Shown here: positions 1 to 36,923 of the stretch, in pieces
How positions within the stretch are numbered: position 1 is the first letter of the stretch
How the letters are laid out: the number at the start of each line of letters is the position of its first letter
NCBI GenBank assembly: GCA_944393455.1
Contig: CALYAH010000140.1
Location: forward strand, 1-36,923
Direction: 5' to 3'
Length of the DNA: 36,923 nt
DNA from: an uncultured Clostridia bacterium
GTDB taxonomy: Bacteria > Bacillota > Clostridia > TANB77 > CAG-508
Made by a program: the position numbers and the translations under genes
The notes under the pieces: generated by a model
What the model saw: the letters and a program-made list of their open reading frames with translations, nothing else
Told to the model about the DNA's origin: nothing
Database searches by the model: none

Positions 1-636
1 TGATATTGTATTTAATATTGGTGTTTCAACTTCTAAGTATCCTTTTTCGTTTAATATTTCTCTTATTTTACTAATTATTTTGCTTCTTAATACAAAACTT
101 TCTTTTACTTCTGGATTTACTATTAAGTCTGTATATCTTTGACGATATCTTAAATCTGGGTCTTTTAAACCATGGAATTTCTCTGGTAATGGTCTTAATG
201 ATTTTGAAAGTAATGTTACTTCTTTAGCATGTACTGATATTTCTTCTGTTCTTGTTTTAAATACAAAACCTGTAATTCCAATAATATCTCCAATATCCCA
301 TGTTTTGAATGCTTTGTAACTTTCTTCTCCAAGGTCATTTATACTTACATAGCTTTGGATTCTTTCGTCACAGTCTTGTATTGTACAAAATGATGCTTTT
401 CCCATTATTCTTTTTGCTATTATTCTTCCGGCTACTGTTACATCTTTTTGCTCGAATTGCTCATAATTTGATTTAATTTCTCCTGCTGTGTTTGTTCTAT
501 CAAATTTTGTTATTTGATATGGGTCTTTCCCTTGTTCTTGTAGTTCTTTTAATTTATCTCTTCTTATTTGCATTAAGTGGTTTATATCTAATTCTTGTTC
601 TTGTGTGTTGTTTTGATTGTTTTTGTTTTCTGACAT
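1..636 (-). CDS. lysS: lysyl-tRNA synthetase, N-terminal part; the 3' end runs off the window, so it is absent from the ORF track
   Basis: Hand translation from the ATG at 636-634 gives MSENKNNQNNTQEQELDINHLMQIRRDKLKELQEQGKDPYQ...VTVAGRIIAKRIMGKASFCTIQD...LRPLPEKFHGLKDPDLRYRQRYTDLIVNPE...GYLEVETPILN. This is the typical class II LysRS OB-fold plus the start of the catalytic core. A GGAGAG SD lies upstream. Confidence 0.9.
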   Translation of the reverse strand, partial: MSENKNNQNNTQEQELDINHLMQIRRDKLKELQEQGKDPYQITKFDRTNTAGEIKSNYEQFEQKDVTVAGRIIAKRIMGKASFCTIQDCDERIQSYVSINDLGEESYKAFKTWDIGDIIGITGFVFKTRTEEISVHAKEVTLLSKSLRPLPEKFHGLKDPDLRYRQRYTDLIVNPEVKESFVLRSKIISKIREILNEKGYLEVETPILNTIS

Positions 637-674
637 TCTTTTTCTCTCTCCTTTTTTCTTTTAAAACTTTATAT

Positions 675-703
675 ATTATACCCTGAAATGCTTTAATTGT
701 AAA
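675..703 (-). promoter_or_regulatory. sigma-A type promoter for lysS
   Basis: Minus strand has TTTACA (703-698), a 17-nt spacer, then TATAAT (680-675), about 40 nt upstream of the lysS ATG. Confidence 0.6.
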
Positions 704-720
704 GATATCGTGGCATTTTT

Positions 721-2352
721 CTATTTTGTTATATAAAGTTGTATTCTATATCCATAACTGTTAGAAACACTTTTGGTATTATATCTATGATATAGTACTT
801 GGAAATATGTTACATAACTTCCTCCTGTCCAGTAATCTCTAATTGCTCGACAACTGTTATCATTTTTATATATGTCCGCTGTCCATTCTGATTTGTTTCC
901 TGCAAAGTCATAAACATTAAACTTTTCATATTTATCACTGCTTCCTGTTTTCAAACTTTGACCATCAGATATATATCCTCCCCAGTTCCTTGAATCTAAA
1001 ACTTCTGATTCTGATAATCCATAGTGTACCATACAATTAATTACTGTATCCCATGTCTTATTTGTCATCATTCTACTTGTATAGCCATCTGTCTCCGTAT
1101 ACATACTTTCTGCTTTACTTTTTGCCGTATCCCAATCTGTTATATTTGGATTAGCTCCTCTTATTATTGTTGGAATTCCATTCGTTCCTATTCCTGTTTC
1201 ATATCTTCCTATATAATATCCTTTTGCACTTGTAATATATTTTTCATATGGTGTTTCTTCCGTATTCTCTGTATAGTCTGTTTGACTTCCTGTATATTTG
1301 TCTGAGATACTTGAATACTCTAATTTTATATTCCCTCCATCTACTGGTATCCTTACAAATTGATTATATTGTTTTTGTACTTTATATGTCCCATCTGTAT
1401 CTTTTTCTAACCAATTGATTTCCTCTGTTCCTTCTGGTATTTCATAAATTACTAATCCCTTACTTATTAGTTGTTCTTCTGGTATTCCAGACACTGCAAA
1501 TCCTGCTGGAATAGTAGCTTTATTTCCTTCTGTATCTGTGTAATTATCTTTTCTCGTTTCCTCTACTCGCTCTCCTACTACTGCATTAGTATTTATAGTA
1601 ACATTTTTTTCTTCTGATGCTACATTCCCATTTTCAATTACAAAAATATAATTTCCTTGTTCGGTTATATTAAATTCTAAATTTTCTGATGTATCCCAAT
1701 AGTTTTGTCCTTCTTTTTTATATTTTACTATCCACTTATCGATATAACCATTATATTGTATATTAGATATTGTTACTTTTATTCTATCATTTTCTGTATC
1801 TTCATAATTCACATCAAATGTTGGTTTATTTGTATTTTCTTCATACTCCACATTATATAAGTTATTCGTCAACTGATCCACTGTATAATAAGTTTCTCCA
1901 TCATATTCAAAACCATAATAACTTATAATACTTCTTTTAGCTATATTTACAAAAAATTCTTGCTCAATTCCTTCAATGTTTAAATCAGCCAAAGTCTGTG
2001 TGTCAAAAAATCGATATCCTGTTTTGTCTGTTATTCCAGATTCTCCCGGTGTAAATACTCTCGTTGCCTGAGCTGACACCTCTGCATTACTTGATATATC
2101 TTTTCCTAAGGATGTTAATATATCATCTCCTTGAAGTCCATTTACAGTTTCTCCGGATTTATATTTGTCATATATGTCGTTAATATTTGTTTGCATCATT
2201 TTTAATTCGGTACTAAATGTATTAAATTTCGAATTTTGTATAACACTTTTTCCACTATAAATAGTTACAGACGTTAATATTAAAAGAACAATAATTGTAA
2301 TTATTAATGATATAAGTGTTATTCCCTTGATATTTTTTCCATATTTCTTCAT
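721..2352 (-). CDS. secreted or surface protein: prepilin-type N-terminal signal, a middle Ig-like region, and a C-terminal FGE/SUMF1-like (sulfatase-modifying-factor fold) domain
   Basis: N-terminus is MKKYGKNIKG|ITLISLIITIIVLLIL (class III signal-like, with Ser instead of Glu at +5). C-terminus has YYIGRYETG, NVYDFAGNKSEWTAD, WTGGSY and YGYRIQLY, resembling FGE-domain motifs. GGAGGAAC SD precedes the ATG at 2352. Confidence 0.6.
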   Translation of the reverse strand: MKKYGKNIKGITLISLIITIIVLLILTSVTIYSGKSVIQNSKFNTFSTELKMMQTNINDIYDKYKSGETVNGLQGDDILTSLGKDISSNAEVSAQATRVFTPGESGITDKTGYRFFDTQTLADLNIEGIEQEFFVNIAKRSIISYYGFEYDGETYYTVDQLTNNLYNVEYEENTNKPTFDVNYEDTENDRIKVTISNIQYNGYIDKWIVKYKKEGQNYWDTSENLEFNITEQGNYIFVIENGNVASEEKNVTINTNAVVGERVEETRKDNYTDTEGNKATIPAGFAVSGIPEEQLISKGLVIYEIPEGTEEINWLEKDTDGTYKVQKQYNQFVRIPVDGGNIKLEYSSISDKYTGSQTDYTENTEETPYEKYITSAKGYYIGRYETGIGTNGIPTIIRGANPNITDWDTAKSKAESMYTETDGYTSRMMTNKTWDTVINCMVHYGLSESEVLDSRNWGGYISDGQSLKTGSSDKYEKFNVYDFAGNKSEWTADIYKNDNSCRAIRDYWTGGSYVTYFQVLYHRYNTKSVSNSYGYRIQLYITK

Positions 2353-2409
2353 TAGTTCCTCCAGACAATTTTATATTATTTTGGCTGAATAACAGCTCTA
2401 ACTGGATTT

Positions 2410-2437
2410 ATTATAACAAATATTTTATTATTGATAA
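2410..2437 (-). promoter_or_regulatory. putative promoter of the pilin-like/FGE gene
   Basis: Minus strand has TTATCA (2437-2432), a 16-nt spacer, then TATAAT (2415-2410). Confidence 0.45.
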
Positions 2438-2463
2438 ATAGTTTTTTGAAATTTTTTTATGAG

Positions 2464-2497
2464 ATAAAAAAATACAACTAGTCGAACCAACTAGTTG
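2464..2497 (-). terminator. rho-independent terminator downstream of tRNA-Gln
   Basis: 8-bp stem CAACTAGT/ACTAGTTG (2475-2482 and 2490-2497) with a 7-nt loop, followed on the minus strand by TATTTTTTTAT. Confidence 0.7.
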
Positions 2498-2502
2498 CAA
2501 CT

Positions 2503-2577
2503 TGGCTGGGGTACTGTGATTCGAACACAGGAATGTCGGAGTCAGAGTCCGATGCCTTACCGCTTGGCGATACCCCA
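2503..2577 (-). tRNA. tRNA-Gln (anticodon CTG), CCA encoded
   Basis: The reverse complement folds as a cloverleaf: acceptor TGGGGTA/TACCCCA, anticodon stem TCGGA/TCCGA with loop CTCTGAC, T-arm CTGTG-TTCGAATC-CACAG, and a 3' GCCA end. Confidence 0.9.
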
Positions 2578-2656
2578 ATTTTTTCTTTTGTATTATATCA
2601 AATAATTTCCAAATAATAAATAGTTTTTAATAATTTATTTTAGATATATTTAAATT

Positions 2657-3178
2657 TTATATGTTCATTAAAACTTCTTCACATTTTTTATAATCTGGTT
2701 GATATTTTTCTAACATTTTATAAAATCCTTTAGAGTGTGTTTTATATTTCAAATGACAATATTGATGTAATACAATATAATCAATTACTTTTCTATTATA
2801 TTTTACAACTTCAGGATTGATAGTTATTTTTTTGTCTTTACATGTTCCTAATGTTTTTATTTTTGCAATTTCATATTCTTCTGGAGCAAATCCTAACATA
2901 ATTCTTGTTTTTTCCATTGCCCTTTCAATTTCAACATTTGCAATTTGCTCATACATTTTTTCAATTGCTAAATCTAATATTTCTTTGTTTGACATTTTTT
3001 TGTATTTGTTAGGTAGTGATATTTTTATTGTTTTATTTTCTACATCTAACTCTGTAATTTTTATGTTTTTGTATACAATTTTCACTTTATAATCTATTCC
3101 TAATACTGGAACAGGATGTCTCTCTATGCTTCTATTTACAGTTAATCTAACGTTTGTTTTTCTTCTTACTAAATTCAT
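2657..3178 (-). CDS. YgjP/DUF45-like (M48-related) putative metal-dependent hydrolase with an altered HExxH motif
   Basis: C-terminal DYIVLHQYCHLKYKTHSKGFYKMLEKYQPDYKK matches the DUF45 layout HELxHLxxxxHSxxFWxxxxxxxPDY, but Glu is replaced by Gln. Confidence 0.6.
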   Translation of the reverse strand: MNLVRRKTNVRLTVNRSIERHPVPVLGIDYKVKIVYKNIKITELDVENKTIKISLPNKYKKMSNKEILDLAIEKMYEQIANVEIERAMEKTRIMLGFAPEEYEIAKIKTLGTCKDKKITINPEVVKYNRKVIDYIVLHQYCHLKYKTHSKGFYKMLEKYQPDYKKCEEVLMNI

Positions 3179-3238
3179 TTTATATCACTCCTTATCAAAT
3201 TTTCGTTTTGCAAATTGTTGTTCGCTTTTGTTGTCTTT

Positions 3239-3267
3239 ATTCTATATTCTATTTTTCATTTTGTCAA
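3239..3267 (-). promoter_or_regulatory. putative promoter of the DUF45-like gene
   Basis: Minus strand has TTGACA (3267-3262), a 17-nt spacer, then TAGAAT (3244-3239). It is flanked by two GCGAACA heptamers (3302-3296 and 3225-3219). Confidence 0.5.
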
Positions 3268-3397
3268 TACTTTTTCTGAATTTTTTCAAAATTTTTGTTC
3301 GCTAAATTATCAAGTCCTTTTATACCAATAATTACCCATTTTATTTTTTTCGTTTTTAAAAAAATTATTCTTTATAAAAATAACAAATGGAAATTAT

Positions 3398-3584
3398 AAA
3401 TAAATGTTATTATAAATAAAAAAAAATATTGAAGGTACAACTAAAATAACATTAGAACTTCTTTAATTAGCTAAATGGAGGATACCAAACCCTTTTGGGA
3501 GGTGCCATTTAGCTAATTTTAGAAGTTTTTTGTTATGTAAGGCAGTCCTTCAATATTTTTTTTTATTTATAATAACATTTATTT
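3398..3584. repeat. 187-bp whole-length palindromic intergenic element (element A), immediately 3' of rplS
   Basis: A perfect 38-bp inverted repeat (3398-3435 and 3547-3584) encloses a second inverted repeat with a 14-bp perfect core (3465-3478 and 3505-3518). The apical loop is 26 nt (aggataccaaacccttttgggaggtg). Confidence 0.8.
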
Positions 3585-3590
3585 TACTTA

Positions 3591-4160
3591 TTATTCAGCT
3601 TTTTTATCTTCTTTTTCTTCTTTTACTGGCTCTTCTTTCACTGTTTCAACAGGTTCTTCTTTTACAGTATCAACAGTTTCTTGAACAGTAACATTTTCTG
3701 TTTCTACACTTGGTGCTTCTTCTGGAGCAGCTTCTACTGGTACTTCAGTTTCAACTTCTTGAACAGGTTCTTCTGTTAAATCTTCTTTAACAGTAATTTC
3801 TCTGTCTTCGATTCTAGCTCCTATTTGCTCTTTTGTCTTAGCAGCTTTACCAACTCTGTCTCTTAAGTAGAATAATCTAGCTCTTCTTGCTCTACCTACT
3901 CTTACTAATTCTACTTTTTCAACTAATGGTGAATGTACTAAGAAAGTTTTTTCAACACCTACACCGTAAGATATTTTTCTTACTGTAAATGTTTGGTTAA
4001 CTCCTCCACCTTGTACTTTTATAATAATTCCTTCAAATACTTGGATTCTTTCTTTATTTCCTTCTTTGATTCTTACGTGTACTCTAACTGTGTTACCAAC
4101 TTTTAATTCTGGTATCTTGTTTTTTAATTGTTTGTGTTCAATAGATTTTATAATATCCAT
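3591..4160 (-). CDS. rplS: 50S ribosomal protein L19 with a ~70-aa acidic C-terminal extension
   Basis: [48 protein letters not shown]...[17 protein letters not shown] is canonical L19. The start was moved to the ATG at 4160, preceded by GGAGG (4175-4171). The tail is rich in E, V, T and P. Confidence 0.9.
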
Positions 4161-4235
4161 TTTAGAATTTCCTCCTTTTCTTATCTTCACTGAGCGGTGC
4201 AGTTTTTCATGCACTTCCTTTTACTTTGCCTGCTT

Positions 4236-4904
4236 TTATTTTTGCTCTAGCAAATCAGGTCTTTTTTGTTTAGTTATTTCGAAAGATTTTTCTTTTCTCC
4301 ATTTTTCTATTTTTTGATGATTTCCAGAAAGTAAAACTTCAGGAACTTTTTCTCCTTCAAATATTTCTGGTCTTGTGTATTGTGGATATTCGAAAAGTCC
4401 ATTTGAAAAGCTTTCTTCTTTAATAGAATCTTCTTTTAAAACTCCTTTTACATATCTAGATACACTATCTATTAACACCATTGCCGGAATTTCCCCACCT
4501 GTTAGCACATAGTCTCCTATGGATATTTCTTCATCCACAATTTTGTCTAAAACTCTTTGGTCAATTCCTTCATAATGTCCACAAAGTAGAATTAAATGTT
4601 CTTGTTTTGCTAAATCTTCCACTTTTTTCTGGTCTAACGTTTTTCCTTGTGGTGACATATATATCACTTTTGATTCTTCAGTCTTTACAGATTGATATGC
4701 TCTATATACAACATCTGGCATCATAACCATACCAGCTCCACCACCATATGGAGTGTCATCTACTTTTTTATGTTTGTCTTGTGAAAAATCTCTGATATTT
4801 ACTAAGTTAATATCAATAAGCTCTTTTTCTTGTGCTCTTCCTATTACACTTTGTTTTAATGTATCAAACATTTCAGGAAAGAGAGTTAAAACATCAAATT
4901 TCAT
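4236..4904 (-). CDS. trmD: tRNA (guanine37-N1)-methyltransferase
   Basis: MKFDVLTLFPEMF...TPYGGGAGMVM...LLCGHYEGIDQRV...SIGDYVLTGGE are TrmD signatures. The ATG at 4904 lies behind GGAGGAAG. Confidence 0.93.
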   Translation of the reverse strand: MKFDVLTLFPEMFDTLKQSVIGRAQEKELIDINLVNIRDFSQDKHKKVDDTPYGGGAGMVMMPDVVYRAYQSVKTEESKVIYMSPQGKTLDQKKVEDLAKQEHLILLCGHYEGIDQRVLDKIVDEEISIGDYVLTGGEIPAMVLIDSVSRYVKGVLKEDSIKEESFSNGLFEYPQYTRPEIFEGEKVPEVLLSGNHQKIEKWRKEKSFEITKQKRPDLLEQK

Positions 4905-4916
4905 TACTTCCTCCAA

Positions 4917-5423
4917 CTAAATTAGCCCAGGTATTAAATGAACTGTTACCTTCTTATTTTCCATATCAACCTTTTTTATAACATCTTTGATTGCTGGTAA
5001 AAGAATTTGTTTACCCAATTCATTTTTTACAACATATATATCGTTACTTCCAGTATTAAAAATATCTTCTAGAATCCCTAAGTTTTCGCCTTCATCTGTA
5101 TAGACTTCCAAACCAATCATATCCACTATGTAATAAGTTCCCTCTTCTAGAGGTTCTTGTGTGTCTCTATCAACAACCAAGTAACTTTCACGTAACAAAT
5201 TGGCTTCTTCTGGATTTTCTATCCCTTTGAATTTGATTAATACCATATTTTTGTGATATTTTACTTCTTCTATTTGATATTCCTTTTTACCTTCTTTATT
5301 TTCGACATATACTTTTTCTAATTTGTCAAATCTTTTTATATCATCTGTAAAAGGTTTTACTTTTACCATTCCTTTAATACCAAATGTATTTACGATTTGA
5401 CCAATTTCAAGATATTTTGTCAT
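4917..5423 (-). CDS. rimM: 16S rRNA processing protein RimM
   Basis: IGQIVNTFGIKGMVKVKPFTDD plus a PRC-barrel C-terminus, in the conserved position between the KH protein and trmD. The ATG at 5423 is preferred over the TTG at 5438. Confidence 0.88.
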   Translation of the reverse strand: MTKYLEIGQIVNTFGIKGMVKVKPFTDDIKRFDKLEKVYVENKEGKKEYQIEEVKYHKNMVLIKFKGIENPEEANLLRESYLVVDRDTQEPLEEGTYYIVDMIGLEVYTDEGENLGILEDIFNTGSNDIYVVKNELGKQILLPAIKDVIKKVDMENKKVTVHLIPGLI

Positions 5424-5438
5424 ATTTAAATACTCCAA

Positions 5439-5669
5439 TTATCCTATAAATTCAACTGACACTTTTTTGTGTTCTCTGCTAGCAACAGCTTTCATGACTG
5501 TTCTAATAGATTTTGCAAGTCTTCCTTGTCTTCCTATTACTTTACCCATGTCATTTTCTGCTACTTTTACTTCAAATACAATTGATTTTTCGCTATCTAT
5601 TCTTTTTATTTCAACAGCTTCTTTTTCATCAACTAAATTTGAAATGATGGTTTTTAAAATTTCTTCCAT
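5439..5669 (-). CDS. KH-domain RNA-binding protein (YlqC family)
   Basis: GKVIGRQGRLAKSIRTV is a GxxG KH motif. Length is 76 aa from the ATG at 5669, in the conserved rpsP-KH-rimM-trmD order. Confidence 0.85.
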   Translation of the reverse strand: MEEILKTIISNLVDEKEAVEIKRIDSEKSIVFEVKVAENDMGKVIGRQGRLAKSIRTVMKAVASREHKKVSVEFIG

Positions 5670-5723
5670 TTTTTCCTCCATCTCTGTTTTGGCTTTACCT
5701 AGAAACAGTTAGCTCATTTAAAA

Positions 5724-5954
5724 TTAGCTATTTTTAATTAAAGCTTTTACTGTATCTGTTGGTTTTGCACCATTTTTGATCCATTTTTCAACTTTTTCTT
5801 TGTCTAAAACAATTGTAGCTGGTTCTGTCATTGGATTGTATGTTCCTAATTGTTCAATGATTTTACCATCTCTTGGAGATCTAGAATCTGCTACTACAAT
5901 GTGATAGAATGGAGCTTTTTTCTTTCCTTGTCTTTGTAATCTGATTTTTACCAT
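5724..5954 (-). CDS. rpsP: 30S ribosomal protein S16
   Basis: [41 protein letters not shown] is canonical S16. GGAGG SD at 5967-5963. Confidence 0.95.
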
Positions 5955-5999
5955 TTATTTCACCTCCGACTTTTTCCCTTAATTCTTATCTATAATAAA

Positions 6000-6033
6000 T
6001 ACAAAATCATTTACATTATTTATGATTTTGTAT
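6000..6033 (-). terminator. hairpin between ffh and rpsP (terminator or attenuator)
   Basis: Perfect 12-bp stem ATACAAAATCAT/ATGATTTTGTAT (6000-6011 and 6022-6033), followed on the minus strand by a T-rich tract (ATTTATTAT). Confidence 0.5.
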
Positions 6034-6101
6034 AAGTTATCCGTAATTATTATGGTAGTTTAAAACGGCTAACTTAAATTTAATAACATTATAATAATTA
6101 A

Positions 6102-7454
6102 TTAGAATTTAAAATTCTTTAGGTCAACATCATCAAGGCTATTCATTAATTTTTTCATTCCACCTTTGTTGCTTTTCATTTTTTTCATCATTTTCTGTGT
6201 CATTTCAAATGATTTAATAAATTTATTGATGTCTTGTACTGTTGTTCCACTACCTTCTGCAATACGTCTTCTACGACTAGCATTCAAAATCCTTGTATCT
6301 CTTTTTTCTTGCTTTGTCATAGAACAAATAATGGCTTCTATTTTTACAAATTCTTTATCATCTATTTTTACATCTTTTAACTGATTCATTCCTGGAATCA
6401 TTTTTAGTAATGATGAGAAAGAACCCATTTTTTTAATTTGTCTTATCTGTGCTAAGTAATCATCTAAGTCAAATTCCTTTTTTCTTAGTTGCTTTTCTAA
6501 CTTTTCTGCTTGTTCTAAATCAAAAGATTCTTCTGCTTTTTCAATAACAGATAAGATATCTCCCATTCCTAGAATTCTACTTACCATTCTATCTGGATGA
6601 AATACTTCTATGTCATTTAGTTTTTCTCCTGTTGCTGCAAATTTAATTGGTTTTCCTGTTACTTTTTTTACAGATAATGCACTACCACCACGAGTATCAC
6701 CATCTAATTTGGTTAGTACAACACCATCAATTCCTAAGGCTTCATTAAACTTTTCAGCTACATTTACAGCATCTTGACCTGTCATACTGTCAACTACTAA
6801 CAATATTTCATGTGGTTTGATACCAGCTTTTAAATTTTTTAGTTCGTCCATCAATGCTTCATCAATATGCAAACGCCCTGCTGTATCTAAAATTTCTACA
6901 TCATTCAACTTAGACATTGCTGTTGACATAGCTTGCTTTGCTATATGTACAACATCTTTTGAGGATTCATTACTAAATACTGGAATGTTTAATTGTTTTC
7001 CTACTACTTGTAATTGTTTAATAGCTGCTGGTCTATATACGTCACAAGCTACTAATAATGGATTTTTTCCTTGTTTTCTAAGTAAGTTAGCAAGTTTTCC
7101 AGATGTAGTTGTTTTTCCTGAACCTTGAAGACCTACTAGCATAATTACAGTTGGTGGATTTGGTGTAAAATTAATTTTACTTTCTGTTCCTCCAAGTAAT
7201 TCTACTAATTCGTCCTTAACAATTTTTACAACTTGTTGCCCTGGTGTTAAAGATTTTAAAACATCTTGACCAAGTGCCTTTTCTCGAATAGTTTCGATGA
7301 AATCCTTTACTATTTTATAGTTAACATCTGCTTCTAGAAGTGCAAGTTTAACTTCTCTTAGCATTTCTTTTAAGTCTGATTCTGTTATTCTTGCTTTTCC
7401 TCTAATTTTTCTTGTTATTTCTTGTAATCTAGAAGATAATCCTTCAAAAGCCAT
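6102..7454 (-). CDS. ffh: signal recognition particle protein Ffh
   Basis: NG domain with GLQGSGKTTT, DTAGR and TKLDGD, plus a methionine-rich M domain (KKMGSFSSLLKMIPGM). Confidence 0.96.
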   Translation of the reverse strand: MAFEGLSSRLQEITRKIRGKARITESDLKEMLREVKLALLEADVNYKIVKDFIETIREKALGQDVLKSLTPGQQVVKIVKDELVELLGGTESKINFTPNPPTVIMLVGLQGSGKTTTSGKLANLLRKQGKNPLLVACDVYRPAAIKQLQVVGKQLNIPVFSNESSKDVVHIAKQAMSTAMSKLNDVEILDTAGRLHIDEALMDELKNLKAGIKPHEILLVVDSMTGQDAVNVAEKFNEALGIDGVVLTKLDGDTRGGSALSVKKVTGKPIKFAATGEKLNDIEVFHPDRMVSRILGMGDILSVIEKAEESFDLEQAEKLEKQLRKKEFDLDDYLAQIRQIKKMGSFSSLLKMIPGMNQLKDVKIDDKEFVKIEAIICSMTKQEKRDTRILNASRRRRIAEGSGTTVQDINKFIKSFEMTQKMMKKMKSNKGGMKKLMNSLDDVDLKNFKF

Positions 7455-7499
7455 AATTTCAACTCCTATTCTTAACTTTTTCTTTCTTGTACTTTACTC

Positions 7500-7847
7500 T
7501 TAAACTAAACAGCTTAATTCTTTTTTTACACTTTCTAAAACACTTGCTATTTGTTTGTCTGAATAATCTTTTTGTATTTTTGTTAATTCAGATAAAGCCT
7601 TTTCAATTTTCTTTTCTTGATTTAACGTCCTTTTCATAAACATTAGCTTTTCTTCGTATTCGAAAAGTTTTTTCTCCCCTTTCTTTATGATGTCTCTAAC
7701 GGCTTGTCTTGTTATATTGTTATTTTCTGCAATTTCAGATAGTGACAAGTCATTATTATAGTAATCATCTATGAATTCAAATTGCTTTTCCGTTAAAAGT
7801 TTTCCATAAAACTCACATAACATACTAATTTTTACCTTTTCCTCCAT
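7500..7847 (-). CDS. ylxM: YlxM/UPF0122 putative helix-turn-helix protein of the SRP operon
   Basis: LLTEKQFEFIDDYYNNDLSLSEIAENNNITRQAVRDIIKKGEKKL is sigma-70 region-4-like. It sits immediately upstream of ffh, as in other Bacillota. Confidence 0.85.
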   Translation of the reverse strand: MEEKVKISMLCEFYGKLLTEKQFEFIDDYYNNDLSLSEIAENNNITRQAVRDIIKKGEKKLFEYEEKLMFMKRTLNQEKKIEKALSELTKIQKDYSDKQIASVLESVKKELSCLV

Positions 7848-7929
7848 AGTAATTACCTCTTTTCTTTTTGTAATGCTAATATACTTTACACCATTTTTAC
7901 AGATTTGTCAAGTGTTTTAGGCAAAAAAA

Positions 7930-8136
7930 TCGAAAGATTATATATTAAGTTACTGTTCAGCCTTGATTAAAATTTATATTATTAAAAAACACCTTGTGTG
8001 TAGCAACCTATTAATATAAAATAAAATGTAGGTTGCTACTATCGCACTCGCTTTCAGCTCGTTTGGTCGCTTACGCGGTGTTTAAACTAATATAAATTTT
8101 AATCAAGGCTGAACAATAACTATATTAACCTTTCGA
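7930..8136. repeat. 207-bp palindromic intergenic element (element B) with a GC-rich asymmetric core
   Basis: Arms 7930-7993 and 8077-8136 are complementary, with a perfect 28-bp core (7954-7981 and 8088-8115). The 83-nt interior holds an 11-bp hairpin (8000-8010 and 8029-8039) and a GC-rich segment (8041-8076). Confidence 0.8.
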
Positions 8137-8167
8137 ATAGTTTATCTATAATATTTATCTTCTTTCT

Positions 8168-8329
8168 TTATGCACCTACGATAAAGTAATACATGATTCT
8201 AAATAATACAATCATTCCTAAAGCTGCTACTAGAGTAAGTATAACAGTTGCTGCAGGACTTAATTTTGCTCTTTCTACTTCTTTTGTGTTATTCGCATTT
8301 TCTGTTGGATTTTTCTTTTCTTTTTCCAT
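8168..8329 (-). CDS. small (53 aa) single-pass membrane protein, not in the ORF track
   Basis: Hand translation gives MEKEKKNPTENANNTKEVERAKLSPAATVILTLVAALGMIVLFRIMYYFIVGA. AAAGGAG SD lies 9 nt upstream of the ATG at 8329. A possible promoter is TAGACA-17-TAGAAT upstream. Confidence 0.55.
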   Translation of the reverse strand: MEKEKKNPTENANNTKEVERAKLSPAATVILTLVAALGMIVLFRIMYYFIVGA

Positions 8330-8427
8330 ACATATCTTCTCCTTTGTTCCCTTTTTTTCTAATGCTATTCTATTATATTTTTTTATCTTTGTCTAGTATT
8401 TTTATTATTTAAATTTTTATAAAACAC

Positions 8428-10833
8428 TTATGCCTTTCTTAGTTCTGCTCCTAAATTCTTTTCTAACTCTGTAATAACATTGTTCATAATTGTATTAATT
8501 TCATCATCACTTAATGTTTTGTTTTTATCTCTAAAAATTAAGCTATAAGCAACACTTTTCTTTCCTTCTCCTATTTTATCATCTCTATAAATATCAAATA
8601 GTTTTACACTTTCTAATAATTTTTTACTTTTCTTTGTAATTATTTTTTCTATTTGACCAACTTCAACACTCTCGTCTACAATCATTGCAATATCTCTTTC
8701 TACTGCTGGGAATTTTGGTACTTCTACATATTTTTTATTTGCTTTAGAATATTTTACAATTTTCGTGATATTTGCTTCTAATAGATAAGCTCTTTTTGGT
8801 ATATCATAATTCATTAATACCTCTGGGTGTACTTCACCTAAAGTAGCAATTACATCTGTTCCTACTTTTATATTAGCACATCTTCCTGGATGATAAGATT
8901 CGTTTTTTGTTTCTTTTACTACATCATATCTATTTACATTAACTGTCTCTAATACATTTTCCATTAGCCCTTTTAATGTATAAAAATCAACATCATCCCC
9001 ATACATACCTATTGTTAAAATATTTTCTTGTAATGGCACTTCTCCATTTTGCACTTCATTATTAATATTTCTATAATTTCTTGAAACATCAAATAATTTT
9101 GCGTTTTGATTTTTCTTATTTGCATTTATTGCTAATGTTTGCATCATACTTGGAACAGTTGTTGGTCTCATTAATTTGTATTCATCACTTAATGGATTCA
9201 TAATTGTAATTGATTTTTTTATTAATTCTTCATTAATTTTTGATTTTTCTAAGTCCTTTTCACTAACAAATCCATATGTGTATATTTCTGAAAGTCCACT
9301 ATTAACTAGAACCTCTTTAATTGCTTTTTCGATTTTTTGTTCTTTATTTCTAATTCCTAAAGTTGTATCTGCTTTAATTAGAGTTGTTTCTAATTTGTCG
9401 TATCCATAAATTCTAAGTATCTCTTCTGCCAAATCTGCCACAAACTCTAAATCCATTCTAAAATATGGAGCAATTGCTATATCATTTTCAACTTTGATAT
9501 CTAATTGTTCTAATATGTTAATCATATCTTGTTTTTCTATATTAGTTCCTAATAGATTATTAATTTTGTCAACATCTAATTTTATTTTATTTATTTTTTG
9601 TTTAGTTGGATAAACATCTATTTTTCCTTCAACTACTTCTCCTGCTCCAATAAGCTCTACTAATTCTACCGCTCTATTAACAGCTCTTAAAGCATTTTCT
9701 GAAGATAATCCTTTTTCAAATCTTGAAGATGCTTCTGTTCTTAACCCAACTTTTTTAGCTGTTTTTCTTACACTTCCACCATAAAATACAGCTGACTCAA
9801 ATACTACAGTTTGTGTGTCATTTTCAATTTCTGAATTTAAACCTCCCATTACACCTGCAATGGCAACTGCTTTTTTCTCATCTGCAATTACTAAGTTGTT
9901 TTCATCTAGTTCTCTTTCTTGTTCATCTAAAGTTGTAATTTTTTCACCATTTTTAGCACGTCTAACTGTAATATGCTTTCCTTCGATAGAATTAATATCA
10001 AAAGCATGCATTGGTTGACCCATTTCTAACATAACATAGTTTGTAATATCTACTATGTTGTTAATACTTCTTACTCCACAAGCTTTTAATCTTCTTCTCA
10101 TCCATTCTGGTGATGGCGCTATTTTTACATTTTTAACTACTCTTGCTATATATCTATAACATAAATCTGGAGCTGTAATATCTACTCTCAAGCCTTCTAT
10201 TTCTTTTTTGTCTTCTACTTTCATTTCGTCAATATTTTTTCTAGGATTTTTAAATTCTTTTCCTAAAGAAACCGCTACTTCTCTTCCTAAACCTTCAATA
10301 GACAAACAATCTGGTCTATTTGGTGTGATTTCAAAATCAATAATGTCTTCTTTTAAATTTAATACTTCTACAATATCTTTTCCTAGCTCTTTTTCTAAGC
10401 TTTTGTCTAAAATCATAATTCCGTTTTCAATTTGTCCTGGATAATCTGTAACTGTTAACCCTAACTCTCCAACAGAAAAAATCATTCCACAAGATTCTTT
10501 TCCTCTTAATAGTCCTTTTTTTATTTTCACTCCACCTGGCAATTCAGAACCATCTTTCGCAATTGGAACAATATCGCCTTCTTTTATATTATCGGCTCCT
10601 GTTACTATTTGAACCTTTTCATTTCCTAAATCCACTTGTGTTACCACTAGATGGTCTGAATCTTCATGTTTTTTGATTTCTAATATTTTTCCTACCACCA
10701 CATTTTTTATGTCATTTCCTTTTTGCTCTATTGTCTCTACCTTAGAGCCTGTCATTGTTAAGATGTCTCCTAGTTTTACACTATCAACATCAATATCACT
10801 ATATTCTTCTAACCATTCAATACTTGCCTTCAT
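8428..10833 (-). CDS. pheT: phenylalanyl-tRNA synthetase beta subunit
   Basis: About 800 aa with an N-terminal tRNA-binding OB domain (VVGKILEIKKHEDSDHLVVTQVDLG), then B3/4, B5 and the FDX-ACB C-terminal domain. The ATG at 10833 follows a GAGGAG SD. Confidence 0.95.
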   Translation of the reverse strand: MKASIEWLEEYSDIDVDSVKLGDILTMTGSKVETIEQKGNDIKNVVVGKILEIKKHEDSDHLVVTQVDLGNEKVQIVTGADNIKEGDIVPIAKDGSELPGGVKIKKGLLRGKESCGMIFSVGELGLTVTDYPGQIENGIMILDKSLEKELGKDIVEVLNLKEDIIDFEITPNRPDCLSIEGLGREVAVSLGKEFKNPRKNIDEMKVEDKKEIEGLRVDITAPDLCYRYIARVVKNVKIAPSPEWMRRRLKACGVRSINNIVDITNYVMLEMGQPMHAFDINSIEGKHITVRRAKNGEKITTLDEQERELDENNLVIADEKKAVAIAGVMGGLNSEIENDTQTVVFESAVFYGGSVRKTAKKVGLRTEASSRFEKGLSSENALRAVNRAVELVELIGAGEVVEGKIDVYPTKQKINKIKLDVDKINNLLGTNIEKQDMINILEQLDIKVENDIAIAPYFRMDLEFVADLAEEILRIYGYDKLETTLIKADTTLGIRNKEQKIEKAIKEVLVNSGLSEIYTYGFVSEKDLEKSKINEELIKKSITIMNPLSDEYKLMRPTTVPSMMQTLAINANKKNQNAKLFDVSRNYRNINNEVQNGEVPLQENILTIGMYGDDVDFYTLKGLMENVLETVNVNRYDVVKETKNESYHPGRCANIKVGTDVIATLGEVHPEVLMNYDIPKRAYLLEANITKIVKYSKANKKYVEVPKFPAVERDIAMIVDESVEVGQIEKIITKKSKKLLESVKLFDIYRDDKIGEGKKSVAYSLIFRDKNKTLSDDEINTIMNNVITELEKNLGAELRKA

Positions 10834-10850
10834 ATTTACTCTCCTCTTTT

Positions 10851-11222
10851 TTATTTTACCCAATCTTGTGATTGAGTGTCTTTTCGCTTTTGATAATTTT
10901 TAGCAGCTTGCCAATTGTTATAATTTACCACATTGTTTGTTCTTTTAGTATTATCCATATTTTTATAAATACCATTTCCTGATATTTCATTTAGAAAGTC
11001 CTTTCTTGGATTTTCTGTAAAATTGCCTTGATTTGCCCTATTTACTTTATATTGATTTATATCTTTTGCTACTTCTTCTTGCGTTACTATTCTATATCCA
11101 TTTCCTTCTGGTTTTGCAGTATAATTATATTTTCCTCTTTTTTCTAACTTTTCTAACTCTGTCATTGCTGCTTTTAAAGAATATATCTTATTCTTTTCGC
11201 CAAATAATCCTAATAATCCCAC
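10851..11222 (-). CDS. hypothetical 123-aa protein inserted between pheS and pheT
   Basis: A GTG at 11222 lies 10 nt after AAGGAG. The product is (M)GLLGLFGEKNKIYSLKAAMTELEKLEKRGKYNYTAKPEGNGYRIV... with no family I recognise. The longer track ORF reads through a palindrome and is unlikely. Confidence 0.5.
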   Translation of the reverse strand: MGLLGLFGEKNKIYSLKAAMTELEKLEKRGKYNYTAKPEGNGYRIVTQEEVAKDINQYKVNRANQGNFTENPRKDFLNEISGNGIYKNMDNTKRTNNVVNYNNWQAAKNYQKRKDTQSQDWVK

Positions 11223-11238
11223 TATTTTAACACTCCTT

Positions 11239-11368
11239 AGATGTTTTTTGAGAAGAGATGTTTTTTGGGACGGAGTAAAAAAACATCTCCTTTTTCTTTT
11301 TATTTTTATTGATATTGTTTTATCTGAAAGATGTTTTTTTACTCCGTCCCAAAAAACATCTTCTCTCA
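11239..11368. repeat. nested palindrome (element C) between pheS and the 123-aa ORF
   Basis: A perfect 33-bp inverted repeat (11256-11288 and 11329-11361) is separated by 40 nt. Each arm is itself a hairpin (AGATGTTTTTT...AAAAAACATCT). An extra AGATGTTTTTT copy sits at 11239-11249. Confidence 0.85.
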
Positions 11369-11389
11369 AAAAAACTCTTCTCAAAAAAA

Positions 11390-12409
11390 TTAAAATTGTT
11401 TTAAAAATCTAACATCATTTTCAAATAATAATCTCATATCTTCAATTCCAAATTTTGCCATAGCTATTCTTTCTACACCAAATCCAAAAGCAAACCCTGA
11501 ATATTCTTCTGGATCTATGCCGCAATTTTTTAGAACATTTGGATGTACCATTCCACATCCTAAAAGTTCTATCCAACCTTCTCCTTTACATACTCTACAT
11601 CCTTTTCCTCCACATACAAAACATGATACGTCAGCTTCTGCACTTGGTTCTGTGAATGGAAAATGATGTGGTCTAAATCTAATTTTTGTATTTTCTCCTA
11701 AACATTTTTTAGCAAACATTTCTAATGTTCCTTTTAAATCTGTCATAGAAATGTCTTTATCTACTACCAATCCTTCTACTTGGTGAAACACTGGTGAATG
11801 TGTTGCATCTACACTGTCTGAACGATAAACTGCTCCTGGACAAATAATTTTAATTGGTGGTTTTTGATTTTCCATTACTCTCGCTTGTACTGGTGATGTC
11901 TGACTTCTTAATAAAATATCTTCTGTAATATAAAATGTATCTTGGATATCTCTTGCTGGATGATCTGGTGGTGTGTTTAGTTTGTCAAAGTTATATATTG
12001 CTTTTTCTACCTCTGGTCCATCTGCTATTTCATATCCCATTCCTAAAAATATTTCTTCTACTTCATTAATAATTTGTGTAATTGGATGTAATGAGCCTAG
12101 TGTTATTTTTTTACTTGGTTCTGTAACATCTATATTCTCTGTTTCTAATTTTTTTAATAATTCTTTCTTTTGTAATTCTTTTTCTTTTTGTTCAAATAAA
12201 AGAGTTAGTTTATCTCTTACTTGATTTACTAAACTACCAATGACTGGTCTTTCTTCTGGGCTTAATTTTCCCATTGTTCTTAACACTGCTGTTAATTCAC
12301 CTTTTTTTTTTTTATTTTTTACTTTTAACTCATTTAATAGTTTAATATCTTCACATTCTTTTATACTATTTTGTGAAGCCTCTTCTATTTTCAAAATTTC
12401 CTCTTTCAT
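11390..12409 (-). CDS. pheS: phenylalanyl-tRNA synthetase alpha subunit
   Basis: HPITQIINEVEEIFLGMGY, DHPARDIQDTFY, FRPHHFPFTEPSAE and GFAFGFGVERIAM are class II motifs 1-3 of PheS. Confidence 0.96.
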   Translation of the reverse strand: MKEEILKIEEASQNSIKECEDIKLLNELKVKNKKKKGELTAVLRTMGKLSPEERPVIGSLVNQVRDKLTLLFEQKEKELQKKELLKKLETENIDVTEPSKKITLGSLHPITQIINEVEEIFLGMGYEIADGPEVEKAIYNFDKLNTPPDHPARDIQDTFYITEDILLRSQTSPVQARVMENQKPPIKIICPGAVYRSDSVDATHSPVFHQVEGLVVDKDISMTDLKGTLEMFAKKCLGENTKIRFRPHHFPFTEPSAEADVSCFVCGGKGCRVCKGEGWIELLGCGMVHPNVLKNCGIDPEEYSGFAFGFGVERIAMAKFGIEDMRLLFENDVRFLKQF

Positions 12410-12436
12410 GCATCTAACTCCTTTTCTTTACATTTT

Positions 12437-12778
12437 TTAATATGGCCTATACGTTTTTGTTTCTTTATATTGTCCATATTGACGACCATAATATTTTTCT
12501 AATCGATTTTTTGTTTTACTTTTATTTTCATTCTTTTCTTGTAATAGTAATGGTTTCTTACTTTTTCTTCTAAAATAAATTTTTATTTTATTCCATATTG
12601 TATTTTTATTTTCAAAATAAAAAGTAATGACATACACGCCAAATTGATTTAGCTGTATATCTACTTTAACATCTTTTTTAGGAAATTCTTTTTTTGTTTC
12701 TTCAATATTTTTTTCTATTTCTTGATTGCTATATATTTTGGAATCAAAATAATATTTCAAACATTTTTCTCGATTCAT
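12437..12778 (-). CDS. hypothetical basic 113-aa protein between the T-box leader and pheS
   Basis: The ORF lies between the T-box terminator and the pheS SD, with only a weak AAGGA 12 nt upstream. The product is K-rich and I recognise no motif. Confidence 0.45.
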   Translation of the reverse strand: MNREKCLKYYFDSKIYSNQEIEKNIEETKKEFPKKDVKVDIQLNQFGVYVITFYFENKNTIWNKIKIYFRRKSKKPLLLQEKNENKSKTKNRLEKYYGRQYGQYKETKTYRPY

Positions 12779-12833
12779 TTATATCAACATCCTTTATTAA
12801 ATTTTATTTAAAATTCAATTTGTCCTTTGATTC

Positions 12834-13080
12834 AAAAAAACCATTTCCCCCTATTACACATAGGACGAAATGGTCATCTTTCGTGGTACCACCTAATTTC
12901 ATTAGCTTTACTAATCTCATTCAAGTTTTAACGGTTCAACCGCTTTCTCCTACTTTTTTATTTTCAGAAAAAGACCTCAAAAGTGAAATTTCTATATATG
13001 TAATATCAATGACTTCCAGCCTAGGTCATTTTCTCTTTTCATATTATTTCATATATATACTTTGCTTTTTCATCGGCTTT
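12834..13080 (-). promoter_or_regulatory. T-box leader RNA with a probable Phe (UUC) specifier, controlling the pheS/pheT operon
   Basis: Minus strand shows GATGA...AGTA (stem I base), an AGAGA bulge, a specifier-loop candidate GAAAUUUCA (UUC at 12987-12985 followed by A), and the T-box sequence AATTAGGTGGTACCACGAAAG (12898-12878). A terminator ACCATTTC...GAAATGGT plus T7 follows (12873-12834). Confidence 0.85.
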
Positions 13081-13097
13081 ATTAATTCACAAATATA

Positions 13098-13126
13098 ATT
13101 TTAACATATTTTTCCTTCTTTTTCAA
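13098..13126 (-). promoter_or_regulatory. promoter of the T-box/pheST transcript
   Basis: Minus strand has TTGAAA (13126-13121), a 17-nt spacer, then TAAAAT (13103-13098). Confidence 0.6.
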
Positions 13127-13226
13127 TACTTTTTTAATTTTTTTTGAAGAAATTGTTGTATATTTTTTCAGTTGTGTTAAAATAGTTATATATTATACAA
13201 ATTAAATGAAGGAGTGAAATATTTAT

Positions 13227-14573
13227 ATGAAAAAGAAAATTTTTATAACTGTATTTCTATTATGTATTTTATTAGCAAACATCTCTTTTGCTTCATATAG
13301 TACTGTAACTATGAGTGTAGTAGAAGAACCTGTTTGCACAATTGAATTTGGAGAACATTCAAAATTTGAAAAGAAACTAGTTGCAAAAAATTTGAATAAT
13401 AAAGAAGTAACTTTACAATTACAAGTAACAAACGAAGAAGAAGCTTTAAAACCTACTGGTGAAATTGTACTAGTACTTGATAACTCTGATAGTATGAATG
13501 AAGAAGTTTCAACTGGCGGAACAAGAAAAGATTTAATATTCAATTCTGCTAAAACATTAGTATCTAATCTTTTAGAGGATAACGAAAGTTTAAAAGTTGG
13601 ACTTGTTACTTTCTCTACTAATACAGATGTTTCAAAAGAAGGTACTATTGAAGACGCAAGTGTTCTTTCAACTTTAAGTAATGATGTTACAGCTTTAACA
13701 AATGCTATTTCTAATATCGAAGCAAATGGTCCTAGAACAGACTTACAAGCCGGATTATCATTAGCTAGTAGTCAATTTTCCGAAGAAGCTAACAATAAAT
13801 ACATCATTGTATTAACTGATGGTGTACCAAACGTTGCAATTGATTATGATAAAACTTATTATTCTGATGATGTAATCGCAAAAACAAAATCTCAATTACA
13901 AACATTAGATGCTAATGGAATCGATGTTGTAACTATGTTAACTGGTATCGACGATGAAAATTATGTACCAGTTGGTGTTTCTAAGTCTTTTGGACAAATA
14001 ATTTCTGAAATATTTGGAACATCAGAAAATCCAACAGTTGGAAAATTCTATTATGTTACAGATGACAAAGTAGAAACAACTATTACAACTGATATTTATA
14101 ATTCTTTATTACCAATTTCAAGAGTTTACAAAGATATTACAGTTGTAGATTATTTCCCACAAGAAATCATTGATAATTTTGACTTTGCCTATGTATCAGA
14201 AGCAAATATTGGAACAATCTCAGCAGAAGTAGATAAAACAAATAATTCAATTACTTGGACAATACCAGAGCTTGCAAGTGGTGAAACAGCAACTGTACAA
14301 TATACATTAAAATTAAAAGAAGACTTTTCTAGCAGTATTGTTGATAAAATATTAGATACTAATGAAAAAGTAGATATTACTTATACAGATTTTAATGATG
14401 AAGAACAAGCAAAAACATCTGATGTTACACCAAAATTAAAGCTTACCGAACCACCTGCTGAATTACCAAAAGCTGGTATGACAACATTATTAATTACAGC
14501 TAGTGTATTAGTTGTTGGATTCCTTGTATTCTCATTTATAAAATGGAGAAATCTTAATAGAAATATAAAATAA
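13227..14573 (+). CDS. cell-wall-anchored von Willebrand factor A (vWA) domain surface protein with an LPxTG-like sorting signal
   Basis: Signal peptide MKKKIFITVFLLCILLANISFA; MIDAS motif VLVLDNSDSM with LTDGVPN; C-terminal LPKAG plus a hydrophobic helix and a KWRNLNRNIK tail. Confidence 0.85.
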   Translation: MKKKIFITVFLLCILLANISFASYSTVTMSVVEEPVCTIEFGEHSKFEKKLVAKNLNNKEVTLQLQVTNEEEALKPTGEIVLVLDNSDSMNEEVSTGGTRKDLIFNSAKTLVSNLLEDNESLKVGLVTFSTNTDVSKEGTIEDASVLSTLSNDVTALTNAISNIEANGPRTDLQAGLSLASSQFSEEANNKYIIVLTDGVPNVAIDYDKTYYSDDVIAKTKSQLQTLDANGIDVVTMLTGIDDENYVPVGVSKSFGQIISEIFGTSENPTVGKFYYVTDDKVETTITTDIYNSLLPISRVYKDITVVDYFPQEIIDNFDFAYVSEANIGTISAEVDKTNNSITWTIPELASGETATVQYTLKLKEDFSSSIVDKILDTNEKVDITYTDFNDEEQAKTSDVTPKLKLTEPPAELPKAGMTTLLITASVLVVGFLVFSFIKWRNLNRNIK

Positions 14574-14590
14574 TATATAAAAATAATTAA

Positions 14591-14636
14591 AAAGGAAGTA
14601 TGTAGAAAGATAATAATTTTTTTACATCCTTCCTTT
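14591..14636. terminator. bidirectional terminator between the convergent vWA gene and eno
   Basis: 14-bp stem AAAGGAAGTATGTA/TACATCCTTCCTTT with one mismatch, flanked by an A-run upstream and a T-run downstream. Confidence 0.7.
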
Positions 14637-14665
14637 TTCATATTAATATATTGCTTTTCTTTTTA

Positions 14666-15967
<1,302 letters not shown>

Positions 15968-16001
15968 TTACACATTTTTTAGTAGAATATACATAAAAAA
16001 C

Positions 16002-16039
16002 GCAATAGCTTAATACTTAATTTGTACTACTGCTATTGC
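16002..16039 (-). terminator. possible terminator after recN
   Basis: 8-bp stem GCAATAGC/GCTATTGC with a large 22-nt loop and a T6 run on the minus strand. The large loop makes it weak. Confidence 0.35.
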
Positions 16040-16058
16040 ATTTTTTTCATTTATTAAA

Positions 16059-17691
16059 TTATGATGCTTTTTTATTTCGTAATTCTGTTGCATATTTTAT
16101 AGTTACTTCATTAACCTCTCCTGAAGAAATTCTAGCAATCTCTTTTATTACTTCATCTTCTTTTAATAATCTTATTTGTGTTCTAGTTCTTTCCTGATCA
16201 ATGTTTTTACTAATAAAATAATTATAATCTGCTATTGCTGCAATATTTGGTAAATGTGATATGCATAGGACTTGATGTTTTTTTGATATAGCATTTAATT
16301 TGTTTGCTACTGCATTTGCTGCTTTTCCACTAATTCCAGTATCAATTTCATCAAATATTAGTACTGGTATTGTGTCTGTATCTGCTAGAACTTTTTTTAT
16401 TCCTAACATTATTCTAGACATCTCTCCTCCTGATGCAATTTTTGATAATTCTTTTTCATCTTCTCCTACATTTGTTCTAATATAGAATGTTACTATATCC
16501 TTTCCTGTTTTAAAATATTCATTATCAATATAATCTACATGTATATTAATTTTTGCATTTTTCATTTCTAATTCTTCTAATTGTATATTGATATTTTCAC
16601 TTAATTTTTCCGCTTCTACTTTTCTTATTTTATGAATTTGTTCTGCTAGCAAATTCATTTGTTTTTCAATTTCTTGTTTTTTATTTTTTAATTCTATGTT
16701 ATATTCTTCTAAATTTACTATATGCTCTATTTCTTTTTCTATTTCTTCTTTATAAGTTAAAATTTCTTGTATGCTATTTCCATATTTTCTTTTTAAAGAA
16801 TATATTAAATCTAGTCTTTTTTCAATATAATTTCTTTCGTCCTCATCAAAATATGTATCTTCTTTATATCCACAAATATCTCTTGATATTTCTTGTAATT
16901 CATAATAAATACTTTTTAAATTACTAGATACTTTTTCATATTTTTCATCTATCATTTCTATTTTTTCTAAAGATCTAATAGCCATACTAAGACTGTCAAT
17001 TGAATTTTCTTCTATTAAACTATTTGCTTGTCCGTAAATTTTCTACTATTTTTTCTGAATTTAACATAACCTTTCTTTTTTCTTCTAGTTCTTCATCCTC
17101 TTTTAGTTTTAAATTTGCTTCTTCTATTTCATTTTTTTGATATTGTAATAAGTCTAATTGTCTTTGTTTTTGTTTATCATCTCCATAGTTTTCCTTTAAC
17201 TCTTGTTCTATTTGATTATGCTCTTTATATAAAACTTCATATTTTTCTTTTAATTTTTTTATTTTTTCTCCTATAAATCCATCTAAATATCCTAAATGCT
17301 GTTTATTATCTAACAAATTTTGATTATCATTTTGTCCATGGATTTCTATAAAATCCTTCATAAATTCTTTTAATTCACTTACTGTTACCATTCTTCCGTT
17401 TATTTTACACATATTTTTTCCGTTTAAATTAATTTCTCTTGAAACTATAATATTTCCGTCTTCGAATTCTCCAGTTTCAGGGCTACACATACATAACTCT
17501 ACAAAGGAATTATTTTCTCCTTTTCTTATCATATCTTTTGAAAATCTTCCTCCTGATATAATTTGCAACGAATCTATAATTAATGTTTTTCCAGCTCCTG
17601 TTTCTCCTGTTAAAACATTTAGTCCTTTATTTAAATCTATACTTAAATCTTCTATAATTCCTATGTTTTTTATATGTAATGTGGCTATCAT
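16059..17691 (-). pseudogene. recN: DNA repair protein RecN, split by a +1 frameshift into ORFs 17020-17691 and 16059-16985
   Basis: The N-terminal ORF has MIATLHIKNIGIIEDL...LTGETGAGKT (Walker A). The C-terminal ORF has ASGGEMSRIMLGIK and LIFDEIDTGISG (signature and Walker B). The reading frame continues as KIYGQANSLIEENSIDSLSMAIRSLEKI one frame over. The shift maps to the A4/T3 runs at 17036-17042. Confidence 0.85.
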
Positions 17692-17707
17692 TTTATACCT
17701 CCGATTT

Positions 17708-18208
17708 TTAACTTTCTTCATTCATATTTTCATAAAAACTCTTTTTATATTCTTCGATTTTAGCCAAATCGACCTCTCCTATTTTAAATAATATTTGTTC
17801 ATTTGATATTTTATATATTACATCTGTTTTTACAATACTATCCTTATGCAATCCATTTTTATTGTCTTTATGTATAAGTTTATTTGTTTTATATTTCATT
17901 TTCTTTAAATTCGATGATATTAGCATTCCAAAATTTTCAATAGGTACCGCTAAATTATTTTGTTCAATTATTACAAATAAATGATTTTGACCTTTACTAC
18001 CATTGTCATATCTATATTCATTCACAAAAACAATATCTCCTACTTCATATAAGAAATATTCTTCTTTTTCTTCTCCTACCTGTAGTATATTTTCAATTTT
18101 TCCTTTATGCCATTCTTCTTCTACTGGATATTCTTTAAAAGCTTCTTTTATATCTTTTATCTTTCCTTTTCTTTTTGCCAACTCTATAAAATCATTTATA
18201 TTTTTCAT
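17708..18208 (-). CDS. hypothetical protein with a MazF/PemK-like (SH3-barrel toxin) C-terminal region and a ~55-aa N-terminal extension
   Basis: VGDIVFVNEYRYDNGSKGQNHLFVIIEQ...GMLISSNLKK...NGLHKDSIVKTDVIYKISNEQILFKIGEV follows the PemK pattern GDIxxVxF...(R/H)PxhVh...TS...L.k.S.V....i.ti....l...G. GGGGA SD. It ends 16 nt before the recN ATG. Confidence 0.5.
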   Translation of the reverse strand: MKNINDFIELAKRKGKIKDIKEAFKEYPVEEEWHKGKIENILQVGEEKEEYFLYEVGDIVFVNEYRYDNGSKGQNHLFVIIEQNNLAVPIENFGMLISSNLKKMKYKTNKLIHKDNKNGLHKDSIVKTDVIYKISNEQILFKIGEVDLAKIEEYKKSFYENMNEES

Positions 18209-18303
18209 ATAATCATCCCCTTTTTCTTTATAAGTAATATTTTATCATATAGTTTATTGATTTTCAATACAAAAATGTTTACACTAAAAAAATGTTCGCC
18301 TTT

Positions 18304-18332
18304 ATTGTATCTTCAATTTTTAAAATTGTCAA
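18304..18332 (-). promoter_or_regulatory. promoter of the MazF-like/recN unit, enclosed by an inverted repeat
   Basis: Minus strand has TTGACA (18332-18327), a 17-nt spacer, then TACAAT (18309-18304). It is bracketed by AAAAAATGTTCGC (18353-18341) and GCGAACATTTTTT (18299-18287). A second candidate promoter is TTGAAA (18267-18262)-17-TAAAAT (18244-18239). Confidence 0.6.
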
Positions 18333-18357
18333 TACTTTTTGCGAACATTTTTTCTTT

Positions 18358-19515
18358 TTATATAAATTGTTCCCACACTTGATTTGCGAAGTCTAATCCT
18401 TTGTTAGTAAGTCTTATTTTATCTCCATCTATTTCTATTAATTTTTCTTTTATTAAAATTTCTAATTCTTTTCTAAATAAAAAAATTGGATTTTCAATAA
18501 ATTTTTCTTTAAATTTCTTTATAGAAACTCCTTTTATTTTCCTTAATCCTAATAGCATATATTCTTTTTGCTTGTCCTCAATAGTCTGCTTTTCATGAAT
18601 TTTATAAATTGCTTTTTTATTATTTTGTATTTTTTTCATGTTTTCAATATATTGTTCTATTTTTTCTGTGTTAGAATATCTAACTCCATTAATATAAGAA
18701 TGTGCAGCTACGCCAAATCCAATATATTCTTTTTGATTCCAACAATTTAGATTATGTTTTGATTCTTTCCCTTTTTTCGAAAAATTAGAAATTTCATAAT
18801 GATTATATCCTTTAAGCTCCAAAAAATTTTTTACATACCAATACATTCTTCTTTCTTCATCTTCTTTTGGCAATTCTAATTTTCCTTCTTCTAATAGTTT
18901 TTTAATTAATGTTCCTTCTTCTATTATTAATGAATAGACACTTATATGACTTGGATTTAAGTTTACTATTTTTTCTAAACTTTCTTTTATATCTTGTATA
19001 TTTTGGTTTGGTAATCCAATCATTAAATCCACATTTATATTTTTTAATCCCGTTTCTTCTGCATTTTTGTATGTTTCTTCAAATTCTTTATATGTATGTA
19101 TTCTTCCTATTTGTTTTAATAATTTATCTTGAGTTGCTTGTAAGCCAATACTTAATCTGTTTATTCCTAATTTTTTGTAACCTTCTAATTTTTCTTTTGT
19201 TACTGTCCCTGGATTTACTTCTATTGTTATTTCTATCTTTTCCCACTTTAATTGATTATTTTTTAATTTATCTTTTAGTTTTATTAATATTTTTTCAATA
19301 CTCTTTGCTGACAAATAAGAAGGTGTTCCCCCTCCTAAATAAATTGTTGTTACACAATATTTTTCCAGATTATAACTATCTATTTCTTTTTCAATTGCTT
19401 TCACATATTCTTCTTCCTTATCTTCTATTCCTGAAAAAGAAATAAAGTCACAATAATAACATTTTTGTTTACAAAATGGTATATGAACATAAATCCCTAA
19501 TTCTTTTTTATTCAT
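18358..19515 (-). CDS. hemW: radical SAM heme chaperone HemW (oxygen-independent coproporphyrinogen-III oxidase-like)
   Basis: YVHIPFCKQKCYYCDF (CxxxCxxC), GGGTPS, and a HemN_C-like C-terminus; 385 aa. Confidence 0.9.
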   Translation of the reverse strand: MNKKELGIYVHIPFCKQKCYYCDFISFSGIEDKEEEYVKAIEKEIDSYNLEKYCVTTIYLGGGTPSYLSAKSIEKILIKLKDKLKNNQLKWEKIEITIEVNPGTVTKEKLEGYKKLGINRLSIGLQATQDKLLKQIGRIHTYKEFEETYKNAEETGLKNINVDLMIGLPNQNIQDIKESLEKIVNLNPSHISVYSLIIEEGTLIKKLLEEGKLELPKEDEERRMYWYVKNFLELKGYNHYEISNFSKKGKESKHNLNCWNQKEYIGFGVAAHSYINGVRYSNTEKIEQYIENMKKIQNNKKAIYKIHEKQTIEDKQKEYMLLGLRKIKGVSIKKFKEKFIENPIFLFRKELEILIKEKLIEIDGDKIRLTNKGLDFANQVWEQFI

Positions 19516-20380
19516 TTGCTATCTCCATTATTTTTTTTAATCTATAATTTACTCCTGATTTTCCTACTGGCTGTTTTAGTAATTTTCCTAAATCTCCTAA
19601 TGACATATCCGGATTTTCTAATCTTAAATTTGCTATTTCTTTTAAATTATCATCTAATTTGTTAAATTTTCCTTTGTTTTGTAATTTTCTAATTGCTGAA
19701 ATTTGTTCAATAGATGCATTAATAGTTTTGTTTAAATTAGCTGTTTCGCAATTTACTAATCTATTTACTTTACCTCTCATTTCTTTTTTTATTCTGATAT
19801 CTTCAAATTTCATAACTGCTTTATTAGCACCTATTAATGCTAAAAATCTAGAAATTTCTTCTCCTTCTTTTATATAGGCAGAATATTTATTTTGTGTTAT
19901 CATTTTTTTCGTGTTAATTCCTAATTTTTGTAATATTTCAATTATATCATCAAGATTTTTTTCGTTATTAAATACTATTTCCAAATGATATTTATTTTCT
20001 GGATTATTTATTGAACCAGAACCTAAAAATACGCCTCTTACTATATCTCTAAAAAACTCTTCTTTATTTACTTTTTCTTTATCTAAAAAAATTTGATTGT
20101 TTTCATATTTTATCAATGAGGCTATATCTTTTGTTTTTACTGTTATAACAAATATTTTCCCAACAACTTCTATATTATGATTTATATCTAAATTTGTTAA
20201 TAATTTTGAAAATCTATTAATATTGTAATCACTTTCAGTTGAAAATTTGATATTTTTATTATCGACTATATCAATATTTCCAGAAATCAAATAACCTATT
20301 AATTCATTTTTTACGATTTCTTTATTTGCTAAATTACTTGTTTTATTTAATTCTTGTTTTATTTCTGATGAAAAAGACAT
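19508..20380 (-). CDS. whiA: DNA-binding protein WhiA
   Basis: MSFSSEIKQEL start, LAGLIDADG-like repeats (RGVFLGSGSINNPENKYHLEI) and a C-terminal HTH (LGDLGKLLKQPVGKSGVNYRLKKI). Confidence 0.9.
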   Translation of the reverse strand: MSFSSEIKQELNKTSNLANKEIVKNELIGYLISGNIDIVDNKNIKFSTESDYNINRFSKLLTNLDINHNIEVVGKIFVITVKTKDIASLIKYENNQIFLDKEKVNKEEFFRDIVRGVFLGSGSINNPENKYHLEIVFNNEKNLDDIIEILQKLGINTKKMITQNKYSAYIKEGEEISRFLALIGANKAVMKFEDIRIKKEMRGKVNRLVNCETANLNKTINASIEQISAIRKLQNKGKFNKLDDNLKEIANLRLENPDMSLGDLGKLLKQPVGKSGVNYRLKKIMEIANE

Positions 20381-20407
20381 TTATTGCTCCTTTCTTCTTA
20401 ATTTCTT

Positions 20408-21253
20408 TTATGATAGTTTTGTTATAATAACTCTATCATTTCCATATAAATCTTTTTTACAATACGTACCAATATATTTTTCTTCATTTTCAATTAATTC
20501 TATAACATCTATTTTTTGATCATATCCAATTTCTAAACATAAATATCCATTAAATTTAAGGTATTCATCAGATTGATGAATAATTTTTCTATAAAAATCC
20601 AAACCATCATAACCTCCATCTAAGGCAATCGTAGGTTCTTTTTGCACTTCTTTATCTAATTTTTTTATTAATTCTTTTTTTATATATGGTGGATTAGAAA
20701 CAATTATATCGTATTTTTCTTTTGCCATTTCATTAAATAAATTGGATTCTACAAATGTTATTTGATTTTCTACATTATTATTTTTTGCATTTAATTTAGC
20801 TATTCTTAATGCCTTTTGGCTTATATCTACTGCTGTAATATTACTCCCTTCAACATACTTTGCAAGCGATATCGCTATTGCCCCACTTCCTGTGCATAAA
20901 TCTAATATTTTTTTTGCATTTATTTTTTTTGCTATTTTTATAACTTCTTCTACTAAAGTTTCAGTATCAGGTCTTGGTATTAAGACATCTTCATTTACAT
21001 AGAAATTCATTTTCATAAATTCCTGCATGTGTGTTATATGTTGAAGTGGTACTCCGTTTGAAACTTTTTTGATTGCTTTAAAATAATCTACTTCTTGCCT
21101 TAAAGTTAGGGTATGATTATCATAAACTAATAAGTATTGCCTTGGTTTATTTAAAATGAATTGCATTAATAATCTAGCTTTTAGATTTGGTTCATCTATT
21201 CCATTATTTTTTAATGTTATCATTCCTTTTCTTATTGTTTCTCTTATTGTCAT
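20408..21253 (-). CDS. prmC: peptide chain release factor N5-glutamine methyltransferase
   Basis: LIPRPDTE, ILDLCTGSGAIAISLA and IVSNPPYI motifs. The ATG at 21253 follows GAAGGTG; the track start at 21259 is a GTG. Confidence 0.9.
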   Translation of the reverse strand: MTIRETIRKGMITLKNNGIDEPNLKARLLMQFILNKPRQYLLVYDNHTLTLRQEVDYFKAIKKVSNGVPLQHITHMQEFMKMNFYVNEDVLIPRPDTETLVEEVIKIAKKINAKKILDLCTGSGAIAISLAKYVEGSNITAVDISQKALRIAKLNAKNNNVENQITFVESNLFNEMAKEKYDIIVSNPPYIKKELIKKLDKEVQKEPTIALDGGYDGLDFYRKIIHQSDEYLKFNGYLCLEIGYDQKIDVIELIENEEKYIGTYCKKDLYGNDRVIITKLS

Positions 21254-21390
21254 AATCACACCTTCTCTCTATTTTTCTATATTTTATCACGTTATATTAT
21301 ATAAAACAAGTTGTTACTATTTAATGATTTTTATATTTAAGTTTTATGCTATCGACTAGTAGCGAAAAGTTTACTTTTTTAAAAAGTAAT

Positions 21391-21419
21391 TTGATATTAT
21401 AGAGAATTTATGGTATAAT
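21391..21419 (+). promoter_or_regulatory. near-consensus promoter for the 127-aa ORF
   Basis: TTGATA (21391-21396), a 17-nt spacer, then TATAAT (21414-21419), leaving a ~125-nt leader before the ATG at 21550. Confidence 0.65.
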
Positions 21420-21549
21420 TATGTTAACGGTAAATACTGTTAAATTATTTTTTTTACAATCTCATATAGAGTACTCACGAAGTTAGTGATGAAAAATATG
21501 AGATATTATGTAAAAATATTACACAAAAGAAAAATGGAGGAAAAAGAAA

Positions 21550-21933
21550 ATGTTACACAAAGTAGTTAATGCACATCAAGAATGGGAAATGGAACAGAAA
21601 GAGAAATTTAATGAGATTGTCAAAAAGGAACTTGAAAAAGAGTTTCAAAAAGTTTTCCAAGAGGAAAATGAATTAATAAAGAAAGGCAATAGTTTTTCTG
21701 GATATATAGTACCAGCTCCTCAAGGAGCTGGGAAGGATTTCAATATTAAAGGATTGGTCTACCTAGGTAGATATTCATCAGAAATGATGCAATACATCAT
21801 GATTTCATCATATCCTTTATATAAAGAAATCAAGTATATTCTGAACGAATATACTAAAAAAACTGGAAAAGCTTTAGCACTTTCTCCAGGAAAAAGCTTT
21901 CTGTTCTTTAAAAAAGAAGGAATCCATTTTTAG
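21550..21933 (+). CDS. hypothetical 127-aa protein
   Basis: GGAGG SD, its own promoter and its own terminator. I recognise no motif. Confidence 0.6.
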   Translation: MLHKVVNAHQEWEMEQKEKFNEIVKKELEKEFQKVFQEENELIKKGNSFSGYIVPAPQGAGKDFNIKGLVYLGRYSSEMMQYIMISSYPLYKEIKYILNEYTKKTGKALALSPGKSFLFFKKEGIHF

Positions 21934-21950
21934 GATTCCTTCTTTCTTTT
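21914..21950. terminator. bidirectional terminator shared by the 127-aa ORF and ftsH
   Basis: 12-bp stem AAGAAGGAATCC/GGATTCCTTCTT (21914-21925 and 21933-21944), with T-runs on both strands. Confidence 0.75.
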
Positions 21951-21972
21951 ATTTTTCAATTAACAAGATAAT

Positions 21973-23784
21973 TTAATTTTCAAAGAATTTCTTAAAGTCT
22001 TCTTCATTTATTTTTTCTTTTTCCAATAACGCTTGTGCTATCATATCTAATTTATCTCTATGCTCTTGTAATAAACTTATAGCATCACGATAAGCTATAT
22101 CTATAAGAGTTTTTACTTCTTCCCCTATTTTATCTCCAATATTTTCTCCAAACATTTGCATTTCGTATGGTTCTTTTCCTTGGAAATCTATTGGTCCTAA
22201 AGTATCACTCATTCCATATTTTGTTACCATATCTCTTGCAATTTTTGTTGCTACTTCAATATCATTACTTGCACCAGTTGAAATGTCATCTAATACTAAT
22301 TTTTCTGCTGCTCTTCCTCCTAATAAAGCAATTAATTTTTCTTGCATTTCAGTTTTAGAAATATAATATTTATCCTCATCTGATTTATACATTGTATATC
22401 CACCAGCAATACCTCTTGGAATAATAGATACTTCTTTTACATTAGTTTGTGTTGGCAAATATCTACTTACTACAGCATGTCCAGCTTCATGATATGCTGT
22501 CAATTTTTTGTCCTTCTGAGACATAACTCTTGTTCTTTTTTCTAATCCAACTGTTACTTTCTTTACAGCTTCTTCTACATCGCTATTCTCAATATCTTCA
22601 TGTTTATTTTTTGTCGCTATAATTGCTGCTTCATTTAAGATATTCTCAAGTTCTGCTCCTGTAAGTCCTGCCGTATCTTCTGCTATATTTTCTAAATTCA
22701 CGTCGTCTGATAATCTTTTATCTTTTGAGTGAATTTTTAATATTTCTAATCTTCCTTTTAAATCTGGAGTTGGAATAGTTATTTGTCTATCAAATCTTCC
22801 TGGTCTTAATAAAGCTTTATCAAGCATTTCTGGTCTATTAGTTGCTGCTAAAACAATAATGGTTTCTTCTGAACTAAATCCATCCATTTCTACTAGCAAT
22901 TGATTTAATGTTTGATTATTCTCTGTTTCTGCTCCACTATTCGAAGTTCTTCTAGAACCAATTGCATCAATTTCATCAATAAATACAATACAAGGCGCTA
23001 ATTTTCTAGCTTTTTCAAATAATTTTCTAACTCTAGATGCTCCAAGACCTGCAAACATTTCGATAAATTCTGATCCACTCATTGAAATAAATGGTACATC
23101 AGCTTCTCCTGCTATTGCTTTTGCTATTAAAGTTTTTCCTGTTCCAGGCTTTCCATATAGTAATACACCTTTTGGTATTCTAGCTCCCATTTTAGTAAAT
23201 TTTTCTGGTTTCTTCAAAAACTCTACAATTTCAATCATTTCTGCTTTTTCTTCATCTAGGCCTGCTACATCATCAAACTTAATTTTTGTTTTTCTTTCTG
23301 TATCATCATAAATTTTACCTTTTTCTCCAAGACCTTGTATTTTAAATATCATAATAAACAATGCAACCATTATAAGAGTTGGTAAAAATGTTATTATCAT
23401 GCTTGGAATTTGTGACACAACACTTCTAGACTTTTGAATTAATTCAATTTCATTTCCTTCTGCCACTTTAGTTTGTACTAATTCTATAAAACTCTCTGTA
23501 TTAGGTACTATTGTTGTCTTTTCTTCTTCGACATTTTTCATTTTGACTTTAACAGTTGTACTTCCTGTTTTCATTTCTATTTTTTCTATATTTCCGTAAG
23601 ATAACTCTTTAATTAAATCTGTATAAGCTAACACATTTTTTTCTTCTTGTTGTTTATTTTGTACTAAAAATACTCCTAACATAGCTATTAATACTACTAA
23701 TATTATTGTTAAAGCTACTAATAACCATATTTTCTTATCATTCTTTTTGTTCTTTTCTTTATTTTCATTCCTATTCTTACTCAT
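21973..23784 (-). CDS. ftsH: ATP-dependent zinc metalloprotease FtsH
   Basis: Two N-terminal TM helices, GKPGTGKTLIAKAIAGEA, IVFIDEIDA, an SRH region (ATNRPEMLDKALLRPGRFD) and the HEAGHAV zinc motif. Confidence 0.97.
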   Translation of the reverse strand: MSKNRNENKEKNKKNDKKIWLLVALTIILVVLIAMLGVFLVQNKQQEEKNVLAYTDLIKELSYGNIEKIEMKTGSTTVKVKMKNVEEEKTTIVPNTESFIELVQTKVAEGNEIELIQKSRSVVSQIPSMIITFLPTLIMVALFIMIFKIQGLGEKGKIYDDTERKTKIKFDDVAGLDEEKAEMIEIVEFLKKPEKFTKMGARIPKGVLLYGKPGTGKTLIAKAIAGEADVPFISMSGSEFIEMFAGLGASRVRKLFEKARKLAPCIVFIDEIDAIGSRRTSNSGAETENNQTLNQLLVEMDGFSSEETIIVLAATNRPEMLDKALLRPGRFDRQITIPTPDLKGRLEILKIHSKDKRLSDDVNLENIAEDTAGLTGAELENILNEAAIIATKNKHEDIENSDVEEAVKKVTVGLEKRTRVMSQKDKKLTAYHEAGHAVVSRYLPTQTNVKEVSIIPRGIAGGYTMYKSDEDKYYISKTEMQEKLIALLGGRAAEKLVLDDISTGASNDIEVATKIARDMVTKYGMSDTLGPIDFQGKEPYEMQMFGENIGDKIGEEVKTLIDIAYRDAISLLQEHRDKLDMIAQALLEKEKINEEDFKKFFEN

Positions 23785-23816
23785 CTTTCCTCCTTTTCCC
23801 CTTTTGCTTTTCTTTG

Positions 23817-24887
23817 TTAAGCATTAGAACCTTCTGGTTCACCGCCATTACCTTTTTCTTCCTTATCTTTTTCTTTTTTCTCCTCTTCTTCGTCTTTTTT
23901 CTTTTGTTCTTCTTTCTCTTGCTCTTCTTTGTCTTTTCTTTCCTTTTCTTCCATTTCCTTTTTTACAATTTCTTGTACTTCTGCAATTTTCATTAACTCA
24001 AACTGTTTTTTCACAAATTCTGTTTTTAATATTAAAATTGCTGCTATCAAGTAAATTGTTGCTACCGCCACATACATAACTTGAAAGTATTCCATTTCAA
24101 ATGGTATGAATATATTTACTGCCACATACAACAAATTCAGAATAATCGATAAAGTTAATGCATAAACTGACATATTAAATATTGCTGCATATCTCATTCT
24201 TATTTTTGCCAATAATGTAGTTATATAACCAAAGAAACTTAATAAAACAGCATCGGAAAGTGTAGTTAAGAAATACATTGTAAAGGCATAAATAAAAATA
24301 GTTAAAAACAAAGTAACATATAATGATATAACTTTACTACTAGTAGCATATTGAATTACATCTTGCTTTGAAAATGTATTTAATCCCATTGGTTCAAAAG
24401 TATCTTTATAATAATAAGTAATAGTACCAGCTACTGCTCCGTTTTTTATTAAAACTCTATCTTTTAATATTATTAGACCTTCACCTGATTCTGTAATTGT
24501 ATTGATATATTGATTTATTTTTTGCTCATCTTCTACTTTTGTATCAATAATTGTTCTTCCTACAAAAGAGTCATCTTCTGATATAACAATTTCTTTTTCT
24601 GAATCTACTGTTAACACTCCATCTTGATAAGAAAATTCTGGAAATTCATTTTTTAAATAAGTTACACCTTCTTGAATCATATTATATGTTTGATACATCA
24701 TTCCTAAACAGAATACAATAGAAAAAACTGCTACCAATTTAGCTAAATAACCAATTGTTCTCCCTACGCCTTCTGCTGCCATATCTGGATATTTTTCTAT
24801 TTTAGTTATAGAATACCATACTTTCTTAAAGAATCCTTGTTTTAATGAACTTTCTTTTTTATTTTCTCCTTTGTTTTGTTCTTCCAT
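23817..24887 (-). CDS. DUF1189-like polytopic membrane protein with a K/E-rich C-terminal tail
   Basis: KKVWYSITKIEKYPDMAAEGVGRTIGYLAKL plus several TM helices. The tail is KKEMEEKERKDKEEQEKEEQKKKDEEEEKKEKDKEEKGNGGEPEGSNA. Confidence 0.7.
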   Translation of the reverse strand: MEEQNKGENKKESSLKQGFFKKVWYSITKIEKYPDMAAEGVGRTIGYLAKLVAVFSIVFCLGMMYQTYNMIQEGVTYLKNEFPEFSYQDGVLTVDSEKEIVISEDDSFVGRTIIDTKVEDEQKINQYINTITESGEGLIILKDRVLIKNGAVAGTITYYYKDTFEPMGLNTFSKQDVIQYATSSKVISLYVTLFLTIFIYAFTMYFLTTLSDAVLLSFFGYITTLLAKIRMRYAAIFNMSVYALTLSIILNLLYVAVNIFIPFEMEYFQVMYVAVATIYLIAAILILKTEFVKKQFELMKIAEVQEIVKKEMEEKERKDKEEQEKEEQKKKDEEEEKKEKDKEEKGNGGEPEGSNA

Positions 24888-24889
24888 TA

Positions 24890-26008
24890 TTATCTGTACT
24901 CCCTTCTTACACTAGAATCTACAAACTTTGGATTAACTTGGAAAGTTACTTTGTCTCCTATTTTAATATCTTTCCCATCAATATCACATGTAATATGATA
25001 TGTTCCTATTCTTCCTAAAACTCTACATGTTTTATCCGCTATTTTTACATATATTGCTTGTTTTTTTAACAAATTCTTTATATCTCTTACAATATATCTA
25101 ATTTTATCAACCATTCGGAACATATCTTTACCATTTATTATATTTACTCCATCCATATAACCACAAGGAATAATAGCTACTTTCATGTCTTTTTTTGTTT
25201 TATATGTATTAGAATATCCAATGTTAAATCCCTTTGGTAGTTCTTTTATTTCAGATACTGCTGATTCTAGATAAGCAATTTTCTTTAATCCAATACTATT
25301 CTCAAAAGAAATTCTTCCTAAAAATGCAGACCCAACTCTTACTGCATTTAAATGCATATTAGGGTATTTCAAAAAAGCTGAGGAATTACATATGTGTAAT
25401 ATTCCTGTATCTATTTCATTCATTTTTAATACTTCTATTACATCCATAAATCTTTTGAATTGTAATTTAGTATATTCCTCATCAAAGAAACTAATTGAAA
25501 AATGTGTAAAAGTTCCTTCTATTTTTACATTTTTTAATTCTTTTATAGTTTCTACAATTTCTTCTCTTTTATTATAAACAAAACCATATCTTCCAAATCC
25601 AGTATCTATTTTTAGATGTGCTTTTATTTTTTTGCCATTCTCTTCTCCAATTTTTTCAGCTATTTTAGCATCTTCTTTTGACCCAATTGTAATTGTAATA
25701 TTATTTTGAATTAGAGTTCTTACATCTTCTTCAATAGCAGTTGCAGAAAGCATTAAAATTTCTTCTTTTATTCCTGCTTTTCTTAATATTAAAGCTTCAT
25801 CTACTGTTGAAACTGCAAAAGATGAAATCCCATTATCAATTAAAAATTTTGTAAATTCTACTATTCCTAATCCATATGCATTTCCTTTTACAACTGCTAT
25901 TATTTTTAAAGGATTTCCTTTATCATCTTTTCCACTTTTATTAGCATATTTTTTTATTTGTTCAATATTATGTCTCAAATCTTCTTTTTTAATTACTAAA
26001 GTGTTCAA
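24890..26008 (-). CDS. alr: alanine racemase
   Basis: [11 protein letters not shown] (PLP lysine), [12 protein letters not shown] and the C-terminal beta domain; 372 aa. Confidence 0.92.
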
Positions 26009-26023
26009 CGTTCGTTTCTCCTT

Positions 26024-27082
26024 TTATTTTGAAAACTTTCTTTTTATTTGTCTTATCGTTCGGAACATCTTCTCTGAAAAACGATATAATTTATAAGTTA
26101 TTGGTTTAAATGGCATATAAATTTCCCCAATAAATTCTGTAAATGTTGCTCCAAATCCTTGTTTAAATCTATATAATCCATATTGTGGATGGTTTTCGTC
26201 TACTACACCTGATACACCTCTAAAATCATAGATATCATCATGTCTTGCAATTGCCATTTTTATCATTTCCCATTGTAATAAGTAGTTTGGCATTAAGTTT
26301 CTATGACTATTGCTACTTGCTCCATACAAATACCAAGTTTTATTTCCATAAAAAATTGGAATAACTCCTGATATTGGCTTGTCCTCATAATAAGCCATTA
26401 ACAATTTCATGTGTTCTGGTCCTAAACAGTCATACATTTTTTCAAAATATTCTAATGGTCTTATTATAAAACCATCTCTTTTTCCTGTTTCTATCATAAT
26501 TTTATGAAATTCTTTTAAATCTTCTCTAGTTCCTTCTTTTACTACTACACCTTTTCGTCCTGCTAAACGTATGTTATATCTCCACTTTTGTTTAAAACCT
26601 GCCATTACTTCTTCTTCTGTTTTTCCTTTTATATCTAATCTAAAAACATACCTTGGTTGAATTTCATCTTTAAAGTCTTTAGCATCATCTTTTATTTTAT
26701 ATCCTAAATTGGTTACAATATCTCTAAAAATTTGGTCTGAACTTAATATATCTGGTTCAATTCTTAATACAATTGCATTATATTTTTTTGCTAATTCTTT
26801 TGCTCCATCTGTCAATTGTTTCATAACTGCTATATCATGTATATCACATACTGGACCTCTTGATGCATACATAATATTTCCAAATATAGGCATCTTACGA
26901 ATCCATACACATAGTGAACCTATAATATTTCCATCATCATCTTCTGCAAGTATTACCTCTGGTTTCCAATTTGGCTTTTTTACTTCTGCCCATTCTAATG
27001 ATTGTTGGAAATTACTTCTTTCATGATTTTCTAAAAATTTCTTATATTCCTTTTTCGATTCTTCATCTGTTACAAACTTCAT
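26024..27082 (-). CDS. FemAB-family peptidoglycan interpeptide-bridge aminoacyltransferase (FemX-like)
   Basis: FQQSLEWAEVK, YASRGPV, WRYNIRLAGRKGV, YLYGASSN and YRFKQGFG are typical FemABX motifs. The ATG at 27082 follows an AGGAGG SD. Confidence 0.85.
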   Translation of the reverse strand: MKFVTDEESKKEYKKFLENHERSNFQQSLEWAEVKKPNWKPEVILAEDDDGNIIGSLCVWIRKMPIFGNIMYASRGPVCDIHDIAVMKQLTDGAKELAKKYNAIVLRIEPDILSSDQIFRDIVTNLGYKIKDDAKDFKDEIQPRYVFRLDIKGKTEEEVMAGFKQKWRYNIRLAGRKGVVVKEGTREDLKEFHKIMIETGKRDGFIIRPLEYFEKMYDCLGPEHMKLLMAYYEDKPISGVIPIFYGNKTWYLYGASSNSHRNLMPNYLLQWEMIKMAIARHDDIYDFRGVSGVVDENHPQYGLYRFKQGFGATFTEFIGEIYMPFKPITYKLYRFSEKMFRTIRQIKRKFSK

Positions 27083-27200
27083 GCTTCCTCCTATGTCCAA
27101 TTGGGGACGTTTCCTTTTGGACATTTTTGTCCATTCTGGGACACATCTCCAATTTATCTTTTTTATTATTTACAATATAAACGTATTTTACACTAAATTG

Positions 27201-27229
27201 CAAAAAAATACAAGCTGTTTTCAGCTTGT
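27201..27229 (-). terminator. rho-independent terminator ending the NTase/zeta-like operon
   Basis: Stem ACAAGCTG/CAGCTTGT with a 4-nt loop, followed on the minus strand by ATTTTTTTG, starting 3 nt after the TAG stop. Confidence 0.85.
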
Positions 27230-27231
27230 TT

Positions 27232-28116
27232 CTATTTTATATCTTCTTCTCTTTCTAAATTTGCTTTTTGTTTATAAAACTCTACCATTTTAGACAATAT
27301 TTCTAGTTCCTCTAGATTAGCAGGTCTTTTTTTTCTCTTTTTATATAACTCTTTTATTCTATCTAATTGTTCTCTATCTGTCTTTCTTCTTTTCTCATAT
27401 TCTTTACATTTTTCCATTGCTTCTATTGCATTTTTATATTTTTTTATTTTGTCTCTACTATCATATACTTTTATTGGTGGTTTTTGCTCATTTTCTCCTC
27501 TTCTATATATTTCTATTTTATTTACATTTTCTATTTTTTCTAATTCTTCCATTGTCTCATATATTTTTATTTCGGAGTCTTTTATAAAATTTATTGTTGT
27601 AAATCGTGGAAATTCTTTTTCTTCTATCTGTTTCTCATATCTTTCTTGAGAAGAAATTATGCATTCTTCTAATGAAGTTGCTATTAATAACACATCTACA
27701 CTATATCCATTTGGAATAAATTTATTATTAATAAAATTTATCATCAAATCTTTTTGACGAAGCGAAGTATTAATAATGATATTTTTTCTATTTTTCAATG
27801 AATATTCTAATATTTCACTAGCAACATTATTACAAAAATCACAAGATAATTCCACCATCTCACTTGTTGGTACCTCATTATTTTGAGTAAAAATTGGTGA
27901 ATATTTTCTATATTCATCTACATCAATTACAACATATTCACTTTCTTTGTTTTGCTGTAATACAAAATCACATAGACCTGTTTTTCCCGCTCCAGGAACT
28001 CCACCTAACAAAACCACTTTTGGTGTTAAATCATTTTGTTTACTGTCTACTAATTGATTTTTTAATGTTTCTATTATGTACTTTTCATCAACTTGTCTTT
28101 TGTAAAACTCTTCCAT
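27232..28116 (-). CDS. Zeta/PezT-like P-loop kinase with a long K/E-rich coiled C-terminus
   Basis: Walker A VVLLGGVPGAGKTG, YVVIDVDEYRKYSP (zeta-type DxD-x-Y-R) and IIINTSLRQKD (T-x-R). The ATG at 28116 is preferred; the track start at 28149 is a TTG. Confidence 0.7.
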   Translation of the reverse strand: MEEFYKRQVDEKYIIETLKNQLVDSKQNDLTPKVVLLGGVPGAGKTGLCDFVLQQNKESEYVVIDVDEYRKYSPIFTQNNEVPTSEMVELSCDFCNNVASEILEYSLKNRKNIIINTSLRQKDLMINFINNKFIPNGYSVDVLLIATSLEECIISSQERYEKQIEEKEFPRFTTINFIKDSEIKIYETMEELEKIENVNKIEIYRRGENEQKPPIKVYDSRDKIKKYKNAIEAMEKCKEYEKRRKTDREQLDRIKELYKKRKKRPANLEELEILSKMVEFYKQKANLEREEDIK

Positions 28117-28996
28117 GTTTCTTACCCTTCTTTTTATAAAAGTTTTCAATTGCTTTTACATTTTTACCAAATTCTTGCAAAATTGGTATTGTTGTTTCTA
28201 TTGGTGTATTTGTCAACATTTTCATTTGATCTTCATCTTTTGTTACAAGGCATTGTACAATTTTTCTTACTTCTTTGCTATCATTTTCTGTACCTAATAA
28301 CTGCATTGCAGCTTCTATTTGATTTTCCGGCATATCAATTTCATTCCAATTGCAATAATTTCTTAAATTTTGTAAGAATTTGTTGGTTGAATAAAAACAA
28401 TTTTCATATATTGTATCTTTCGGCATTTCATCATGGCTAAAAGTAAATTCGCAATTTTCTCCATCTACTTCCCATGTTAAATACCTATATTCTCTTTTTC
28501 TTAACATATCAATACAGTAATTTAGACCCTCGTGTGTATTTAAAATATCATCAATCGTATACCTCACAGTCTTAAATCTTCCAATGCAGTCTTCCCCATC
28601 TACAATTCTATATCTTTTAGCATATGAATATTTGTGCGTTACCGGTAAAAAGTCATCTAATTGACTTTCTTGATGAATCATAGCATGTATTAGAAAATTT
28701 TTGTCTTTTGTAGAAATATTGTGATTTACTGGACCAACTAGGCAACTGTAATTAACTCCGATGTCTTTTGTTGTTAATTTTCGCGACAATTTAGCTAAAA
28801 ATTTTTCAAAATCTCGTATTTGTTTTGACGTTACTTTTGTAGATACTGCTCGTATATCATAATCATTATCTGCTCTTTCTTGATAATCATCAAATGCCAT
28901 GGATCCCACTACAAAGATTGATTTTATTTTTTCATCATCTTTGAAATACCTTCTAAATTCGTTATCTACTATACTGGCTATTTTTTTAATTTCCAT
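28088..28996 (-). CDS. Pol-beta superfamily nucleotidyltransferase-domain protein (302 aa)
   Basis: IFVVGSMAFDDYQERADNDYDIRAV fits hhhGS-x(n)-DxD. AGGAG SD lies 9 nt upstream. The stop overlaps the downstream kinase gene by 29 nt. Confidence 0.7.
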   Translation of the reverse strand: MEIKKIASIVDNEFRRYFKDDEKIKSIFVVGSMAFDDYQERADNDYDIRAVSTKVTSKQIRDFEKFLAKLSRKLTTKDIGVNYSCLVGPVNHNISTKDKNFLIHAMIHQESQLDDFLPVTHKYSYAKRYRIVDGEDCIGRFKTVRYTIDDILNTHEGLNYCIDMLRKREYRYLTWEVDGENCEFTFSHDEMPKDTIYENCFYSTNKFLQNLRNYCNWNEIDMPENQIEAAMQLLGTENDSKEVRKIVQCLVTKDEDQMKMLTNTPIETTIPILQEFGKNVKAIENFYKKKGKKHGRVLQKTS

Positions 28997-29195
28997 AACT
29001 TATATCTCCTTTTTTCTTGATGCTATATTATATTAGGACAAGGATAATATTATGACTATTTTGTATAAATTTTTCTATTTCTTATTTTTTTATTTATAAA
29101 ATATTAAAGTTTTCTTAATAAAATATATTTCATTATTATCTATGTTATAGTTTAGTTAATCATTTAGTACAGGTATATTGGGGGTAACTATATAT

Positions 29196-30146
29196 ATGAA
29201 AAATAAGAATAAAAAGAAAAGAATAAATGGTGTAAAAATCTTTTTAATCATATTAATATTGGGAATCTTTTTTATTTATTTGGTAATGCAACCAGAAAAT
29301 TTTAGAAATGCCAAAAATCAGATTAGGATGTTATTATTCGAAAATTCAATAGAGGGCTCTTATAATGCAAAATCTTTGCTATTAGTTGACCTTTCAAATG
29401 ATAATGTTTTTATTTCTAAAAAAGAGAAAGAAAAGCATGTTCCTGCTAGTTTAGCAAAATTGTTTGTTATTGAATATGCAACAACACTTGCAGATTTAGA
29501 TAGCATAGTCTTTGCTAACAACGAAGCTATTTCTTTAACCAAACCTGGCTCATCTGTTGCAAACATCAAAGAAACTAAGTATTTTATGCACAATTTGTTT
29601 GCTGCAATGTTAATACCTTCTGGGAATGATGCAGCTTACGTAGTTGCTGATTATTGTGGTAGTATTCTTTCTCCCAAATCAAAAACTAGTAAAGAACGTA
29701 TCAATGTCTTTATGAAAAATTTAAATAGTTACTTGAAAGACAAAGGCTATAAAGATACAATTTTATATGACCCAAGTGGATTTGATACAGAAGCACGCAC
29801 AACTGCATTAGACCTAAAAAAAGTTGTAGAAAAATTATTAGAAAATCAATGGTTTAGAGACATTGTATCTCAAAGTTCTTACACAGCAACTTTACCAAAT
29901 GGTAGTACTCAAACTTGGAAAAATACAAATACTTTTCTTGACCCTACATCAGACTATTATAATAAAAATGTAATAGGAATTAAAACTGGTTCTTTATCTG
30001 ATGATTATAACTTAATAGTACTTTATCAAATGTATGGAAAAGAATTTTTAATTTGTAGTTTAGTCTCTCAATCAGATACTTCTCGATATGATGATGTTAA
30101 TTATATTATTCAAACAATAAATGAATCAGACTATTTAAAGAAATAA
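29196..30146 (+). CDS. serine-type D-Ala-D-Ala carboxypeptidase (S11, PBP5-like)
   Basis: SxxK (PASLAKLF), SxN (PSGNDAA) and KTG (IKTGSL) motifs, with an N-terminal membrane anchor. The ATG at 29196 is preferred over the TTG at 29178. Confidence 0.85.
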   Translation: MKNKNKKKRINGVKIFLIILILGIFFIYLVMQPENFRNAKNQIRMLLFENSIEGSYNAKSLLLVDLSNDNVFISKKEKEKHVPASLAKLFVIEYATTLADLDSIVFANNEAISLTKPGSSVANIKETKYFMHNLFAAMLIPSGNDAAYVVADYCGSILSPKSKTSKERINVFMKNLNSYLKDKGYKDTILYDPSGFDTEARTTALDLKKVVEKLLENQWFRDIVSQSSYTATLPNGSTQTWKNTNTFLDPTSDYYNKNVIGIKTGSLSDDYNLIVLYQMYGKEFLICSLVSQSDTSRYDDVNYIIQTINESDYLKK

Positions 30147-30190
30147 TACTTTATGAATTAGATAAATATGATATATATTATCGAGATATA

Positions 30191-30229
30191 GAAAAAACAA
30201 CTTACAAACTTCTTAGTTCGTAAGTTGTT
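30191..30229 (-). terminator. terminator after the tRNA-Gly pair; may also stop the convergent carboxypeptidase gene
   Basis: 10-bp stem AACAACTTAC/GTAAGTTGTT (30196-30205 and 30220-30229), with a T5 run on the minus strand. Confidence 0.75.
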
Positions 30230-30235
30230 CTAATT

Positions 30236-30309
<74 letters not shown>

Positions 30310-30342
30310 ATATAAATATAAATTTATAATTGTCAGGAATTT

Positions 30343-30416
<74 letters not shown>

Positions 30417-30440
30417 AGTTTCTCCTCCTGACAATTATAG

Positions 30441-30469
30441 ATTATAAATATTTTTTCTTCTTTTGTCAA
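30441..30469 (-). promoter_or_regulatory. consensus promoter of the tRNA-Gly pair
   Basis: Minus strand has TTGACA (30469-30464), a 17-nt spacer, then TATAAT (30446-30441). Confidence 0.8.
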
Positions 30470-30532
30470 TACTATTTCTAAACTTTTTTATTTATTTTTT
30501 TAATAAATTTGTTTTGCTTTTGCAATATAATT

Positions 30533-31606
30533 TTATTTTTCAATTTCCTTATTTTTTGTTTTTGGAGTACGAGTATTATTAGATTGCTTATTACTCATTA
30601 CTTTTGGTACTTTTACTTTTGGTACATTTGGCAATATTGCTTTGTTTTTTCTTTTTTGTTTTTTACCCCTAAACTTATTTGCATTAATATGACTTTCAAT
30701 CACTTTAGAAGTTCTGTGTATCCATCTATTAGCTTTATTCATATCTCTTGGAACAATTACAGCCTTTCCTATATTACTTTTGGTTGCATATTCTTGTATT
30801 TGACTGATTAATTCTGGGTCTGAATTCCCCATAATAGCTGCAACCATTCCATCATCAATCGCCTGTTTAAACATAGAAACATCATTATATCCATTTCCTA
30901 CACAAATATAGCCATATTCTGGTTTAAAATATCCAGCAATTGCTTTTACCATTTTACCTTTACTAATATTTTTAGGTGCTATATCTAACCTATAATTTCC
31001 TTGACCTTTTTTAGGAAATTTTGTAGCATCCATATCAGTCCAAAATCCTAATGTCTCTGCATATTTACTCATTTCTTCCATTTCTTTTTTAGTTCCTGCT
31101 AAAGTTATTTTTGTTATGTCTTTATTTTTTCTAAATTTGTCTTCTATTTTTGAATGCAACTTAGCAGTTTTACTATTTCTATAATACTCTTTAACTGTTT
31201 GCTCTTTTGATGCATGAATCTGATTCCCATCTGTATATCTTATTAGTTCTGATTTTCCTCCCATATCAATAAAAGCCTTTAATATTTTAGTAGCTTTTTC
31301 ATTTTCTAATGTTCTTTTAATAATAAATTCATCCTTAACTGTAGAGTAAACTACTGCTCCATTATCACCTATTATTATTGGTGGTAACATTATGTTTCTT
31401 TTCTTAAAGTCTTCTTTTATATCTCCCACTGTTCTTCCTGTTATTGGCACTACCATTCCACCCATTTTTGTAATTAACTTTAGGGTGTTACTTAATTGTT
31501 GATCTTCTAAATTCAATGTTCCATCTTTGTCTGTAAACACAATAAACTTGGGCTTCTTAATTCCTTTTATATTTAATTTTTTATTTTCTCTTTTATTTTT
31601 TCTCAA
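30533..31606 (-). CDS. HAD-superfamily (Cof-type) phosphatase with a basic C-terminal tail
   Basis: VFTDKDGTLN (DxDxT), PITGRT and GNGYNDVSMF motifs. The start is uncertain: the TTG at 31606 sits 8 nt after AGGAG, while the ATG at 31642 lies only ~7 nt from the predicted transcription start. Confidence 0.8.
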   Translation of the reverse strand: MRKNKRENKKLNIKGIKKPKFIVFTDKDGTLNLEDQQLSNTLKLITKMGGMVVPITGRTVGDIKEDFKKRNIMLPPIIIGDNGAVVYSTVKDEFIIKRTLENEKATKILKAFIDMGGKSELIRYTDGNQIHASKEQTVKEYYRNSKTAKLHSKIEDKFRKNKDITKITLAGTKKEMEEMSKYAETLGFWTDMDATKFPKKGQGNYRLDIAPKNISKGKMVKAIAGYFKPEYGYICVGNGYNDVSMFKQAIDDGMVAAIMGNSDPELISQIQEYATKSNIGKAVIVPRDMNKANRWIHRTSKVIESHINANKFRGKKQKRKNKAILPNVPKVKVPKVMSNKQSNNTRTPKTKNKEIEK

Positions 31607-31655
31607 CTTTTCATCTCCTAAGACTTTAAAACTACAATACATAGTTTACATATTT

Positions 31656-31684
31656 ATTATAGTTGTTTTTTTCTTTTGTGTCAA
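31656..31684 (-). promoter_or_regulatory. consensus promoter of the HAD gene
   Basis: Minus strand has TTGACA (31684-31679), a 17-nt spacer, then TATAAT (31661-31656). Confidence 0.75.
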
Positions 31685-31697
31685 TTTTTTTTACTAT

Positions 31698-31737
31698 TTT
31701 AAAAAAAATCACCTCATATTTTACTATGAAGTGATTT
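31698..31737 (-). terminator. rho-independent terminator after pyrG
   Basis: 12-bp stem AAATCACTTCAT/ATGAGGTGATTT (one G-U pair), followed by T8 on the minus strand. Confidence 0.8.
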
Positions 31738-31743
31738 TCTTTA

Positions 31744-33342
31744 TTATTTCTTAGCTGCTTTTATTAATCCGACAAATAATGGAGCTGGTCTATTAGGTCT
31801 AGATTTTAACTCTGGATGGAATTGACCTGCTATAAAGTATGGATGATCTTCTAATTCTACAATTTCTACTAATAGTCCATCTGGCGATGTTCCTGAAACT
31901 TTTAATCCTGCCTCTTCCAATTTTTGTCTATAATCATTATTATATTCATATCTATGTCTATGTCTTTCTGATATTTCATTAGTTCCGTATACTTTCTTAG
32001 CCAAACTTCCTTCTTTTATTACACAAGGGTACGCCCCTAAACGCATTGTTCCACCTTTTTTATCTATTCCCTTTTGTTCTTCCATTATATGAATAACTGG
32101 ATTTTTTGTATTTTCATCTAGTTCAGCCGAATTAGCATCTTTTAAATTTAATACATTTCTTGCAAATTCTACAACTGCCATTTGCATTCCCAAACATATT
32201 CCCAAAAATGGAACTTTATTTTCCCTAACATAACGAATCGTTTCTATTTTTCCTTCAATTCCTCTGTTTCCAAATCCGCCAGGTACGACGATTCCATCAT
32301 ATTTAGAAAGTTTATCTTTTACATTTTCTTTATTTATCGTTTCTGAATCTACTAAATCTACTTTGACTTTTACATGGTTAGCAAATCCTGCATGATATAA
32401 ACTTTCAATTACAGAAATATAAGAGTCCTCTAATTTTATATATTTTCCAACAATTGCTATGTTAACTACATTTTCTTTATCTATATTTCTAATATCATCT
32501 ATCATTTCTTGCCATTTTGAATTATCTGGAATATAATTATCTAATTTTAGATGGTTACAAACTTCTCTTGCTAATCCCTTTTCTTCTAACATTAATGGGA
32601 CTGCATATAAGCAATCTGCTGTTTTATTTTCAATAACACTTGTTTTTCTTACATTACAAAATAATGATAATTTTTCTCTTACACTATCTGGTATATCTGT
32701 TTCTGTTCTGCACACTAAAATGTTTGGTTTAATTCCAAATCCTTGTAATTCTTTTACAGAATGTTGTGTTGGTTTTGATTTTATTTCATTTGAACCTGCT
32801 ATATATGGTAATAACGTTACATGAATATATATAACATCCTCTGGATCTTTTTCTAAACCAACTTCTCTAATAACTTCTATAATAGAAAGCCCTTAAATAT
32901 CTCCTACTGTTCCTCCAACTTCTGTAATTACAATATCTGTATCGGTTTCTTCGAATCCATAAATTCTTTCTTTTATTTCATTTGTTATATGAGGAATTAC
33001 TTGTACAGTTTTTCCTAAGTATTCGCCCTTTCTTTCTTTTTCAATTACACTAGAATATACTTTTCCCATTGTTACACTAGAATTATGAGTTAGATTTTCA
33101 TCAATAAATCTTTCATAATGTCCTAAATCTAAATCTGTTTCTGCTCCATCATCTGTTACAAAAACTTCTCCATGTTCATATGGGTTCATTGTTCCTGGGT
33201 CTACATTAATATAAGGATCAAATTTTTGTATTGTTACCTTATATCCTCTGTTTTTCAATAGTCTCCCTAGCGATGCAGCTGTAATTCCTTTTCCTAGTCC
33301 TGATACGACTCCTCCTGTTACAAATATGTACTTTGTGTTCAT
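31744..33342 (-). pseudogene. pyrG: CTP synthase interrupted by one in-frame TAA (codon 150)
   Basis: [20 protein letters not shown]...[26 protein letters not shown]...KSKPTQHSVKEL...GICLGMQ...RHRHRYE. Both track ORFs (32893-33342 and 31744-32715) and the segment between them are in one frame. The TAA at 32895-32893 replaces the Glu of the conserved GGTVGDIE motif. Confidence 0.9.
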
Positions 33343-33362
33343 GTTTTCCTCCTTTTATTTAT

Positions 33363-33462
33363 AAACCGACAAAAACAAAAAAAGATTTAAAAATCACCTA
33401 CAAAAAAATTCGGTTTTTTTTAAATCTATTTCTATTTTACCACTTATTTTCATATTTTACAA
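33363..33462 (-). promoter_or_regulatory. pyrG promoter plus a leader with a terminator-like hairpin (candidate attenuator)
   Basis: TTGTAA (33462-33457)-17-TAAAAT (33439-33434). The leader hairpin AGATTTAAAAA/TTTTTAAATCT (33427-33417 and 33393-33383) is followed by TTTTTTTGTTTTTG. It interleaves with a second complementary pair, AAACCGA (33416-33410) and TCGGTTT (33369-33363). Confidence 0.5.
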
Positions 33463-33542
33463 GTATTTTTATAATATTTGTATTTTTTCTTATTTATTGT
33501 TATACTAACACTAGATTTTAAATTTAAAAGGAGGAATTGTTT

Positions 33543-34265
33543 ATGCCAACACCACATAATGAAGCAAAAATAGATGAAATTGCAAAAACTGTAATTATGC
33601 CAGGAGACCCCATGCGCGCTAAATATATTGCTGAAAACTTTCTCGAGAACTACAAATTAGTTAACAAAGTAAGAGGTATGTATGCTTATACGGGAAAATA
33701 TAACGGAAAAGAAATCACTGTTATGGCATCTGGTATGGGAATGCCAAGTATGGGAATTTATTGTTACGAATTATATAAATTTTATAATGTTGAAAATATT
33801 ATTAGAATTGGTTCTTGTGGAAGTTACAAACCTGAATTAAAATTATTTGACATTATTCTAGCTGACCAAGTTTTTAGTGAAGGAAATTTTGCTTTAACTT
33901 TAAATAATGATAACTGTCACATAGCCAATGCTAGTTCTGAATTAAATAATATTGTAGAGGAAACTGCAAAAGAAAATAACATTTCTATTGTAAAAGGTAA
34001 TACAGTTTGTACAGATTGCTTTGATGTTTATATGACTGACGTAAATCAATTTTTAAATAGAGTCCCAAACAACTTTAACCCTGTTAGTGCAGAAATGGAG
34101 GCTTTTGCCCTATTTTACGTTGCTAAAGTGTTAAATAAAAAAGCTTGTTGTTTAATGAGTGTTGTAGATTCTAAATATATAAAAGACATTGCAACACCTG
34201 AGGAAAGAGAATCTGGATTAAATAATATGATAAAACTTGCTTTAGATAGTAGTTTAAAATTCTAA
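33543..34265 (+). CDS. deoD: purine nucleoside phosphorylase DeoD-type
   Basis: MPTPHNEAKIDEIAKTVIMPGDPMRAKYIAENFLE...GMGMPSMGIY..IRIGSCG...EMEAFALF. The ATG at 33543 lies 8 nt after GGAGG. Confidence 0.93.
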   Translation: MPTPHNEAKIDEIAKTVIMPGDPMRAKYIAENFLENYKLVNKVRGMYAYTGKYNGKEITVMASGMGMPSMGIYCYELYKFYNVENIIRIGSCGSYKPELKLFDIILADQVFSEGNFALTLNNDNCHIANASSELNNIVEETAKENNISIVKGNTVCTDCFDVYMTDVNQFLNRVPNNFNPVSAEMEAFALFYVAKVLNKKACCLMSVVDSKYIKDIATPEERESGLNNMIKLALDSSLKF

Positions 34266-34270
34266 TAAAA

Positions 34271-34310
34271 AAATAAAAAGATGGCAAAATGTCATCTTTT
34301 TATTTTTTTA
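34271..34310. terminator. bidirectional terminator between the convergent deoD and greA
   Basis: 8-bp stem AAAAGATG/CATCTTTT (34276-34283 and 34293-34300) with T-runs on both strands. It overlaps the last greA codons. Confidence 0.7.
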
Positions 34311-34776
34311 TTGATAAAATTTTATATTTCATTACTCCCGCTGGTGCATTTACTTCTACCACTTTATTTTTCTTTGCTCCAAGTAAAGCTGCACCTAGTG
34401 GTGATTCATTTGATATTTTATTTTCTGCTAAATTTACTTCTGTTGAACCAACTATTGTATATTCAATTTTTTCATCAAATTCCATATCTAAAACTTTTAC
34501 AGTGTTTCCAACTTGAACAGTTTCTGTATCAATATCTTTTTCATCTATAATTTTTGCATGTCTTATTTTATTTTCTAACTCTGCTATTTTCATTTCGTTT
34601 TCAGCTTGTGATGTTTTTGCTTCATCATATTCTGAGTTTTCAGATAAATCTCCAAATCCTAATGCTACTTTGATTCTATCTGCTATCTCTGCTCTTTTTT
34701 CTGTTCTTAGATATTCTAACTCCTGCTCTAATCTATTATATCCTTCTTGTGTTAATAAAACTTCTTTTTCTTCCAT
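34300..34776 (-). CDS. greA: transcription elongation factor GreA
   Basis: LTQEGYNRLEQELEYLRTEKRAEIADRIKVALGFGDLSENSEYDEAK is the canonical GreA coiled coil, followed by a C-terminal FKBP-like domain. Confidence 0.95.
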   Translation of the reverse strand: MEEKEVLLTQEGYNRLEQELEYLRTEKRAEIADRIKVALGFGDLSENSEYDEAKTSQAENEMKIAELENKIRHAKIIDEKDIDTETVQVGNTVKVLDMEFDEKIEYTIVGSTEVNLAENKISNESPLGAALLGAKKNKVVEVNAPAGVMKYKILSIKK

Positions 34777-34827
34777 TGTTTATTTCTCCTCTCTTTCGGT
34801 TAATGACCATTAGAAAAATCATTTTCT

Positions 34828-34856
34828 ATATTACGGTAAAAAATGAAATTTGTCAA
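34828..34856 (-). promoter_or_regulatory. greA promoter
   Basis: Minus strand has TTGACA (34856-34851), a 17-nt spacer, then TAATAT (34833-34828). Confidence 0.65.
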
Positions 34857-34923
34857 GCAAATCTCATTTTTATTTTACTATTTTATTTATTTTTGTTAAA
34901 AGTATAACTTTTTTTATATTATT

Positions 34924-35517
34924 TTAATCATTAATTAATTTTTTAGCACCCTTCATATAGTCCAATCCTGAAAAAATAGTTGCTACTGTTTGAACAATCA
35001 TCATAATTGTTACAATAAAGTTTAATACTAAATCGCCTCTTTGCAATCCTCCAAAAAAACATTCTCCAAATGCATTCAAATCTAGAAAAGCTAGTATAAT
35101 TGCTATCATTTGAGTTACAGTTTTTAATTTTCCCCATTTAGATGCCGCAATTACTTTTCCTCCTTTTTCTACTGCAACAAGTCGATATCCTGAAACCATA
35201 AACTCTCTTGCTAATACTATAATTGGTATCCACGCTGGTAATTTTTCCATTTCAACTAGCATTACCATAGCTGATAATACTAAGATTTTGTCTGCCAATG
35301 GGTCTAAAAATTTTCCAAAAGCTGTTACTTGATTATTTTTTCTTGCCAAATATCCATCTAATTTATCGGTTAAAGAAGCAATTATAAAAATAAAGTCAAT
35401 TATTAACCACTCTATTGGTATTCCTAAAAATCGCCCATCTATTCCAAAAAAAGGAATTATTACCATAATTGGCACTAGTATCATTCTAAACATCGTTAAT
35501 TTATTGGGTAAGTTCAT
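34924..35517 (-). CDS. pgsA: CDP-diacylglycerol--glycerol-3-phosphate 3-phosphatidyltransferase
   Basis: NKLTMFRMILVP... DKLDGYLARKNNQVTAFGKFLDPLADK is the CDP-alcohol phosphatidyltransferase motif DGxxARxxxxxxxxGxxxDxxxD. Confidence 0.93.
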   Translation of the reverse strand: MNLPNKLTMFRMILVPIMVIIPFFGIDGRFLGIPIEWLIIDFIFIIASLTDKLDGYLARKNNQVTAFGKFLDPLADKILVLSAMVMLVEMEKLPAWIPIIVLAREFMVSGYRLVAVEKGGKVIAASKWGKLKTVTQMIAIILAFLDLNAFGECFFGGLQRGDLVLNFIVTIMMIVQTVATIFSGLDYMKGAKKLIND

Positions 35518-35546
35518 TCTATTTTCCCCTTTCTTTGTTCCTTTTG

Positions 35547-36758
35547 CTATTTAAGCATTTCAATAGCTTTTTGTAATTGTGTATCATCTTTTTCTTCCAC
35601 TGTTAAAACATTTTCTACTGTATCTGGCAATTCTACTTTTTCGTCTGGTTCTATTCCTACTTCATTTATCTCAGTTTTATTTGGTGTTAAATATTTTTCT
35701 GATGTTATTTTTAATCCACTTCCATCTGGTAATGTTAATAACTGTTGGATAACACCTTTACCAAATGTCTTAGTTCCAACTATTTTTGCCTTTCCATGAT
35801 CTTTTAATGCTCCTGCTAATATTTCAGATGAACTTGCTGTATTTTCATTTGTTAATAAAATAATTGGCATATTAATGATTGGATCATTTTCAGTTTTTTC
35901 TACTTCTTCATTATTATTTTTGTCAACTTCATATAATATGACAGAATCTTTATCTAATATGTAACCTGCTATTTCTAATGCTTCATCAACAATTCCACCA
36001 CCATTATTTCTTAAGTCAATAATTAATGATTCAATTCCTTGTTTTTGCAATTCTTCAAATTTAGCTTTAAAATCCTCTGCTGTTCCTTCGTCAAAAGAAG
36101 AAAATTCAATATATCCTATTTTATTCTCTAAAACTTTTCCTTCTACTGGATTTACTTTTATATTTTCTCTTTTTAATTCAAAGCTTAAAGTTTCTGTTCC
36201 TCTTAGTATTTCTAATTTTACAGTTGAATCAGTTTCTCCTTTTATTTTATTAGCGGCTACTGTCATTTCTTCAGCTGTATATTGTACCCCATCTATTGAT
36301 ACAATTAAATCTCCTGGCAAAATACCTGCTTTTTCTGCTGGACTTCCTTTAATTGGTGCTAAGACCATTATCTTGTTTGATTCTGTATCTTTTACCATGT
36401 AAATCCCAATTCCAACAAAGTTTCCTGTCGTATCAGCCATATAATCTTCCATATCTTCCTTTGATATGTATTCTGTATAAGGATCATCTAATCCTTCAAT
36501 ATACCCTTTAATTGCTCCTTCTTTTAATTTTTCTTCATCTACTTCTTCTAGGAAATATTTATCAATTATAGCTTTATATTTATCGATTTCATTTTTAATA
36601 TCTCCACTCTCTTTTGAAGAGGTTATTAAATAATTTCCTAAATCACGATTTGTCAAATATTGATACATTCCAATTGATGTAACTAAAAATGTAATAAATG
36701 CTACTAAAACTACTAGCATAATTATTTTATAAGCCCTATATCTTTTATTTTCTTCCAT
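35547..36758 (-). CDS. ctpA: S41 carboxy-terminal processing peptidase
   Basis: N-terminal TM helix, a PDZ domain (GSPAEKAGILPGDLIVSIDG), RNNGGG, the catalytic TASSSEILAGALKD and TFGKGVIQ. Confidence 0.92.
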   Translation of the reverse strand: MEENKRYRAYKIIMLVVLVAFITFLVTSIGMYQYLTNRDLGNYLITSSKESGDIKNEIDKYKAIIDKYFLEEVDEEKLKEGAIKGYIEGLDDPYTEYISKEDMEDYMADTTGNFVGIGIYMVKDTESNKIMVLAPIKGSPAEKAGILPGDLIVSIDGVQYTAEEMTVAANKIKGETDSTVKLEILRGTETLSFELKRENIKVNPVEGKVLENKIGYIEFSSFDEGTAEDFKAKFEELQKQGIESLIIDLRNNGGGIVDEALEIAGYILDKDSVILYEVDKNNNEEVEKTENDPIINMPIILLTNENTASSSEILAGALKDHGKAKIVGTKTFGKGVIQQLLTLPDGSGLKITSEKYLTPNKTEINEVGIEPDEKVELPDTVENVLTVEEKDDTQLQKAIEMLK

Positions 36759-36780
36759 TTTATGTCCTCCAGTTTAAACT

Positions 36781-36800
36781 TGGGCGGAGTTTTCCGCCCA
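36781..36800. other. GC-rich 8-bp stem-loop between the M23 peptidase gene and ctpA
   Basis: TGGGCGGA-GTTT-TCCGCCCA. The T-run (ATATATTTTTATT) is on the plus-strand side although both flanking genes are on the minus strand. Confidence 0.5.
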
Positions 36801-36837
36801 TATATTTTTATTATATGTAATTTATTTTAATACATTA

Positions 36838-36923
36838 CTATGGTAGGTAATTCATTGGATTAACTCTATTAGAGTAATTTCCTGGGCTTCTTCTTACCTC
36901 AAAATGTAAATGTGGTCCAGTTG
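36838..36923 (-). CDS. M23-family peptidase, C-terminal fragment (5' end off the window)
   Basis: Hand translation gives TGPHLHFEVRRSPGNYSNRVNPMNYLP followed by a TAG stop at 36840-36838. The HxH motif is typical of LytM/M23 peptidases. Confidence 0.75.
   Translation of the reverse strand, partial: TGPHLHFEVRRSPGNYSNRVNPMNYLP

What the first reader, a model, noticed from the sequence alone, without database searches (positions are those of the whole stretch)
27232..28996. Nucleotidyltransferase + Zeta/PezT-like kinase two-gene module: candidate undescribed toxin-antitoxin or defence-type system
This is a compact minus-strand operon with its own SDs, a 29-nt gene overlap that suggests translational coupling, and a strong private terminator (27201-27229). 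The downstream product has the Zeta-toxin layout: P-loop GGVPGAGKT, VIDVDEYRKY and NTSLR. Characterised zeta/PezT toxins phosphorylate UDP-GlcNAc and poison peptidoglycan synthesis. This one also has a long K/E-rich coiled tail. Canonical zeta toxins are neutralised by a small epsilon or PezA antitoxin encoded just upstream, and no such ORF exists here. The antitoxin slot is instead filled by a 302-aa Pol-beta-fold nucleotidyltransferase (VVGSMAFDDYQERADNDYDI) with a ~200-aa C-terminal region I cannot assign. NTases act as enzymatic antitoxins in MNT-HEPN systems, where they nucleotidylate the toxin, and as toxins in AbiEii. I know of no described NTase-Zeta pairing. The module lies between alr-femX and a DD-carboxypeptidase gene, i.e. 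among cell-wall genes. That fits either a UNAG-directed toxin or, alternatively, a precursor-modifying or antibiotic-modifying enzyme pair.
Basis: partly seen in the sequence, partly recalled or inferred. Interest (0 to 1): 0.75.

Follow-up and report, generated by a model that had tools for sequence, protein, structure and literature searches.

The report
Zeta-type kinase coupled to ANT-like nucleotidyltransferase
The two overlapping genes are real, but the nucleotidyltransferase belongs to a small, vertically inherited family that is almost always paired with a phosphodiesterase instead, so the zeta-type kinase looks like a lineage-specific add-on to an uncharacterised enzyme module and not a toxin-antitoxin pair.

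Summary
There are two minus-strand genes: a 302-aa nucleotidyltransferase (NTase, 28088-28996) and a 294-aa kinase (27232-28116). They overlap by 29 nt, each has a Shine-Dalgarno (SD) site, and a terminator follows them. The kinase is a full-length Zeta/PezT-fold kinase (Pfam E 1e-30; TM 0.75 to zeta). Its P-loop and catalytic Asp are intact, but the GTxR motif that binds UDP-GlcNAc is not kept. The NTase is a confident two-domain Pol-beta enzyme. Its closest folds are the aminoglycoside NTases ANT(9), AadA and ANT(4'), not the minimal MNT antitoxins.

The toxin-antitoxin reading is weakly supported. In 21 of 22 species genomes the NTase sits next to a cytoplasmic PF01663 phosphodiesterase (PDE). 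In one clade that pair sits at a fixed jag/mnmE position and diverges at a housekeeping-like rate. The kinase is adjacent in only two lineages: the window clade (NTase-kinase, no PDE nearby) and one genus with PDE-NTase-kinase. No plasmid, phage or defence-model match was found for the NTase, and GC content is uniform.

Best reading: a chromosomal enzyme module acting on a nucleotide-linked substrate, to which a zeta-type kinase was recruited. An enzymatic-antitoxin role for the NTase stays possible (about 0.2). The substrate is unknown.

The parts
28088..28996 (-). Gene for a 302-aa two-domain Pol-beta-fold nucleotidyltransferase (GS-x12-D45-x-D47). It belongs to a very small family.
   Evidence: ORF. 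Invariant motif in 37 homologues. AF2 model pLDDT 91. Foldseek best hits are ANT(9) 6xz0 at E 1e-5 and TM 0.53, then AadA and ANT(4'). Only 136 representatives among 1.84 billion proteins.
27232..28116 (-). Gene for a 294-aa Zeta/PezT-fold P-loop kinase. It has Walker A GVPGAGKT with K45 and the catalytic-base equivalent D67. R120 and R159 align with zeta R120 and R158, and R171 lies one column from zeta R171. The GTxR position reads T-S-L-R.
   Evidence: PF06414 E 1.1e-30. PezT 2p5t E 3.6e-11 and zeta 1gvn E 4e-9. AF2 pLDDT 87. Foldseek to zeta 3q8x E 2e-14, TM 0.75 over 283 columns. Family conservation.
28088..28116 (-). 29-nt overlap between the NTase 3' end (tandem TGA TGA) and the kinase start. 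A GAAGGG SD-like element lies at 28130-28125. The layout suggests translational coupling.
   Evidence: Sequence. Identical 29-nt overlap in L031, L032, L034 and L043; 11-nt overlap in L001.
27201..27229 (-). Intrinsic terminator after the kinase gene: stem-loop at 27210-27229 followed by a T-run.
28997..29177 (.). Divergent intergenic spacer holding the NTase SD (AGGAG, 29010-29006) and presumably the operon promoter. The promoter-like hexamers here are no more frequent than chance.
   Evidence: No Rfam element.

Best explanation
This is a chromosomally fixed, co-translated two-enzyme operon and not an addiction or defence cassette.

The NTase belongs to a tiny family of ANT-like, two-domain Pol-beta nucleotidyltransferases found in uncultured gut Firmicutes. 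The ancestral functional partner of this family is a cytoplasmic alkaline-phosphatase-superfamily phosphodiesterase (PF01663, with PglZ/PorX-like features).

Inferred logic, none of it shown: the NTase attaches an NMP to a hydroxyl group of a small molecule or nucleotide. The PDE cleaves that phosphodiester, so the two act as writer and eraser, or as synthase and hydrolase.

In one sub-lineage a catalytically intact Zeta/PezT-fold kinase was recruited downstream, giving PDE-NTase-kinase. In the window's lineage the PDE is no longer adjacent, leaving NTase-kinase. All characterised zeta-fold kinases phosphorylate a sugar 3'-OH of a nucleotide-linked substrate (UDP-GlcNAc, UDP-sugars, NAD). I therefore infer that this kinase, which has a divergent substrate pocket, phosphorylates the same class of nucleotide-linked compound that the NTase and PDE handle. 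It would either feed, cap or block the NTase reaction.

Shown here: folds, catalytic motifs, operon structure, phyletic and synteny patterns. Inferred: the shared substrate and the direction of the reactions.
For: NTase partner statistics: a PDE is adjacent in 21 of 22 species genomes and a kinase in 1 of 22. Further metagenomic contexts agree.

Vertical inheritance: jag-NTase-PDE-mnmE is fixed in at least 7 species. NTase identity there is 54-72% and PDE 55-64%, against RsmG 67-69%, MnmE 64-79% and RnpA 68-77%. The window and L031 share the NTase-kinase-femX-alr-DUF1189-ftsH order. GC content is uniform at 28%.

Independent domain-level links between this NTase family and phosphoesterases: distant members are fused to His_Phos_1 (5 members) and CYTH (1 member).

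The NTase fold is ANT-like, that is, of the small-molecule-modifying type. Its invariant residues are shared between kinase-linked and PDE-linked members.

The kinase keeps its phosphotransfer residues but not GTxR, E100 or T128 of zeta (PMC3062530, PMC6362051).

In the NJ tree the kinase-linked NTases are nested among PDE-only ones, so the kinase is accessory.

Cytoplasmic PF01663 and PglZ-type enzymes are known to cleave (cyclic) oligonucleotides: AtaC (PMC7132281) and PorX (PMC9757075, abstract).

There are no NTase homologues in the plasmid or viral collections and no PADLOC or PHROGs hit.
Against: No substrate is identified, and nothing here shows that the enzymes share one.

Every characterised Zeta-domain protein is a toxin that needs a protein inhibitor, and here the only constant neighbour of the kinase is the NTase.

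The NTase and kinase evolve faster than the flanking housekeeping genes in the window clade: 80% and 73% identity against 85-96%.

The DNA upstream of the NTase varies between close relatives. In L031 an ORF6N/Rha gene plus a 237-aa gene sit there, and tRNA genes lie nearby in the window.

In L001 conjugation genes lie just upstream.

The canonical third acidic residue of the NTase is not evident; an invariant His occupies that strand.

I could not check whether the window's genome has an unlinked PDE.
Confidence: 0.45

Rival explanations
1. A new toxin-antitoxin pair. The zeta-type kinase is a toxin, and the upstream NTase neutralises it, either by nucleotidylating it (as in type VII MntA-HepT) or by binding it. 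In this reading the toxin gene attached itself to a pre-existing conserved NTase gene.
For: All characterised PF06414 kinases are toxins (PMC3062530, PMC5923241, PMC4938570). There is no small antitoxin ORF. In all six contexts seen, the kinase directly follows and overlaps the NTase. The catalytic residues are conserved. Orphan zeta toxins with unknown antitoxins are documented (PMC10532202). The region upstream of the NTase is variable or mobile-like in L031 and L001.
Against: The NTase predates the kinase and mostly lacks it, and it keeps the same invariant residues with or without the kinase. The NTase is ANT-like, 302 aa, not MNT-like. The GTxR motif is absent. The locus is syntenic and vertically inherited with no compositional anomaly. 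There are no defence-model hits.
Confidence: 0.2
2. A pair of intrinsic xenobiotic- or antibiotic-modifying enzymes. The ANT-like NTase and a CPT/zeta-like kinase each inactivate an aminoglycoside-, lincosamide- or nucleoside-type compound met in animal guts.
For: The best structural matches of the NTase are ANT(9), AadA and ANT(4'). Two distant family members hit PF04439, streptomycin adenylyltransferase. Members of the PDE family are fused to GNAT acetyltransferases. All source genomes are livestock or rabbit gut MAGs.
Against: Identity to the ANTs is only 8-13% and TM about 0.5. There is no NCBIfam (including AMR) hit. The pair sits at a conserved housekeeping position across genera and has no plasmid copies. 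A PDE partner is not expected for a resistance enzyme.
Confidence: 0.12
3. An RNA or tRNA end-healing module. The phosphoesterase removes 2',3'-cyclic or 3'-phosphates, the P-loop kinase phosphorylates 5'-OH ends, and the Pol-beta NTase rebuilds 3' ends.
For: The kinase also matches AAA_33 and polynucleotide-kinase profiles and folds. The NTase family is linked to His_Phos_1, CYTH and AP-type phosphoesterases. The neighbours in the Bacilli clade are RNA-related (rnpA, jag, mnmE/G, rsmG).
Against: The kinase is far closer to zeta/PezT (E 2e-14) than to PNK (E about 3e-4). The NTase does not resemble CCA-adding or poly(A) enzymes in the fold search. There is no ligase or Hen1 partner.
Confidence: 0.08
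4. The adjacency has no functional meaning, and the two genes are unrelated.
For: The kinase is present in only a minority of NTase loci.
Against: Overlapping reading frames are conserved in two lineages that differ in flanking context.
Confidence: 0.05

Closest known systems
epsilon/zeta and PezAT (UDP-GlcNAc 3'-kinase toxins)
   Same: Same Pfam family and the same full-length fold, including the C-terminal helices. The Walker A Lys, the catalytic Asp (zeta D67) and the Arg residues are kept.
   Different: Only 18-24% identity. GTxR reads T-[S/P/T]-L-R, and zeta E100 and T128 are not kept. There is no epsilon/PezA gene. The upstream partner is a 302-aa enzyme. The locus is chromosomal, syntenic and not plasmid-borne.
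AvrRxo1-Arc1 (zeta-fold NAD 3'-kinase) and other atypical zeta proteins (Rv0366c, ng_zeta1)
   Same: Zeta-fold kinases whose UNAG motif is altered, implying a different nucleotide-linked substrate (PMC4938570, PMC6362051).
   Different: A weaker structural match (E 1e-7, TM 0.57). Those proteins still have small proteinaceous antitoxins.
MntA-HepT (type VII TA; the NTase AMPylates the toxin)
   Same: The upstream gene is a Pol-beta NTase with GS...DxD. The N-terminal domain superposes on MNT antitoxins (ranks 23-37).
   Different: MNT proteins are about 100-145 aa single-domain proteins paired with HEPN RNases. Here the NTase is a 302-aa two-domain protein, there is no HEPN partner, and its usual partner is a phosphodiesterase.
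Aminoglycoside nucleotidyltransferases ANT(9), AadA/ANT(3'')(9) and ANT(4')
   Same: The best whole-protein structural matches, with the same layout of an NTase domain followed by a helical C-terminal domain.
   Different: 8-13% identity and TM about 0.4-0.5. No Pfam or NCBIfam membership. There is an extra beta-hairpin, and the conserved residues are rich in His and Cys. The setting is housekeeping-like.
AtaC (c-di-AMP phosphodiesterase) and the PorX/PglZ oligonucleotide phosphodiesterases (these relate to the usual partner gene, which is absent from the window)
   Same: Cytoplasmic single-domain enzymes of about 370-390 aa in PF01663 or the AP superfamily. The partner PDE also hits PglZ (31 bits against a 25-bit cut-off) and weakly hits PorX (PMC7132281, PMC9757075).
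   Different: No direct sequence comparison with AtaC was possible. Substrate specificity is untested.

Membership tests
Zeta/PezT kinase superfamily (PF06414) | Significant match to the family profile and fold | tested here: met
   PF06414 at 107 bits against a 22.3-bit cut-off. Foldseek to zeta TM 0.75, E 2e-14.
Zeta/PezT kinase superfamily (PF06414) | Walker A GxxGxGK[ST] and the catalytic-base Asp (zeta D67 / PezT D66) | tested here: met
   GVPGAGKT and VIDVD align to zeta and PezT and are conserved in all full-length homologues.
UDP-GlcNAc-kinase zeta toxins (epsilon/zeta, PezAT) | GTxR UNAG-binding motif (zeta G117-T121), plus E100 and T128 | tested here: not met
   The aligned segment is N-T-S-L-R-Q. 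The T118 position is S, P or T across the clade, E100 aligns to S, and T128 aligns to F. The motif is defined in PMC6362051 and PMC3062530.
UDP-GlcNAc-kinase zeta toxins (epsilon/zeta, PezAT) | Small epsilon/PezA-type antitoxin gene directly upstream | tested here: not met
   The upstream gene is the 302-aa NTase, and the spacer holds no candidate small ORF.
UDP-GlcNAc-kinase zeta toxins (epsilon/zeta, PezAT) | Toxicity of the free kinase, with neutralisation by the partner | not testable with these tools
   This needs expression experiments.
MNT-HEPN (type VII) TA | Minimal NTase of about 100-150 aa paired with a HEPN RNase (Rx4-6H) | tested here: not met
   The NTase is a 302-aa two-domain protein, and only its N-terminal domain matches MNT (TMq about 0.25). 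The partner is a kinase. No HEPN hit was found.
AbiEii/DUF1814 NTase toxins | Match to the DUF1814/AbiEii profile, with an AbiEi partner | tested here: not met
   No such Pfam or PADLOC hit.
Aminoglycoside/lincosamide nucleotidyltransferases | Sequence membership in an ANT/Lnu family (Pfam or NCBIfam AMR models) | tested here: not met
   NCBIfam gave 0 hits. Pfam gave only sub-threshold generic Polbeta/NTP_transf_2 hits. PDB sequence search found nothing.
Aminoglycoside/lincosamide nucleotidyltransferases | Two-domain ANT-type fold | tested here: met
   The top 21 Foldseek hits are ANT(9), AadA/ANT(3'')(9) and ANT(4'), at E 1e-5 to 3e-3 and TM 0.40-0.53.
Known anti-phage defence systems (PADLOC-DB v2) | Significant match of either protein to a defence-system model | tested here: not met
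   Only E 0.014 (PDC-S09) and E 0.0066 (mad8).

The most novel reading that the evidence does not exclude
Two novel readings are not excluded. In the first, the NTase is an enzymatic antitoxin or regulator that nucleotidylates the zeta-type kinase. That would be a new TA type joining the zeta and type VII logics, possibly with the phosphodiesterase acting as the de-nucleotidylating activator in the three-gene form. In the second, the NTase-phosphodiesterase pair makes and breaks a so far unknown nucleotide-linked metabolite or messenger, and the zeta-fold kinase serves as a non-toxic physiological modifier. That would be the first housekeeping role for a zeta-family kinase.
Probability: 0.2. 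Interest if true: 0.8.

Novelty: new variant of a known kind. Interest (0 to 1): 0.45.

Why it matters
Every zeta-family kinase studied so far is a toxin held in check by a small protein. This one is catalytically intact and sits in a vertically inherited, translationally coupled operon with an enzyme whose own conserved partner is a phosphodiesterase.

If the kinase is not toxic, zeta-fold kinases have ordinary metabolic or signalling roles. If it is toxic, the NTase would be a new kind of enzymatic antitoxin.

Apart from the kinase, the NTase-phosphodiesterase pair is itself an uncharacterised, conserved module. In a group of uncultured gut Firmicutes it lies near the origin of replication, and in one lineage it lies where gdpP normally sits. 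That placement hints at nucleotide-messenger turnover.

Tried and rejected
Sequence and profile searches:
- NCBIfam, PADLOC and PHROGs gave nothing useful for the NTase.
- A PDB sequence search for the NTase found nothing.

Collection scans:
- JGI metagenome contigs with the kinase profile: none.
- IMG/VR with the kinase and NTase profiles: none.
- Plasmid tblastn with the NTase: none.
- A BFVD fold search of the NTase gave no match at E<=1e-3.
- Rfam on the locus found only two tRNA genes.

Specific ideas tested and dropped:
- A conserved XRE/HTH regulator as part of the module. The HTH genes next to L001 and L006 are unrelated and lineage-specific.
- The window's HAD phosphatase gene (30533-31642) as the counterpart of the HAD domain fused to some PDE homologues. 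The similarity is only generic: 30% over 96 aa.
- An alternative genetic code as the cause of the split pyrG. The long housekeeping ORFs are intact under table 11, and the break is a single in-frame TAA.
- A HEPN-like Rx4-6H motif in the NTase C-domain. I inspected the alignment by eye and found none.
- Promoter hexamer matches are no more frequent than chance.

Not possible with these tools: reading model coordinates to map the active-site residues, and any direct comparison with AtaC sequences.
Full report
**1. What is in the sequence**

The minus strand between 27201 and 29010 carries two overlapping genes.

- The upstream ORF (28088-28996) encodes 302 aa. It starts at an ATG preceded by AGGAG (29010-29006).
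- The downstream ORF is longest from a TTG at 28149. All homologues, however, begin M[ES]EFYKRQ, which corresponds to the ATG at 28116. That gives 294 aa (27232-28116), a GAAGGG element 9-14 nt upstream, and a 29-nt overlap with the upstream gene, which ends in TGA TGA.
- A terminator follows: an 8-bp G+C-containing stem at 27210-27229 and then a T-run.
- The 181-nt spacer upstream contains no plausible small ORF and no Rfam element.
- The flanking genes are FemAB-family, alanine racemase, DUF1189 and FtsH downstream, and a divergent Peptidase_S11 gene upstream.
- GC content is a uniform 28% across the window.

**2. The kinase**

- It matches Pfam Zeta_toxin at E 1.1e-30 and NCBIfam PezT only far below the cut-off.
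- Among solved structures, only PezT (E 3.6e-11) and zeta (E 4e-9) are found by sequence.
- An AlphaFold model (pLDDT 87) superposes on zeta over 283 columns (TM 0.75, E 2e-14). PezT comes next, then AvrRxo1 (E 1e-7), and only then the NMP and polynucleotide kinases.
- The C-terminal K/E-rich helices are part of this alignment. They are also covered by plasmid-borne 'zeta toxin family' proteins at 22-24% identity. The tail is therefore a family feature and not an addition.
- Across 10 close homologues, the Walker A motif, the Asp equivalent to zeta D67, and R120, R159 and R171 are conserved.
- The GTxR motif binds UDP-GlcNAc in zeta and PezT. Changing its Thr abolishes PezT toxicity (PMC3062530; motif named in PMC6362051). 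Here the motif reads T-[S/P/T]-L-R. Zeta E100 and T128 align to Ser and Phe.

So the phosphotransfer machinery is intact, but the substrate pocket differs from that of the UNAG kinases.

**3. The NTase**

- Profile searches give only sub-threshold Pol-beta NTase hits, no NCBIfam hit and no PDB sequence hit.
- The alignment of 37 homologues shows an invariant GS-x12-(N)D45-Y-D47 signature. It also shows many invariant His, Cys, Glu and Trp residues through the C-terminal two thirds. The usual third acidic residue is not obvious; an invariant His (H104) occupies that strand.
- The AlphaFold model is confident (pLDDT 91, pTM 0.85).
- Its best PDB matches are the two-domain aminoglycoside NTases ANT(9), AadA and ANT(4') (E 1e-5 to 1e-3, TM 0.4-0.53, 8-13% identity).
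- MNT antitoxins match only the N-terminal domain.
- The family is tiny. A profile search of 1.84 billion representative proteins found 136 at E<=1e-3.
- Among the distant members, five are fused to a histidine-phosphatase domain, one to CYTH and one to an alpha/beta hydrolase. Two weakly match the streptomycin adenylyltransferase family.

**4. Comparative context: the decisive evidence**

A scan of one genome per species (GTDB r232) returned 22 loci. All come from uncultured gut MAGs of chickens, rabbits and ruminants.

| Setting | Gene order |
|---|---|
| 21 of 22 species loci | A ~370-aa PF01663 phosphodiesterase gene directly abuts the NTase |
| 'Bacilli' clade | NTase then PDE |
| Clade containing the window | PDE then NTase |
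| 1 of 22 species loci (L010 = L001) | PDE-NTase-kinase |
| Window and its close relatives (NTase 80% identical) | NTase-kinase-femX-alr-DUF1189-ftsH; no PDE anywhere in the 36.9-kb window |

- In an NJ tree of the NTases, the kinase-linked members are nested among PDE-only members. The kinase is therefore an accessory gene that was gained, and lost or not fixed, within a lineage whose ancestral state is PDE-NTase.
- In the Bacilli clade the pair sits between jag and mnmE next to the replication origin in at least seven species, plus one (L030) where the NTase is there without a PDE. NTase identity (54-72%) and PDE identity (55-64%) are similar to those of the neighbouring RsmG, MnmE and RnpA. 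This is the signature of a vertically inherited gene under purifying selection, not of a mobile TA or defence cassette.
- Between the window and L031, the NTase (80%) and kinase (73%) diverge faster than FemX, Alr and FtsH (91-96%), but they stay at the same position.
- The NTase has no relatives in the plasmid or viral collections. Neither protein has a PADLOC hit.

**5. The usual partner**

- The PDE has the alkaline-phosphatase-superfamily metal and nucleophile motifs (DGMGS, a T-rich nucleophile segment, TADHGH).
- It matches PF01663, and in some members it also matches PglZ above the cut-off. It matches PorX and PglZ NCBIfam models weakly.
- It has no signal peptide. This is my reading of the N-termini.
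- Its wider family is large: 1350 clusters, named only 'alkaline phosphatase family protein'. It includes fusions to Cof-type HAD phosphatases and to GNAT acetyltransferases.
- Characterised cytoplasmic relatives of this kind cleave nucleotide phosphodiesters. AtaC hydrolyses c-di-AMP and pApA (PMC7132281). PorX's PglZ domain is linked to oligonucleotide signalling (PMC9757075, abstract).
- In one lineage, PDE-NTase lies between a 65-aa DHHA1 remnant (GGGGH motif) and rplI-dnaB. From my own knowledge of Firmicute gene order, that is where gdpP normally sits. This is a lead, not a test.

**6. Interpretation**

- The NTase keeps the same invariant residues whether its neighbour is the PDE, the kinase or both. 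Its biochemical role is therefore most likely the same everywhere, which makes a dedicated antitoxin role unlikely.
- This NTase family has become linked to phosphoesterases by more than one route: adjacency to an AP-superfamily PDE, and fusion to His_Phos_1 or CYTH. That points to a reaction cycle in which a nucleotidyl phosphodiester is made and then cleaved.
- Zeta-fold kinases with known substrates all phosphorylate a 3'-OH on a nucleotide-linked compound.
- The most economical reading is that the kinase joined this module because it acts on the same class of substrate. In the window's lineage it remains as the NTase's only linked partner.
- I give about 0.45 to this general 'enzyme module, not addiction module' reading. 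Its specifics are inferred: the shared substrate and the order of reactions.
- The main rival (about 0.2) is that the kinase is toxic and the NTase neutralises it. What keeps this rival alive is the universal toxicity of characterised zeta proteins and the strict NTase-kinase overlap.
- Lesser rivals are xenobiotic modification (ANT-like fold, GNAT fusions in the partner family) and RNA-end repair.

**7. Novelty and score**

- I found no report of an NTase-zeta pairing. A 2023 survey of genes upstream of orphan zeta toxins lists Pfam matches for four of its nine largest upstream-gene clusters (KduI, ParD-like, Mor and AA_kinase), and none of these is an NTase (PMC10532202).
- The kinase is a new, divergent member of a known family in an unusual genetic setting.
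- The NTase-PDE pair is an uncharacterised conserved module.
- This is less dramatic than a new defence system, and the evidence leans against that reading. It remains a testable oddity, so interest is 0.45.

Noticed in passing
window 31744-33342 (-), stop at 32893-32895: The CTP synthase gene (pyrG) is interrupted by a single in-frame TAA where homologues have Glu (GDI*GLS... against the usual GDIESLP...). The reading frame continues unbroken after it. This is a nonsense mutation, a pseudogene or a sequencing error.
   Followed up: partly
window 30236-30309 and 30343-30416 (-): Two tandem tRNA-Gly(UCC) genes lie between the DD-carboxypeptidase and HAD genes, about 3 kb from the FemAB-family gene. 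They could supply Gly for peptidoglycan cross-bridges, or mark an integration hotspot next to the variable region upstream of the NTase.
   Followed up: no
window 30533-31642 (-): A Cof-type HAD phosphatase (Hydrolase_3/S6PP) with a long Lys-rich C-terminal tail. Some homologues of the NTase's usual PDE partner are fused to a HAD domain of the same Pfam family, but the similarity to this protein is only generic (30% over 96 aa).
   Followed up: partly
L036 5623-7891 (also L037-L039): A 65-aa DHHA1 fragment (GGGGH motif) is followed by PDE-NTase and then rplI-dnaB. From my own knowledge of Firmicute gene order, this is the position usually held by the c-di-AMP phosphodiesterase gene gdpP. It may be an in-situ replacement.
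   Followed up: partly
L041 7001-8506 (protein P0089): A 501-aa homologue (35% identity) in which the NTase is fused to an unassigned C-terminal domain of about 200 aa. It sits in a cluster with two radical-SAM genes downstream, a NUDIX gene and an AlaRS-like gene, with a third radical-SAM gene just upstream.
   Followed up: no
L031 3-1654 compared with window 28997-30146: The DNA upstream of the NTase differs between close relatives. L031 has an ORF6N/Rha-type (phage antirepressor-like) gene plus an unassigned 237-aa gene; the window has a divergent DD-carboxypeptidase gene.
   Followed up: partly
L030 5977-6891: This is the one species locus where the NTase (42% identical) sits between jag and mnmE with no adjacent PDE gene. 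It is an exception to the pairing.
   Followed up: partly
protein P0101 (776-nt contig): A 208-aa kinase fragment carrying precomputed hits to both PF00217 (guanido phosphotransferase) and Zeta_toxin. It may be a chimera or a mis-call.
   Followed up: no
window 721-2352 (-): A 543-aa ORF with no Pfam family at E<=1e-5.
   Followed up: no
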